Of a stretch of DNA of 57,190 bases, positions 1-57,190 are shown piece by piece. The notes below the pieces were generated by a model. That model made no database searches. It was not told the DNA's origin and was given only the letters and a program-made list of their open reading frames with translations. The DNA comes from a virus (lineage: Duplodnaviria > Caudoviricetes), in IMG/VR virus record IMGVR_UViG_3300037420_000354, positions 1 through 57,190 of that record, one strand, 5' to 3'. Made by a program: the position numbers and the translations under genes. Every line of letters starts with the position of its first letter. Positions within the stretch are counted from its first letter, which is position 1.

Positions 1-2
1 CG

Positions 3-257
3 ATGATTGGGGTGACGACTATGACTGAATGCGGCCAACAAATATTCGGAGGCTGCGATACCGCAACATGCGATCGGTCATGCTCCCGCACCATCACCAT
101 TCACGAACTGCCATCGGTCGCATTCAGACACCGCGATTTAGCCTGGCCGGTGTTTGTCGGCGCGGTCCTGGCACTGGCATCGCTAGGGATCATTGCCGCG
201 GCCAATGTCGGTCTCAGCCGGGCGGAACACGATTATCAAGTTTCTCGGAGGGTTTGA
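3..257 (+). CDS. hypothetical phage protein with a hydrophobic (TM-like) segment; 5' end may be uncertain
   Basis: ORF co-oriented with the early operon; hydrophobic stretch WPVFVGAVLALASLGIIAAA; GGAGG precedes the next gene. Confidence 0.45.
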   Translation: MIGVTTMTECGQQIFGGCDTATCDRSCSRTITIHELPSVAFRHRDLAWPVFVGAVLALASLGIIAAANVGLSRAEHDYQVSRRV

Positions 258-260
258 ACC

Positions 261-1289
261 ATGAATGAAGCTGTTTCAATCGGCGCGCTGGCGTCAAAGA
301 TCGTTGATCCTTGGGCCTTTTGGCAGGCCGCACTGAAGAACCCGTCTGAGATCGGGAAGAGTCTTCCTGTGCACGATGGGGACGCTCGTCAAGGCTATTG
401 GCGCGCGAAGAACCGCGACAAGACTTTTGATCCCGTCGCCATTTTCTACCCTGAAGGTTCCGACACGTTGATAGCCTACCGCGCTGGCCGCGAAGTCAAG
501 CCGGATGAGATTTGGAGCTGGTGCTGCCGATACCCGGTAACGTTCGAAGCATACAATAACGCTGTCGCTGGCAAAGGCTGGCCAGATGACGATGCTGTCG
601 TTGCCGCACAGATCGCGCCGCCAGCGCCGACGATCGGTGACAATTCCGGCGAAGTGGACGATTCTGAAAAACTCAAGGATCAGATCGACGCTGCAATCAA
701 GGGCGTGGATGCCTATGCCCAGATCACCGACGACGAAACGGCGGCAAAGGCTCAGTCACTTCGCAACCGGCTCAATGAGCTATCCGGCGAGGCTGACAAA
801 AAAAGAGACGCCCTGAAACGCCCGCACCTCGACGCCGGCACGAAGATCGACAAGACATGGATGCCGCTTGTAAAGAACGCCAAGGCTGGGGCTGACAAAG
901 TCAAAGCCGCGATGGAGGCATGGGAGACAGAAAAGCTTCGCCAGCGGCGCGAGGAAGAGCGCAGGCAGCAAGAAGATCTGCGCAAGCAGCAAGAGGCCGC
1001 ACTTGCCGCTGCGCCTGTCAGCGGCGATCCTGAGCCGATTGCTGCACCAGTTCCCGAGCCGCCCACCGTCGCCGCGCCGACATCCATTCGCGCCTCTTAC
1101 GGCAAGGCAGCGTCCGTCAAGGCAACCGTCGTTGTCGATGAAGTGACGGATTGGGCAAAGCTCGCCGTCTATATGTCCAGCCATGAAGAATGCCGCACAC
1201 TTCTTCGACAGCTTGCACAACGTGCGCTGGATGCTGGGAGGACGAATATACCGGGGATCACAACAACAGAAATCGCAAAGGTGCGCTGA
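261..1289 (+). CDS. conserved phage hypothetical protein, coiled-coil C-terminal half, in the recombination module
   Basis: 342-aa ORF with SD GGAGG; stop overlaps the next start (TGATG). Confidence 0.7.
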   Translation: MNEAVSIGALASKIVDPWAFWQAALKNPSEIGKSLPVHDGDARQGYWRAKNRDKTFDPVAIFYPEGSDTLIAYRAGREVKPDEIWSWCCRYPVTFEAYNNAVAGKGWPDDDAVVAAQIAPPAPTIGDNSGEVDDSEKLKDQIDAAIKGVDAYAQITDDETAAKAQSLRNRLNELSGEADKKRDALKRPHLDAGTKIDKTWMPLVKNAKAGADKVKAAMEAWETEKLRQRREEERRQQEDLRKQQEAALAAAPVSGDPEPIAAPVPEPPTVAAPTSIRASYGKAASVKATVVVDEVTDWAKLAVYMSSHEECRTLLRQLAQRALDAGRTNIPGITTTEIAKVR

Positions 1290-1468
1290 TGCTTCGGATA
1301 TCGATCTCAATCGCGGCGCCGTGGATTCTATCATGGACGTTCATCTCGACATTCTGCCGGGGCGTAAGAGACGCTGCCTGGTACGCATGGAACGATTGCC
1401 GGATCGAACTTGATCAGATGCGCCGCGCCTTCAAAGCAAACTCGATGAACCATGAGGATTGGTCATGA
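1289..1468 (+). CDS. small hypothetical protein
   Basis: ATG overlaps the upstream stop; AAGGTG upstream; coupled to the next gene. Confidence 0.55.
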   Translation: MLRISISIAAPWILSWTFISTFCRGVRDAAWYAWNDCRIELDQMRRAFKANSMNHEDWS

Positions 1469-1725
1469 CTGACTTGCTTACGCCTGCCCGCGCCATCGCT
1501 GCCGTAAAGTTCAAATGGCAGAAGGAGGGCGATGCCAAAGTCTACGACTACTTCATTCACGAAGGCATGCATTTAAAGCCGGGAGACAAAGTCATCGTGG
1601 CCACGAAGCGCGGAGAGACGACCGTCGAAGTCGTCGCCATCAAGGCCGAATCCGAAATGGCTGAGAAGCAAATCCTCCGTATTGCCGAGGAAGAGCCGAA
1701 GAAGAGCGAGGATATGGATTTCTGA
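1465..1725 (+). CDS. small hypothetical protein (SH3-like beta-barrel motif YDY..LKPGDKVIV)
   Basis: ATGA coupling; GAGG SD. Confidence 0.65.
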   Translation: MTDLLTPARAIAAVKFKWQKEGDAKVYDYFIHEGMHLKPGDKVIVATKRGETTVEVVAIKAESEMAEKQILRIAEEEPKKSEDMDF

Positions 1726-1952
1726 TGATCATCGATCCAAGCCGCGCCGCAGAAGGCGAGCCAATCGTCACACTGAGGATGACCAAGACACAGGCCGAGT
1801 GGGTCAGAGACGGCCTCGCCGATGTCGCTTGCTGGATAAGCGGCTTCAAGGCTGGACTTGGCCCTGATCGATCCTCCGAGGCACCTCTCGGTCATGATGA
1901 GGTGCGTGAGCTCAACATATCCCTGCGCAAAGCAATCGAGGAAGCACGATGA
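1725..1952 (+). CDS. hypothetical protein
   Basis: translationally coupled on both sides. Confidence 0.6.
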   Translation: MIIDPSRAAEGEPIVTLRMTKTQAEWVRDGLADVACWISGFKAGLGPDRSSEAPLGHDEVRELNISLRKAIEEAR

Positions 1953-2515
1953 ACGCTGTCTTTCGAAAAGAGATGGATGTCGACACCCTCCGTCGAGTGA
2001 TCCGCTACAGTGCGCAATCTGGGAAAATTCGTCGCGCTGAAGACGTGCGCGGCGGGAAGCGATCGGCTGGTGTTATCGTCGCAAAGAAAGGCGACGAGGC
2101 TGGAACAGTCAATGCATTCGGGTATGTCGTGCTCAAAATCAATGGGATGGCGTTCCCAGCTCACCGCATCGCATGGGCATATACTTTTGGCGAATGGCCG
2201 GATCATGAGATTGATCATGTAAACGGCGACAAAGCAGACAATCGCATGGACAACCTGCGCCTCGCGGCCAGATCAGAGAACTGCCAGAATGCGGCAATCA
2301 GATCCGATAACACGTCTGGTTACAAGGGGGTGACGTTTAGGAAATCCTCAGGGAAATGGATTGCCCAAATAGCGATCAACGGCAAGCGACTGCATCTTGG
2401 CTGCTTCCCATCCGCAGAGGACGCGGCACATGCTTATGACGCCGCGGCGCGCCAATACCACGGCAAGTTTTGCTGTGTGAATTTCCCTTCACGGAATGAG
2501 AGGCCATCACAATGA
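1949..2515 (+). CDS. HNH homing endonuclease with C-terminal AP2 DNA-binding domain
   Basis: AHRIAW...IDHVNGDKADNRMDNLR (HNH_3) and NTSGYKGV..KWIAQI...HLGCF...AAHAYD (AP2). Confidence 0.9.
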   Translation: MNAVFRKEMDVDTLRRVIRYSAQSGKIRRAEDVRGGKRSAGVIVAKKGDEAGTVNAFGYVVLKINGMAFPAHRIAWAYTFGEWPDHEIDHVNGDKADNRMDNLRLAARSENCQNAAIRSDNTSGYKGVTFRKSSGKWIAQIAINGKRLHLGCFPSAEDAAHAYDAAARQYHGKFCCVNFPSRNERPSQ

Positions 2516-3417
2516 ACGATATCTCGGAATCCCCCCGCCTTCCTGCTCTGCAAGCCGGCGGTTCAGTCAAGGCAATCGTGCCTCAGGATTTTGATGGCGC
2601 ATGGAGAATTGCAAATGCAGTTGTCAAGGCTGGAATGGCCCCGCGCGGTTTAGAGACTGCGGAAAAGGCCATGGTGGCAATAATGCACGGAATGGAAGTT
2701 GGCATGACGCCGATGGCCGCGCTCCAGTCTATCGCCGTTGTCAACGGCCGTCCAACTATATGGGGCGATGGTGCGCTCGGCCTGGTCCAGGGCTCTGGAC
2801 TCATGGAAGCGCACAAAGAGTGGTTCGAAGGCGCGGGCGACACGCGCAAGGCTATCTGCACTGTCAAGCGCAAAGGTGATCCAGAAATCAAAACTGGTGA
2901 GTTCAGCGTTGCCGATGCGAAGAAGGCAAGCCTGTGGGGCAAGGCCGGTCCATGGCAGCAATATCCTGATCGCATGCTTAAGATGCGCGCCCGCGGCTTT
3001 GCGCTGCGTGATGGCTTTTCTGACGTGCTGCGCGGGCTAGGCATTGCCGAAGAAGTTCAAGACATCCAGCCAATACGCGATGTCACACTCCCAATACCCC
3101 CAACACCGCCAGCGCCGCCACGCCCACCGGAGGCGACTCAGCATCGCCAAGAGACGGCAAAGGTCATCGAGCACGATGAGCCGACTATCGAGGAGATGGC
3201 AGAAGCAAACGAAGAAGTTGAGATCAGCGATTCTGATTACTTCCAAGAATTAGAAGACGCCCTTGCGGTCGTTTCTGACATCGCGTCGGCGGAGGAAGTC
3301 TGGAACGACTTCGACCCCCTCGCCCACTTCGAAGGAAAGCCGAACGGTGATGTCAACCAAGGCATCGCGCAGGCTATAAAGAAGCGCGCTTTGAAGCGCA
3401 TCGGAGGCGCATCGTGA
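2512..3417 (+). CDS. RecT-like single-strand annealing recombinase
   Basis: PMAALQSIAVVNGRPTIWGDG and WQQYPDRMLKMRARGFALRDGF motifs typical of phage RecT-family proteins. Confidence 0.75.
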   Translation: MNDISESPRLPALQAGGSVKAIVPQDFDGAWRIANAVVKAGMAPRGLETAEKAMVAIMHGMEVGMTPMAALQSIAVVNGRPTIWGDGALGLVQGSGLMEAHKEWFEGAGDTRKAICTVKRKGDPEIKTGEFSVADAKKASLWGKAGPWQQYPDRMLKMRARGFALRDGFSDVLRGLGIAEEVQDIQPIRDVTLPIPPTPPAPPRPPEATQHRQETAKVIEHDEPTIEEMAEANEEVEISDSDYFQELEDALAVVSDIASAEEVWNDFDPLAHFEGKPNGDVNQGIAQAIKKRALKRIGGAS

Positions 3418-4451
3418 ACGCCGCGAAGCACCTCCCTCCACCTCTGAAAATGAAGGTTTCCCACGGTCATCTTGTCCCGGCAACCGCCTACGACCAAGAG
3501 CGGCTTGATTCATTCAGGCAGGGTAGCACAGTATCCGTGAGGTTCACTGCAGACCGCATGCGCCCGCTGGAGCGCAAATACCGCGCGATCCTTGGCAAGG
3601 TAGTCAAGGAATGCAAAACGCCATGGACGAACGCGGAAGCCGCGCACCAGGCCATTAAGCTTGCTTGCGGCATCGTCAACGTCAGCAAGACGGCTGGAGG
3701 CCAGTTCTTCCAGTATCCCCGCTCGCTTGTCGATCTGGATGACAAGGAAATGGAGGAATACTTCAACGACGCGATGGCGCTGCTTGAGCGCCTGACGGGC
3801 GTGGACGTTGAGACGCTTAAGCGTGAAACCGCACATGTCGACGCCGAAGATGACGAGATCATAGATCCGCAAACAGGCGAGATTACCAATCCCGGCAAGG
3901 ACACCCCCTCCTCCGATGCCGGCGATGATGATGCCTCACCTTCCGTCCAGGCATCATCAACAGAGCCAGAAGATTCGGCCAAGTCCTCCGCCGATACTGG
4001 CTCAAACGAAGAGTCCGCCGTTAGTCCGTCCCCCAACACACCCGCGCTGGCGGCGGGCTCTTCTTCCCAATCACAATTGCCAGATCAGGGCCGTCCTGAT
4101 CTCGGCAAGGAACCGGCGTCCCCGTCCCTCCCTCAGCATGGCGCCGGTTCTCTTTTCTCGCTGTCGGTCGATGACGCTGAACTGCAGCACCTCATCGACT
4201 TCGCCCGGAAGGGCCTGAGCGAGGCATCCGCCGACAAGGATGCGCCGGCCAAGCACGTCTTCGTGGAGAATATGCGCCTCAACTATCTCGACGCGGTGGA
4301 AAGCAAAGATGGCCGCGGCTGCATCGAGGCCATTTCCAAGGCGCTGTCGGCTGTCATCAGCGGCAAGCGCTCGGCGGAACAGGCGGCAGACTATATCGCT
4401 CGGGATGTGCTCGACTGCGATGTCAACGAATTGGAGATGCACCATGTTTGA
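3414..4451 (+). CDS. DUF1367/NinB-like recombination-associated protein with low-complexity linker
   Basis: N-terminal RKYRAIL...IKLACG...PRSL..LD..EMEEYFN pattern; position next to the recombinase. Confidence 0.55.
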   Translation: MNAAKHLPPPLKMKVSHGHLVPATAYDQERLDSFRQGSTVSVRFTADRMRPLERKYRAILGKVVKECKTPWTNAEAAHQAIKLACGIVNVSKTAGGQFFQYPRSLVDLDDKEMEEYFNDAMALLERLTGVDVETLKRETAHVDAEDDEIIDPQTGEITNPGKDTPSSDAGDDDASPSVQASSTEPEDSAKSSADTGSNEESAVSPSPNTPALAAGSSSQSQLPDQGRPDLGKEPASPSLPQHGAGSLFSLSVDDAELQHLIDFARKGLSEASADKDAPAKHVFVENMRLNYLDAVESKDGRGCIEAISKALSAVISGKRSAEQAADYIARDVLDCDVNELEMHHV

Positions 4452-4860
4452 TCGCTCATTCTTCATCGGTGGCGGGCATGAAACCCATGCGCATCACACC
4501 ACCATTGAGGAGAACCGCGCTCCAACTGACGAGAGCGTGAGGATTCTCATGGAATTGGAACAGGCCGCACGCAACAAGATCGATGCCTCTTACCGGCTAA
4601 ACGACAACGGCTTTGAATGCGTCATCCAGTTGTTCTACGAGCCGGAAACCGGCGATACACATGCACGCGTCATATTCAGTCTCAACGGCAGGAAGTGCGA
4701 AGCCAATCACACTCATAGGCAATGGGATGACATCGCCGCATTCGGCAAGGCTGTTCACAAAGCAGTGTCCGACAGGATCGCTGAGGAATGCCTGACGGAA
4801 TTGACAGCGCGAGTGCACCGCGATGCTTCGTATCTCCTCGCTCGGAAAGGCGGTGCGTGA
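4444..4860 (+). CDS. hypothetical protein (EENRAPTDESVRILME motif)
   Basis: GGAG SD before ATG 4444; coupled. Confidence 0.6.
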   Translation: MFDRSFFIGGGHETHAHHTTIEENRAPTDESVRILMELEQAARNKIDASYRLNDNGFECVIQLFYEPETGDTHARVIFSLNGRKCEANHTHRQWDDIAAFGKAVHKAVSDRIAEECLTELTARVHRDASYLLARKGGA

Positions 4861-5111
4861 TGTCCATCTTTGACAAGGAAATGCAGAAGGCACTTGAAGC
4901 CGATGGTGAAAAGCTACGGCAGATGACTGGCGAAGATCACGGTCCGTACTTCTTCAACTTCGAGGAAGAGGACGCCGAGTGCTGGGATTGCGGTGGCGAA
5001 GGCGTTGTCTACGACTGCTTCGAGGAATGGGCTTGCGTCGATCCTGAAAGTGGATGTGACGAGTGCATGCGTCGTTGCGATGTCTGCCATGGAAAGCGGG
5101 TGCTGAAATGA
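4860..5111 (+). CDS. small Cys-rich zinc-finger protein (CxxCxGxG-like)
   Basis: CWDCGGEG...CDEC...CDVCHGK. Confidence 0.6.
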   Translation: MSIFDKEMQKALEADGEKLRQMTGEDHGPYFFNFEEEDAECWDCGGEGVVYDCFEEWACVDPESGCDECMRRCDVCHGKRVLK

Positions 5112-5314
5112 ATTCCATTATCCGCAAAACCCTCCGCGCTTGGCAATCCTGGCGCCGCCGCAAGGCACTGTATCGCCAATGCCCAGAGCTTCGATACTTC
5201 GACCAGAGCGAGGCCGCGGCCAAGCGCAGCCATAGGCCAGTTGCTCATATCAGGGCGGCGCGGCAGGCGGCTATGACATCGCTGCTGGCGGGGAAAGGGA
5301 GGGCTGCGTCTTGA
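5108..5314 (+). CDS. small basic hypothetical protein
   Basis: ATGA overlap. Confidence 0.5.
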   Translation: MNSIIRKTLRAWQSWRRRKALYRQCPELRYFDQSEAAAKRSHRPVAHIRAARQAAMTSLLAGKGRAAS

Positions 5315-5760
5315 CTTCCGATCACGAATACCACGGCCACGTCACCATGAGCGACGGCAGCCATGTCAAGTTGTCATGCGATGAGGCAAAGGCCATTTTG
5401 GACAGCATAGAGCGTTCCCAGGCTGAACGCGCCGAAAGGATGCCGGATACCTATGCGGCACTCTCTGCGCTCTGCAGCGCCGCGGAAAGGCTCAAGGAAT
5501 TGGGCTGGCACGATAGCCGCTATTGCCCACGCGAGGGACGGTTTGCCGTCTGCGAAATCGGCTCGACGGGGATTTGGTCAGCCAGCCGCTGGGACACCTA
5601 CATCCACTACGGCGACAGCGTCAGTTCCCCAGGCAGTCACATGTTATGGAAGGCGCTCGACAAACTGGACTCCGCCGAAAAAGCCACAATGGCCGAATGC
5701 GCCAAGTCAGACGCCGAATATATCGACAGACTCGGCAGATCGTTCGGGGAGGCGGATTGA
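5311..5760 (+). CDS. hypothetical phage protein
   Basis: GGGAGG SD; coupled. Confidence 0.6.
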   Translation: MTSDHEYHGHVTMSDGSHVKLSCDEAKAILDSIERSQAERAERMPDTYAALSALCSAAERLKELGWHDSRYCPREGRFAVCEIGSTGIWSASRWDTYIHYGDSVSSPGSHMLWKALDKLDSAEKATMAECAKSDAEYIDRLGRSFGEAD

Positions 5761-5957
5761 TGTCAGAACCCCGCACCAAGCTACAGCGCGATGCCGATAG
5801 CCTTGATCTCCAAGTTTTCAGGCTAATAGGCGCGCTTGAGCAATTCTCGGTAGACTATCGCGAGCAAGGCGCGGTCGCTATGGCGCGCGAAATCAAAATG
5901 CTTCGCCATGTAATCCGCAGGCACATGCACCCCAAGGATCAGGAGGCGACATCGTGA
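5760..5957 (+). CDS. small hypothetical protein
   Basis: TGATG overlap; GGAGG SD. Confidence 0.55.
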   Translation: MSEPRTKLQRDADSLDLQVFRLIGALEQFSVDYREQGAVAMAREIKMLRHVIRRHMHPKDQEATS

Positions 5958-6358
5958 GCCGGCGTGAGTTCTCCAAAGCAACAAAAAGGCTGGCGCTCAA
6001 ACGCTCCGGTTTTCTCTGCGAGGCAGTCGGCGCAATGTATAATCTCCCTGTCGGCAAGCGCTGCAACAGCCCGCTCGGAAGCGGCGTCGAATACGATCAC
6101 ATCGTTCTCGAAGCTAACAGCCACGACAATAGCTTAGAGAATTGCGCCGCCGTCTGCATCAAATGCCACCGCTGGAAATCAGCAAAACATGACACGCCCA
6201 TGGCCGCGAAGACCGTTCGGATGCAGGACAAGTTCAACGGCATCGAGCGCAAGAAGGCACCTATCCACAGCGCTGGATTTCCGCAAAAGCCGAAGGCGGG
6301 CAAGATACCTGTGCCGCCACCCAAATCCCTGTTCAAGCCAGCCGAGGAACGGACATGA
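5954..6358 (+). CDS. HNH endonuclease (Cys-containing phage type)
   Basis: RREFS..K..A..R..FLCE...VEYDHIV...NSLENCAAVCIKCHRWK. Confidence 0.85.
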   Translation: MSRREFSKATKRLALKRSGFLCEAVGAMYNLPVGKRCNSPLGSGVEYDHIVLEANSHDNSLENCAAVCIKCHRWKSAKHDTPMAAKTVRMQDKFNGIERKKAPIHSAGFPQKPKAGKIPVPPPKSLFKPAEERT

Positions 6359-6585
6359 GCCAACCGATGGAAATCAAGATTATGCTGCTCGTGGGCAGCA
6401 ACGGCAAATCTTCGTGCTGCGTCGAAGGCCAGATGGGCTGGGGCGACCTAGCTGACAATATCGCCGATTGGCACGGCAGCAAATGCATAGATCCAGAAGC
6501 AACATCGCGACATATCGTCACCGTAAGCATTCCGAAGCCCGCCATTGCTCAAATTGAGCCTGTTTCGGTCGAGGTGCAGCCATGA
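6355..6585 (+). CDS. hypothetical protein
   Basis: ATGA overlaps; GAGG SD. Confidence 0.55.
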   Translation: MSQPMEIKIMLLVGSNGKSSCCVEGQMGWGDLADNIADWHGSKCIDPEATSRHIVTVSIPKPAIAQIEPVSVEVQP

Positions 6586-7268
6586 CATACCTCCCCGACA
6601 TCATCGCCGATATCCGCAAGGCTATGGAAGGCGCAACGCCTGGCCCATGGGGATATTTCTCAAACGAATCCGCGCCAACGTCTACTATGACAGGCGGTCT
6701 TCCTGCGGCTATGGTTACAGGCCCTAGGCAGCGTGCATTCGGCAAGGCAAACGCATTCACGCCAGAAGATGCCGCCTATATCGCCGCCTGCAATCCATCC
6801 AACATCGCCGCAGTGCTGGACGCGCTGGAGAAGGCAGAGGCGGGACGAGACGCCTCAAAAGAGGAAGCCAGCCTGGCTTGGTCATCTGACGAGCATCAGG
6901 CCGTGTGGGCGGAGTTGAAGGCACGAGCCGAAGCCGCCGAAAAGGCGCGAGACGAAGCCAATCGGCGATGGTCCGAAGTTTGCGCCGACTTCATTTCGCT
7001 CCAGAAGGCCATCGTTGGCGACAGCGGGCTATCTGCCATCCTCCGCGTCGACGCTTTGAAATCCGCCGAAGCCGCGCTCAAGGAAGCGGTTGAGCTTCTG
7101 AGACCGTTTGCAGATGACGCGCGCGAGATATCGGAATTTATCCCTGACGACACCCCGTTTTCGATGGACGGCTTTCCGATGCTTGGATTCGCTGATTTTA
7201 ACGTCGGCCATCTCCGCGCCGCCCGCCGCTTTATCGAAGCCCACACAGGAGTGGAAGATGCAGAATGA
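6582..7268 (+). CDS. Ead/Ea22-like mosaic protein
   Basis: ATPGPW...DAAYIAACNP N-terminal motif followed by coiled coil. Confidence 0.6.
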   Translation: MTYLPDIIADIRKAMEGATPGPWGYFSNESAPTSTMTGGLPAAMVTGPRQRAFGKANAFTPEDAAYIAACNPSNIAAVLDALEKAEAGRDASKEEASLAWSSDEHQAVWAELKARAEAAEKARDEANRRWSEVCADFISLQKAIVGDSGLSAILRVDALKSAEAALKEAVELLRPFADDAREISEFIPDDTPFSMDGFPMLGFADFNVGHLRAARRFIEAHTGVEDAE

Positions 7269-7551
7269 CATCTATCCTGGCATCCGTAGAGCCGCGCTAG
7301 CCATTTCCTACGACAACGGCGGAATCAACATCATCCGATCAGAAAAGCAAATGCTGCGTGAATTCGCGCTTTTCCTTGAACGGCAACCAGCGGAAATCCT
7401 AGCAAATATCGACGCATGGCTTTCATCGCTATCAGATGATGATCTCAATACGATTTGTTGCGGCGATGTGTCTGAGGCTGATCAGCTGCTCCGGGACGCG
7501 CCAGTCTTTACCGATGGGCTGCTCAACGACTTTTTCAATGAGGTTTGCTGA
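7258..7551 (+). CDS. hypothetical protein
   Basis: AGGAG SD; overlaps the upstream gene end. Confidence 0.55.
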   Translation: MQNDIYPGIRRAALAISYDNGGINIIRSEKQMLREFALFLERQPAEILANIDAWLSSLSDDDLNTICCGDVSEADQLLRDAPVFTDGLLNDFFNEVC

Positions 7552-7552
7552 C

Positions 7553-8407
7553 ATGATCACCATTGACCAACTCGCCCAAGAAATCCGCCGCGTTGATGGC
7601 AACCACTCCATTGGTGCTGTAGCGCTTGCTGAAAAGCTGATGCCGTTCATTGAGGCAGCCCTTGCCGCAGCGCCAGCAGTGGCGGTGGCTATCAAGCCGC
7701 TGGAGTGGGTTGAGCACGGTGACGATGCCTTTGAATGGCACAGAGCCATCCCGCCTGTCGGAAACCGCTACAACATTGAGGATGACGGATTTTCAGCTAA
7801 GAGGTTGACGCTCACTGTCGGCCAACTGGTCATCGGGAACTTTGAAAAACTCGAAACCGCCAAGTCCGCCGCCCAATCACACTACGAAGCCGCTATCCGT
7901 TCCGCGCTTGTGCCGGTGGCTGCGGAGCCGGTGGCGCGCGTTGACGTTTCCTATGGGACCGATGGGCTAATTATCGCGTCCTTCATACCCAGCACATTGC
8001 CCATAGGAACGCTTCTGTACGCCTCGCCAGTCACACAGGCGGCGGATGTGCCGGACGGGTGGAAACTTGTGCCGGCAGACCCTACGCCGGAGATGCAAGC
8101 CGCCGGATTCAAAGCACTCGGCTCAGATCGAGAATGTGCGTGCGATCAATATGATTGCTACCTTGCGATGATTGCCGCAGCACCGACGCCAGAAGCGGAT
8201 GGCGACGGCTTCCCTCCCTTCAAACCATGCATCCACGTCAACGAACTAGCTGGCGTAGCCGAGATGATCCTGGAGGATGTGCCGACAATCACCGGGCAGG
8301 AAATGACAGTACGGCCGCTCCTGCGAATGAGCAACGATCGGGATATCGTCGGGTTTCAGTGGGACGTGCTGGCCCTTGCCGAGAACACGGGAGGCGAGAA
8401 GCCATGA
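7553..8407 (+). CDS. Eaa-like mosaic hypothetical protein
   Basis: IKPLEW, AEPVA, PDGWKLVP..PTPEM and YLAMIAAAP modules common in phage mosaic proteins; GAGG SD. Confidence 0.6.
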   Translation: MITIDQLAQEIRRVDGNHSIGAVALAEKLMPFIEAALAAAPAVAVAIKPLEWVEHGDDAFEWHRAIPPVGNRYNIEDDGFSAKRLTLTVGQLVIGNFEKLETAKSAAQSHYEAAIRSALVPVAAEPVARVDVSYGTDGLIIASFIPSTLPIGTLLYASPVTQAADVPDGWKLVPADPTPEMQAAGFKALGSDRECACDQYDCYLAMIAAAPTPEADGDGFPPFKPCIHVNELAGVAEMILEDVPTITGQEMTVRPLLRMSNDRDIVGFQWDVLALAENTGGEKP

Positions 8408-8640
8408 GCGGATATGTCTACGATCCAACGTCACCATTTCACAAACTTTGGCAGGACGAGCTAGGCCAAATACGCGTCATATGCGAGCCGAGCCAGGGCT
8501 ACGTCATGGTGCGCCGTCCCGGTGCCATGCCGTTCGTCGTCAGCGTCCACTATCTGCTCTCCGGCAAGCAATACCAGCCGGTAGTCAAGACTAAAGCTAA
8601 GTCGGCGCGCGCCGCTTTGCCGGGAGGTGGCGGCAAATGA
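8404..8640 (+). CDS. hypothetical protein
   Basis: GGAGG SD; ATGA overlap. Confidence 0.55.
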   Translation: MSGYVYDPTSPFHKLWQDELGQIRVICEPSQGYVMVRRPGAMPFVVSVHYLLSGKQYQPVVKTKAKSARAALPGGGGK

Positions 8641-8816
8641 ACCTCACCACCCCACAGCGAGACTATCTCGAACTCCTCACCGAGCGCCCGTCTAACAAGC
8701 CGACAACGCCACGCAACTGGTGGAGGCGACTGCGAGACGACAACTGTTTCGATGTGATCGGCAACAGCGTCTATATCAACGACACGGGGCGGGAAGTACT
8801 GGAGCGGCGCGGATGA
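8637..8816 (+). CDS. 59-aa hypothetical protein (not in ORF track)
   Basis: GGAGGT SD; ATGA overlaps at both ends; MNLTTPQRDYLELL... Confidence 0.55.
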   Translation: MNLTTPQRDYLELLTERPSNKPTTPRNWWRRLRDDNCFDVIGNSVYINDTGREVLERRG

Positions 8817-8884
8817 CCATAGCCACCCTCAATATCCGCACGAGCCCGCGCCGTATGCTTTCCTTGCGCGAGGTGGAAGGATGA
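8813..8884 (+). pseudogene. 23-codon stub, possible truncated excisionase-like gene
   Basis: MTIATLNIRTSPRRMLSLREVEG* coupled to both neighbours; PRRML..RE resembles an HTH Xis N-terminus. Confidence 0.35.
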
Positions 8885-9273
8885 TGGACATCGATCCTAA
8901 CGCACCGATCCGGTTAGCGGACATTATCCCTATCGCATTCCCAAGAGGCGGCATGACGACAAGCGGCTTGCGCAAAGAGGCGAAACGCGGTCATCTTACG
9001 ATTTTGCGCATGGCTGGCAAGGATTGGACGACGCTGGCATACATTGAGGAAATGAAGATTAAATGCCGCGCGCCAAGCTCCCCGCAAGACTCTGGCTCCG
9101 CCCAGCAGATGAAAACCGTTCGGCAGTCTGGATCATCATCGACGGGGGAAAACAAACAAGCACTGGATTCGGCCTGGGAGATCGTGAACAGGCTGAAGGG
9201 GAACTCGCCAAATACCTTGCCAACAAATTCTCGGAAAAGCCAAAAACAAAGCATCGATCGGCATCAGAGGTAA
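8881..9273 (+). CDS. xis: excisionase-like protein
   Basis: immediately upstream of and overlapping int; PIRLA...GGMTTSGLRKEAKRGHL..RMAGKDWTTL winged-helix-like pattern. Confidence 0.6.
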   Translation: MMDIDPNAPIRLADIIPIAFPRGGMTTSGLRKEAKRGHLTILRMAGKDWTTLAYIEEMKIKCRAPSSPQDSGSAQQMKTVRQSGSSSTGENKQALDSAWEIVNRLKGNSPNTLPTNSRKSQKQSIDRHQR

Positions 9274-10175
9274 CGGTGGCTGAGGTTCTCGGGACATACG
9301 CGAAAATACGCGGTGCCGAGGTAAAGCGTCCTAAGGAGTTCGCATCACGTATCGGGAAGCTGCTGGACTTCTGGGGGGAGAAGACGCTGGACGATATCAG
9401 CACCAGCACATGCACCGATTACGCAAACCAAAGATCAACGCCGAACGCAGCTCGTCGTGAATTGGAGGACTTGCGCGCCGCTTGCGTAATGGCCATCGCA
9501 GACAATATTTGCAGGGACTCAGTTATCGTCACCCTGCCGCCGAAGCCTAAAGGTCGCGTGAAGCATCTGGGACGCTCTGAGGTGGCAAAGCTAGTCCTAA
9601 CCGCATATCGCAAGACACACACGCCGCATCGTGCCAATAGCCCTGTAAAGACGTCAGTGCATATCGCCAGGTTCATCCTGATTGCGCTTTATACCGGCAG
9701 CCGGTCTGGCCGTGTTTGGCAGGCATCGTTTCAAAAAGAAGAAGGTCGGCCGTTCATCGATTTAGAGGGAGGCGTGTTCTATCGGTCCTGGGATGACGAG
9801 TCCGTGGCGAAGAACAAGCAGGCGCCTCCGATACGGCTACCGCGCCGCATTCTCGCCCATATGCGCCGCTGGCATCGGCTCGGGGCAAAGTATGCTGTCG
9901 AATACCGCGGCAAACCAGCCGATCCGAAGAGAGCATTTGGCAATCTCGTGGATGAGGTTTTCGGTGAAGAGGCTCCCGTCGTGCGGCACACTCTGCGGCA
10001 TACAGCTGCAACGTGGCTCATGCAGGCAGGGACAGAAATGTGGGAAGCCGCCGGCTACCTCGGCATGACGAAAGAGACGTTGGAAAATACGTATGGCCAT
10101 CATCACCCCGACCACCAGTCTGGGGTTGACAACGCGTTCACTTCCGGCAAGGCGGGCAAAAAACCACGGCAATGA
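9063..10175 (+). CDS. int: tyrosine recombinase / phage integrase
   Basis: ALYTGSR (R), HTLRHTAATW (HxxR) and TYGHH (Y) catalytic motifs; att core just downstream. Confidence 0.93.
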   Translation: MPRAKLPARLWLRPADENRSAVWIIIDGGKQTSTGFGLGDREQAEGELAKYLANKFSEKPKTKHRSASEVTVAEVLGTYAKIRGAEVKRPKEFASRIGKLLDFWGEKTLDDISTSTCTDYANQRSTPNAARRELEDLRAACVMAIADNICRDSVIVTLPPKPKGRVKHLGRSEVAKLVLTAYRKTHTPHRANSPVKTSVHIARFILIALYTGSRSGRVWQASFQKEEGRPFIDLEGGVFYRSWDDESVAKNKQAPPIRLPRRILAHMRRWHRLGAKYAVEYRGKPADPKRAFGNLVDEVFGEEAPVVRHTLRHTAATWLMQAGTEMWEAAGYLGMTKETLENTYGHHHPDHQSGVDNAFTSGKAGKKPRQ

Positions 10176-10353
10176 TTGCCAATTTTTGAGCGGAACAAAT
10201 CATGTTTGTTCATGGACAATGCGATACAAAAATGGTAGAAAAAACAATGCCAACACGCAAATCAACAATGTTCGGGACGAGGGGGTCGCGTGTTCGAATC
10301 ACGCCACTCCGACCAGTTTTCCCGAGTTACGGCAATGATTGCGGCAACGATTG
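10166..10353. repeat. putative integrase arm-type sites: ACGGCAATGATTGC at 10166-10179 and 10329-10342, plus CGGCAACGATTG at 10342-10353
   Basis: exact 14-bp direct repeat on both sides of the att core. Confidence 0.6.
10270..10315 (+). other. attP core = 3' half of tRNA-Pro(CGG)
   Basis: GTTCGGGACGAGGGGGTCGCGTGTTCGAATCACGCCACTCCGACCA: anticodon loop TTCGGGA, T arm, acceptor strand and CCA; no 5' half upstream. Confidence 0.88.
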
Positions 10354-10379
10354 GAATTTTAGCCAATTGGGAGGCTGCA

Positions 10380-11036
10380 GTGCCCGTTAGCATCATAAGC
10401 TTCAGCGGTTCGTCCTCCTCGATCTTTGGTATCCCGGTATACGGACGCCGAAGCGAGGAATGGTGGTTCAAGGCGCTCCTGCGCCCGATCTGGAAGGCTG
10501 CCCACAAGATGCACCGTGGGCTGATGTGGCTGCGGTATCGCTTAGTCAAGCGCCACAAGTATCATTTGATCGATACGCGCCTTCCTCCACACTATTACGA
10601 TATCGACACCCTCATGCTGCACGGCATGTTCTCATTGCTGCGCCGATATGTCGAGGACGAGCACGAAGGCGTTGACGCTCTCGAAAAGTGGGGGCGAGAA
10701 CTGGTTGGCGTGGATAAACGGGACTTCATGATGGAGGCAACTCAGCGCCAGGGCAACAAGGAACTCGAAGCCGTCGCGCTCTATCGCTGGTGGACAGAAT
10801 CCCTGCCTGCGATGGAGAAGCGGAAGGACGAGCTAATGTCGTCCCTCTATGGACGGGATCGCATTCAGTTCAATCCGGTTGCTGGTGGCGAACTCTTCGA
10901 GTTGAGCATGACGCCGTTCGAGGGCGATGAGGTGGCAATGGAGGCAGAAATGCGCGCGCTGGAGGATCGCATCGACCGTGAAGAGCAGGAGATGCTTCAT
11001 CGTTTGATCGATACCAGGCGCGCGCTTTGGACGTGA
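10380..11036 (+). CDS. hypothetical phage protein
   Basis: GTG start after GGAGG; the longer ORF would overlap the att core. Confidence 0.65.
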   Translation: MPVSIISFSGSSSSIFGIPVYGRRSEEWWFKALLRPIWKAAHKMHRGLMWLRYRLVKRHKYHLIDTRLPPHYYDIDTLMLHGMFSLLRRYVEDEHEGVDALEKWGRELVGVDKRDFMMEATQRQGNKELEAVALYRWWTESLPAMEKRKDELMSSLYGRDRIQFNPVAGGELFELSMTPFEGDEVAMEAEMRALEDRIDREEQEMLHRLIDTRRALWT

Positions 11037-11168
11037 GCCAGGTTCGAGCATCGGATTTTCAATCCGGCCCTATCCGAGCGATTTCAACGCGGTAGAGCGG
11101 GATTGGTGGCAAACTGCCGTTCGATGGTCAATAGCTTAGAAGCGAGATGTCAAACTAAGAGGCATGTT

Positions 11169-11414
11169 ATGAATAATGACCAAACGTTTAATTTTCAGTC
11201 CCCTGAATTCTCTCTTGGGGCACAGATTGGCTTAGCCGAAGCAATGTCAATTATCGATGGCTGCGTAGGATGGATAGGCGTTGAATCTGATGACTACGAA
11301 AAACTTTGCCTTCGGTTGAGGACAGATGCTTACGAAATTCGCAACCGCAGAGATTTCTACAAGCGAAGGCTAAACGATGCGGCCGCGTCTGACGTGTTTA
11401 GATCAATTGGTTAG
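11169..11414 (+). CDS. hypothetical protein
   Basis: GAGG SD before ATG 11169. Confidence 0.5.
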   Translation: MNNDQTFNFQSPEFSLGAQIGLAEAMSIIDGCVGWIGVESDDYEKLCLRLRTDAYEIRNRRDFYKRRLNDAAASDVFRSIG

Positions 11415-11443
11415 CAGGAACATATCAAACTGGAGAGGCGGTA

Positions 11444-11737
11444 ATGCGAGCAGACATTAGACTGGCAATGATCTTAGAAAACATACAAACGGGAGTTCGC
11501 GTCGTCCGCTGCCTGGATGTGGATTCACGCGAGGCCGATATTAATCTGAATATCGAAAAGCCGTTTCTGGCTGGCTTCGAGAATATGGCGGGAGCGATGA
11601 AGGCTCGTGAGCGTAGGCGCGAGATCATCGAGCGGTTTGCAGCGTCTTTCGTGGATTATCTCAATGACCGTGATGGCTGGAATGGCGAGCGGCGGCGGGC
11701 TCTCATTGAGGATTTGGAGGCGCCCCATGCGCGCTAA
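11444..11737 (+). CDS. hypothetical protein
   Basis: GGAGAGG SD. Confidence 0.55.
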   Translation: MRADIRLAMILENIQTGVRVVRCLDVDSREADINLNIEKPFLAGFENMAGAMKARERRREIIERFAASFVDYLNDRDGWNGERRRALIEDLEAPHAR

Positions 11738-11903
11738 ATACGAACTGACCGAAGAAGAGATCGAGGAGGCAATAGCCGCCTTTGTCAATGCCAAGACTGG
11801 CGGGGATTTTAAGCCCGATGATGTCCATCTTCATGCCGAACAGCGGCGCGGGCAATTTGACCAGCCGGAGTACGGCCATACGATTACGGCCACAGTCGGA
11901 TAG
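11727..11903 (+). CDS. small hypothetical protein
   Basis: GGAGG SD before ATG 11727. Confidence 0.55.
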   Translation: MRAKYELTEEEIEEAIAAFVNAKTGGDFKPDDVHLHAEQRRGQFDQPEYGHTITATVG

Positions 11904-11913
11904 GAGGTGTGAA

Positions 11914-12837
11914 ATGATGGATAAGACATGCTTCGACGCCTACGATGAGGGCAAGAAGGATGGAGAGCAGGCAGGGTTCGCTTGGGCCATAAAGGAATTC
12001 GGGCGTCCGGACGGGGCCTTTGATGTCGCCAAGATGCGCGCATGGATGGGTTCCAACGAGAAGGAACTAAGGGAGACGAACTCCAATATCCAGAAATTGG
12101 AGAAGGCTCGCGCTGCTCTGGATCGTCTGCTCAAGGTGGCAGACGGATCAACATGCGACCCCTTCATCAACTGCGACACCGTTGCATCGATGCGAGGCAA
12201 GATTCGATCCGAATTTCTTGCGGGACAGCCGAAGCCGAATGAAACCGCCATGCTGAGCAAATTCAAAACTAGCATGTGGTTTGATTTCAGAAAGATGCAG
12301 ATCAAAAGCGACGGCGACATGGCCGCTTTTGGGAAGGAGATTATTGAGGCAGGGCTAGCAAAGTTGCCATTTGATACATGCGTGTTTTCGTTCCCGCATT
12401 TGTCGCCAACGGGCGTAAAGGTGAGCGCCAATTATCTGCTTCAACAATTGGATCGAAAGATTGTCGTTTATGGTGGGTTCTTCTTCGGCTCTGGAAAGCC
12501 GATCGGCTACTGCGCTCCTGATGGTGTAGAGCCAAGAGAGCCTGTCTACTACGCGCTCGCGGTCCTCGCATCAAGGCAGACGGTGAAGACGCCGCGAGCA
12601 TTGACCGGAAAGGGCTCGCCATCTTCTTCGCGTCCAAGTGATAGCTATGTAGAAGTGACCGTGTCGTGGCGAGAACGTTCGGATTTTACCAGCGTCGGCA
12701 CGCATGCTTCACCGCGGCTGCATTGGCGCCGGGGGCATATTCGTCATCTATCTGATCGAACGACTTGGGTCAGGCCGACGCTGGTAGGCGGAGACGAAGG
12801 TGGCACAGTTTTGCACGACTATAGGGTTAAGTCATGA
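11914..12837 (+). CDS. phage protein with C-terminal HASPRLHWRRGH-type basic motif
   Basis: AGGAGGT SD; SPRxHxRRGHxR...WVRPTLVG motif recurrent in phage proteins of unknown function. Confidence 0.65.
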   Translation: MMDKTCFDAYDEGKKDGEQAGFAWAIKEFGRPDGAFDVAKMRAWMGSNEKELRETNSNIQKLEKARAALDRLLKVADGSTCDPFINCDTVASMRGKIRSEFLAGQPKPNETAMLSKFKTSMWFDFRKMQIKSDGDMAAFGKEIIEAGLAKLPFDTCVFSFPHLSPTGVKVSANYLLQQLDRKIVVYGGFFFGSGKPIGYCAPDGVEPREPVYYALAVLASRQTVKTPRALTGKGSPSSSRPSDSYVEVTVSWRERSDFTSVGTHASPRLHWRRGHIRHLSDRTTWVRPTLVGGDEGGTVLHDYRVKS

Positions 12838-12947
12838 GATTTCGCCGCGACAGCGAGATAATCTGGACCATTGTCCTCTCGCCATTCCTAGCGATTGTGT
12901 GGCTGTGGTACTGGTGGCGGGAGAGAAAGACGGAGAACGAGGAATGA
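12834..12947 (+). CDS. 37-aa single-TM protein (not in ORF track)
   Basis: MRFRRDSEIIWTIVLSPFLAIVWLWYWWRERKTENEE; ATGA overlaps at both ends. Confidence 0.5.
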   Translation: MRFRRDSEIIWTIVLSPFLAIVWLWYWWRERKTENEE

Positions 12948-13180
12948 CAACGATGATTGAGCGCGTGGCAAATGCTATGGACGAATGCCCAGAATGGCCT
13001 GCCAAGACATACAGAAACCGCGTGGCGCAAGCCGCAATCGAAGCCATGCGCGAGCCGACCGATTTGATGGGGTGCTGCCTGCCTCAGGGGTATAAAGCCG
13101 GTTCCCACAGCGCAACCCAGATTTGGCGCGCTATGATTGATGCGGCATTGAATGAAAGTAAATGGGCGCCGACGTCATGA
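12944..13180 (+). CDS. hypothetical protein (MIERVA...AAIEAMREPT...WRAMIDAAL family)
   Basis: motif common in alphaproteobacterial phages. Confidence 0.65.
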   Translation: MTTMIERVANAMDECPEWPAKTYRNRVAQAAIEAMREPTDLMGCCLPQGYKAGSHSATQIWRAMIDAALNESKWAPTS

Positions 13181-13344
13181 CGGTCGGTACTCCCCGCACC
13201 AAGGCAAAGCGCCTCCTGGACGAGCTTGTCGGCCTCGCCATGATGATCGGCAGCGGCGACACGTCGAAGGAAACAGCAGACGCCGTGAGCCGGCTGAAGC
13301 GGGAGATATTGGAACTGGTGGGGAAGCGAGGAACAGGAAAATGA
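13177..13344 (+). CDS. small hypothetical protein
   Basis: ATGA overlaps. Confidence 0.45.
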   Translation: MTVGTPRTKAKRLLDELVGLAMMIGSGDTSKETADAVSRLKREILELVGKRGTGK

Positions 13345-13778
13345 AATACCTTCTGCTAAGATATCATCGAGACGACGTGCCGCTCTATTTCGTAATCGAA
13401 TGGGAGCATGAAGGGCAATACGCGACAGCAAAACATGTCAAGTTTACGCTGGAGGAACACAGCTGCCCAACAAATTGGATAGGCCAGACCAAAGCTATAA
13501 TTGACGAGGGCGAAGGAGACCCTCATGGGTTTCTCCAGTTTGTAAAAATTATAGACGCTCCAGTGGACGAGGAAGACATTGATCTTCAAGAGCTTTTCCC
13601 TGAGGCATATCAGAAAGCTGGTGAGGAGATAGCTGATCGGCAAGGCGCAATGATTGCTGCGTTGGAAAGAGCACAAAGAAAAAACTTGAGCCAGATCGCG
13701 GCATTATTGCAGGTCTGCACTGATAACGGCCTGCGTGACAAAGCGCTTGAGGCAATCAAGTCTCTAGCAGAAGAATGA
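13341..13778 (+). CDS. hypothetical protein (EEHSCPTNW...DPHG motif)
   Basis: ATGA overlap; AGGA SD. Confidence 0.6.
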   Translation: MKYLLLRYHRDDVPLYFVIEWEHEGQYATAKHVKFTLEEHSCPTNWIGQTKAIIDEGEGDPHGFLQFVKIIDAPVDEEDIDLQELFPEAYQKAGEEIADRQGAMIAALERAQRKNLSQIAALLQVCTDNGLRDKALEAIKSLAEE

Positions 13779-14029
13779 CCCGCGAACGCCAACTGAAATA
13801 CGAATGGCGCCGCACCTGGCCCGATAAGCTGGAAGACTTTACCGGCTGGGATGGAGATTGGCAAATCGGCCGCGTTCACCGCCATCACCTGGGCAATTGG
13901 CTTTGGACGATGTATTTCGATGCTGGCGGGCCGGTAGAGATCAGCGTGAACGGTGCCAACGACGACAAGATGGGCGCCTGCAAGGATGTCGAAGCGGCAT
14001 ACGATGCTGAAAAGGAGAAAAGGAGATGA
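13775..14029 (+). CDS. hypothetical protein
   Basis: coupled. Confidence 0.6.
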   Translation: MTRERQLKYEWRRTWPDKLEDFTGWDGDWQIGRVHRHHLGNWLWTMYFDAGGPVEISVNGANDDKMGACKDVEAAYDAEKEKRR

Positions 14030-14268
14030 CGACGACAAAGCAGGAAATTAGTGGCTGGTTCGATCGCGGCGTAGCTGAAGGAGCCACGCATATGGTCGTG
14101 GTCTGCGACACTTACGATTGGGAAGACTATCCGGTCTTCGTAAGATCGCCAGAAGAGGCAAAACGCCAGTTCCAGGACCGATCCAATATGCAGAAGGGCA
14201 TGGAGGTATACAATCTCTCAATGCCAAAGGACGAGCAGTTGAGCGAGCGCCGTTGCGTCCGATATTGA
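14026..14268 (+). CDS. hypothetical protein (GATHMVVVCDTYDWEDYPV family)
   Basis: AAGGAG SD; coupled. Confidence 0.65.
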   Translation: MTTTKQEISGWFDRGVAEGATHMVVVCDTYDWEDYPVFVRSPEEAKRQFQDRSNMQKGMEVYNLSMPKDEQLSERRCVRY

Positions 14269-14271
14269 GCC

Positions 14272-14601
14272 TTAGTCCTGCGGTCGAGCCACCCGAAGCG
14301 CACGGAAGAAGTTTACATTCCCCTTCTTATCCGTCACAGCTTCAATATTGACCCACGATGGCATAAGCCCAGCGTCATGCATCTCGACACAGCAAACGGC
14401 AAATCTGGCCTTGATGGCGTTGTTGATCGCCTTCTTGGCCTCTTCTTCCTTCTCGTTTTTGATCCGGTCCCGTTCGGCTTTGGCCATTTCCATTTCGGAC
14501 CAGCGCCGCTCAAACTCGGCGTCGGGGAGTTCCAATAACTCAGGCCGGAGCTTTGATACGTCCGTCACTTCGACGCGCTTCTTGTCTTCTAAGATCGCCA
14601 T
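14272..14601 (-). CDS. hypothetical coiled-coil protein, antisense to the early operon
   Basis: GGAGGG SD on the minus strand; fills the gap between + genes. Confidence 0.6.
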   Translation of the reverse strand: MAILEDKKRVEVTDVSKLRPELLELPDAEFERRWSEMEMAKAERDRIKNEKEEEAKKAINNAIKARFAVCCVEMHDAGLMPSWVNIEAVTDKKGNVNFFRALRVARPQD

Positions 14602-14674
14602 GGTTTCCCTCCCGGTTGTTATGGTAGTGAAAGCATGGCGAGGATGGTAGAGTCAATCAGGAAAGGAAAACACG

Positions 14675-14905
14675 ATGACGACCTATTACCAATGCGAACT
14701 ATCCCAAGGCACCGGCCGCACCCGCGGTTACATCGAAGATCGCGGCGCAAAGGTTGGCGCTATGGTGGAAATCAAGGACAATGGCTTTAATGGCATCTGG
14801 CGGGTTGACGCTGTATCTGAGACCGGGATTTCCGAGGAGAAGATGCGTGCTGATCAGCAGATGAACCGGAATGCGTTCGGTTCCATCGAGCCAATGCGTG
14901 GCTGA
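14675..14905 (+). CDS. hypothetical protein
   Basis: AAGGA SD. Confidence 0.6.
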   Translation: MTTYYQCELSQGTGRTRGYIEDRGAKVGAMVEIKDNGFNGIWRVDAVSETGISEEKMRADQQMNRNAFGSIEPMRG

Positions 14906-14958
14906 CAACGACAATTGGGAACACGCTTGAGAGTTTTATCGAAATATAGTACAAAAGG

Positions 14959-15024
14959 CGAGCGCGCGTGGTGTCTCACCACCACTGCGCGCTCTAACCA
15001 AGCCCAACCTGTTAGGAGGTTAAG
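14959..15024 (+). promoter_or_regulatory. structured leader shared with the HNH gene at 26079; SD-occluding hairpin AACCT-GTTAGG-AGGTT
   Basis: 18-nt identity CGCGCTCTAACCAAGCCC with 26042-26059 at the same distance from ATG. Confidence 0.55.
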
Positions 15025-15420
15025 ATGGCTGGTGTTACCGTACGCGCGGAATCCTTCCCAAGCAAGGAAGAGATCGAAAAGTTCTGGTCTAAGGTCCGGA
15101 AAGATGGGCATCCTAATGGATGCTGGGAGTGGACGGGCAAGCCCAGCGATGGTTATGGATATTTCTTCTCGAAGCACTTTGGTAAGTCTATTAGGGCTCA
15201 CCGTTTTTCATTCTATCTGGAGCATGGCGAATTGCCTAAATGGCATCCGCATGAACCGATTGGCATTCTTCATAGGTGCGACAATCGGCTTTGCGTCAAT
15301 AATCGCCATCTATTCGCCGGCACTCAAATGGAAAACATGCATGATATGATTGCCAAACAGCGACACAGGCCGCACGGGCAAGTCAAAATTCTCACAGAAT
15401 ATACCTGTGTGGATTCGTGA
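15025..15420 (+). CDS. HNH homing endonuclease (HNH_3 type)
   Basis: FWSKV..GCWEWTG..GYG..RAHRFS...[23 protein letters not shown]. Confidence 0.9.
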
Positions 15421-15425
15421 GATAA

Positions 15426-15457
15426 GTTGCAAATCGCAACGTTCTATGTTTTATAGA
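15426..15457 (+). promoter_or_regulatory. putative promoter of the Y RNA/Ro60 operon with overlapping palindrome GTTGC-AAATC-GCAAC
   Basis: TTGCAA (-35-like) and TTATAG (-10-like) just upstream of the first RNA; inverted repeat 15426-15440. Confidence 0.4.
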
Positions 15458-15461
15458 GCAT

Positions 15462-15535
15462 GCCAATCGTGGTGAAGGTTGCAGCTACTTCTCTTGAAAA
15501 GACCGTGACGCTGCAGTCGCTTGTTCCCGAATGGT
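15462..15535 (+). ncRNA. Y RNA-like RNA 1 (short, no tRNA-like domain)
   Basis: terminal stem CCAATCG/CGAATGG; G-TGGTGAAG...TCGCTTGTTCC-C bulged motif shared with RNAs 2 and 3; upstream of Ro60. Confidence 0.7.
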
Positions 15536-15538
15536 TTG

Positions 15539-15686
15539 AAACTGCATGGCGTGGCGTAGAAGCCGAGTTCATCGATTTGTAATCGAGAGGTCGCCGGTTC
15601 GAATCCGGTCGGGTGGCAACACTCGTAGCTCAGTTGGATAGAGCGCTGAAAAGCTCTCGACTTTGCCTGTTCCCGCCATGCAGTTT
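15539..15686 (+). ncRNA. Y RNA-like RNA 2 (YrlA-type, permuted tRNA-like domain)
   Basis: 13-bp terminal stem AAACTGCATGGCG/CGCCATGCAGTTT; T arm GCCGG-TTCGAAT-CCGGT, acceptor-like stem closed by GCAA, then D arm GCTC-AGTTGGATA-GAGC. Confidence 0.85.
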
Positions 15687-15702
15687 TATCCATTCGGCTT
15701 CA

Positions 15703-15873
15703 TGCCAGCCATTTGGTGAATGCGTGGCGTAGAGAATTCGGTTACTTCGCTTTGGGAGCCGTAGGTCGTTGGTTCAAATCCAACAGGTCCGGTAATCGGA
15801 CCTTAGCTCAGCCTGGTAGAGCAACGTCAATGTACCGTTCTCGCTTTTTCCCGCATTCTCCTGATGGCTGGCA
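15703..15873 (+). ncRNA. Y RNA-like RNA 3 (YrlA-type, permuted tRNA-like domain)
   Basis: terminal stem TGCCAGCCAT/ATGGCTGGCA; T arm GTTGG-TTCAAAT-CCAAC, stem AGGTCCG-GTAAT-CGGACCT, D arm GCTC-AGCCTGGTA-GAGC. Confidence 0.85.
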
Positions 15874-15892
15874 ATCGTCAAAGGAGCCGATA

Positions 15893-17203
15893 ATGCGCAT
15901 CAATACCGCAGCAGCCATTCCCAAGATTTACACCCATGAGGGTGCCGTGGCGAAGCATATTTCGCCCGAGCAGGAACTTCGCCGTTCCGTTCTCTCCTGC
16001 CTCTTGTGGGAGGACAGCTTTTATGAATCCGGACAGGATATTGCCGCTCGCATTTCTGAGACGGCGGCAAAGTGCAGCACGGAATTTGTCTCATCGCTGG
16101 CAATCGAGGCTCGCAATGTTCATGGCCTCCGCCATGCTCCGTTGCTGCTTCTGCTTGATCTCATCCGCCGTGGCGGTGCCGGAGTTTCCGACACCATTGC
16201 GCAGACGATCCGCCGCGCCGACGAAATTGCCGAACTGGTCGCGATCTATTGGAAGGACGGCAAGAAGCCTCTTTCCAAGCAGATGAAGCTTGGCCTTGCC
16301 AAGGCGTTCGGGAAGTTCGGGGAATATCAGCTTGCGAAATACGATCGGGAAGGCGCTGTGCGTCTCCGTGACGTGCTGTTCCTCGCCCATCCCAAGCCGA
16401 AGGATGAAGAACAGGAAGCTTTGTTCAAGCGTGTTGCCGAGCGCCAGCTTGTCACGCCCGATACTTGGGAAGTCGCGCTTTCCGGCGGCGCGAACAAGAA
16501 GGAGACATTCGAACGGCTGATCAAAGAAAACAAACTCGGCTATCTCGCCCTGCTCCGAAACCTACGGAACATGATGGACGCCGGCTGTGATCGAGGGCTT
16601 GTCTCGGAAGCCATCATCGCGAGCAAGGGCGCCGAACTGGTTTTCCCGTTCCGCTATGTCGCGGCAGCGCGTGCATGCCCACAGCTTGAGCCGTACATTG
16701 ATCAGGCGCTTTGCGAGGCGGTTGCCTGCGGCCCTCGCCTGTCTGGCGTGACTGCCGTGCTGGTCGACGTGTCCGGATCGATGGATGCCAAGCTTTCCGG
16801 CAAGTCGGATATGAACCGGATTGACGCAGCGGCAGCGCTGGCTTCGGTAATCAACGGTGACGTTCGAATATTCAGCTTCTCGGAGAGGATCGCCGAAGTT
16901 CCGCCGCGCCGTGGCATGGCAGGGATTGACGCCATCCTGCGTTCACAGCCGCACAGCGGAACCTATCTCGGGGCTGCCGTGGCGTTCCTGAACCAGAACA
17001 TCAAGCATGATCGCCTGATCGTCATCACCGACGAGCAGAGTGCCGACCGAGTACCCGATCCGATCTGCAAGTCGGCCTTCATGATCAATGTCGCCGCCTA
17101 CAAGAATGGCGTTGGCTACGGCAAGTGGACGCACCTAGACGGCTTCTCGGAGTCAATCATCCGGTACATCACGGAAGTGGAAAATGCCGGAATTGTCGGG
17201 TGA
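15893..17203 (+). CDS. rsr: Ro60/Rsr TROVE-domain RNA-binding protein with vWA domain
   Basis: THEGAVA, LLWEDSFYE, EYQLAKY, LRDVLFLAHPKP, TWEVALS, ALLRNLRNM, PFRY; vWA MIDAS DVSGSM, ITDEQ; AAGGAG SD before ATG 15893. Confidence 0.93.
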   Translation: MRINTAAAIPKIYTHEGAVAKHISPEQELRRSVLSCLLWEDSFYESGQDIAARISETAAKCSTEFVSSLAIEARNVHGLRHAPLLLLLDLIRRGGAGVSDTIAQTIRRADEIAELVAIYWKDGKKPLSKQMKLGLAKAFGKFGEYQLAKYDREGAVRLRDVLFLAHPKPKDEEQEALFKRVAERQLVTPDTWEVALSGGANKKETFERLIKENKLGYLALLRNLRNMMDAGCDRGLVSEAIIASKGAELVFPFRYVAAARACPQLEPYIDQALCEAVACGPRLSGVTAVLVDVSGSMDAKLSGKSDMNRIDAAAALASVINGDVRIFSFSERIAEVPPRRGMAGIDAILRSQPHSGTYLGAAVAFLNQNIKHDRLIVITDEQSADRVPDPICKSAFMINVAAYKNGVGYGKWTHLDGFSESIIRYITEVENAGIVG

Positions 17204-17381
17204 AGAACTGAAACAAGCCGGGATACGGCTTTTTGGCGAGCGCGGGTGGCAATCTGCGCTCGCCAAGCATTTGGGAGTCGACCGAACGCAGATATGGCGT
17301 TACGTCACAAACAACAGTGTTCCTGGTCCTGTGGCCGCAGCCGTCTTGTGCTGGCTTAAGGCTGGACGACCTGATGACTAA
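17184..17381 (+). CDS. small XRE/Cro-like HTH protein
   Basis: WQSALAKHLGVDRTQIWRYV HTH; overlaps the end of Ro60. Confidence 0.75.
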   Translation: MPELSGEELKQAGIRLFGERGWQSALAKHLGVDRTQIWRYVTNNSVPGPVAAAVLCWLKAGRPDD

Positions 17382-17386
17382 ACGAC

Positions 17387-17424
17387 AAAAAGCGCCCGGC
17401 TGACCACTGAGGGCCAACCGGGCG
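17387..17424 (-). terminator. intrinsic terminator at the convergence of early and late transcription
   Basis: CGCCCGGTTGGCC...GGTCAGCCGGGCG stem followed by TTTTT on the minus strand. Confidence 0.6.
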
Positions 17425-17470
17425 AGACAAGATAGGTAGAGAACGTGCAGCGTGGAAAATCAGTTCCGGC

Positions 17471-17971
17471 TCAGAACGGCGCCATGTTCATGCCGGCAAT
17501 AATCCCAACAAGCACGGCAACTGAAACCAGTGTAAATATCCACATGATCGAATATGAACGCGTCGAAGTGTTCGGCGGCTCTGGCCCGACATAAAGCAGC
17601 CAGAAGCCAACCACCATAACCGCCCTGCCGAAGCTTGACGTTGCCGTGCCTGTCCAGTCGGGAGGCTGCCCGAAATAAACCCACAGCAGCCAGAACAAGC
17701 CGTCATAGACAGCGCCAGCAGCAAGCAGCGTGGCACCGTAGATGGCGAGATGACTGCCCTCGCCGCCCACCTCATGGCTGCGCAGGTCAAGGAAGAGGAT
17801 TCGGTACGTTGTCTTGGCATAGCTTGCCAGCGTCAGAACGCCCGCCAGCAGCAGCGCGAGCGATGCGGCACTCGATACATAAGGATTGGCGGCAAACGCC
17901 CCTACGAACCAATACAGGGCAACAAATATAATGCTGGCAAGCAGGAGCGGCTTCTTCTGCAATCTCTTCAC
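17471..17971 (-). CDS. multi-pass membrane protein (about 5 TM)
   Basis: several long hydrophobic segments. Confidence 0.65.
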   Translation of the reverse strand: MKRLQKKPLLLASIIFVALYWFVGAFAANPYVSSAASLALLLAGVLTLASYAKTTYRILFLDLRSHEVGGEGSHLAIYGATLLAAGAVYDGLFWLLWVYFGQPPDWTGTATSSFGRAVMVVGFWLLYVGPEPPNTSTRSYSIMWIFTLVSVAVLVGIIAGMNMAPF

Positions 17972-18207
17972 TTTTTTGCACCCTCTTCCCGCGTCAATGG
18001 ATATCGATCTGGATCATTAATAAGCTTCATTGCGCCGGCCCATGTCATCGGGATGCGTGATCCGCTCTCGATGCGCTGCACCGTCTGTTTAAGTCCCTGG
18101 CGCTCCTGCTTTATCAGGCGTTCAATCTCGGCATTGTCCGCGGCGCGCATCTCCTCTTCTGATGGGCCGATATGCGAAATGCCTAGAAGCCTGTGGAGCA
18201 TTTTCAT
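17968..18207 (-). CDS. hypothetical protein
   Basis: coupled to both neighbours. Confidence 0.55.
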   Translation of the reverse strand: MKMLHRLLGISHIGPSEEEMRAADNAEIERLIKQERQGLKQTVQRIESGSRIPMTWAGAMKLINDPDRYPLTREEGAKK

Positions 18208-18485
18208 TATACCCTGTCCCGGCCTACGGCGCGCTCTACCAAGGAGTTGCGCATCTCATCGATTGCAATAGCGAGATTATGCGTTTTCCTGATGTCGTCT
18301 AGGTGCATTTCGCGAGTTCTGTCGTGAGCGAGTTTCTCTGCGTCCAGCCTGGCTTGCAAATCCTTGATGTCCTGCCGAAGCGCGCGGACGACGAAGAATG
18401 TCACTACTAGCGTTAGGACGAGGCATGCGCCGAGAACCGAGGAGTTGAGTGTCCTCGCCGCCTCGGTGATCACCTCATCGGGCAT
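18207..18485 (-). CDS. single-TM coiled-coil protein (holin/antiholin-like)
   Basis: VLGACLVLTLVVTFFVV then coiled coil. Confidence 0.55.
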   Translation of the reverse strand: MPDEVITEAARTLNSSVLGACLVLTLVVTFFVVRALRQDIKDLQARLDAEKLAHDRTREMHLDDIRKTHNLAIAIDEMRNSLVERAVGRDRV

Positions 18486-18533
18486 GGCTGCTATCTCTTG
18501 CTGCGCTTTTTCTTCAGGACACGGAGCACAAGA

Positions 18534-18995
18534 TCATCGAATAGAATTCCGAGCGCTATGAAGATACCTATTGAAATTATGAAATAAATTACTGTGTCCA
18601 TGCTCGCCAATCATCTGGACGATGCCCGTTCCTGAGATTGCGAGAATAGCGCAAAGGTTGAACACTTCCAACAGGCTCGCGTACATAATCTGGCTGGCGA
18701 TAAACCCGCCGATCATGAGGAGGCTGGAAAGAACGGAAAGCCAGAAAGAGCCGAACACGAGCAGTTCCCATTTCTCTTTCGCACCAAAAAAGAGCGCGAT
18801 GCAGACTAGGCTATCGCAACTCAGCGTCAGGATGGGGTGCAGATGATGGTTGCCACCGTAGTCGTAATATAGCGTTGAGACGAAGAACGATGCCCCGCCC
18901 GCACCAATCCACCACCACGCGCGCGGAACGTTCCATGACAGCGCCATGGCAACGAGCGCGAGGGCGATTAACGTCCACGTGTACGGGCTCTCCAT
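18534..18995 (-). CDS. multi-pass membrane protein
   Basis: about 5 hydrophobic segments; GGGAG SD. Confidence 0.65.
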   Translation of the reverse strand: MESPYTWTLIALALVAMALSWNVPRAWWWIGAGGASFFVSTLYYDYGGNHHLHPILTLSCDSLVCIALFFGAKEKWELLVFGSFWLSVLSSLLMIGGFIASQIMYASLLEVFNLCAILAISGTGIVQMIGEHGHSNLFHNFNRYLHSARNSIR

Positions 18996-19000
18996 GTCGG

Positions 19001-19342
19001 CTATCTCCCGCCGCCGTCTGTGTGAACCCCGCCAAGGGCAACGCCGCCGATGCTCGTCAGGTCGCCCGTATCCACGCCATTTGCGGCGCAGGCTTGTTGC
19101 TGCTCGATATGGAGTTCCGCCGCCAATTCCGCAGCCTCGGCAATCACGCCGTAAATCCGCCTTGCGCGGGCCAACATCTTCTTGCCATGCAGCGCGCGGA
19201 CCATGCCGAGTTCAACGCCCTTGGCCGTCACATCGATGTTGAGCTTTGCGGATTTCAGGGCTGCGGTGAGGTGGCGATCAATGCCACCTTGGGCGATAAC
19301 GCCTTTTGCGGCTACGTCTTCCTTGGTGATCATTGTGGGCAT
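19001..19342 (-). CDS. hypothetical protein
   Basis: AAGGG SD; co-oriented. Confidence 0.6.
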   Translation of the reverse strand: MPTMITKEDVAAKGVIAQGGIDRHLTAALKSAKLNIDVTAKGVELGMVRALHGKKMLARARRIYGVIAEAAELAAELHIEQQQACAANGVDTGDLTSIGGVALGGVHTDGGGR

Positions 19343-19370
19343 TTTGATTTCCCTTGCTGAGAGACGCGGA

Positions 19371-19484
19371 TTATGCGTGGCGCCTGAGCCAAACCCTGAA
19401 CACTTCGTCTGTGAGGTGTTCTTGCCATTGCCGTTCTGACATTTGGCCGGAGAGGTAGCAGGCGAGGAGGAGAGCGTAGGTCAT
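19371..19484 (-). CDS. 37-aa hypothetical protein
   Basis: MTYALLLACYLSGQMSERQWQEHL... fills the intergenic gap. Confidence 0.45.
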   Translation of the reverse strand: MTYALLLACYLSGQMSERQWQEHLTDEVFRVWLRRHA

Positions 19485-19495
19485 GGTTCCAGGTG

Positions 19496-21466
19496 TCAGT
19501 AATCCAGATAGTTGGAGCCTGATTGATAGATAGTGCGAATACGGGTTTCGCGGTTGGCCGCGATGACGCCGCCCGCCGCTGGCAAATCGAAAGCCGGGTA
19601 TGCTCCAGCAGATAATGTCATGCCGTTCAGCCAATGCACAAACCAGCGCCGCCGCTGCTTGTAAGCTTGGAACTGCGCCGTCGCAGCCGCTCCCGATCCA
19701 CCACCGCCTGTGAATGAAATGGTGGGGGCAGAAGTGTATCCAGATCCGAAATTGGTCATTCGAATGCCGCAGACAATTCCGGCCTGATCGATATACGCCG
19801 TGGCTGCGGCACCGCTACCGCCTCCGCCCGTGAACACCACTGTCGGAGCAGAGGTGTAGCCCGTGCCGCCGTTAGTGACCGACACCCATGTGACTTTGTC
19901 TTTGTATGTGTCCCAAGTGTATGTCGTAAACTTGGTGATGGTGGTCGCTGCGCCAGAAATAGCGACATCATCGTAAAGTTCAGGAACGACGACGGAGTTG
20001 GAGACAATGTTGCCATCCCACTTGCCATCCGACTTCCACGTATTGCGCTTGATGTTCCAGTTGGAGCCGAGGACCAAGACAGCCTTCTGGCGCGCCAAAG
20101 CCTCATCGGAGCCGTCGGTGACATGGAAATCATTGTCGTAGATCGAGCCGTTCGGAAAGCCGTTTTCGATGCGGATGCCGTATACGCCCGATGCCATGCC
20201 GATTTTGTTGCCGCAGATTGTGACGTTCTCGCCGACGCCCTGGAACGCTACCCCAGACCCATCTGTCTCCACAGGCGTGCCATAAATCGCATTCCCGGTC
20301 TGGCCATTGACGATGTTGTTTGAAACGACCGTTCCAGTCGATGCGCCAACGTTTATGCCCGTATAACCGCCCTCAACAGTATTGCCGTTGATGCGAGAAT
20401 CGGTCGTCCGGCCAGCATCAACAGTCCATGAGGCAGAACTTTGAAGATAATTATCGGAAATATCCAGCGCCTCACCGATAGCCAGCAACGCCGCCGACGT
20501 ATTGTGCTCCAAAACGTTGCCGGTGAAGATAATTCCATGCCCTGAGATTGCGGCACCGTAGCTGCCATTCCCCCAAGCATTGTTTCCAGACGCGGTTATC
20601 CATTTAGCATCCGGGTTCTCGGAGCCCCATCGCGTACTCGATCCGCTGGCATTGGTAGTGTTCGGATTACCGATAACAATGCCCGCATCACTATTGCCAT
20701 GTGCCTTATTGTTGGTAACCGAGCCGCGGCGAATCTGCTTGAGGAGTGCCGTGTCGTTGAAATCGACGCGGATGCCGCTGTCCCCGTTGTCGTGGGCGTC
20801 ACAGCCGGAAACCTCCAAGTTTTCGCTGTGCTGCGACCAGAAGCCATCCTTTTCGTTATTGTGGAAGCGACAATTAAATACCCGCCTGCGGATGCCAGAA
20901 GGATCGACGCCGGACGAGTCTTGAGTTCCTCCCAGCGTCAAGCCGTAACCAAGATTGGCCCCGGTAGCGCCACCGAATTCGCACTCCTCCAAGTCCAGAT
21001 CGAGGCAACTGGCACCAGCGCGGACATTCCATACGTCGCCGCCCATGCCATTGCCGTCAAAGTAAATCCCCCGTGCCCTCATCTTCGGTGTGGACATGCC
21101 CATCCATGAGCCAGAGACGCTATCAACGGTGCGGCGAAGACGGGTTTGGCTGCCGCCGCTGATCAGACTGAGAGTGCCAATGTTGGTATAATTGAACTGC
21201 CTGCCATCCAGATCAACAATTCCTGGCGGCAGAATGATATCGCCTCCCGTCGCTATTCCAGCAGCAAACGCAGCAGAATTTTCTGCTGCCGTATTTGACG
21301 TGGAAATACCAGTCAAATAGATTCCCCTCAGTACGTAAGGAGCAACCAATGGGGCATCGGCGCGGACTGCGGCGTTGCTGCTGTCAACGCATACTTGCGT
21401 GGCAAGACTGGTTGAGGCGGCAGGAAGATTTGCCAAGGCGCTGGAAAGCGTCACGGTGTTAGCCAT
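19496..21466 (-). CDS. tailspike / right-handed beta-helix depolymerase
   Basis: parallel beta-helix repeats (NNKAHGNSDAGI etc.); two C-terminal GxGYTSAPT..FTGGGGSGAAATA repeats. Confidence 0.75.
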   Translation of the reverse strand: MANTVTLSSALANLPAASTSLATQVCVDSSNAAVRADAPLVAPYVLRGIYLTGISTSNTAAENSAAFAAGIATGGDIILPPGIVDLDGRQFNYTNIGTLSLISGGSQTRLRRTVDSVSGSWMGMSTPKMRARGIYFDGNGMGGDVWNVRAGASCLDLDLEECEFGGATGANLGYGLTLGGTQDSSGVDPSGIRRRVFNCRFHNNEKDGFWSQHSENLEVSGCDAHDNGDSGIRVDFNDTALLKQIRRGSVTNNKAHGNSDAGIVIGNPNTTNASGSSTRWGSENPDAKWITASGNNAWGNGSYGAAISGHGIIFTGNVLEHNTSAALLAIGEALDISDNYLQSSASWTVDAGRTTDSRINGNTVEGGYTGINVGASTGTVVSNNIVNGQTGNAIYGTPVETDGSGVAFQGVGENVTICGNKIGMASGVYGIRIENGFPNGSIYDNDFHVTDGSDEALARQKAVLVLGSNWNIKRNTWKSDGKWDGNIVSNSVVVPELYDDVAISGAATTITKFTTYTWDTYKDKVTWVSVTNGGTGYTSAPTVVFTGGGGSGAAATAYIDQAGIVCGIRMTNFGSGYTSAPTISFTGGGGSGAAATAQFQAYKQRRRWFVHWLNGMTLSAGAYPAFDLPAAGGVIAANRETRIRTIYQSGSNYLDY

Positions 21467-21517
21467 GTAGCGCGGGCTCCATGTGAAATTGCTGGATTTT
21501 TGGGAAAATGGCGCGGC

Positions 21518-21577
21518 TTAGGCTGCCGAGTAGCCTTGGGCGTTGAAGAAGACGGCGTCTACTACCGCCACCGACAT
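21518..21577 (-). pseudogene. relic 3' end of a paralogue/allele of the 21808-23571 gene
   Basis: reads ...DAVFFNAQGYSAA* versus ...GGVFASVQGYSAA* of the upstream gene. Confidence 0.6.
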
Positions 21578-21600
21578 AGGCCCCACAGTTTCTATGAGGG

Positions 21601-21795
21601 CTAACCTAGAGACTTCACCAAGACGGAAATGGACTTGTCCCCAAGCTCGGCAAGTTTTTCGTCAAGCTCATCGTCATTAAGCGATATACTCTTGCCGTTG
21701 GCGGCGATGTACGCGAGACGAACTTCGTCAATCTTGGCCTGAGAAACCAGACGGATATAGCCAGGCTGACCGGGAAAGATTCTTTCTTCGTTCAT
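21601..21795 (-). CDS. small hypothetical protein
   Basis: AGGAG SD. Confidence 0.6.
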   Translation of the reverse strand: MNEERIFPGQPGYIRLVSQAKIDEVRLAYIAANGKSISLNDDELDEKLAELGDKSISVLVKSLG

Positions 21796-21807
21796 AACAA
21801 GCTCCTG

Positions 21808-23571
21808 TTAAGCGGCTGAATAACCCTGAACACTGGCGAAGACGCCGCCAGTGACTGCGGTAAGGGTGACGATTTCGAGAAGAGTTGCGGCTGATCCTCG
21901 AAGCGGCGTGGGAAAGACGACATTGATCCCTTCCGTTGCTGTCGTCTGGAGCTTCTGGCGCCAGATCACCGTGCCTGCCGCACCGTCTCGAATGGCGAAC
22001 TCAGTAACGCCACCGAGAGCGTCATGGGAGAGCGTAAGGCCGGTAACGTAGTTGCGAATGCCAGCACCAGCCGCAGCTTTGATAGTGACTGCCGTTGTCG
22101 TATTAGCGATACCGCCGGATGCCGCGGCATATACCCAGTCAATGTCGGCGGTGGCGAAGTCCTTGACGACGAGTTGGCCGGCTGGCGTCATGAAAAGGTC
22201 GGAAACATCGCCTGCGATTAGTGTGGTATCGGCCGCGGTGTTAACACGACCAGCCATGCGAACAGGATTGCCAGAAGAAGCAGCCGAGTGCGCTGCTGTG
22301 CCGCCCGAGATGAACGTGAGGCCGTTATTGCCCATAATTTCAGTGGGAAGCCATGCGCCACGTGGAATTGGGATAAGGTCAGTGATGGATACCTGTTGGG
22401 TGACGAAGTTATCGACTTCCAAGAAATCAATAGTCGCCGTAGTGGTAGAGCCGGGAGCGGACGAGCCGTTGACTACACGAATCTGTAGATACAACGGGGT
22501 GGTTGACGCAGGTATGTTACGATCCGAGGAAGCTCTGGGAGTGAATGAGGAGCTACTCGAACCGACTTTATCAGTATATCCTGAAGTGCGCCCGTTGTTA
22601 TTGATAGAGGCCAGATGGCCAGATGCCGATGTATTGATGGTAGCGGTGATATCTGCGATCTGCCAGCCGTTACGTTGGGTGCCAAACAAGGCGTTCGTCG
22701 CAGTATTAGAGGTGTAGAGAACGTGGTGGTAATTCCAGCCGAAAAGCGAACACGTGCCAGAACCAGAGCCAGGGAAGCCAGACACGGTTAGAGTAACCGC
22801 CGTGCCGGAAACACTGGCGATAGTGGCGCGTTGCGAGAGGCATGAAGCAAGCGACAGGGTGCCGATATAAACGCCTTGTCCAGCGTTTTGTGCAGTTGTC
22901 CATGTGGTCCCCGGCACCGTGACAACAATCGTCGTCGCATTGGTGACAGTGAAAGCAAGTCCATCGCCGATCAGATCCACCAATTCGACGTAGGTGTCGT
23001 TGTTTGCGATGCGCTGCGATAGAGTCAGGAAATACCGAAGTTCGAAACTATCCATCCATGTCTGTGTCGAACGGATGATGCTTTCCGAGTAAGTCGTGGT
23101 GCCAGACGTGATTGTGAGAGAGCCAGACGCCTGTGAAATCGCCATCCCGGCCCCGGTTTGGACAACTGTCATAACTGAAGTATCAACGCCGCTGGCTACG
23201 ACGTTATCAAAATCAGCCCGCCATGTTTTTTGCGGAGATAGCCTAATCGGAAGAGATTCAGTCAATTGGGTCGGCAGAGATGCCGACAGCGCCCCAGCGC
23301 CAGTGCTGGACAGCAGATAGGAGCGAAGGCCACCGAATATCGTCAGGCTCAGTGGATCAGTCTGCCCCGTCGTATATGTCGGCGCTGCAGTCGTGACAGC
23401 ACCTTGCGACAACACCCCAGATTGCCCCGACGTCGTGGAGCCTTGCGCAACCGTGCCACCAGTTGAGGTGACGGAGCCGCCAATGGCGACAACCTCGGCA
23501 TGGGTGCCGTCGCCCTGGTCTTTCAGAAGCTTGAACGGCCCTACATTGGTGGGCTGTTTTACGTCGGCCAT
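21808..23571 (-). CDS. tail fibre / virion structural protein (T/S/G-rich, beta-rich)
   Basis: 587 aa, late-operon position, AAGGT SD. Confidence 0.65.
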   Translation of the reverse strand: MADVKQPTNVGPFKLLKDQGDGTHAEVVAIGGSVTSTGGTVAQGSTTSGQSGVLSQGAVTTAAPTYTTGQTDPLSLTIFGGLRSYLLSSTGAGALSASLPTQLTESLPIRLSPQKTWRADFDNVVASGVDTSVMTVVQTGAGMAISQASGSLTITSGTTTYSESIIRSTQTWMDSFELRYFLTLSQRIANNDTYVELVDLIGDGLAFTVTNATTIVVTVPGTTWTTAQNAGQGVYIGTLSLASCLSQRATIASVSGTAVTLTVSGFPGSGSGTCSLFGWNYHHVLYTSNTATNALFGTQRNGWQIADITATINTSASGHLASINNNGRTSGYTDKVGSSSSSFTPRASSDRNIPASTTPLYLQIRVVNGSSAPGSTTTATIDFLEVDNFVTQQVSITDLIPIPRGAWLPTEIMGNNGLTFISGGTAAHSAASSGNPVRMAGRVNTAADTTLIAGDVSDLFMTPAGQLVVKDFATADIDWVYAAASGGIANTTTAVTIKAAAGAGIRNYVTGLTLSHDALGGVTEFAIRDGAAGTVIWRQKLQTTATEGINVVFPTPLRGSAATLLEIVTLTAVTGGVFASVQGYSAA

Positions 23572-23588
23572 TTGGGCTACCTTTCAAT

Positions 23589-23616
23589 AAAAAAAGGCCC
23601 CCGAAAGGGAGCCTTG
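23589..23616 (-). terminator. intrinsic terminator (copy 1 of 3 similar)
   Basis: GGCTCCC-TTTC-GGGGGCC followed by a T-run on the minus strand. Confidence 0.7.
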
Positions 23617-23694
23617 GAGAGATGATGGATGGTTGATTTCTGCTAGTTGCTTATGAGCGAGACGACATAGAGCCCCGTGGCTTTTTGGCGCCGA

Positions 23695-24861
23695 TCAGTT
23701 CAGCAGCCGCGGCAATTGCGCCTTGATGGCATTGGCCATGTGGCCACCAGCAACAATTGCCCCGGCTGCATTGACGTGTAGATTATCCTGCCCGCTATCC
23801 TTGGCGAAATATGCACCACCAGAAGCCATCGCTCCTGTCGAACCCATCAGTGTATAGAGGTTTGCGCCGTCATGGATCAGCGTAGGATACGTGCCGATAT
23901 GAAACGCCTTCGTGGAGGCAATCCCAGTTGTTAACGTATCGTATTGTGTTGTCGTTGCTCCGCCTGGCCAGAACATCGACAGTCCAAGGAACACATGGAT
24001 ACCGCGAGACAGGAAGAAATCGGCGACGTTGTTGAGCGCCGAACTGTAATCTGCGGATGATCGCGCGATGTCGGCTTGCGCGTTGCCAAGATAAACGGCT
24101 TTAAACTCGGCGTCACGAACGCGCTGCAATTCTTCCAACGTTTGATGCAAGATGCCATATGGATCGAAACCGGATCGAACCGAATTGAGGCGAAGATCGG
24201 CAAAGTACGTCTGGCCGAGATAGCTTGGATTGCCGCCGCTCGTCGCCAAGCACGTCCAGACGCACGTTCCATCCGTGACGGTATCGCCGACATTTGCCGC
24301 AGAAAAAGTCGGCGCTGACCCGGCGGACGCTTGAGAGCCGATATCCCGGCGATAGTCCAATTCGAAGACATTGGTCGTTTCGTTGGCAATCGTCATGCCG
24401 TTGTACATCACATAGGATGCGCGGCCTGTAGTGCACTGGAAAAGCCGGTTGCTGACGACGATCATATCGCCGTAGCATCCTCGATCGCCAGGGCCTTCGG
24501 TTGCCCGCTTTGCTCGATAGGCAAACGTATTGGCGCGCGCGACCAGTTCGCCGCAGGCGTCTTTTGGCATACTCATCGAGCCCTTTGACGCATTGATGAT
24601 CTGAGCGTCATAGCCCCAATCGTAAAGGTCATCATACAGCTTGAAGAGTGGCCCGCCTTGATTGGTTACGGACGGCCCAAGCGGCGTTTTGATTTCCGGC
24701 CTTCTCAGCGAAGCGTATGCCTGCGGATATGCCGTGATAGACGCCACACTGCTGATCGTTTCTGTCTTGGATACCTGCCCGCGTTCGTTGGATTGCCCCA
24801 AGACAGCCAACGCAATCTTGGTGCGGCGCAGATGCTTTCTCGTAGTTTCAGTGATCGTCAT
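23695..24861 (-). CDS. SGNH / sialate O-acetylesterase-like tail-associated esterase
   Basis: AVLGQSN nucleophile motif and DNLH (DxxH) motif; internal GDTVTDGTCVWTC module. Confidence 0.7.
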   Translation of the reverse strand: MTITETTRKHLRRTKIALAVLGQSNERGQVSKTETISSVASITAYPQAYASLRRPEIKTPLGPSVTNQGGPLFKLYDDLYDWGYDAQIINASKGSMSMPKDACGELVARANTFAYRAKRATEGPGDRGCYGDMIVVSNRLFQCTTGRASYVMYNGMTIANETTNVFELDYRRDIGSQASAGSAPTFSAANVGDTVTDGTCVWTCLATSGGNPSYLGQTYFADLRLNSVRSGFDPYGILHQTLEELQRVRDAEFKAVYLGNAQADIARSSADYSSALNNVADFFLSRGIHVFLGLSMFWPGGATTTQYDTLTTGIASTKAFHIGTYPTLIHDGANLYTLMGSTGAMASGGAYFAKDSGQDNLHVNAAGAIVAGGHMANAIKAQLPRLLN

Positions 24862-25010
24862 GCGACGTTCTCCACGACATAGGAACCGTCGGGCCAAACC
24901 TCGTAGGAGCCGTCAGGCATGATTGAATAGGCAAAGCCAGCGGACAACGGAGGGCGGCTGCTGCTGCTATCCGTAAGCCCTCGTCGCAACCCCAATAACA
25001 GTCGCAGCAT
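24858..25010 (-). CDS. 50-aa hypothetical protein (not in ORF track)
   Basis: MLRLLLGLRRG...PDGSYEVWPDGSYVVENVA*; overlaps both neighbours. Confidence 0.5.
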   Translation of the reverse strand: MLRLLLGLRRGLTDSSSSRPPLSAGFAYSIMPDGSYEVWPDGSYVVENVA

Positions 25011-25321
25011 CAGCGCTTCTCCATCTTGATTTTGAGGCTGTCGTGGAAGGCAGCGCAGCGCCCCACACGCGCGTTTGCTTTGTCGAGTTGCCCACGCTCT
25101 CGGATCAGGACGGAACGCGCCTCAGCGCCTTCTGTGAGGGCAGCGTGAGGCTCCTGAAAGCGACAATCACCGGGCAGATCGGGCAGGAGAATGCCAGCCT
25201 CAATGCGGCCCCTTTCGCTTGACGACTGGAGCAGCCTTGCCCGTTCCGTTGTGCATGATTGTGCCAATATCAGCACGAGTGAGAGAGCACTTGCGCTTCT
25301 CGTCATCCAACTGCTTTTCAT
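25010..25321 (-). CDS. o-spanin (Rz1-like lipoprotein)
   Basis: AAGGAG SD, lipobox-like LILAQSC, start embedded in the i-spanin 3' end. Confidence 0.7.
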   Translation of the reverse strand: MKSSWMTRSASALSLVLILAQSCTTERARLLQSSSERGRIEAGILLPDLPGDCRFQEPHAALTEGAEARSVLIRERGQLDKANARVGRCAAFHDSLKIKMEKR

Positions 25322-25664
25322 AGTCGGCAATCTCCTTGTCTTGGGCCGCATCATTCCGAGCGGACTCCTCTTGGACGATGGCAAGTTTCTTGCGGTATTC
25401 CTCTGCGCTTTGCGCATTGATGTCGGCCTGGCGCTTGGCTTCGGCGGCCTTGGCATCGGCCGTGGTCTTTTCGGATAACTTTACGAAGCCTTCGAGCGCG
25501 GTTTCCTTGCGCCGGCCAACTTCTCCCTGGATTACCCACCCAACGACAGGGATATGGCCGATGAACGGGATGTCGCGGGCGAACGGGATGCCCTCGTAGA
25601 AAATGACGACCAGCGCCACCGCAATAAGCACCGCGGAGATCGAGCGCAGAAGGCTTGTGATCAT
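25200..25664 (-). CDS. i-spanin (Rz-like)
   Basis: N-terminal TM, coiled coil and C-terminal Cys; overlaps the o-spanin. Confidence 0.7.
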   Translation of the reverse strand: MITSLLRSISAVLIAVALVVIFYEGIPFARDIPFIGHIPVVGWVIQGEVGRRKETALEGFVKLSEKTTADAKAAEAKRQADINAQSAEEYRKKLAIVQEESARNDAAQDKEIADYEKQLDDEKRKCSLTRADIGTIMHNGTGKAAPVVKRKGPH

Positions 25665-25978
25665 GGCTTTTGCTCGCTTGTCGTTGTGACTGTTGCTGCG
25701 TTGTCAGTCACTTCCGCTTTGACGGTGGTTTCGGTGTTGCTTGGCGGACCGCCCCAGTTTGTCTGCTTCGAAATCCAGTCTTGCGTAAACGCCGCCGTAG
25801 CATAACCCAAGATTGGAACTGTCAAGGCGGACCACGCCACCAATGCGGCGTCTGGAGCGAATTGCGTTATCGGCAGCCGAACCATTAGATATGTCCCAAG
25901 CGCCATCCACCAGCCCATTAGGAATGCCGCTATTTCCCTTTTTAAGGTTGATTTTGTTATGTAATTCCAAAAATTCAT
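25661..25978 (-). CDS. putative holin (2 TM)
   Basis: two hydrophobic segments; lies between endolysin and spanins. Confidence 0.55.
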   Translation of the reverse strand: MNFWNYITKSTLKREIAAFLMGWWMALGTYLMVRLPITQFAPDAALVAWSALTVPILGYATAAFTQDWISKQTNWGGPPSNTETTVKAEVTDNAATVTTTSEQKP

Positions 25979-26011
25979 AGCATCACCGCTCTCAATATGT
26001 GCTATAAACGA

Positions 26012-26078
26012 CGAACGCGCCGAAGGGCTGGAACCCGACGACGCGCTCTAACCAAGCCCCGCCTGTAAGGAGGTAGAG
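26012..26078 (+). promoter_or_regulatory. structured leader shared with the HNH gene at 15025
   Basis: CGAACGCGC..hairpin..CGCGCTCTAACCAAGCCC..CCTGTAAGGAGGT..ATGGCTG. Confidence 0.55.
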
Positions 26079-26630
26079 ATGGCTGAATTGACGATAGGTC
26101 AGATTCGTACAATTCTCAAATATTATCCAGAAACTGGCGCTTTCCAGTGGAAGGAACGAACCCCTTCAATTCTCACGGCTTTGGGGGCGCCAACTACAGC
26201 ATACAAGACGTGGAACTCCCGTCACCTAGACGCTCCTGCGATAGGCTCTGTCCGTACCGATGGATACGTCGCGACGAGAATCTTCGGAAGAGCGTACAAA
26301 CTTCACAAGTTGGCTTGGGCTATGTTTTATGATCGGTGGCCAGACGAATTGGATCACATCAACGGGGACAAGGGCGATAACCGTATTGTCAATCTACGTG
26401 AGGTAACCAGGGCGGAGAACAATAAGAACAAGAGCCGTTACAAGCAGAACAGCAGTGGCTTTACAGGCGTCGGCTGGCATAAAGTAACCAAAAAGTGGGC
26501 AGCGAAAATCCGCGTTGATGGGAGAGACTATCACCTAGGCGTGTTTGCGAGTATTGAGGCTGCAAAAGAAGCAAGAGCAGCCGCCGAAAAGCATTACGGC
26601 TTCCATGAAAATCATGGGCGGCATAAATAA
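26079..26630 (+). CDS. HNH homing endonuclease with AP2-like C-terminus, inserted antisense in the lysis cassette
   Basis: LDHINGDKGDNRIVNLR; NSSGFTGVGW..KKWAAKI...HLGVF. Confidence 0.9.
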   Translation: MAELTIGQIRTILKYYPETGAFQWKERTPSILTALGAPTTAYKTWNSRHLDAPAIGSVRTDGYVATRIFGRAYKLHKLAWAMFYDRWPDELDHINGDKGDNRIVNLREVTRAENNKNKSRYKQNSSGFTGVGWHKVTKKWAAKIRVDGRDYHLGVFASIEAAKEARAAAEKHYGFHENHGRHK

Positions 26631-26656
26631 TGGACTGGCTGATATAGGCCCACATG

Positions 26657-27247
26657 TCAGCCAGCCGCCTCGATCGCAGCCAAGAACTTCTTCCCGTAAC
26701 CTGCGATATCGTTTGCGCGATCCACCCCATTGATGATCCGCCGCGCGTTCACCCAATCGGCTGTGTCGCCATGGAAATAGTCGCTGAGCTTCTTGCCAGA
26801 GAACATGCCGTTACGCATTCCGACGAACATCACTTTTACCGCTGTCGGCATTTCGAGCGCTTTCTCAGGATGATCGGCGAGCCCGAACTTCTCGTAGTTT
26901 GCGCGGTGTGTCAGTTGCACCAGCCCGCGCCCGAACCACGAATGACCAGCTTCATCTTTCCGCCAGTATGGCGTTTTCACCCACGGCAGCCGGCCGCGCT
27001 TGTAGGAGCTTTCAAGGATGCTGATTGCCTGCTCATCGCTCTCGGCGTATGCTTCGCGGATCGGCTGCATCGTCTTGCCAGTTTCATGATAATCGGTCGC
27101 CAGCATGTAGGCGAGCCAGCGCTGGTCAGTCAGCCCCTCTGCTTCCCACTCGTTCAGGACTGCATCCATGCCCTCGACTTGGGGCTGAGATAGCTTGCCG
27201 GCGAACAGCGAGGTTCGCACGGCGTCGTAGAAGACGCTGCGGTTCAT
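26657..27247 (-). CDS. endolysin, glycoside hydrolase family 19 (chitinase-like)
   Basis: LAYMLAT.YHET..TMQPI.E, FGRGLVQLT...NY, ARRIING.DRA. Confidence 0.85.
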   Translation of the reverse strand: MNRSVFYDAVRTSLFAGKLSQPQVEGMDAVLNEWEAEGLTDQRWLAYMLATDYHETGKTMQPIREAYAESDEQAISILESSYKRGRLPWVKTPYWRKDEAGHSWFGRGLVQLTHRANYEKFGLADHPEKALEMPTAVKVMFVGMRNGMFSGKKLSDYFHGDTADWVNARRIINGVDRANDIAGYGKKFLAAIEAAG

Positions 27248-27257
27248 GATGATCTCC

Positions 27258-27287
27258 AAAAGAAAAGGCCCCCGAATGGGAGCCTTG
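27258..27287 (-). terminator. intrinsic terminator (copy 2)
   Basis: GGCTCCC-ATTC-GGGGGCC-TTTTCTTTT. Confidence 0.65.
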
Positions 27288-27351
27288 AAACTCGTTATTG
27301 CCAGTCGCGTTGATTGAACGTATTACAACCACTTCTGAGGAGGTTGAGACG

Positions 27352-28137
27352 ATGAAGTTTCTGATTGTCGGTCATAGCCACATCGTAGCGCTATCCCAAG
27401 CCGCGCAACAATTGGGCCTGAAATTCGCATCAACCAGCCTAGTTGGCGTCGAAGGAACAGCAGACCTCAGGCAGCGCTTGACCGCATCACTCGAGAATTT
27501 GACGGAACAGAACCTATCAGGCGACATCGGCGCGTTCGCGAAAGCGCATGACGTAAAGTCGATCCTTATAGTCGGAGGGAATTATCACAACGTTCTTGGG
27601 CTTCTTGAACACACGCAGCCGTTTGATTTTGCGTTGCCAGGATCAGAGGATCTTCCGCTCTCCGAAAATGCAGAAGTGATCCCGTACGACGTTATCAGGG
27701 ACTCGATGTACCATCGGCTTAGAGATAGCTTTTTGACTATTAATTACACTCTGCCTTTGCTCGGCAGTGAGACTGTCCATGTGGAGTCCCCGCCTCCGAT
27801 CGGAGACGATGATTTCATAGCCAGAAATCTTGACTGGTATTTTAAGACGTCCGACGAAGGGCTGCGCCCTAAAATCGCGCCGCCAGCGCTAAGATATAAG
27901 CTTTGGCGAGTATCGTGCGAGCTTTATGCACGGCACTGTCGAGCAGCTGGCATACCTTATATCTACACTTCCGTTGATCTCGACCATGGCATGTTTTTGC
28001 CGCAAAAATATTACGCTACGAACGCTACGCACGCAAACGCACTATATGGCCGCGAACTCGTCTCGGCGGCGATGAGATATTTCGAAAGGGCGAATGTAAA
28101 TGGCACCGAAGCAAGTTCCGTATCGCAGCCAGCCTAA
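27352..28137 (+). CDS. SGNH-like hypothetical protein (moron gene 1)
   Basis: IVGHSH at the N-terminus, NATHAN at the C-terminus; GAGGAGG SD. Confidence 0.6.
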   Translation: MKFLIVGHSHIVALSQAAQQLGLKFASTSLVGVEGTADLRQRLTASLENLTEQNLSGDIGAFAKAHDVKSILIVGGNYHNVLGLLEHTQPFDFALPGSEDLPLSENAEVIPYDVIRDSMYHRLRDSFLTINYTLPLLGSETVHVESPPPIGDDDFIARNLDWYFKTSDEGLRPKIAPPALRYKLWRVSCELYARHCRAAGIPYIYTSVDLDHGMFLPQKYYATNATHANALYGRELVSAAMRYFERANVNGTEASSVSQPA

Positions 28138-29185
28138 GACGGCGTTTTGGCGCAACTCAATATCCAATTTGTCGCCTGACGATGTTGATCCTGCCGTCAA
28201 GTTTGACTTGAAGATCGATAGGAAGATGAAGATCGCGACAGCAGGGAGTTGCTTTGCCCAGCACATCGCGCGCCACTTAGCAAACTCCGGTTTCAACTAT
28301 TTCGTGACAGAGCCTGGCCATCCAATCATCCTTCAAGAGATCAAGAAGAAGCATAACTATGGCACATTTTCAGCCCGCTACGGCAACATCTATACGTCTC
28401 GGCAGTTGCTGCAGTTGATACAGCGTGTCTACGGCGATTTCTCGCCAGAAGAAACTGCTTGGCAGCTTGAAGATGGAGCATGGGTCGATCCATTCCGCCC
28501 AAATATTCAGCCCACCGGGTTCCGAAGCCGCCTTGAACTGGCGCGGGACCGAAAGGCGCATTTTGCAGCAGTCAGGCGCTGCTTTGAAGAATGTGACGTA
28601 TTTGTTTTCACGCTAGGCCTGACCGAAGTGTGGATCTCTGCAGAGGATGGCGCCGCGTTCCCTGTTTGCCCTGGCGTCAAAGGGGGAGTTTTCGATGATG
28701 AGAGACACTTATTCTTAAACCTGACGGTCAGCGATGTTGTCGCTGACATGGTCGAGTTTTTTGACAGAATGAAGGTCATTAACCCGAGATGCTCGTTTAT
28801 TCTCACCGTCTCGCCCGTGCCACTGATCGCGACCGCGACTGACAATCACGTTCTCGCCGCAACCACTTACTCTAAATCGGTCTTGCGTGTCGCGGCAGAG
28901 GAACTCGTGCGGCAATACGAGAACGCTCACTATTTCCCCTCATACGAGGTGATAACCGGAAACTATAACCGCGGCGCCTATTACGGTCCTGACCTGCGCG
29001 AGGTCGAAGAGGCTGGCGTAAGCCACGTTATGCGGCTGTTTTTCAAACACGCAGTTGATGATGATATCGAATTGATTTCCGCGTCTGCCGATCTGGTCAG
29101 CCAGCGCGCCGCAGAATTCGAACAGAAGACATCGCAAATTGTAAAGACGATTTGTGATGAGGAACTTCTAGCCGCAGCAAAATAG
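28100..29185 (+). CDS. GSCFA-domain protein (moron gene 2)
   Basis: TAGSCFAQH, FSARYGNIY, FVFTLGLTEVW, ILTVSPVPL, YSKSVLR, YFPSYE. Confidence 0.88.
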   Translation: MAPKQVPYRSQPKTAFWRNSISNLSPDDVDPAVKFDLKIDRKMKIATAGSCFAQHIARHLANSGFNYFVTEPGHPIILQEIKKKHNYGTFSARYGNIYTSRQLLQLIQRVYGDFSPEETAWQLEDGAWVDPFRPNIQPTGFRSRLELARDRKAHFAAVRRCFEECDVFVFTLGLTEVWISAEDGAAFPVCPGVKGGVFDDERHLFLNLTVSDVVADMVEFFDRMKVINPRCSFILTVSPVPLIATATDNHVLAATTYSKSVLRVAAEELVRQYENAHYFPSYEVITGNYNRGAYYGPDLREVEEAGVSHVMRLFFKHAVDDDIELISASADLVSQRAAEFEQKTSQIVKTICDEELLAAAK

Positions 29186-29186
29186 A

Positions 29187-30881
29187 TCAACCGGAAGAAA
29201 TGCGAACGACGCGAACCCTGATAGTCCCGGCCGACAAATCGCGCGTGCCGCCGCTCTCGTTCTGGAACCGGACGGATACGGTGTCATTGGCGGACACCCA
29301 TGCGGTCATGAGCACATCTGATAGGGCAACGCTGAAGGTGGCGTCCACAAAATCACCTACCTTTGCACCAGTTACCGTGACAGTGGTCGTGACCCCAGCG
29401 CCATCAGCGAGCGATGCAGGATCATAGACCGCCGAAGCAAAGAGCGGCTTGTTATTGAGGACCGTGTTAGCCCCGGTAACAACATAGCTATCGACAGTCG
29501 GATTTTCGACAACGTTGTCAACGAAGTAGTTGTAGTCAGAATTCGTTGATTCGATAAAGCCGCGATTGTCATCCTTGGACATGTTGGCTGTCAGGACGTT
29601 GTGCGTCGATCCTGTGCCGGAATTGTCCTCAAGCCTATACGCGTTGCCGAGATTGGCCTTCGACATATTGCCGGTAAGCGTGTTGTACGTTCCGCCATGC
29701 AGGTAGAAGCCATGACTTGCGCCGCCTTGAGCAACGTTTCCGGTGATCGTGTTAAAGGACGATGTTTCGATATTGACCTGAACGCCAGTTGTTGTGCCCG
29801 TCGCCACGTTCGCAGTCATGGAGCTGTAATAGACGTCGCGGAAATACAGCGCGTTTTGAAGTGCGCCAGTCACAACATTTCCCGACATGACGCAATGATT
29901 GCTGTCGGCATGAGGATCGGTAGAGCTTCCGGTCGTTGTCGCGCCGATGAGTATGCCATCGTTTGCGGTCGCGCCGTTTACCAGATTGCCAATGATCCTG
30001 ATGCGCTGACCGCCGACATGGATGCCGTGATTTTCCGAATCCACAATCGTGTTGCCGGAGATTTCGACATCAGCGTTGTCCACGGAATAGCCGGTGATGC
30101 CATCACCGCTAGGACCAGGCTGGTGGATCACGTTGCCTTTGATCGAGCCTTTCACGCCAACGGAAAAGATAATGCCAGCGCCGGCCGGATTATAAATCTT
30201 GTTGTTGTCAATCGAAAAATCGAGCGCGGTTGTCGTGAGGCAAATGCCATGTTGGCCAGGGCTGTCAACCGTATTATCGGAAATGCTGATATCGGATGCC
30301 TGCCGAATGCGAATGCCATCCGAGGTTGGCGCATTAATGTGCAGGTTGTTGATGTCAATCCTTTTCGCAGCCGTGCCTTCTGCGAAAATGCCATAAGCTG
30401 CGATGGAGTTGCAGTTGATATACCCTGGCCCACTGACCGCGACGTCGGTGGCGTCGTCTGCAAATTCCAGGATATTGGTCGCGCCCGCATATGCCGCGAT
30501 CGTCGCGCCATTGAGATCAAGAATGGTGCCTGAAGATAGAATAAGGTTTGTGACCTTGTAATTTTTACCTTTTGTAAGACGGAGAGGAAGACCGACAGCA
30601 AGCGCCGCCGTCAGCGCTGCTGTGTCGTTTGCTGCGCCGTCACCTTTCGCATTGTGCATTTCGGGAGTGACGTATCCCGGTGCCATGCGAACAATCCCCC
30701 CGCTCCCATCCACCCCCACAAGCGTAGAGACGCCGGAGGTGGCGAGAGATGCCCCGGTTATCTCCTCCTTGGAATAGACATCCGCAGCATCCCGCAGGTT
30801 TTCTGGCAACTCGCCTGCGAGCGCAGCCGCGTCCTCCAGTGTCCCGTTCAGGGCCACCAGGAAAGGATAATTGCTTGGCAT
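29187..30881 (-). CDS. tailspike, pectate-lyase-like beta-helix depolymerase
   Basis: VTPEMHNAKGDGAANDTAAL start of beta-helix, many xGNxx repeats, C-terminal YDPASLADG...VSVRFQN domain. Confidence 0.8.
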   Translation of the reverse strand: MPSNYPFLVALNGTLEDAAALAGELPENLRDAADVYSKEEITGASLATSGVSTLVGVDGSGGIVRMAPGYVTPEMHNAKGDGAANDTAALTAALAVGLPLRLTKGKNYKVTNLILSSGTILDLNGATIAAYAGATNILEFADDATDVAVSGPGYINCNSIAAYGIFAEGTAAKRIDINNLHINAPTSDGIRIRQASDISISDNTVDSPGQHGICLTTTALDFSIDNNKIYNPAGAGIIFSVGVKGSIKGNVIHQPGPSGDGITGYSVDNADVEISGNTIVDSENHGIHVGGQRIRIIGNLVNGATANDGILIGATTTGSSTDPHADSNHCVMSGNVVTGALQNALYFRDVYYSSMTANVATGTTTGVQVNIETSSFNTITGNVAQGGASHGFYLHGGTYNTLTGNMSKANLGNAYRLEDNSGTGSTHNVLTANMSKDDNRGFIESTNSDYNYFVDNVVENPTVDSYVVTGANTVLNNKPLFASAVYDPASLADGAGVTTTVTVTGAKVGDFVDATFSVALSDVLMTAWVSANDTVSVRFQNESGGTRDLSAGTIRVRVVRISSG

Positions 30882-30898
30882 CTGATTTTCTCTTGTTG

Positions 30899-33427
30899 TT
30901 AGAAGAGGCCGGGGCTGAAGCCGCCACCGCCGCCTGGGCCAGTCGATGTCCCATTGACACCACCACCGCCGCCGGGGCTGGTAGAACCGTGGCTTGGAGA
31001 TCCATAAGTTCCGCCACCGCCGCCCAATGTTGACGAGGACGTCGTTGTGGCGCCTGGCGCTGGGCTGCCAGTTAGCAGGCCGAAGAGCGAGTGCATCGGG
31101 CTTTCATCCGGGACTTGATCGCCGAGATAATTGCCTCCCAACTTCTGTCCGACCATGCCGAGCGCGATTCCGCCGATCGGGCCAGCAAGAGCAGTACCGA
31201 GAAGGCCACCGGCCAGAGCGCCAAGAGTGCCGCCGCTGAAGATCGAGCTTGAAAGCCGCGAAAGCCCGCCGTTTAGCGAAGACCCCGGTGTGGTGCTTGA
31301 CGTGCTCGAAATCGACGGTGAAGACAGCGAGGCGTTCGGGTCCGTTTGCCCGAGCACGTTGCCCTTCTTCATGCCGCCATAAGAGCCGTCTGGGTTGGTA
31401 AATTCGGTGTGGTCGTATGCCGGATTGTACCGGCCGATCGTTCCGTCATCCAGGCGCGATACGGTCGAGCCGTCCGTTGCGATACCCGTTGTCGCCAATC
31501 CGCCCCAGACATCCATCGCGGTATGCATCGGCGATGCAGATGTTGTGCTGGAGATCGAGTTGTTCGGGGCCTTGATCGAGGATGTCAACGATGGTGCGGT
31601 AACTTGACTGGTTACTGCTGGCGTTGTGTCTACGACCTGTGGCGCGGTCACGTTCGAAATAGGCGTCGAACTGATCAACGATGGACTTGTCAATGACACA
31701 TTGGGATCGGCCGCGATGCTTGGCGTGTCTAAGGTCGATGATGGCAGACTTGGTGCGTTGACGGACGGAATGCTTGCGCCTGGGACCGTTGTTGGGTTTA
31801 CGACGGACTGGATTGAGGCTGGCGCTCCAAGCAAGCTGTCTGACGCCATCGCCGGGACTGAAGGCGTGTTGTAACTTGCCAGTTGAGCATTGGCATAGGC
31901 TTCGTCCGCGGCAGGGCCGACAAGCGAATTGAGGCTTGGCGTTGCAGTGGTTGTCGTAGGTGTTGGTGTTGGTGTTGTGGAGGCTATTGCCGGCGCGTCG
32001 AGATAACTGGTTGGCGTCGACATTACCTGATCTAAAGCGGACGGCGTCCCATAGCGCGCTGGGTCAAAATTCTTCGCTGTCACGTCGCCAAAGCGGCTCT
32101 GGTCGAAGCCAGCCGGGCCGATATCCATGCGCTGCGATGGTGTCTCGTTGTTGACCGGCGTTGCCGCGCCTGTGGCTGCCAACTCTGCACCAACGCCCAA
32201 TGACGCATTCGGATCGGCCGGGACGCCGATTGCCATAGGCCCGGCATTTGCCATATCCACATAGCCGTTCTTCGTGGGGCTGGCCGTGATCGATTTCATA
32301 TTGGCGAGATGCTCGGCAACGCTTTCCCGCATCGCCTGCATTTCTGGCGAATTGATACCGCTTGCCTCTGGTGCCTGAATAGGGCTTGCTGCAGCGACAT
32401 CTGACCAAGAGTTGACCGTTGGCATGCTCTGGTTCGGCTGCGCGACTGCAGAGGCCTCCATAGGCGAAGGAAGGCCAAGCTGCGCCGAGACAGAAGCGTC
32501 TACGGGCGTAGCCATCGGCTTAGCAGCCGCCATTTCGGCAAAACTGTTCAGAGTAGGCGTGGACATTGTTGGCGAAAACAGTGAGGCCGACATCGGCACA
32601 CTGGAAGATGCGGCAAGGTTCGGCTGTTTCATTCCACCGAGCGCGGCATTTACATCCATCGGCGCGCTGAATGGCCCTGTTCCCGCCATGGACGGGAAAG
32701 ATGAAATAGGCACGCCCATGCGCTCAAATGGCGAAGCGTTGTCTATGAGCGAGCTTATCCTGGCGTTTGCATCAAGCCCAAGAGATGCACCCGCATCCGC
32801 TTCCGCCGGCACATTGCCAAGTGTGCTCGGAACCGCTGCGTAGCCTTCAAGACCCGTCCCGGCGTAATTCTCGGCTGTTGGTGTGGCGACGGGAGCGCCA
32901 AGCGTGGCGAGTGGCGATCCTGCTAGGAGACCAGACGCCGCGAAAGCGGGGTCAACTGGAGCAGTCACGACGTCTGGCGTCGTTGTCACCATCTTCGCTT
33001 CCAACCCAAGCTTTGAAGGGTCTGGAACGAGAGTGCCTTGGGCGGTAATAATGCCGCGGTTCAGCGGGTCCGAAAAGTATTGATGGCCAACGGTTGCCGT
33101 TTCCAGCGAAAGATTGCTGGGCAGATTGCCAACCGCAGCCGGCGTTGCGTAGTAAGTTGCGTTGTTGACAGGGCCGTATTTGTTGACCTGATCAATTGCC
33201 GCTTGAGCCAGTCCGACAAGCGAGCGCGTGCCTGGTGGCATCTTTTGGCCATAGGCGTTGAATTGGCCGGGGGCGGAGAACTGATCACTCATCGTCGTGT
33301 CAGTCATCTTGGCGCGATTGTAAGCCACGCTGGCAATGTTCAGCATGTCTTGGAAGCGTTCTTGCAGGGAGCCGCGCACAGCTTCGCCCGCGATGACTTG
33401 GGGATCTGTCCTCGCGAGCATTGCCAT
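30899..33427 (-). CDS. internal virion/ejection protein with N-terminal SleB-like cell-wall hydrolase domain
   Basis: VIAGEA...IASVAYNRA...APGQFNAY...NATYY...VGHQYF; long A/S/P/T-rich body. Confidence 0.6.
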   Translation of the reverse strand: MAMLARTDPQVIAGEAVRGSLQERFQDMLNIASVAYNRAKMTDTTMSDQFSAPGQFNAYGQKMPPGTRSLVGLAQAAIDQVNKYGPVNNATYYATPAAVGNLPSNLSLETATVGHQYFSDPLNRGIITAQGTLVPDPSKLGLEAKMVTTTPDVVTAPVDPAFAASGLLAGSPLATLGAPVATPTAENYAGTGLEGYAAVPSTLGNVPAEADAGASLGLDANARISSLIDNASPFERMGVPISSFPSMAGTGPFSAPMDVNAALGGMKQPNLAASSSVPMSASLFSPTMSTPTLNSFAEMAAAKPMATPVDASVSAQLGLPSPMEASAVAQPNQSMPTVNSWSDVAAASPIQAPEASGINSPEMQAMRESVAEHLANMKSITASPTKNGYVDMANAGPMAIGVPADPNASLGVGAELAATGAATPVNNETPSQRMDIGPAGFDQSRFGDVTAKNFDPARYGTPSALDQVMSTPTSYLDAPAIASTTPTPTPTTTTATPSLNSLVGPAADEAYANAQLASYNTPSVPAMASDSLLGAPASIQSVVNPTTVPGASIPSVNAPSLPSSTLDTPSIAADPNVSLTSPSLISSTPISNVTAPQVVDTTPAVTSQVTAPSLTSSIKAPNNSISSTTSASPMHTAMDVWGGLATTGIATDGSTVSRLDDGTIGRYNPAYDHTEFTNPDGSYGGMKKGNVLGQTDPNASLSSPSISSTSSTTPGSSLNGGLSRLSSSIFSGGTLGALAGGLLGTALAGPIGGIALGMVGQKLGGNYLGDQVPDESPMHSLFGLLTGSPAPGATTTSSSTLGGGGGTYGSPSHGSTSPGGGGGVNGTSTGPGGGGGFSPGLF

Positions 33428-33438
33428 TCAATTTTCCC

Positions 33439-33466
33439 AAAAAGAAAAAGGCCCCCGAAGGAGCCT
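33439..33466 (-). terminator. intrinsic terminator (copy 3)
   Basis: AGGCTCC-TTCG-GGGGCCT followed by TTTTCTTTTT. Confidence 0.7.
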
Positions 33467-33493
33467 GTTGCTGTCTTTTAGACGTGAGCGGTT

Positions 33494-34348
33494 TTAGTTC
33501 TTCCGCTCCCAAGAAGTCATGTATTCGTTCGGATGGCCGAAAGAACTATCATCGAGAAGGCTGCACGATCCGTCTTTGCCGTAGTTTATCGCCTTGCACA
33601 TCGGGTCGTTCTGGCAACTCGACTGGCAGGCGAAAAAGGTGCGGTTGCTGTAGGTGATGTACGCCTCATAGGGGATTTCAACCCCCTTGCCAGGCGGCAA
33701 CCAGTCAGTCACCAGTCGCGGACGTCTTTCAGTCTTGATCATGATGCTCAAGGTCGAAGTGTTTTCGGCCTGCGGTTCTTGCTCATAGGCGAGGCCTATC
33801 CAGTTGGCGGCATCTCGCGTCAGCCAATGCACTTTGTCCTGTGGCGCTTCGGTGAAATACACGATGGCATTTGCACCGTATCCCATTTGGTTCAGGTAAG
33901 CTCCGATCAGGGCATCACCTTCCGGGCTGACTACGTACTTGTTGCCCTGACGCCGGAATGCCCCGTGAAAACCAACCTTGGCCGATCCTGACAGTATCCG
34001 CCGATCACCCGCAATCCAGATCAAGGCGCATGCCGACCCGCAGAGAGCACCAGATGGAACTGACGTGGTGTATTTCCTGCTTCTAATCAGCCGGCCTATC
34101 GCTAGAGCCGCCAATGTGTCGCCACCCAAACTGTTCAGCGACACTGTGAGGCGATCATCCCCAATGATAGCGGAGGCAAACTTCAGATCGTCGCCGGGCA
34201 GTATCTCGCCACTCAGATTGACAACTTGGTTCCCAGTTTTGTCATACGAATGGCTGAAAGAGGCCGCTTCCGCCGACGAAGAGGCGGACAGGAGGGCAAT
34301 ACTGAGGAAGATGTTCAACAAGCGCATGCAACTAACATAGATTGTCAC
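33494..34348 (-). CDS. secreted protein: COG3904/ClpP-crotonase-like domain plus C-terminal PAN/apple-like domain
   Basis: signal peptide (AEA-A), LNSLGG, CGSACALIW.AG..R, VGFH; CQSSCQNDPMCKAINY..GSCSL. Confidence 0.65.
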   Translation of the reverse strand: MTIYVSCMRLLNIFLSIALLSASSSAEAASFSHSYDKTGNQVVNLSGEILPGDDLKFASAIIGDDRLTVSLNSLGGDTLAALAIGRLIRSRKYTTSVPSGALCGSACALIWIAGDRRILSGSAKVGFHGAFRRQGNKYVVSPEGDALIGAYLNQMGYGANAIVYFTEAPQDKVHWLTRDAANWIGLAYEQEPQAENTSTLSIMIKTERRPRLVTDWLPPGKGVEIPYEAYITYSNRTFFACQSSCQNDPMCKAINYGKDGSCSLLDDSSFGHPNEYMTSWERKN

Positions 34349-37300
34349 TGCGCTTGTTGCAATTGATCCTTCGCTGCGGCTTTCTGCTGAGCCTTGAAAT
34401 ATTCCTTGCGGGCATCATCCATGATTTCAAGTTCCAAATCATTGAGGCGATCTAGCTCGTTGTCGATCTTGTCCTGTGGCATCTTGGATTTTTCGAGTTG
34501 GCGGCGCTCCTTGTTGATCTTTTTGCGCTGCTTTTCGGCCTGCTCGAATGCATAGGCGGCATCAAGATCCTGCTTATGGCTTGCCAAGAAATTAGCCGTG
34601 TCTTTCTTGTCCCCGGCATCCTCATATTCTTTCATCTTGCCAGCGGCATATTGGACTTTTTCGCGCTCGTTGTAGTATTCGGTGCGATGGGTCTGGTCGT
34701 CCGTCTCGCCATAGAAAGAGCGGATGAATGGCGTTTTCTTCGGCTCGAACTCCAGATTGACGGCGCGCTGCGCGGTTTCGCCGGACTGAGACACGAACCG
34801 GCCCAAGCCGCCAGAAAACCAGCCCCAGAGATATTCGAGCGAGTCCGGGTAGACATCGACCGCGCCGGGTTCCTTGTCGTTGCCGCCCGTAAGGCTGTTC
34901 AATGTTTTCGCCGTAGTCTTGAAGGCTGGGGCGGTGGACTTGAACGCCTGCTCGCTTTTCGGGGGCGGTGCCGGGTCGAACTGGTTTTCGCTCGGATAGA
35001 TCGGACGGCCGGTGAAATCCTGGTTGGTGCCAAGTTCCCAGATCGGGTCGATGATCGATGGCAGCACCATGCTCACCCACCCACCAGAGCCGAGCGGATT
35101 GAATGCATCGAAGGCAACGCGGGTGCTATCGAGTGCCGCAGGCAGGAAGCCCTTAACTCCAGAAGTCACTGCACCGCCCTGTACCCCGAGATGCCAGAAG
35201 GCATTGAGCCCGAAGCCGAGCGGGATCGTGATGTAATCCTTTCGGCCGGGCAGGAAGAACACCATCTGCCGTTCGAACTTCCACGGCTCATTGCGGAGCA
35301 TCTTCTTATAGGCATTCTCGCCATCATCGTCGTTGCCCGCCATGGCTAGGTTCCAGAGATGCTGTGCATAGCCGGCAACGATCAGGCCCATCATCGCGGC
35401 GCGGACCTTGCGTGACCGGACCAAGCCCTTGGCGAAGTTGTAATTGCCCTGCACCGAAGCGTTGAAGAACGTGTAGAGCGCATTCATGCTTGGTGCGATT
35501 TCGCCTTTTTTCTGGAAATCGACGGTGAGGTCACGAGCGAGGAATGCTGCCTGTTTCGACGTATCTCCCCGTGCTCGGCTGGCACTGAAGACAGCTAGGC
35601 GCATGCCGTTCTCGATCGTGTCGTTCAGATCGGTAACCAGCTTGACAACGGCATTCCATGCCTCTTTCGGCTTGCTTCCGCTGGAGCGCCGCGCCACGTC
35701 CTTTTGCAGTTTCTTGAGGGTATCCTCGATCGAATTGTACTGGTCAAAGGAAATCTTGCCGCCAGCTGACATGAAGTCCTGCAAGCGGGTATCCCAGACG
35801 CCGTTGCCCTCCTTGCCACGAGCGTGACGCCAGAGAGCGCCCCAAGCGTTCGGGATATTGCCGACGGTCTTGGCTATCTCGCCCGTGCTGAAGCCCTTTG
35901 AAAGGGCCAGCGTAGCGCCGGTCTGAACGTCGCGGATTAGGTTGAGCGGAATGAAAGCTGGGTTCGCCCTGGTGTTGATCAGCGATTGCCAGTTGGAAAC
36001 GGTCTTCACCAGCTTGAGCGCAACACCCAATTCCGAGAACGTCATCTTCTTGAGCGCCAAGCCCACCTTCGGATCGGCGAACTTCATGTAGTAAGTCTTT
36101 CCGCCTACCTTTGCGGCCAAGACATCGTCGCGCATCTGGAAGTCATTAACCTTGCGCTGCGTGACCTTGCCATCCGAACCGATCACCCGGCGATAAACGG
36201 CCGGGGCCTTGGTGATATCGCCCAACTGTTCCGGCTGATCGGACCAATAGACCTGCGCGATATTCTCGCCCTTTGGATCGAACTGGTTGATGAAGCGGAG
36301 CGCTGCGGTCGCGGCCTTGTTCTTCTCGCCACGAATGACGCTCTGCTCGGCATTGTTGATGGCGTAGACCACGACGTTATCAGCAGGCGTAAACCGTCCA
36401 GTTGCTCCCTTGAACTCATCGCCTCGAACATCAAAGCCGCGAGACTTGGACGGGAACGAGCCGCCTACACCGTCCTCATCGCTTTCGGCGCGGAGAGGAA
36501 CATAGTTCTGCCACTGGCTTGTCAGGCGGTCATAGGTTTCCCTGTTGATCAAGCCGTTGCGAAGTTGTGTCTCAAGCGAGTTGTCCAGCATGGCGCGGAT
36601 ATGTGAGGCCGCGCGGCGGATGCCCATGAACTTCTCACGGTCGGTCTGGAGGTCGCGGATGATATCGCGCGCCTGATTGACCGACATGCCGGAAGCGCCA
36701 ACGATGGACGGGTCGGTTGCAGCCCTGTAAAGCTGGCTTCCTTCCTCATTGCGCAGCCCTACGACGCGATTTCGCTCGGGGACGTGCATGGCGTACATAT
36801 ATTTGTGCAAGTCCTCCAGCGAGGCTCCTACAGCCGCCAGTGCGTCAACGGCAGGCGTGATGTACTTGTCATCGATCTGATGGATTTCGTGGCGAATGGT
36901 TCCTTCTGCAAGCCGAGCGGTCTGATAAGCGTTTGCCAGATCATTGAGGTTTCCGCCAACCTTCTCCTGCATCTGCTTTACCGGGGAGAGATAATCCACG
37001 ATCTTGCGGTGCGCGAGCTGGGCTGCGGTTTCTCCATCTTCGGCGGTCGAGCGATCGAACCGGCTGCCCTTGGACTTGATCTTGGAGGCGAGAGCCTTGC
37101 TGGCAGAGTTGAGATAATCGTTAATGCGGGTGCCGATGGCGGCTCCGGGCGTGACAGTGCCGGCGCCAGCATCAGGATCGGCAACGGGACCGCGTTCGTC
37201 GGTGATGGCGTATTGCGTCTCAGCGGCCTTGCTTTCGCGCTTCGCGCGCTTGATAATTTCACCCGTGCGCGCCTTGCTAAAAACATCCTCTGAAGTCTGG

Positions 37301-40300
37301 AAACCTCTGCCGTTGAGGTAATTTCGCACGCGGCGAGCCATGTCGGCGATTTTGTTCCAGACCTTGCGCAGCGCAATATGCAGGCCAAGCTTGCCTTCAG
37401 TCCCGCGATCCTTGGCGTCTGCCCACATGCCGAAAGCTTCCGCCTCGACTTCCTTCCGGCTCATCTTGGCGGCGACATCAGGACCATAGGTGATGTTGTC
37501 GGCAATCATCTTCCGCAGGCGCGGCTCTTCGGCTTTTAGAACCTTGTGTTCCTTTTCGGTGAGGAACAGGTTTTGAAGGCGATGGAAGGATTCGTGATAG
37601 GCTACCTTTCTGTTGCCGCTATCCAGCGCAAGCGTGACGATATCGCGCATCGGGCTATAAGCGCCGGCTGCCGTTGAGGAGTTGAGATTGCCCCAGCCCT
37701 TTGCGCCGCCTTCGGGGATTTTGATGCTGTCGACAAATTCTGGATCGAGGCCAGCCGTGGTGCGGACGATTTCGACAAGCTTTGTCTGATCGGCCTTCGA
37801 TAGCAGCGGCTTGGCATCCATTTCGCCAGCCGCATCCCAGCCGGCAGGAGCGCTGGAGTAGAGCATCCTTGGGTCGTTCGGATCAAATGTGCCACGGTTG
37901 GCAAAAGACTTTACCTGCGTCTCCGAGAACGGAATCCAAACAGCATGGGCGTCTCCGCCATTCTTGCCGCCAGAGTCCTTAATGCCATCATACCCGAAGG
38001 CTCTCAGGGTTTCCGTTACCCAATCAGGGATGGAAGTCCACGCATGTGATGTTCCTGAACTCGCATCCTCACGCAGCCGGCCGATCCAGTCGCGCGGGCT
38101 TTGAACAGATTTGTCCCACTGGTCCTTTCCAGAGGCATATCTGGGCTGCCGCTGGCGCCTTGCCTTGGCTTCGAGGGCCGCGGTTACGTCTTGCGGGACG
38201 CTGGCTGTGTCCATGGGCGTCTGGATAGACAGATAGACCGGGAAGACGCCCGGAAAAGCCGCATTTGGGTCTGTGTAAGCAACTGGAGTGCGCATCCCAG
38301 CAGCCTTTAGGACATCAAGGAATTTTTCCTCTTCGCCGAAGATGTGCCCACTATGCAGCCAGCTTTCCGCTAATGCGGCGAGATGGTCACCTTTCGTCTG
38401 CTTAATCTCATAGTCATAGTTGCCAATCCCGGATTTCAACCCCTCCGGTCCAAGGATGACATTGCCATCATCATCGGTAGTGACCCTGCCTGCGCGTGAG
38501 GCGATTGCCTGGCGCTCTTCAGGGCCAAGAGCCCACCACGCTTGGTCAATCCGCCTAGACTTTCTTGTTCCTTTTGGCGTTACCTGAAAGCGCTGGGCAA
38601 GATGCTCTTCATCATCAAGGCTAGTATCTTCCTTGCTCGTCGCATAGCTGGAGGCGATGTCAGCGCTATCCGTGAAAAACGCCATCGGGCCGGATGTCGC
38701 GCGCTTGCTGTCAAATTTCCCAGATTCATTGATCCGGTCAGAGCGCTTTGCCCCATGATAGACGACAAGTGGCCTGCCTTTCGCATCGACAACCTTGCTA
38801 TCGCCGAACCACTTTTTGAATGCTGGCGTATCGGTTGCAGGCGGGTTTGCCGAATAATGCCGTTCCTCTTCCTTGAAATTGGTGACCTGTTCAGGATCGA
38901 ACACGATCCAAACACGGTGTTTTGTACCCTTGGAAGCCTTGTGACGACCACCACCGATATGCGTGATGGCGTCGTAACCCATGCTCTGAACGCCGTCCTG
39001 CATGGTCTCGGCGCCCTCATAGTCAGGGATCATATCCTGCGAGAGCATTTCTTCGACTTCGCGATAGGCCTGCTCGTTGGTGGCATTCTCGGGAAGGTTA
39101 TCCGGGTCGAAATGGTCTGGAAACGCTTTCTCCCAAGCCGCAACATCGGCCTTGGCGTCCATATCCAGCGCGTTCTTGACGTTAAGTTTGGCGGAATAGA
39201 CGGTCGGCTTCTCGCCCCTGCCCTTGCGGGTGTATTCGAGCGCGATGTTTGGATCTTCGGTGAAATAGCCACCGCTGCCAAACAGGCCGTATTTGCCCTG
39301 GTATGTGTCGAAGGAGTCGAAGCCGCCTGTTGAGGTGCCGTGATAGACGACGGGCGGCGGGACGAGTTTTTTCGGCTCTTCTGGGGTGGCGGTTTTGGAT
39401 TCCGGCTCTGCGGCTTGCGCTGGCTCGGCTGTGACCTCTGGCTTCTTCGCCAAATCCAGCAAATCGCCCTGGTTCCGCTCATCGCTAAACAGCCCAGTGG
39501 GCTCCTTCTGAGCGACTTTCGGCTTGAGGGCGGCATCTGCCCCGCGTTGGGCCATAGTCGCGTCAGAGGCTCGCTCTGCGCCGGGAATGACGAGTTGCGG
39601 CTTGTTGTCGGCACCCTTTTCCTCGGCGGGTTTGGATGGCGACTGCTTGGGATTGTTGAGCGAAGCCAAATGTTGCTGAATGGGAACGGCTTCGTACTTA
39701 TCCGTGTTGAGGGCGTCGACCTTCTTCTTGTCGAATGTCTCAAGCACTGCTTCGCCGGTATTCTTGTCACGGATAACCCATGAGGCTACCGGCCGAGACT
39801 CGGCTACAGGCTCTTGCGGCTGAGACTTTTCGCGCTGAGCCGTGCTTTGCTGATCGCCTCGTCCGCCGTCTTGCTCGCCTCGGCTGCCCGATACTTCCGG
39901 CCCACCTTCGCCACGAACCGGCCCAGTTTGGCGATCCGCTTCAATTGGGCTTGAATCGCTGGATCGTTGGTCGCGTTCGCCTTCTGCTCGACTTGGCGCA
40001 CGATCGACAGGTGCTGTTCCGGCGACAGTTTCATTTACGTCTTCTCCGAAGAACGGGATATCGGCGACTTCTGGCTGTTCCGCACCGATGTTCTGGTATG
40101 CCAACTCTACCGCATCTTCGTAGGTTTGACCATTGGCCATGTGTGCGGCGACACGATCAACGTAGTCCGCGCCCTCGTCAACCGGGAAACCGTCTGCTTT
40201 CAGGCGGTCGTAGGCTTCGCTACGGGAGGCGTCTTCTTCTGCTTTTCTTGCTTCGCCGCCTTGCGCTTCACGCCAGCGGGCCGCGTGGTCATCGTCATAC

Positions 40301-43176
40301 TGCGAAAAAACCTGTCGACCTGACCGGGCGTCCTGATCCAGCGCATCGTAGAAATCCTTGAGTGAAGACTCCATGGGCAGATAGCCGGCCTCGGCAGCGG
40401 CCTCACGCGCCTTGTCCACCGTCATGCCATTGCGGCGGATCAGCGGGCCAGCGCCGACGACAAACCCGCTCTTGCGGTCACGAAGGCCAAGAACAGAGAG
40501 TTCGCCATGATCCTCGCGGACGCCACCTTTGCGGGCGAGGAATTCAATCAAGCTGTCTGGCTTCTTGACGTTGCCCTTGATGTCGGTCGGGAAGCCTTCG
40601 GCATTGGTGCGGACCTTCGGCTTGCCCATGGCGAGCGGTTTTGTAGTCTCGCCCGATGCCAGCCATTTCCTGAATTCGGAAACGGACATCGGGGTAATGC
40701 CGCCGATGCGATCCGCGCCCATGCCATCGGAGAAGCCGCGGGCATAGAGATCACGCGCCTCAGTGACAGAATTGACGCCGAGCACCGCCTTGTGCTCATC
40801 GAAGCGGCGAGTGTTCAAATCCTTCTGGTCGATGACATAGACGCGCTTGGACTGCGGGTTGTCGCCGATATAGGTATCTACCTGATCGCCATCTCGGCCC
40901 ACAGAGCCCTTTGCATACCCATAATGGGCTGGCATTTCGACTTGCCAGCGTTCGCCTTTCGGGGAGACGCCAGATCGCAAAGAACCTTTCGGGTTCTCAA
41001 GCGTTATGTCGATCCCAGAAATCTTGATGTGACCGTGTTTGTAATTGTTTGCCTCTTTTTGGGCATCGCTAGGCTCGGTATTGACCTGCTGAGCAGCGAC
41101 ATCGATATGGGCCGGTTGCTGGACGACAACAGGAGACTGGCGTGTTCCATCGCCCTTCATGTCCTCAAGAACGGACTGCTGGACGGCCTTCGAAAGATCG
41201 GGCTCAGCATAAGCCAGCGCTTGATCAGCGGCCTGATTGCGATACTGCTCAAGTTGATCCTGAACGGTTTTTGCAAGTTCTTGCTGAACTTCGGGATTTA
41301 CCGCACGGTCGATCTGTGCTTGCCGGTCTTCGGCCACGGATTGTTTCGTCGCATCCTGAAGTGCTGCCTCGTCCTCGGGAGAGAGAACCGGCCTCGCTTC
41401 CGGGATGGGCACGTTTCCAGCCACAGGACGTTCAGGAGTGGCTTCGGTTGTCAGCGGCGACTGTGCGGCGTCCGAAGGCGTGACCGCTTCTGGCGGGCTG
41501 TATTGAGCCGCCTTGTTGATCATCGCTGGGTTGACCTTGATATTGGCGGCGCGGGCCTCGGCAACCTTTTGCTCAATCTCCGGCCGCGACATCGCATCGA
41601 TATCTTCGTCTGGGATAGAAGTGCGGCGGAGAATAGCCCTTTCCTCAGGAGAGATGGACGGCAGCAAGGATTCGGGAGGCGAAACCTTCTCCTCGCTGCC
41701 GTCTCGCGTTACGGGAGCCTGGCCGGGGAGGACGGACGTCTCAACCGTTTCGCCCTGCTTGCCCTCTTGAGGCAAACGGTCGGTTTTCTGAATTGTAGGA
41801 TCGAGGGTAAAGCCCTCTGGGAGTGGGGGTAGATCGGAGGCACCTACCTTGCCGGTCTTGGCATGCGCGTTGAGTTCCGTTGCGCCTTCAACACCACGAG
41901 TAACACCGCCAAACACCGAGCCGCCAACGAACGAAGCCAAGGCATTCTCGGCCGTCCGTTTCGGGTCAAAGCCCTTCTTTGTGCCAGCGTCCGTGGCAAC
42001 ATCTTCAATAACTTGCTGCGCAGCTTCGGTCGTTCCCTCTTTCGTCGCTGCTTTTCCGCCTTCCTTCAGCAGTTGCTTCATGCTTTGGACTGCGGCTTCA
42101 TCAATGCCAAACATTCCCTTGGCACCGATGCGGTCAAGCAGAGCTGATGCTGTCGATGCAGGTAGGGCAACAAGCATATCCCCAACGGTCGCATTCTCAC
42201 GCTGGTCATTTTGCGCGCGCTGTTGGGCCAGTGATCCCGCCCTTACCGCCGCATAACCAGGGAATGAAACCATCATGGCAGCCATATCAGGAGCGGATAG
42301 CAAGCCGTTCTTCAGCGCCCACGGAATGAATTTTGAGGCTGGAGCCTTTTTCACGTCCTCCCATGTGTCGCCGGGATCAAACCCGAAATCGACGTTCTCC
42401 ATCTGCTTCGCCACTTCCTGGGTGGCTTTGTTCACCCGTTCTGGCGTTGGATAATTGGCAGGCTTTTCCTTGCCTGTGAGCCAATAGATAAAATCATCAA
42501 CCGGGTCATTTCCCGGCAACAACGACATGCCGCGAACTGCCGAGCCTTCTAGCTTGACGATGTTTTCGCCCAATCCTTTCGCGAAATTGACAGTGTTCTT
42601 GTCTAGGCTATCAGTCGTCCCAAGATTGCCTTTCTCGCGCTGCTTCTTGACGAAGTCCTCCATCTGCTGTTCGACCGGGGCGTTATTCGCAGGCTTTGGA
42701 TTTGCGGCGCTGTAGTGCGCATCCTGCGCATCATGCAGAGCCTGTGCGTAGGCCGTGGCATCATCTGCATTGTCGAACACGCCGAGATGCTTGCCCGTCT
42801 TGTGGTACTGGTTGATCGCCTCATCGTTGGTGAGGATCTTGCCATCATCGCTCACGGTCGGAACGAGGATTTCCTTGCCATTTTCCTCGAATGACATGGA
42901 GCGAACGGTGCTGATCGTGCCATCGTCGTTCTTTACAACGGGACGCTTGGTGAGGTCGATGTTGCCACGCTCGACAACGCCCTTGAAATCACCAACAGGC
43001 GAAGCGGACGGCTGGTCAAGCTTGAATCCATCCGGCAAAGACGGCACGCTGAACGTATCCTTCACCGTCTCCTTTACCGGCAGCGCAGCAGGGCGCACGT
43101 CGAGCGCGAACCCTTCAGGCAACGGCGGGAGATCGGTCGGAGTAGCGCCGACCGTGTTCAAGCTTTGATCTGTCAT
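34345..43176 (-). CDS. giant polyvalent ejection protein (DarB-like): InPase, 2x ADP-ribosyltransferase-like, zincin metallopeptidase, LPD38-like C-terminus
   Basis: GIDITLENPKG..HYGY..GRDGDQVD..FDEHK; two YHG..FT..GYD(A/G)I domains; AYHESFH..EVEAEAF. Confidence 0.8.
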   Translation of the reverse strand: MTDQSLNTVGATPTDLPPLPEGFALDVRPAALPVKETVKDTFSVPSLPDGFKLDQPSASPVGDFKGVVERGNIDLTKRPVVKNDDGTISTVRSMSFEENGKEILVPTVSDDGKILTNDEAINQYHKTGKHLGVFDNADDATAYAQALHDAQDAHYSAANPKPANNAPVEQQMEDFVKKQREKGNLGTTDSLDKNTVNFAKGLGENIVKLEGSAVRGMSLLPGNDPVDDFIYWLTGKEKPANYPTPERVNKATQEVAKQMENVDFGFDPGDTWEDVKKAPASKFIPWALKNGLLSAPDMAAMMVSFPGYAAVRAGSLAQQRAQNDQRENATVGDMLVALPASTASALLDRIGAKGMFGIDEAAVQSMKQLLKEGGKAATKEGTTEAAQQVIEDVATDAGTKKGFDPKRTAENALASFVGGSVFGGVTRGVEGATELNAHAKTGKVGASDLPPLPEGFTLDPTIQKTDRLPQEGKQGETVETSVLPGQAPVTRDGSEEKVSPPESLLPSISPEERAILRRTSIPDEDIDAMSRPEIEQKVAEARAANIKVNPAMINKAAQYSPPEAVTPSDAAQSPLTTEATPERPVAGNVPIPEARPVLSPEDEAALQDATKQSVAEDRQAQIDRAVNPEVQQELAKTVQDQLEQYRNQAADQALAYAEPDLSKAVQQSVLEDMKGDGTRQSPVVVQQPAHIDVAAQQVNTEPSDAQKEANNYKHGHIKISGIDITLENPKGSLRSGVSPKGERWQVEMPAHYGYAKGSVGRDGDQVDTYIGDNPQSKRVYVIDQKDLNTRRFDEHKAVLGVNSVTEARDLYARGFSDGMGADRIGGITPMSVSEFRKWLASGETTKPLAMGKPKVRTNAEGFPTDIKGNVKKPDSLIEFLARKGGVREDHGELSVLGLRDRKSGFVVGAGPLIRRNGMTVDKAREAAAEAGYLPMESSLKDFYDALDQDARSGRQVFSQYDDDHAARWREAQGGEARKAEEDASRSEAYDRLKADGFPVDEGADYVDRVAAHMANGQTYEDAVELAYQNIGAEQPEVADIPFFGEDVNETVAGTAPVDRAPSRAEGERDQRSSDSSPIEADRQTGPVRGEGGPEVSGSRGEQDGGRGDQQSTAQREKSQPQEPVAESRPVASWVIRDKNTGEAVLETFDKKKVDALNTDKYEAVPIQQHLASLNNPKQSPSKPAEEKGADNKPQLVIPGAERASDATMAQRGADAALKPKVAQKEPTGLFSDERNQGDLLDLAKKPEVTAEPAQAAEPESKTATPEEPKKLVPPPVVYHGTSTGGFDSFDTYQGKYGLFGSGGYFTEDPNIALEYTRKGRGEKPTVYSAKLNVKNALDMDAKADVAAWEKAFPDHFDPDNLPENATNEQAYREVEEMLSQDMIPDYEGAETMQDGVQSMGYDAITHIGGGRHKASKGTKHRVWIVFDPEQVTNFKEEERHYSANPPATDTPAFKKWFGDSKVVDAKGRPLVVYHGAKRSDRINESGKFDSKRATSGPMAFFTDSADIASSYATSKEDTSLDDEEHLAQRFQVTPKGTRKSRRIDQAWWALGPEERQAIASRAGRVTTDDDGNVILGPEGLKSGIGNYDYEIKQTKGDHLAALAESWLHSGHIFGEEEKFLDVLKAAGMRTPVAYTDPNAAFPGVFPVYLSIQTPMDTASVPQDVTAALEAKARRQRQPRYASGKDQWDKSVQSPRDWIGRLREDASSGTSHAWTSIPDWVTETLRAFGYDGIKDSGGKNGGDAHAVWIPFSETQVKSFANRGTFDPNDPRMLYSSAPAGWDAAGEMDAKPLLSKADQTKLVEIVRTTAGLDPEFVDSIKIPEGGAKGWGNLNSSTAAGAYSPMRDIVTLALDSGNRKVAYHESFHRLQNLFLTEKEHKVLKAEEPRLRKMIADNITYGPDVAAKMSRKEVEAEAFGMWADAKDRGTEGKLGLHIALRKVWNKIADMARRVRNYLNGRGFQTSEDVFSKARTGEIIKRAKRESKAAETQYAITDERGPVADPDAGAGTVTPGAAIGTRINDYLNSASKALASKIKSKGSRFDRSTAEDGETAAQLAHRKIVDYLSPVKQMQEKVGGNLNDLANAYQTARLAEGTIRHEIHQIDDKYITPAVDALAAVGASLEDLHKYMYAMHVPERNRVVGLRNEEGSQLYRAATDPSIVGASGMSVNQARDIIRDLQTDREKFMGIRRAASHIRAMLDNSLETQLRNGLINRETYDRLTSQWQNYVPLRAESDEDGVGGSFPSKSRGFDVRGDEFKGATGRFTPADNVVVYAINNAEQSVIRGEKNKAATAALRFINQFDPKGENIAQVYWSDQPEQLGDITKAPAVYRRVIGSDGKVTQRKVNDFQMRDDVLAAKVGGKTYYMKFADPKVGLALKKMTFSELGVALKLVKTVSNWQSLINTRANPAFIPLNLIRDVQTGATLALSKGFSTGEIAKTVGNIPNAWGALWRHARGKEGNGVWDTRLQDFMSAGGKISFDQYNSIEDTLKKLQKDVARRSSGSKPKEAWNAVVKLVTDLNDTIENGMRLAVFSASRARGDTSKQAAFLARDLTVDFQKKGEIAPSMNALYTFFNASVQGNYNFAKGLVRSRKVRAAMMGLIVAGYAQHLWNLAMAGNDDDGENAYKKMLRNEPWKFERQMVFFLPGRKDYITIPLGFGLNAFWHLGVQGGAVTSGVKGFLPAALDSTRVAFDAFNPLGSGGWVSMVLPSIIDPIWELGTNQDFTGRPIYPSENQFDPAPPPKSEQAFKSTAPAFKTTAKTLNSLTGGNDKEPGAVDVYPDSLEYLWGWFSGGLGRFVSQSGETAQRAVNLEFEPKKTPFIRSFYGETDDQTHRTEYYNEREKVQYAAGKMKEYEDAGDKKDTANFLASHKQDLDAAYAFEQAEKQRKKINKERRQLEKSKMPQDKIDNELDRLNDLELEIMDDARKEYFKAQQKAAAKDQLQQAQ

Positions 43177-43177
43177 G

Positions 43178-43951
43178 TTATTGGAGCGGCACCCACTGCC
43201 CGTTCTTGAGAACGAGCTTTTCGCCATTCGGGCCAGTTGCTGTCACCGGCTGCTGTTCCTGCGCGGAAACACCAGGCCCGTTGCTGAGACTGGTATCGCC
43301 GGTTTTGAATTGATCCGTCAGGCGCTGGCGCTCTGCATCAACGGTCTTCTTGCGCTCTTCCGGGTCGACGATGTTCTCAGCCGCAGCCTGCGCGATGCGC
43401 TCGATCTGAAGCTGTTGATCAACCGTGATCCCATTGCCGCGCGCCATGCGCTCGATCTCGGCAGCGGACTTCTTTACTTCTTGGTCGGCAAGCATCTGCT
43501 GGCGTTTATCGGCGGCTTGCTTCAGCGCCAAATCCTTGTCGAATTGGCTCTGGTCCTGCCCCATGCGCTGAGTAAATTGCGATTGATCCTGCCCTAGGCG
43601 AGCATCGAACTGGTTTTGATCCATCGCCAATTTGTTCGCAGCAATTGCGTTGTCGATCTCTTTTTGCTTTGCCGCAGCCGCTGCGGCTTGTTCTGCAGTG
43701 GTGAACTTCGCAGTGCCGCCAAAGCCTTGCGCAAAGGCAAGATATGGATCGCCACCCGTGCTGCTCATGTTGGACAGGCCCATGCCGACCTTTTGAGCGT
43801 AATCGCCCAAGTTGGTGTCGCCATTGAACAAGCCTGCAAACTTGGCAAACGGATTTGTGGTCGCTGTCGGCGCCACAGTGGGCGGCGCAATGGCCGGCGT
43901 CTGGCTGTTATAGCCAGAGAGGAGCGCAGAAAGCGCACTGGTATCAATCAT
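43178..43951 (-). CDS. internal virion/ejection protein
   Basis: Q/A/G-rich, GQDQSQF repeats, C-terminal ATGPNGEKLVLKNGQWVP; position before the giant protein. Confidence 0.6.
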   Translation of the reverse strand: MIDTSALSALLSGYNSQTPAIAPPTVAPTATTNPFAKFAGLFNGDTNLGDYAQKVGMGLSNMSSTGGDPYLAFAQGFGGTAKFTTAEQAAAAAAKQKEIDNAIAANKLAMDQNQFDARLGQDQSQFTQRMGQDQSQFDKDLALKQAADKRQQMLADQEVKKSAAEIERMARGNGITVDQQLQIERIAQAAAENIVDPEERKKTVDAERQRLTDQFKTGDTSLSNGPGVSAQEQQPVTATGPNGEKLVLKNGQWVPLQ

Positions 43952-44703
43952 GCTTGCCTCCCGTTATTGCTGCCCCCGAGCCAGCGAAAGCCGGGGCCTT
44001 CCGAGCCTGGGCCGCCGATATCGCGAGGGGTTGGAACGCGCCCGATGTTCGGGCCAAGAGGGCTGATCGGTTGCAGCGGATGCATGCCGCCGCCGTTGTT
44101 ATTGCCGCCGCCGTTGCCGCCATTATGACCGCCGAGCCAGCGGAACCCTGGACCCTCCGAACCGGGACCACCGATATCGCGGCCAGGACCGCCGTTGTTA
44201 TTGCCGCGATTGGCATTCTTGCCCATGAACAGATCCATGAACGACGTCATGTCGGATTGATTGCCAAGTGAATAGGGCGAACTACCCATGCCAAGGTTCT
44301 GGCGCATCGCGTTGGTGTACCCGCCCGGACCCTGATCGACGGCGTTTCGCCATTGCTGCATAAGGGCGGTCAAATCCGGCACGTCGTCACCCTTGCCGTG
44401 GCCATCTCCGCCAGTATCGCCGTTGTGGCCATTATCGCCGTTATCACCAGAGTCCCCGGTGTAAAATCCAGGCTTTCCGCCGTGATCCCAATCGTCGCCA
44501 ACCACAGATTGACTCTGCATCTGAGGACTTGGCGCCATTTTCTGGCCCGCGTTTAGTCCGCCTGTGAGCCGCATCTGATTGGACGCCTGCGGTGCTGCCA
44601 TCGGACTGGCCATTGGACTGGCCATCATACCGCCCGCGTTGGGCTGCCCAGAAAGGCCAGTAGAGCCGGAGAGCAGCATGAGAAGCTGTTGATAGGGGGT
44701 CAT
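43948..44703 (-). CDS. Gly/Asn/Met-rich low-complexity virion protein
   Basis: duplicated RDIGGPGSEGPGFRWLGG; coupled to neighbours. Confidence 0.5.
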   Translation of the reverse strand: MTPYQQLLMLLSGSTGLSGQPNAGGMMASPMASPMAAPQASNQMRLTGGLNAGQKMAPSPQMQSQSVVGDDWDHGGKPGFYTGDSGDNGDNGHNGDTGGDGHGKGDDVPDLTALMQQWRNAVDQGPGGYTNAMRQNLGMGSSPYSLGNQSDMTSFMDLFMGKNANRGNNNGGPGRDIGGPGSEGPGFRWLGGHNGGNGGGNNNGGGMHPLQPISPLGPNIGRVPTPRDIGGPGSEGPGFRWLGGSNNGRQA

Positions 44704-44714
44704 GTGCGTCTCCG

Positions 44715-45545
44715 TTAAAACAGGCCGCCGAGCACGGAACCAAGAATGCCAAAGAGGCCGTCATTGGATGACGTGGTCGTGGTCGACTCTTTCGGCGAGC
44801 CATTGAGCGCCGCCAGAAGCTTGATTGCGTCGTTGTAGTTCTTGTCCTTCAGCGCCTCTTGGAAAGACTGCATGGTCTGCCGGCGCTTTTCGTCCATGTT
44901 GTAGGCGATGTTGCCGGCGTTATAGAGACTGTCGTTGACATCGTTGAACTTCTGGAAAAGGTTATCGCCGACACCCATCAGCCCTTGGGCACCTGTAGCC
45001 TGCCGCTCCGCTATGACGTTCTGCTGGTTTTGGCCGCGGTCGAAAGCGTTCTGATAGGCCTGCCCTGTGGCATCGGAGATCGCCTGATTGGTTTTCTCCA
45101 TGTTCTCGCCTTCTTCGATCCCGTGGCGAGCGTCTCCGAAAGCTCCGGCTGCGGCGGCTTGACTGCCGATGTCATTCGCCTGCCGTTGGCTTTCCTGTGT
45201 GATTTCCCTGATTTGCGGATTGAGGACGCCCTTGATATACGGGCTCATATAATCCTTGACGGAGCCAACCTGCCCGTTGACAAGCCCGGTCCCCATATAG
45301 CGGTTGAAGCCGCTCTTTGCGGCATCCAACCCAAACATCTTCCCAAGGTTCTGATTGGAGAGCCAGCCGGCGTTTCCAAGCGCCTTGTTTTGGTATGGGT
45401 TGAACCCGGTGAAGAGGTTCTCGCCCTTCTTCATACCATAGGTGTAGTTGTCGTCGGAGCCGAGATAGCCCTGCAGTTTCGACAGGGCATCCTTGGTTGG
45501 CCCCGTCAACCAGTCTGGTAGCGAGGTTTGGGTTTCTGTCGACAT
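44715..45545 (-). CDS. internal virion/DNA-transfer (pilot) protein
   Basis: YMSPYIKGVL, AAAAGAFGDARHGI, C-terminal GLFGILGSVLGGLF typical of podovirus ejection proteins. Confidence 0.65.
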   Translation of the reverse strand: MSTETQTSLPDWLTGPTKDALSKLQGYLGSDDNYTYGMKKGENLFTGFNPYQNKALGNAGWLSNQNLGKMFGLDAAKSGFNRYMGTGLVNGQVGSVKDYMSPYIKGVLNPQIREITQESQRQANDIGSQAAAAGAFGDARHGIEEGENMEKTNQAISDATGQAYQNAFDRGQNQQNVIAERQATGAQGLMGVGDNLFQKFNDVNDSLYNAGNIAYNMDEKRRQTMQSFQEALKDKNYNDAIKLLAALNGSPKESTTTTSSNDGLFGILGSVLGGLF

Positions 45546-45808
45546 CAGGCAGTCCTTTTTGTGCCGCGCTTTTGGAGATCGGAAATGAAGGTGGCCAAGA
45601 CGTTCGCAACGTCGCCAAGCGTGGCGGCCCCAGCATTAAGCGTTCGCGTTTCCGTGTAATTGCTCAGCGTAAATGCGTCGGCGACTTGCCCCGCATCCGC
45701 TTCTGCGCTCGCCTTCTCGATCTCCCGAAGTGCCTCCAAGACAAACCGCATGTCCGGTTTTGCCTGGAGGATATTGCTCGGCGGGTTGCCGAATGAAACG
45801 CGCCTCAT
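45545..45808 (-). CDS. small virion-associated hypothetical protein
   Basis: overlaps both neighbours. Confidence 0.55.
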   Translation of the reverse strand: MRRVSFGNPPSNILQAKPDMRFVLEALREIEKASAEADAGQVADAFTLSNYTETRTLNAGAATLGDVANVLATFISDLQKRGTKRTA

Positions 45809-47598
45809 CGTTTCTTTCCCGCCCCGGTTATTTCGACACCAAACTTTCCAAGCCGGAAGTCCCCGGCAATGGTATCGGATACGATGGTCAGGCCAATGTG
45901 CCGACCGGAAACCCGGCAATCCACCAGCCGATCTGTCTCTCCCACAGTAATGGCGTCGGTGTCCATGACCTCGTCTTTCGGCCAATCCTTGCCATACATC
46001 GTCACTTGCAGATCGCCGGATTGCCGTTGGGTATCTGGGGCAAAGCCGAAGATGTCGACGCTGTCATTGCCGTCGTTGAGGGCGAATAGCCCCATGTCCA
46101 GAAACGCGCGCATCGCAGCGCCGTCATTGTCGTGATTGTCGGTTGTCTCGTGCAGATAGATGTAACCGTTTGTCCCAAACAGGATCGGGCGGATTTCGCC
46201 GGACGTGTACTTGGCGTGACAGGTCCGGTCGTAGGTTCCGTTCATCCAGTAATAGGCATCGAGATTGACCGCGACATAGGTGTCTGGTTCCGATGTCGTT
46301 GTCGGAAAAACAAACCACACTTCGTTGAAGTTCTTGTTGTAGAACGCGAATGTCTTCTGAAGGTGCTGGATATTGATCATCGCAGCAACCCAGTCGCGGA
46401 TATCATCCTGGTTTGGAATAGACTGCACATAGGACGAATAGACGTGAAAGCCGTAAGCCGACATCCAGAACGCCATCTGATCGGTTTTACAGAATGCATG
46501 AGGCCCGATCAGCCCGCATTCCGTCCCGACTGGATGATCGTCATAGATGAAGCGCGAGCCGGTGAACTGGAAGGCGAAGACCGCATAATCAGACCAGACC
46601 AGGGAAACGCCAGAAGTAAGCCCGACACCGGCCATAAGGCGCGATCCGAGCTGGAGCTTTCTCTCGTTGGCCGTGTTGGTGCTTGTCGGCGTCCAGACCG
46701 TGAAGTCATCGACATCTGGCCAGCGCACCGTCATCGCATCGAAATCACCGGCAAGATTTGTACAGCCGAGCGCAAAGATGTAACGCTCCGGGGTAACGAA
46801 TACATAGCGAATCTGTGCCGGCGCATTGGTGAGTTTCGCTGGCCGCGCAGGACCGGCACTGGTGTCATAGTGGTAGACCGTCTCCATCAATGGGCAGACC
46901 ATGACATCTTCGCCATAGCCATCGATAGACCACCAACGCATGTCACTGAGCGTGGATGTGGCAATCGATGCCTCCATACCCCAGTACCCCTCGCCCCAGC
47001 CGCCTACGCCCCAGCCAAGGGCATAGGAAGGGCTTTCCAGGCCGAAGTTGATTTCATAGGACGCCATCACCGAGCCGCCACCCGTTGCCGTCGATGTAGC
47101 GTTTGAGGTGTGCGTGATCTTGAAATTGTCTGGGTCAACGATCTCGGTGACGAGATAATCGCCATTGATCGTAATCCCGCCAACTGCTGACGCTCCCGAG
47201 AATGTCACCGTCACGCCGACATTGCTGATCCCGTGGAGCGTATCGGTTACCGTCACTATGGGTGAACCATTGGTGGTCGAGAACGGGTCTGTCAGGGCTA
47301 TGTTGGTGGCATTCTTTCGATATGGCGTGATCCGCGTCTTCGTGCCTTGGCGGAGCACATAGAGATCGTTCTGTGTCCCCCACATCAGGTGCTGGACACC
47401 ATCGGACGCTGACCATGCGCGGGCACCTCGAGCCTTCCCTGTGAACTGTCCGGCGAAGAACCTGCGGATGCCGCCAATCTTCTCTGGAAAGCCGCTGGTA
47501 AACCGCACCTTGTCCATGTCGATCCACCGCCCGGTCGCAGCAAAATCGCTGTTCGTCTTGACGACGCCAGGCGGGATAGTGATCGGAATGAATGGCAT
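45805..47598 (-). CDS. tail tubular/nozzle (gp10/gp12-like) protein
   Basis: PPGV...WIDMDKVRF..G.PEKIGG, VRWPD..DF..W.P..TN.A, NFNEVWF motifs; position. Confidence 0.7.
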   Translation of the reverse strand: MPFIPITIPPGVVKTNSDFAATGRWIDMDKVRFTSGFPEKIGGIRRFFAGQFTGKARGARAWSASDGVQHLMWGTQNDLYVLRQGTKTRITPYRKNATNIALTDPFSTTNGSPIVTVTDTLHGISNVGVTVTFSGASAVGGITINGDYLVTEIVDPDNFKITHTSNATSTATGGGSVMASYEINFGLESPSYALGWGVGGWGEGYWGMEASIATSTLSDMRWWSIDGYGEDVMVCPLMETVYHYDTSAGPARPAKLTNAPAQIRYVFVTPERYIFALGCTNLAGDFDAMTVRWPDVDDFTVWTPTSTNTANERKLQLGSRLMAGVGLTSGVSLVWSDYAVFAFQFTGSRFIYDDHPVGTECGLIGPHAFCKTDQMAFWMSAYGFHVYSSYVQSIPNQDDIRDWVAAMINIQHLQKTFAFYNKNFNEVWFVFPTTTSEPDTYVAVNLDAYYWMNGTYDRTCHAKYTSGEIRPILFGTNGYIYLHETTDNHDNDGAAMRAFLDMGLFALNDGNDSVDIFGFAPDTQRQSGDLQVTMYGKDWPKDEVMDTDAITVGETDRLVDCRVSGRHIGLTIVSDTIAGDFRLGKFGVEITGAGKKR

Positions 47599-47604
47599 TT
47601 GCCG

Positions 47605-48144
47605 TCAAAGCTCAGTGAAGCCGAGAAATTGGCCTGTCGTCTTGTCGAGTTCGGCCGTCCCGAACTTACCATCATCGTTCCTGGCGAAGATCGTTATGCG
47701 TCCGGCCGGCGGGGGCTCCAGGTCAATGCTGTTCAGAAACCTGTTGTGCGGCCCGGTCATCAAAGACGAAATATCGGTACCATCACAATAAAGGATGTCG
47801 ACGCCGGACCTGATCTCGATGCCGGGTTGGCCAGAGCATTTTCCTGTTAGAGTGAAGCTACCTCCAGTCTGGTTGCTGACAAAATAGAACCGTTTCCTGG
47901 TTGGGAAGATGACGCTGCGATTGGCCGTCTTGGTCCCGGAAAAGGTGAACCTTAGGCATTTGATGTCCGTGTCCGTCAGCGTCACATTCGCTGTGGTGAC
48001 GGTGATATCCGTGGTGGCGGTAAGCGCCTTTTCAATCTTGCTGAAATTGTCATCCGCAGCATCGCCCCAATTGGCATAGCCAGAGCCAGCGCTTTCGCCC
48101 AGCAGGAGATCGATAAGCTGGAGATCGTTGGTGAAACTGCCCAT
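47605..48144 (-). CDS. tail protein (fibre-anchor-like)
   Basis: GE..WG....NF..IE N-terminus; YCDGT. Confidence 0.55.
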   Translation of the reverse strand: MGSFTNDLQLIDLLLGESAGSGYANWGDAADDNFSKIEKALTATTDITVTTANVTLTDTDIKCLRFTFSGTKTANRSVIFPTRKRFYFVSNQTGGSFTLTGKCSGQPGIEIRSGVDILYCDGTDISSLMTGPHNRFLNSIDLEPPPAGRITIFARNDDGKFGTAELDKTTGQFLGFTEL

Positions 48145-48782
48145 CAGTAGCTCTCCTCCCAGTTGAAATCAAACTCAATCCCCCTCAGAGAGTTATCCGA
48201 CTCCACCTTGATTTCTTCGATCATCTGCAACGCTCTGGCCTCGTCACGGTCGAAGGTGTCGAACTCTTTCCGTGCCTCCGCGGCGATCATGGTGCAGACG
48301 CGCCTGACCAAGGTCGGATATTTGGTCGTTAGCCAGTTGGTAGGATTGGACGAACTCAACGCATCCGGGGTCTTGAAGAACACCATTGAAGCCGTATAGG
48401 CCTGGTCCGCCACGGTGTTCAGTTGGATCAGATCGTTATAGTCCGTCCAATAGGTGGGCAGCCCTTCAGGAAGAGTTGCCGTTTCATCGAAGCCAAGATT
48501 GGTCCTGAACCACTCGACATCCTTGCGCCTGATCCTTGAGATGAAGCCGGGGATGCCGAAGTGGAGCGGATCGAGATAGCCTGTCGGGAAAGAGGCGGTT
48601 GACGCCCCTTGCGCGATCGTCACGCTTGCCGAGGTCTGCATTTGCCTGACGCGAAGCTTGGAATAAATCCACGCCTGCGCTTCTGTCAGGATGCCGGCGG
48701 AGTCGATACGGTCGTAGTTTATGTGGTAGCGGATACTGCCAACGACAGTCTTTTCGCTGACCAGAGTGTCGTAGTCCATCAT
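48144..48782 (-). CDS. head-tail adaptor / tail tubular protein A-like
   Basis: MDYDTL..., LRVRQM, P.GYL, LS.SNPTNWL...YP motifs. Confidence 0.7.
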   Translation of the reverse strand: MMDYDTLVSEKTVVGSIRYHINYDRIDSAGILTEAQAWIYSKLRVRQMQTSASVTIAQGASTASFPTGYLDPLHFGIPGFISRIRRKDVEWFRTNLGFDETATLPEGLPTYWTDYNDLIQLNTVADQAYTASMVFFKTPDALSSSNPTNWLTTKYPTLVRRVCTMIAAEARKEFDTFDRDEARALQMIEEIKVESDNSLRGIEFDFNWEESY

Positions 48783-49318
48783 GGATGCCTTCCATGATTA
48801 GGATGAAATCCAAAGCGCACGTTGCCAGCTTTTCTGGCGGCGCATGCCGTCTCGAAATCATCATGTCTTCCTAATTGATGCTTCCTTCCATCCACGAAGA
48901 TGGTGGATCTCCACTTTTTGCGGTAACCATCCCATGTGACGCCGGTAAATCCTGACGTGTTGTCAGACCTGCGCGCGCAATTCTTCATGTTGATTGAGCG
49001 CTCTACCCCTCGCAGATTTGCCCAACGGTTGTCATTGCGGTTGCCGTTGATGTGATCAATATCATTCGGAGGAAACTCGCCCGTCACCATCAACCAAATA
49101 ACGCGGTGCGCGGTAAGATTTTCCCCCGCAATGCTAAGATATCTGTATCCGCTAACGCCAACAGCCCCGACCTGCTGCCCAGCCCACCGAGTATTCCACG
49201 TGCGCCAGAGCCGTTCACGAGTGAATTCGGACCTAGCCCTTTCCCTCCACGTCAACACTCCCGTGCCGGGATTATACTGAAGAAGTTCCCTTGCTCTGGC
49301 GCACGTCAATTCAGTCAT
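48779..49318 (-). CDS. HNH homing endonuclease with AP2-like C-terminus
   Basis: AHRVIW...IDHINGNRNDNRWANLR; NTSGFTGV; FHPNHG. Confidence 0.9.
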   Translation of the reverse strand: MTELTCARARELLQYNPGTGVLTWRERARSEFTRERLWRTWNTRWAGQQVGAVGVSGYRYLSIAGENLTAHRVIWLMVTGEFPPNDIDHINGNRNDNRWANLRGVERSINMKNCARRSDNTSGFTGVTWDGYRKKWRSTIFVDGRKHQLGRHDDFETACAARKAGNVRFGFHPNHGRHP

Positions 49319-49680
49319 CAGCGGCCAACCTCATCGGCGCCGACGATTGCGCCATCGATCAGCGCAGCAAGAATGGTCTTGGCGTTGGAGACGTCAGCGT
49401 TCGGCATTGCCTGCTTCATCGCCTCTTTGACCTTGAAGAACGGGTAGTTCCTGCCCTTCGCCCAGGCAACGAGGTCAACAGCTTCATCGGGCTGCGGTTC
49501 GATTTGTTCGACGGGGGGCCTAGGGGCGGATTTCGCCGCCCCTGATGCCCGTGCCGGACCTTTGATGAACCTGCCATCATGCCCGAACACGCACCCGTCC
49601 TGTTCGAAACGGGAACCGTCTTCAAGCGGCGGATAGATCGTGCCGTAAGGCCGGCTCATGTCCAGTCGCGGATCAGCCAT
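49318..49680 (-). CDS. hypothetical head-region protein
   Basis: GAGGG SD before ATG 49680. Confidence 0.6.
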   Translation of the reverse strand: MADPRLDMSRPYGTIYPPLEDGSRFEQDGCVFGHDGRFIKGPARASGAAKSAPRPPVEQIEPQPDEAVDLVAWAKGRNYPFFKVKEAMKQAMPNADVSNAKTILAALIDGAIVGADEVGR

Positions 49681-49690
49681 GGTCAGACCC

Positions 49691-49891
49691 TCACTTGCCA
49701 CCCGGCACGGAGCCGGAAGTGATGGAATGGCTGAGGTTGTCACGGCCGCCGCCGAAGCCCTGGTTCTTGAGCTGCGTGCCGGCGTCGGTGCCCTTGACCT
49801 GATAGTCGGAAGTGTCAACGGCGGTCGACTTGTAGATCATCTTGCCGTTGGCTGCGGGCATTTTCACAGTGGTGTTGTCCATGATGTTCAA
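49691..49891 (-). CDS. small hypothetical protein
   Basis: co-oriented; fills the gap. Confidence 0.5.
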   Translation of the reverse strand: MNIMDNTTVKMPAANGKMIYKSTAVDTSDYQVKGTDAGTQLKNQGFGGGRDNLSHSITSGSVPGGK

Positions 49892-50112
49892 TCCATCAAG
49901 TAAGAATCGTAGAGAATGTCGGTGTCGTCCTTGAGCCCCGGAGACACGTCCGTGCTCTTGTTCCAGAGTTCACCGTCACACTTACGATCGAAGGTTTCAC
50001 GATGACGGATGGTGTATCCGTCTGCGGCTGCATTCTTCCCGCCGGTCGGCGCAATCGGCTTTTCCGTGTTGCGGGGATGACGGGAGACATATCTGCGTTT
50101 GTCTTCTGACAT
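49888..50112 (-). CDS. small hypothetical protein
   Basis: AAGGAG SD. Confidence 0.55.
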   Translation of the reverse strand: MSEDKRRYVSRHPRNTEKPIAPTGGKNAAADGYTIRHRETFDRKCDGELWNKSTDVSPGLKDDTDILYDSYLMD

Positions 50113-50162
50113 CGCATTCTCCTTTGATGATGGCCGCCCGCCCGTGAGCGAACGGCAGGGGC

Positions 50163-50552
50163 TTAGTCGGCCCAGTCGATGGTCACCTGGAACGTCGCAA
50201 CGCCAGCGGGGGTGCCGCCAGTGGGCGCAGTCGAGGAGATCTTGACCTGAGTATCGGCCGGAATATCGAGCAGCGTCGTGGTGACAGTGGACACACCATC
50301 GTTGGTCGAGATCGCCACGCCGGCCGCAGTCGTTCCCATCGACAACTGCTGATAAGCGGTTGCGGATGTGGAATTGCCGACGTCGATGCGGCCTGCCGTT
50401 GTCGTAGCGGTGAAGGTCGTGGTAACCGATGCGTGGATTTCCACGAGATGGCCAGTCTTACCCTTCGGGCCAATGACGAAACGGGAGCCAGATGTCCCGA
50501 AATCAATGGCCGAAAAGCTGTAGGTCCGGCGGTTCGGATTGGAATAAGACAT
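50163..50552 (-). CDS. capsid decoration/cement-like protein
   Basis: beta-rich ~130 aa directly downstream of the capsid gene; AAGGA SD. Confidence 0.55.
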   Translation of the reverse strand: MSYSNPNRRTYSFSAIDFGTSGSRFVIGPKGKTGHLVEIHASVTTTFTATTTAGRIDVGNSTSATAYQQLSMGTTAAGVAISTNDGVSTVTTTLLDIPADTQVKISSTAPTGGTPAGVATFQVTIDWAD

Positions 50553-50612
50553 TTCCAATGTCCTTTCAATTTGAAGAAATGGAAAGGGCGGGCGCTAACC
50601 CGCCCCGCCGGA

Positions 50613-52711
50613 TCAGGCAGCTGAATCCCAAAGGATCACACGTGCGTTGGTGGCGTCTTGGTGGGTCAGGCCGGCACCGCCGAGGTAATCGGAAATCTTC
50701 ACACGGTTTCGCTAAAACCGTGCCGCTCTTGCCAGATGTGGTTCCATCTCAGTCCATGCTTGATGCGATGGATGGTGACCCTCGAAACTCCTGCCACTGA
50801 GGCGACAGAACTTTCAGAGTCTCCGCTTTCCAGCAGATCATGAATGCGGCGTACCTGCGCTGTTGTCAGCACGCTTTGCGCATTCAATTCACCGTAGAGA
50901 TGGCGACCTTTGCTCTTCATGTCGGCGGCATTATCGCCGCTCGTTCCAAGGAAGAGATGCTTCGGGTTGACGCATCGCGGATTATCGCAACTGTGCAACA
51001 CTCCAACCCCATCAGGGATAGGCCCCTCATGAAGTTCATATGAGTATCGATGTGCGTAAATTTGATGCCGTGTCTTGGGCGCTTTGATTTGCCCATAACC
51101 GCGACCTGCGACACTTGCGGTCCATAGCCAGCATTCATCTTCGCCGGCTACTTTGACCTTCTTCCAGAAGCGTTTTTCAAGACCGTTGCCCATGGCGGTA
51201 ATATACCGTGGCAACGTCTTAAAATCTAGCATTTGCTGCCCATGGTTTCCCATGGGACGAGACTATATCTTCACCCGCTAGGCGGGGCTCCGCACTTCGG
51301 GCCGCTTGGCCCTACATGATAGTCGTTGAACCTTCCCCGGTTCTCGGGGCTTGGCTGCTGATTGCCCAATCACAGAACTTTTCAAGCCGTCGCGCTTGCT
51401 TTTCCAAGCTACGCTGTGGCGTTCTGTGCTCTCAGGGGTTTCCAGTCAGTTCACGGAGTTTAGGCTTGGCTATACCTCTCAGTTCAACCAAGCGATGCCC
51501 TTGTCGCGACCATAGTCGCCGGGCAACTTCGCGCGGATTTCCTCAGGGATGGCCGGCGCTTCCAGAACGGTGTCCGAGCCCATGAACAGAGCCCAAGAGG
51601 ACTTCCCGTTGTTCCAGTCGTCGGCAACGGCGTCATAGACGTAGTTGGCGGAACCGGAGGTCAGGTTGAACGCCGCGTCATTGGCGTGACCCTTCGGGAT
51701 TTCGTTCTGCTCGATCCAGCGGATCGATTCGTAGCGGCCGACTTCGCCCTTGAAGATCAGCTGGATACCAGTCTCGCTGTACTGGTGAATGGTCTCCAGG
51801 CTGTTCTTGAAAGTGCGCATCGTCGTGGCATGAGTGACCGCAACATAGTCATCCCCGTCATATGCGGGAATGTTTCGATCCTTCATGATATCGGAAATGG
51901 CCTTGATGTGGCCGGTGCCGAGTTCGACGTTGTTGGTGGTCGCCGTCGCGTTGTTGGTGGTCAGCGTGACAGCGGTTGTCGAGGTGCCGGATGTCGGCGC
52001 CACGCGAAGCGGCGTCTGGAACATCTGGTAACCGACGAGACGGTCCAGCGTTTGACGTGCGTCGTCGCGGAGGGTCTGGTCGATGATGTCCTTGACATCG
52101 ATTTCCCCGAGATTTTCGAGGAGCCCGGTGTACGGTACAGAGTTCAGTTTTGTTATCGCAGAGCCGTTTACTCTCTGCTTCTGCACTTCGTCAGTGCAGC
52201 TCGGACTATATCATCGCCAATGGCATGGCGTAGGGCGCTCGTGGACGGGTTATTCTTTCGTCACCGTCTAGTCTCTGGACCTTCCGCATCCCTGAGCCTT
52301 TCGGCCTACATATGCGGCTTGGCTGCTGATTACCCTCGCCTCTCGGCGGTGGGGCTTCCCAGCAATTCACCCTATTTTCAAGATCGGGTAGCGTTGGGAG
52401 ACGCTGAACCATCCCGATCAGGCGGCTAATCTATAACCGAATTCACCGATGGTCAGGCTTGCCTGGCCGATGGTGAAGTTTGTTTCCGGCATGCTCTGCT
52501 GCTCATCGATCGGGCCGCCGCGCTTGTTGAGCTTGGAGAACCGATCCCAGCGGAAGGTGTTGCCCTTGTGCAGGCCGATTGCCTTGTCGGAGGCGTCGGC
52601 GAGATTGCGGAGCTTGGTCCGCGGCTGCAGTTCGAAGCGGAGGTGGTCAGAGAGGTTGTCGGAATAGAGATAACCGCCCTGGGTGTTGACTGACCAAAGT
52701 TGTCCGGCCAT
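50613..52711 (-). CDS. major capsid protein (N4 gp56-like), spliced: exons 52711-52436, 52144-51487, 50689-50613; 336 aa
   Basis: in-frame joins IGEFG|NSVPYTG and GRDKGIAW-Y|YLGG; GEVGRYESIRWIE; located after scaffold and portal. Confidence 0.88.
50690..51486 (-). mobile_element. group I intron 2 (797 nt) with HNH ORF
   Basis: 5' exon ends CTTGGT, IGS GAGGTATAGCCAAG (P1 U-G pair; P10 with ATTACCTC); Q AATCAGCAG, R GTTCAACGACTA, S AAGATATAGTC; terminal G. Confidence 0.9.
50699..51193 (-). CDS. intron-encoded HNH homing endonuclease
   Basis: FWKKV...CWLWT...GYG..AHRYS...VLHSCDNPRCVNPKHL..GT..DN..DM..KGR plus C-terminal HTH. Confidence 0.9.
   Translation of the reverse strand: MGNGLEKRFWKKVKVAGEDECWLWTASVAGRGYGQIKAPKTRHQIYAHRYSYELHEGPIPDGVGVLHSCDNPRCVNPKHLFLGTSGDNAADMKSKGRHLYGELNAQSVLTTAQVRRIHDLLESGDSESSVASVAGVSRVTIHRIKHGLRWNHIWQERHGFSETV
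52145..52435 (-). mobile_element. group I intron 1 (291 nt, no ORF)
   Basis: 5' exon ends in U (TTCGGT); P AATTGCTGGGAA, Q AATCAGCAG, R GTCCAGAGACTA, S ATGATATAGTCC; ends in G before AAC. Confidence 0.9.
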
Positions 52712-52738
52712 GTCGTCGTCCTTTCAGAGGATGACGGG

Positions 52739-54049
52739 TTACCTGCCCTTTCTCGATGCGCGCATTTGCGCCACCACCTGACGATACTTTTGATTGGTAG
52801 CGTCTTCGGTATTGGCGGGCTGTGCGCTGTCATTTCCGGGGGAGATGTTCGCCCGTCTGGGTTGGGGAGCCATGGCCTGCTTTCTTTCGATGCGCTCGGC
52901 CACGAAGTTTGAGTTGTCTGCTGGGGCCGGGGCGGGAGCGGGCTTTGCCTCTCCACGTTGCGGTTCCGGCATTCCGAAAGCTTCCCTGACGTTCTTCGCC
53001 GCTGTCTTCATCACCGTGGGGGCAGCGGGAAGTTCCCAGCCCTCCGATGCCAGCTTGCGATAGACAACTCCAATGGCCGCCTGTGGGGCGAGGCCATGAT
53101 GGCGTGAGTATTCCTGAAGCTTTTCAGGTTTCACGCCGATCGCATAGAGGTTGTCTCGCATCACTTCGACGGTGGAGTCGAACAGGACTTCCAGCCGGCG
53201 CTGCGATTGAGAGAAATCAGGGTTTTCGGAAACGAAGTCGTCAAGCACCTTCTGAGTTTCGGCTTGGATACGAGCGGTTTCCTGCGCATGCTGTATGGTA
53301 GCAGCCATACGCGCATCGACGTCTCCGAGGTTGGACCTGACTGTTTCCAGCACTTGGTCCGTAACCTGTTTTCCGAACTTCTTGAGGGCTTCCACGCCTT
53401 CTTTGAGATCACCTGTCTGGATACGATCGATGATCTCGTCCAACTCTGCGTCCGTGGCCGGTTTGGTATCCTCTGCCGGGGCATTCGCTGGTTTCGGCTG
53501 TTGCTGAACAGTCTGGCTTTGGTTGGCCATTAACCGTTCGACTTCAGCCAATCTCTGTTGCGCCTGAAGCTTCGCCACCTTGGCGTCTTCGAGAATGCTC
53601 TCAGAGGCAAGGGCCTTCTGGGCAAGCGCTGTGAACTGTGCATCGTCAACTTCGACCTCGCGGCCGTTGACTTTGAGCTTATGGCGCACTGGCGCCGGGA
53701 TGTCTTCGGTCTTGACCACTACAGGAGCGGCCTGCTCCACTGGCGGCGTGGTGCGCTCTTCGCGGACTTCTACCTGCTGTGGTGTGGGGCGGCTTTGCTG
53801 CGCCTCTTCCGCGACGGTCTTCAGCGGCACATCCTGCCCACTGCGCTGCGATTTCAGCTTTTCGACAATTGATGCGCGCTTGTCGTCATACTTGCCGCCC
53901 TCACGGGGCTTCTTCGGCTCTTCCTGAACTGCGGTCGGGGCCGGTTCAGCCTCGCGTTGCCGGGTTTCGACAACTTCGACATTATCGGCGGTCGGGATGA
54001 GATCGCGGACATCATCTTCCGCCGCCATGTTTTGATTTTCGCCGGCCAT
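52739..54049 (-). CDS. capsid scaffolding protein
   Basis: acidic/helical, KLKVNGREVEV motif, basic C-terminus, directly upstream of the capsid gene. Confidence 0.7.
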   Translation of the reverse strand: MAGENQNMAAEDDVRDLIPTADNVEVVETRQREAEPAPTAVQEEPKKPREGGKYDDKRASIVEKLKSQRSGQDVPLKTVAEEAQQSRPTPQQVEVREERTTPPVEQAAPVVVKTEDIPAPVRHKLKVNGREVEVDDAQFTALAQKALASESILEDAKVAKLQAQQRLAEVERLMANQSQTVQQQPKPANAPAEDTKPATDAELDEIIDRIQTGDLKEGVEALKKFGKQVTDQVLETVRSNLGDVDARMAATIQHAQETARIQAETQKVLDDFVSENPDFSQSQRRLEVLFDSTVEVMRDNLYAIGVKPEKLQEYSRHHGLAPQAAIGVVYRKLASEGWELPAAPTVMKTAAKNVREAFGMPEPQRGEAKPAPAPAPADNSNFVAERIERKQAMAPQPRRANISPGNDSAQPANTEDATNQKYRQVVAQMRASRKGR

Positions 54050-54050
54050 G

Positions 54051-54398
54051 TTAGGAATCCCTTTCTTCCGGTTCGCCTCTGATCATTGATTGCAGCCACG
54101 TGCCTTCCTCCTCGGAAGCGCCATCCATGGCCGCTGCTCCGTTCTCAAGGATGGCCTGTATCCATCCGACAAGCGCGTGATAGCGGGTAACCTCCCACTG
54201 TTTCTGCGCGACGTCTTCGAGAGTGTCGAACTTGCTGTGGATCAACTCGTCCATCGCAGCAAGCGCCTCATCCCGCGCATGGATAAGCAGGGTTTCGAAC
54301 GCAGCGCCCCGTTGGAGAAGCTGTTGAATTTGCAAGCCGGCGTCTATCGCGAGGATGCGAGCAACCTCGTCGTCCATCAGTTCTTCAAGGTCTGTCAT
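54051..54398 (-). CDS. hypothetical protein between portal and scaffold
   Basis: GAGG SD; typical podovirus synteny. Confidence 0.65.
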   Translation of the reverse strand: MTDLEELMDDEVARILAIDAGLQIQQLLQRGAAFETLLIHARDEALAAMDELIHSKFDTLEDVAQKQWEVTRYHALVGWIQAILENGAAAMDGASEEEGTWLQSMIRGEPEERDS

Positions 54399-54422
54399 AT
54401 CGCCTCAGTTTGTCGTGGATCG

Positions 54423-56750
54423 CTATCGCGCCTGCGGGAATTGTGTAACCTGCGCAGTCTGCGAAGGCTGCTGCACAATCTGCCGCGGAGGGGCCGCATG
54501 TCCTGGCACGACGCTTTCCAGCAGTCGCATGATGTAGTCCAGGTTCTGTGTCTGCTGTTGCTGGTTAATGCTCATTTGCGTGATCATCTGCTGATAGGCG
54601 AATTCACGCTCTTGCAGAGAAAGCTTCTGCGCTTCGACGTCAGCCTTGATATGCTCGATCTGCAGTTTCGTATCAGCGTCAAGCTGGGCCTTGCTCATGG
54701 TGCCCTTCTGCTTGAGCATCTCCAACTGGGCCTCAGGTGGCGGGCCATCGTCCTGCTTCGGCGGTGCAACGGTAAAGAACCTGTCGCCATCCTTATAGCC
54801 GCAGAGGCCCCATGCTTCCTGCAGGAGAGCTGCGCCATTGGGCTGGATGCCCTGCTCCTGAAGCAGAGGGGCCAAGTCCTTGGTGATATTGACGCCGCCC
54901 ATGAATTTCTGCATGCGCTGTGTAGTGTCGAGCGCACCGATGCCGACATTCACCTTGACCGCGACTTGGGCCTTGTCGAGATTGCTCAAAGCATCGTGGA
55001 TCGTGATCGGCGGTTCAAATGGGTTCTGCGCCTCTTCGGCGTCCTGCTGCTGCCCCTGCGGGTCGAGCGGCTTCTTGCTGCTGCCTTGGCCCGCTACCAG
55101 GTTTTCGATCAGTCCGGCGCGATCACCGGCAACGGAGATCACCACTTCATCGGATTCGTAATGCTTGATGAGTTTGACGACCTGGGAAAGCACGGGCTCT
55201 ACCCAAGTCTCAACCCATACCCGGAGATCGAATTCCGTCAGAGCGCCGGCAGAGGCGGACAGCAACTGCATCCCGCCAACGGTCTCATTGAGCATGCGGT
55301 TAGATTGAACAGAACCTTGAGCAAAGACGCCAGCAAGCTCGTCCATGTCGTTGGACATGATGTTGACGGCCATCTGCGAGTTGCCATCAGGTGAAGGCGC
55401 CCGGTCGAAGGTGACATCATCCATGGACTGTACGAGGATTGCCGCATCAGGGCCGCGGTTCTGGACCTGCTTGAGATCGACGCCCCTACCCTTCATGATC
55501 TTGGTAATGGGCGAGATCGACATCTTCATCGCATCTAGTGCGAGATTGGTGGTGTCGTTGATCTCCATTTGCAGCGGCTGCCAGCTTTCGACCGGCGCCA
55601 TGGGATGCGTCTTGTGGGCCTCAAGGGCGCCGAGACCGCGGACATATGGCCTGTCGCCGAACTGCTCTGGATAGCTCTCGATCGTCGGTCGCGGATCGCT
55701 CAAGAGGATGTTGTCGCCCAACATCCAGAAATGCCAGTCCTCGCCGTCCTTGCGGTAGAAGACTTCATACAGCCATACGGTTTCGTTGTCCTTGCCTTGA
55801 AACGCGCTGTCATAGGGGTCGATGCCATCGCCACGGGCGCGCCTGACCGATGCGGCATTGTCCTGCTTCTGCGCCTTGGCCTGGCGAAGCTTGGCAAGAT
55901 CGATATCGTCCCGCCACTTCCCGCCGCCCATGACGTTGCGGGTCGCCTGCTGCGCAACAATGTATTCGACATCGTCAATGCGCGCCGGCATGGCGGCGAT
56001 AAAGAACCCGCCCTCTTGGATCGGATCGCGCCAGTCGCCTGTTCTGTCGATCAAAGCATGTTCCGGTGGAATGAGCGTGATCATCGGCCGATCGCGGACG
56101 ATGTCGACCGTATCCTGAATGCCTTGTTCAACACTTGTCGTCATCACTGGCTGGCCAGTAGCCATGTCGATGATCGGCATGCCAGTTTCGTCAAGCGCCA
56201 TGGTCTGTGTCTGAACATCGACATAGGTAGAGACGACGCGCTCTTCGTACTCCCAATATTGCTTTGAAACGCAAATGCCCGTGAGCTGGGTATCCTGCCT
56301 TGCACCGATGGCGGTCAGGAACCAATTCGGGCCGGCCCATTTGTTTGATCGGTCGAGGCGATAGTTCAGGTCCTCGTGCAGGAACCTCGCCATGGACATC
56401 TGCAGCTTGTCGCTGGCGCGCTCCGGCGTGATGGACACCACATCCTCTGTCGAGAACATGGAGGCCGCTGCGGTGGCATCGTTCTTGCGGACAGCCGCCC
56501 TGGTCTTGGGCTTGAACAGTTTCGAGCGCGAGCGGTAGCGATAGGTATCATATTTCGAGCCGTTGAAATGCCGGTTTGCGAATGCCCGATAGTTCCGCGA
56601 CCATGCCGCCTGCAGTTTTGAAGTCTGGTGATCCTCGGCCGACTTCTTCGCGTTCTTGAACAGGTCGATCCACTGCTTGTCATCGGCGGGAGTGCTGTCG
56701 CTCTGGCGCGTGAAATCCTCGCCGGGGACGCGGTTATTTGAGGGGTTCAA
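54423..56750 (-). CDS. portal protein
   Basis: RSKLFKPKTR, LQMEINDTTN..LD, ETVGGM, VKVNVGIGA, Q-rich C-terminal barrel; P22-like portal size. Confidence 0.8.
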   Translation of the reverse strand: MNPSNNRVPGEDFTRQSDSTPADDKQWIDLFKNAKKSAEDHQTSKLQAAWSRNYRAFANRHFNGSKYDTYRYRSRSKLFKPKTRAAVRKNDATAAASMFSTEDVVSITPERASDKLQMSMARFLHEDLNYRLDRSNKWAGPNWFLTAIGARQDTQLTGICVSKQYWEYEERVVSTYVDVQTQTMALDETGMPIIDMATGQPVMTTSVEQGIQDTVDIVRDRPMITLIPPEHALIDRTGDWRDPIQEGGFFIAAMPARIDDVEYIVAQQATRNVMGGGKWRDDIDLAKLRQAKAQKQDNAASVRRARGDGIDPYDSAFQGKDNETVWLYEVFYRKDGEDWHFWMLGDNILLSDPRPTIESYPEQFGDRPYVRGLGALEAHKTHPMAPVESWQPLQMEINDTTNLALDAMKMSISPITKIMKGRGVDLKQVQNRGPDAAILVQSMDDVTFDRAPSPDGNSQMAVNIMSNDMDELAGVFAQGSVQSNRMLNETVGGMQLLSASAGALTEFDLRVWVETWVEPVLSQVVKLIKHYESDEVVISVAGDRAGLIENLVAGQGSSKKPLDPQGQQQDAEEAQNPFEPPITIHDALSNLDKAQVAVKVNVGIGALDTTQRMQKFMGGVNITKDLAPLLQEQGIQPNGAALLQEAWGLCGYKDGDRFFTVAPPKQDDGPPPEAQLEMLKQKGTMSKAQLDADTKLQIEHIKADVEAQKLSLQEREFAYQQMITQMSINQQQQTQNLDYIMRLLESVVPGHAAPPRQIVQQPSQTAQVTQFPQAR

Positions 56751-57117
56751 GGTGACCTCGTCCGTTGCCGATTGGGAAGCGCTCCAGCGCGGCGCGCCAG
56801 TGGTCGGTAGTGAAGCCGGAGCGGGGGATGTTATAGCGCTCCAGAAGCTCTCCAGCGCCTTTGAGGATGGTGCGCTTGCCGCCAGGATCGGTCAGGACAT
56901 CGCGGAACTTCACCACATACCAGCGATCAGGCGGCATGATGCCCCTGATCTGCAACTGGATCACGGCGTTGTATTTGTCGCCGCGGACTTCGACAAACCA
57001 CGGATAGCCGGGATAATGGCGGTGCAACATCTCGCCCGCCCACTTCGCCGTCTCGACTTCCATGCGGCCGTATTCGTTGCCGCCATCATCGCCGCACTCG
57101 TAGTTCAGTTTGAACAT
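56734..57117 (-). CDS. hypothetical protein upstream of portal
   Basis: HYPGYPW.V motif; overlaps the portal start. Confidence 0.65.
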   Translation of the reverse strand: MFKLNYECGDDGGNEYGRMEVETAKWAGEMLHRHYPGYPWFVEVRGDKYNAVIQLQIRGIMPPDRWYVVKFRDVLTDPGGKRTILKGAGELLERYNIPRSGFTTDHWRAALERFPIGNGRGHLEPLK

Positions 57118-57190
57118 GGTCCGCCTAATTCCCGGTCACATACCGGCCATAGAGATCAACGACATAGTTGCCGTCGTCATCCGTGACCCA

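Follow-up and report, generated by a model that had tools for sequence, protein, structure and literature searches.

The window, the whole 57,190-nt stretch of DNA that was analysed, is a phage record estimated to be 89% complete and carries on its plus strand a Ro60 gene (15893..17203) with three Y RNAs, all upstream of that gene: RNA1 (15461..15535), RNA2 (15541..15684), and RNA3 (15715..15861). The translation of the gene is a 436-aa protein with TROVE and vWA domains, supported by Pfam (TROVE, E = 7e-14; VWA_2, E = 1e-6), and the 3' end of RNA3 lies about 30 nt from the Ro60 ATG at 15893, the Ro60/TROVE adjacency typical of YrlA-type Y RNAs. Ten neighboring open reading frames yielded Pfam matches only to an HNH endonuclease, Ro60, and a beta-helix protein; RtcB (PF01139) was not found in the 57-kb record, and a promoter scan of 15300-17400 found none. 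Five public sequencing runs each contained only 0.04 of the sampled words. Ro60 homologues were present in 97 phage records, and Ro60 loci often lay within or next to phage tRNA arrays. Xanthomonas and Caulobacter phages carried homologous Y RNA arrays, likewise upstream of Ro60, and RNA2 was about 77% identical to Y RNAs of these phages.

The first-pass annotation had proposed that each of the three RNAs displays, at the same position, a different tRNA-like anticodon loop. The loop sequences were indeed found in RNA1 (TC-TTGAAAA-GA, 15492-15502), RNA2 (TCGA-TTTGTAA-TCGA, 15572-15586), and RNA3 (GC-TTTGGGA-GC, 15749-15759), each preceded by TACTTC or TTCATC. The position is shared relative to the UACUUC motif but not otherwise. 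RNA2 and RNA3 presented their loops in tRNA register on 5-bp stems, whereas RNA1 has no tRNA-like body and its loop did not hold up as an anticodon-like element. In RNA1, UACUUC (15486-15491) precedes the flagged TTGAAAA (15494-15500), and in its three closest relatives (L003, L004, and L005) neither the 2-bp stem nor the U at the second loop position was kept; the whole loop varied in length (24, 23, 23, and 21 nt in RNA1 and these relatives). RNA1 had neither a T arm nor an acceptor stem nor a D arm, and it was matched by neither the Rfam YrlA model nor R1, our own model of the T arm, acceptor stem, and D arm. RNA1 does have the 5' GUGGUGAAGG and 3' UUGUUCCCG motifs common to the other units, with a 5' end (GGUGAAG) that by reading is one mismatch from GNCGAAN0-1G. 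Since YrlB and other short Y RNAs likewise combine Y RNA end motifs with the absence of a tRNA-like module, RNA1 may by analogy be termed YrlB-like.

RNA2 is a YrlA-type Y RNA closed by a stem between 15541-15551 and 15674-15684. Its UUCAUC (15568..15573), a variant of the conserved YUAY/UACUUC motif, ends in a C (15573) that serves as stem position 29. The anticodon-arm mimic (15573..15587), which the tRNA model aligns as an anticodon arm and for which both register and pairing were tested, consists of the cis strand C29 G30 A31 (15573-15575), the loop UUUGUAA (15576-15582), and the 3' strand UCGAG of positions 39-43 (15583-15587). The tRNA body follows (15588..15645) and comprises the variable loop AGGUC (15588-15592), the T arm (15593-15609; stem, 5/5 pairs), an acceptor stem of 6 pairs closed by GCAA (15610-15625), UA (15626-15627), the D arm (15628-15644; stem, 4/4 pairs), and N26 (15645). 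Positions 27-28 (CU, 15646..15647) then pair in trans with G15587 and A15586, which completes a 5-bp stem: C15646-G15587, U15647-A15586, C15573-G15585, G15574-C15584, and A15575-U15583. RNA2 had a fold z-score of -3.8 and matched R1 with 62.7 bits. Its tRNA-like fold (-48.0 kcal/mol) was not recovered by minimum free energy (MFE) folding and lay 15.5 kcal/mol above the nearest-neighbor MFE (-63.5 kcal/mol) because of a window-specific competing pairing of 15583-15589 with 15654-15660.

RNA3, identified by the Rfam YrlA model, R1 (61.8 bits), and constrained folding, has the same organization, and its constrained tRNA-like fold reached -45.9 kcal/mol compared to an MFE of -47.6 kcal/mol. Register and pairing tests placed the motif and anticodon-like arm at 15743..15762, with UACUUC at 15743-15748, cis G30 C31 at 15749-15750, the loop UUUGGGA at 15751-15757, and the 3' strand GCCGU of positions 39-43 at 15758-15762. 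The tRNA body (15763..15823) comprises the variable loop AGGUC (15763-15767), the T arm (15768-15784; stem, 5/5 pairs), a 7-bp acceptor stem with a 5-nt closing loop (15785-15803), UA (15804-15805), the D arm (15806-15822; stem, 4/4 pairs), and N26 (15823). Positions 27-29 (ACG, 15824..15826) pair in trans with U15762, G15761, and C15760, and the Rfam YrlA alignment of RNA3 likewise pairs CGU with ACG. The stem described earlier as 2 bp therefore has five perfect pairs once the post-D-arm strand is counted (A15824-U15762, C15825-G15761, G15826-C15760, G15749-C15759, and C15750-G15758). Locus L003 has the same loop as RNA3, and its positions 41-43 (CAG) pair with a CUG after the D arm, an instance of covariation.

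Both RNAs matched the Rfam YrlA model (RF02553) in part, RNA2 at 15586-15647 with 40.1 bits (model positions 24-84 of 114) and RNA3 at 15760-15827 with 38.3 bits (positions 23-86), below the gathering score of 69 bits, which applies to the whole model. Several YrlA features were present nonetheless. T-arm-like and D-arm-like stem-loops with an acceptor-stem stem-loop between them were found in both RNAs, and YUAY, which precedes the stretch 5' to the T arm, was found as UUAC in RNA3 (15742-15745) and as the variant GUUC in RNA2. At the place of the 5' motif GNCGAAN0-1G, the proposed Ro60 contact (Chen 2014; PMC4201824), both RNAs by reading have GGCGUAG, one mismatch away, and locus L112 has GGCGAA. 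Like RNA2 and RNA3, YrlA lies beside Ro60, has YUAY and a permuted T arm, loop-closed acceptor stem, and D arm, and forms 2 to 3 pairs that join the strand preceding the variable loop to the one following the D arm. Salmonella YrlA differs, in that Wang 2018 (10.1101/312249) states it to be without an anticodon loop and it has no hairpin at the anticodon-arm site. As tRNAs, the elements scored poorly: ARAGORN found no tRNA genes in the window, RF00005 scores were 21.8 and 16.2 bits compared to a gathering score of 29, and the acceptor stem is loop-closed rather than part of a free-ended cloverleaf. In bacteria, an Rfam YrlA search of two genome sets, 151 from a single class and 151 from a single phylum, returned 1 and 0 matches above the cutoff, respectively, and the weaker matches were mostly tandem tRNAs; a Ro60 scan of genome contigs returned only 6 loci. 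Among loci from bacterial genome assemblies, the arm was present in L112 and L132 and absent from L134, and because this sampling was sparse, any generality to bacteria rests on few loci.

In both RNA2 and RNA3, the loop is followed by five stem nucleotides and the 5-nt AGGUC and then by the T arm, so that each has a 5-bp stem, a 7-nt loop with U33 and a purine at position 37, a variable loop of 4 to 5 nt, and a T arm. We assessed this arrangement in homologues, starting from 202 matches to R1, which comprised 104 unique closed-acceptor modules, 100 of them with a motif of the form T.C.TC. Sixty-one of these 100 had been ascertained without reference to the arm and were used as the unbiased set. 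A cis hairpin in register, with a 5-bp stem and a 7-nt loop, formed at least 4 of 5 pairs in 36/61 modules and all 5 pairs in 20/61, compared to means of 11.2 and 1.44 and maxima of 27 and 7 in 2,000 shuffles, a kind of control that overstates significance because the units are phylogenetically related. Among the 104 modules, perfect stems numbered 62 with a 4- to 5-nt variable loop and a 7-nt loop and 0 to 5 in other registers; by loop size, the 62 at length 7 compared with 0 to 4 at lengths 3 to 6, 8, and 9.

The stem proved to be composite, in that the strand following the D arm supplies pairs 27-43 and 28-42, whereas 30-40 and 31-39 draw on the one following UACUUC. Both trans pairs (27-43 and 28-42) were formed in 42/61 unbiased modules, compared to 4 to 14 at eight wrong offsets, and in 38/39 modules that had been found by pattern. 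The composite stem was perfect (5/5) in 37/61 unbiased modules; the remaining 24, several with deletions at this site, had no perfect composite arm, which indicates that the arm is dispensable for some Y RNAs. In a covariation set of 40 modules picked by spacing only, positions 27-43 were paired in 37 (4 pair types), 28-42 in 38 (5 pair types), 30-40 in 37 (5 pair types), and 31-39 in 37 (4 pair types). Each count exceeded all 2,000 partner shuffles, subject to the same relatedness of the units, and changes on both sides numbered 7 to 19 per pair for these four pairs (alignment A6). A hairpin formed in cis only was rejected: in the same 40 modules, the outer cis pairs 27c-43 and 28c-42 did no better than shuffles, and the composite stem model was therefore adopted. 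Between position 29 and the lower stem lies a linker of 8 to 11 nt.

The loop was assessed in 72 arms. U33 was present in 69/72, a purine at position 37 in 71/72, and A38 in 69/72; G32 was never found, and A32 occurred in 15/72. Across 28 independent related pairs, U33, R37, and A38 differed in at most 1, 3, and 1 pairs, respectively. The earlier expectation that triplets would vary while U33, R37, and the stem are kept was thus borne out for arms of the RNA2/RNA3 type (72 arms, 15/15 arrays) but not for RNA1.

RNA2 and RNA3 are very probably Y RNAs of the YrlA type in which a complete tRNA mimic, circularly permuted, forms the effector module. The RNA2 tRNA-like fold above the MFE and the Rfam YrlA matches below the gathering score count against this reading. 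In the proposed order, the RNA would run from the Ro60-binding stem's 5' strand through UACUUC and the anticodon stem's inner 5' strand to the 7-nt anticodon-like loop; next would come the anticodon stem's 3' strand, the AGGUC variable loop, the T arm, and the loop-closed acceptor stem (no CCA end). The D arm and N26 would then lead, by way of positions 27-28(29) and an A-rich linker, to the Ro60-binding stem's 3' strand. From this order it would follow that the Ro60-binding stem is inserted within the anticodon stem's 5' strand and that the anticodon stem is made up of one portion formed in trans and another formed in cis. Beyond the observed architecture, conservation, and covariation, we infer that the anticodon arm is presented on Ro60: the basal stem would be held by Ro60, and an entire tRNA body of L shape, its loop a canonical U-turn, would be offered to a tRNA-recognizing protein. 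A candidate partner would read the tRNA including its anticodon arm and might be a nuclease or an enzyme of modification, processing, or repair; presentation to such a protein would require the loop geometry. The architecture taken jointly with an inferred function as a generic bait is, on balance, mildly favored.

The first-pass annotation had gone further and assigned the loops to Phe, Thr, and Pro, which is right as a naming of triplets but does not extend to tRNA identity. In the corresponding mechanism, each loop would copy the anticodon loop of a host tRNA, and the Ro60-bound RNA would act as an anticodon-specific decoy, competitive inhibitor, or sensor that binds or is cut by a tRNA-targeting defense nuclease, the array supplying several specificities. 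We regard this as possible but rather unlikely. It would fit the conservation of geometry under a changing triplet: 29 different triplets occurred among the 72 arms, and in the 28 related pairs position 34 differed in 16 and position 35 in 19, compared to 1 each for positions 33 and 38. All 15 loci with at least two perfect arms carried different triplets, and 10 of the 15 combined one NNNGGA loop with one NNUAA loop. Between CcrColossus and CcrPW orthologues, 2/3 triplet positions differed but 0/58 other compared positions did, a contrast inflated by pairings of this type because pattern-fixed positions are counted among the rest. Some UGU loops that are identical in phages whose Ro60 proteins are only about 50% identical hint at constraint on the triplet in some lineages. 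The frequent location of Ro60 loci in or near phage tRNA arrays also favors the decoy. G37 accompanied G36 in 10/10 distinct loops and was otherwise found in 1/34 (Fisher P = 4e-9, uncorrected for phylogeny), and G36-G37 and U36-A37 are the contexts of the m1G37 and t6A37 enzymes. As proof of a tRNA grammar this association was rejected, since two paralogue types that occur together confound it and it may stem from two old paralogue lineages.

Change rates weigh against triplet-specific function: 0.57 at position 34 and 0.68 at position 35 are only modestly above the 0.46 of unconstrained linkers in the same 28 pairs, so the claim that diversifying selection on the triplet is demonstrated was rejected, and the changes may reflect neutral drift. 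In most lineages the triplet would appear to be weakly constrained or unconstrained. Copying of a tRNA also accords poorly with an outer stem set by the UACUUC motif, with A32 in 15/72 arms, and with Gln- and His-like triplets next to G37, in which these arms are unlike real bacterial Gln and His tRNAs. A phage-specific decoy faithful to its triplet is further weakened by the 24/61 modules without a perfect arm and by the presence of the arm in loci from bacterial genome assemblies. The idea of an anticodon-nuclease decoy is itself not new; the YrlA tRNA-like domain has been proposed as a possible competitive inhibitor of an SOS-induced anticodon nuclease (PMC7790460), which lends the decoy some support. 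The same source reports that Salmonella YrlA, which has no loop, is not cut by that nuclease, and this, together with the lack of RtcB in the window, counts against the decoy.

A broader form of this reading is doubtful: most YrlA-type Y RNAs of phages and bacteria would be full-length permuted tRNAs that carry a programmable loop on Ro60 as anticodon-specific baits, with arrays that typically pair G36-G37 and U36-A37 loops, tRNA-like modification, and a role as competitive inhibitor, sacrificial decoy, or cleavage sensor for anticodon nucleases or other proteins that read the anticodon. Were the bait reading true, triplet switching would follow an arms race with host tRNA-targeting defenses. 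The view that YrlA is without an anticodon loop came from the single structure solved. If a composite anticodon stem and a canonical loop are in fact present in most members, the candidate partners of the tRNA-like module would narrow to readers of the anticodon arm, such as anticodon nucleases, enzymes that modify position 37 or 34, and repair ligases, and the published idea of YrlA as an anticodon-nuclease inhibitor would become directly testable with loop-swap mutants.

It is improbable that the arm is a relic, that is, that the Y RNAs arose from tRNA genes and retained a stable junction-closing helix whose loop sequence has no function. The loss of the perfect arm in 24/61 modules, in some by deletion, would agree with this, as would the drift of positions 32, 34, and 35 at about linker rates and the loop's absence from Salmonella YrlA as described (10.1101/312249). 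A helix cap, however, needs neither exactly 7 nt nor U33, R37, and A38, yet the three residues were retained in 69/72, 71/72, and 69/72 arms, respectively, G32 was found in none, and perfect stems were concentrated at length 7 (62, compared to 0 to 4 at other lengths).

The published assignment, in which the hairpin is a class II-like variable arm and the stem at the Ro60 site is the anticodon stem, we consider highly improbable. Chen 2014 (PMC4201824) took the "V" hairpin of other YrlAs as a variable arm and drew it so, and in the Salmonella crystal structure, as described, the anticodon stem continues toward the Ro60 stem. Here, the hairpin is located 5' to positions 41-43, the partners of 27-29, and not between position 43 and the T stem; a segment of class I length (4 to 5 nt, usually AGGUC) follows it; its 7-nt loop has U33 and R37; and the 8- to 11-nt linker runs from position 29 to the lower stem. 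Judged by sequence, the "V"-type hairpin here is thus probably the inner anticodon stem with a 7-nt U33/R37 loop. Our anticodon-arm reading departs from Chen 2014 and Wang 2018, and other literature may already describe the hairpin. Processing of permuted or split tRNA genes to working, chargeable tRNAs would suit the 3' half preceding the 5' half, the presence of all tRNA elements, and the cutting of Mycobacterium smegmatis YrlA by RNase P and its receipt of CCA (PMC4201824) but is scarcely credible given acceptor stems closed by 4- to 5-nt loops (only 6 bp in RNA2), the absence of ARAGORN tRNA calls, the long helix that interrupts the anticodon stem, the end motifs typical of Y RNAs, and the adjacency to Ro60.

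The permuted tRNA mimic that we favor resembles several known systems in part. Circularly permuted tRNA genes of red algae also encode the 3' half first and yield normal tRNAs through a circular intermediate, whereas nothing suggests such processing here. Phage tRNAs that replace those cut by host defenses are working tRNAs with varied anticodon loops and often occur in arrays; RNA2 and RNA3 are tRNA-shaped as well but unchargeable as encoded and tied to Ro60. The TYMV TLS and tmRNA-SmpB, as described, also fold into the L shape of a tRNA, with a stand-in for the anticodon arm but have free CCA ends and are aminoacylated, whereas the acceptor ends of RNA2 and RNA3 are closed and their anticodon stem would be interrupted by a helix that binds a protein. 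The Yrn1 RNA of Deinococcus radiodurans is likewise a Y RNA with a T-arm-like element, for which Chen 2014 drew a possible 5-bp "anticodon arm"; as depicted, it differs in its 6-nt loop, in the placement of the element between the T-like and D-like parts, in having no variable arm, and in orientation. Three phage records in GenBank annotate pieces of such Y RNAs as tRNA-Thr, -Gln, and -Ser (as tRNA-Thr and tRNA-Gln in the Xanthomonas and Caulobacter phages), so that phage tRNA counts are inflated.

The Ro60 gene of the window (15893-17203; 436 aa, with TROVE (E = 7e-14) and vWA domains) has as its 5' neighbours three structured units on the plus strand, RNA1 (15461-15535), RNA2 (15541-15684) and RNA3 (15715-15861), which have in common GUGG(C/U)G(U/A)AG on the 5' side, UUCCCG on the 3' side and either UACUUC or UUCAUC; the window, an entire IMG/VR virus record (57,190 nt), has an estimated completeness of 89%. 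Rfam YrlA matched at 15586-15647 and 15760-15827 with 40.1 and 38.3 bits, short of the 69-bit gathering score; of the 114 model positions, these hits take in 24-84 and 23-86, confined to the T and D arms and the acceptor stem. A general tRNA model aligned weakly to 15550-15611 (21.8 bits, E = 0.064), placing UCGA-UUUGUAA-UCGA in the anticodon arm. Because of these matches on T arm, acceptor stem and D arm, RNA2 and RNA3 are, judged by sequence, YrlA-type Y RNAs. RNA1 lacked such a module in searches with both models, and ARAGORN called no tRNA genes in the window.

A Ro60 scan of IMG/VR gave 40 loci and tblastn 97 GenBank phage records. Modules, the tRNA-like parts of Y RNA units, were found with our covariance model R1, which was limited to the variable loop, the T and D arms and the acceptor stem; the anticodon-arm region, the part under test, had no role in this step. 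The first R1 search returned 101 hits from 49 sources. A pattern with the stem fixed and the seven loop letters free had 50 matches and added 49 further IMG/VR loci, 47 of which yielded 101 R1 hits. After exclusion of three duplicate loci, hits without a recognisable T loop and hits too close to a locus end, 177 were parsable, of which 112 had a closed acceptor stem and no ARAGORN tRNA start right after (104 unique). Removal of four that lacked a T.C.TC motif and resembled real tRNAs left 100 modules, 61 ascertained independently of the arm and 39 pattern-found.

The hairpin sits in the anticodon register. Requiring a 5-bp stem with a 7-nt loop to end 4 or 5 nt 5' of the T stem, we found at least four of five pairs of the cis hairpin (formed by the strand 3' of the UACUUC motif) in 36 of the 61 modules and all five in 20, versus means of 11.2 and 1.44 and maxima of 27 and 7 in 2000 shuffles. 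When all 104 unique modules were considered, pattern-found ones included, there were 62 perfect stems in this register, 0 to 5 in nine other registers and 0 to 4 with loops of 3 to 6, 8 or 9 nt. Trans pairing joins the three nucleotides 3' of the D arm and N26 to the three directly 5' of the variable loop. Together, pairs 27-43 and 28-42 (tRNA numbering) occurred in 42/61 modules, versus 4 to 14 at eight wrong offsets, and all three pairs in 21/61, versus 0 to 4. The first two were present in 38/39 pattern-found modules.

The anticodon stem of the modules is thus defined as a composite of trans pairs at 27-28(29) and cis pairs at (29)30-31; it was perfect in 37/61 modules and had at least four pairs in 44/61, whereas cis pairing alone was perfect in the 20 already mentioned. 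In 40 modules selected by spacing only, 27-43 was paired in 37 (four pair types; shuffle maximum, 32), 28-42 in 38 (five types; 29), 30-40 in 37 (five types; 29) and 31-39 in 37 (four types; 27), each above every shuffle. Both-sided changes numbered 13, 13, 19 and 7, respectively, in a MAFFT alignment of the same modules, in which those with a 4-nt variable loop were out of register. Alternative outer cis pairs, 27c-43 (32/40) and 28c-42 (31/40), did not exceed their shuffle maxima of 35 and 31 and were rejected.

The first-pass annotation had proposed anticodon-like loops in all three RNAs of the window, with stems of only 2 bp in RNA1 and RNA3. In RNA2, UUUGUAA stands in register on a composite stem with 5/5 pairs (C15646-G15587, U15647-A15586, C15573-G15585, G15574-C15584 and A15575-U15583). 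RNA3 carries UUUGGGA in register on a full 5-pair stem (A15824-U15762, C15825-G15761, G15826-C15760, G15749-C15759 and C15750-G15758), and its ACG/CGU trans pairs covary among relatives (CUG/CAG in locus L003, CAU/GUG in L004, AGG/CCU in L048 and GUC/GGC in L043). The loop proposed for RNA1 did not hold up: in alignment with L003, L004 and L005 (Ro60 80%, 77% and 64% identical), UACUUC and a 3' GA-AAC-AC were kept, but the flagged segment varied in sequence and length (C or G at the second loop position in two relatives, a 2-nt deletion in L005), and no anticodon-like element was seen in RNA1.

When constrained to the tRNA-like fold, RNA3 was at most 1.7 kcal/mol from the minimum free energy, and RNA2 was 15.5 kcal/mol worse because of a competing pairing that is specific to the window and absent in relatives. 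This pairing, a perfect 7-nt complement in RNA2 (15583-15589/15654-15660, TCGAGAG/CTCTCGA) and a possible alternative conformer, rivals its anticodon and D arms. The single tRNA-like Y RNA of L003 (2330-2475) has a body that matches RNA2, but its anticodon arm, UUCGC-UUUGGGA-GCC, matches RNA3; L093, which differs from L003 by only 12%, carries a UGU arm in its place. Arms have apparently been exchanged or replaced as a unit.

Across relatives, the predicted variation of triplets (34-36), retention of U33 and purine 37, and stem covariation were all found, the RNA1 segment being the part not kept. Among 72 arms, with 44 distinct loops and 29 triplets, U33 occurred in 69, purine 37 in 71, A38 in 69 and G32 in none; the 33 unbiased arms had U33 in 31, purine 37 in 33 and A38 in 32. 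Of the 27 module-bearing loci ascertained through Ro60, 21 had at least one perfect arm. In each of the 15 loci where at least two arms were perfect, the triplets differed. G37 followed G36 in 10/10 distinct loops and occurred otherwise in 1/34 (Fisher P = 4e-9, kinship ignored); since 10/15 arrays pair one NNNGGA loop with one NNUAA loop, this association may in large part reflect two old paralogue types.

Rates were assessed in 28 independent related pairs whose units were otherwise at most 35% diverged, only six of them at 25% or less, which limits the inference. Positions 32 to 38 differed in 14, 1, 16, 19, 8, 3 and 1 pairs, respectively, and differences numbered 148/324 (0.46) in the linker 3' of position 29, 202/612 (0.33) in the acceptor hairpin and 216/673 (0.32) in the 5' flank. 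By these counts, positions 32, 34 and 35 are free, or only slightly accelerated, and 33, 37 and 38 are held. A stronger triplet-versus-rest contrast from a first pairing was discarded as inflated by positions fixed in the search pattern.

The structure of the module argues for a candidate partner protein that reads the anticodon arm. As putative function we put generic tRNA bait first; an anticodon-specific decoy or inhibitor, ranked second, is in keeping with triplet variety and with the arrays, although triplet drift is an equally fair reading. Passages of Hughes et al. 2020 (PMC7790460) propose YrlA as a possible competitive inhibitor of an SOS-induced anticodon nuclease, by which it is reported not to be cut. 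Passages of Chen et al. 2014 (PMC4201824) describe T, D and AS stem-loops in YrlA, a conserved YUAY at the start of the hairpin region, the hairpin being read there as a variable arm ('V'), and, as the parts mimicked, the acceptor stem and the D and T arms. Salmonella YrlA, in a passage of the Wang et al. 2018 preprint (10.1101/312249), 'lacks the anticodon loop', its anticodon stem being nt 15-27 and 83-93. A full-text literature search, with some reviews and supplements outside its reach, returned no description of an anticodon-loop mimic or decoy array in Y RNAs. The hairpin itself is already known from the literature; its placement as inner anticodon stem appears to be new, as do the composite stem and the loop signature.

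By blastn, RNA2-like sequence (~77% identity) was present in 67 phage records. In Xanthomonas phage 10KY502B, where its annotation is tRNA-Thr, it lies 5' of a Ro60 homologue; in CcrColossus it lies within a run of eight units 5' of a TROVE gene, one of them annotated tRNA-Gln. GenBank tRNA labels on Ro60-adjacent Y RNA pieces comprised tRNA-Thr (L001, 2500-2567), tRNA-Gln (L002, 2171-2238) and tRNA-Ser (L043, 2266-2340), and ARAGORN made similar calls on several modules (e.g., L001, L004, L028, L040 and L043). Going by sequence, the arm is not restricted to phage records, as it occurs in genome-assembly loci L112 and L132, prophages possibly included. L112, from a 3.7-Mb assembly, scored 69.4 bits with Rfam YrlA and has a weak TROVE/vWA match next to it; its trans pairs are AGG/CCU, its cis stem is 2 bp long and its loop is CUAAUAA. 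The loop of L132 is AUCCUAA. In L134, next to a Ro60 homologue, the trans pairs are present and a cis hairpin is absent.

One CcrColossus unit (L002, 2371-2470), examined by eye, has UACUUC, then a CUGCAAAU hairpin and a T-like arm of 4 bp, and lacks acceptor stem and D arm. In crAss-like phages (crAss001, L047, 4238-4509; L034, L036 and L038), UUACUUC-bearing units lie 3' of Ro60; they have a T arm, but a closed acceptor stem and a D arm are mostly lacking, apparently another design of Y RNA. An HNH gene lies near crAss001 Ro60, as it does in the window, where an HNH-type endonuclease ORF (15025-15420, plus strand; PF13392, E = 6e-5, just below cut-off) is directly 5' of the array. Just 5' of RNA1, an inverted repeat (GTTGCAAATCGCAAC, 15426-15440) was classed as terminator-like, its region being largely kept in L003 and partly in L004; a promoter scan gave no sigma-70 promoter near it. 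Distant from the Ro60 locus, 10283-10334 (plus strand) matched R1 weakly (18.4 bits, E = 0.046) and contains a perfect T-arm-like hairpin, GCGTG-TTCGAAT-CACGC. Two minus-strand group I introns, at 51239-51499 (76.1 bits) and 52181-52445 (61.7 bits), both above the Rfam gathering score, are spaced ~700 nt apart.
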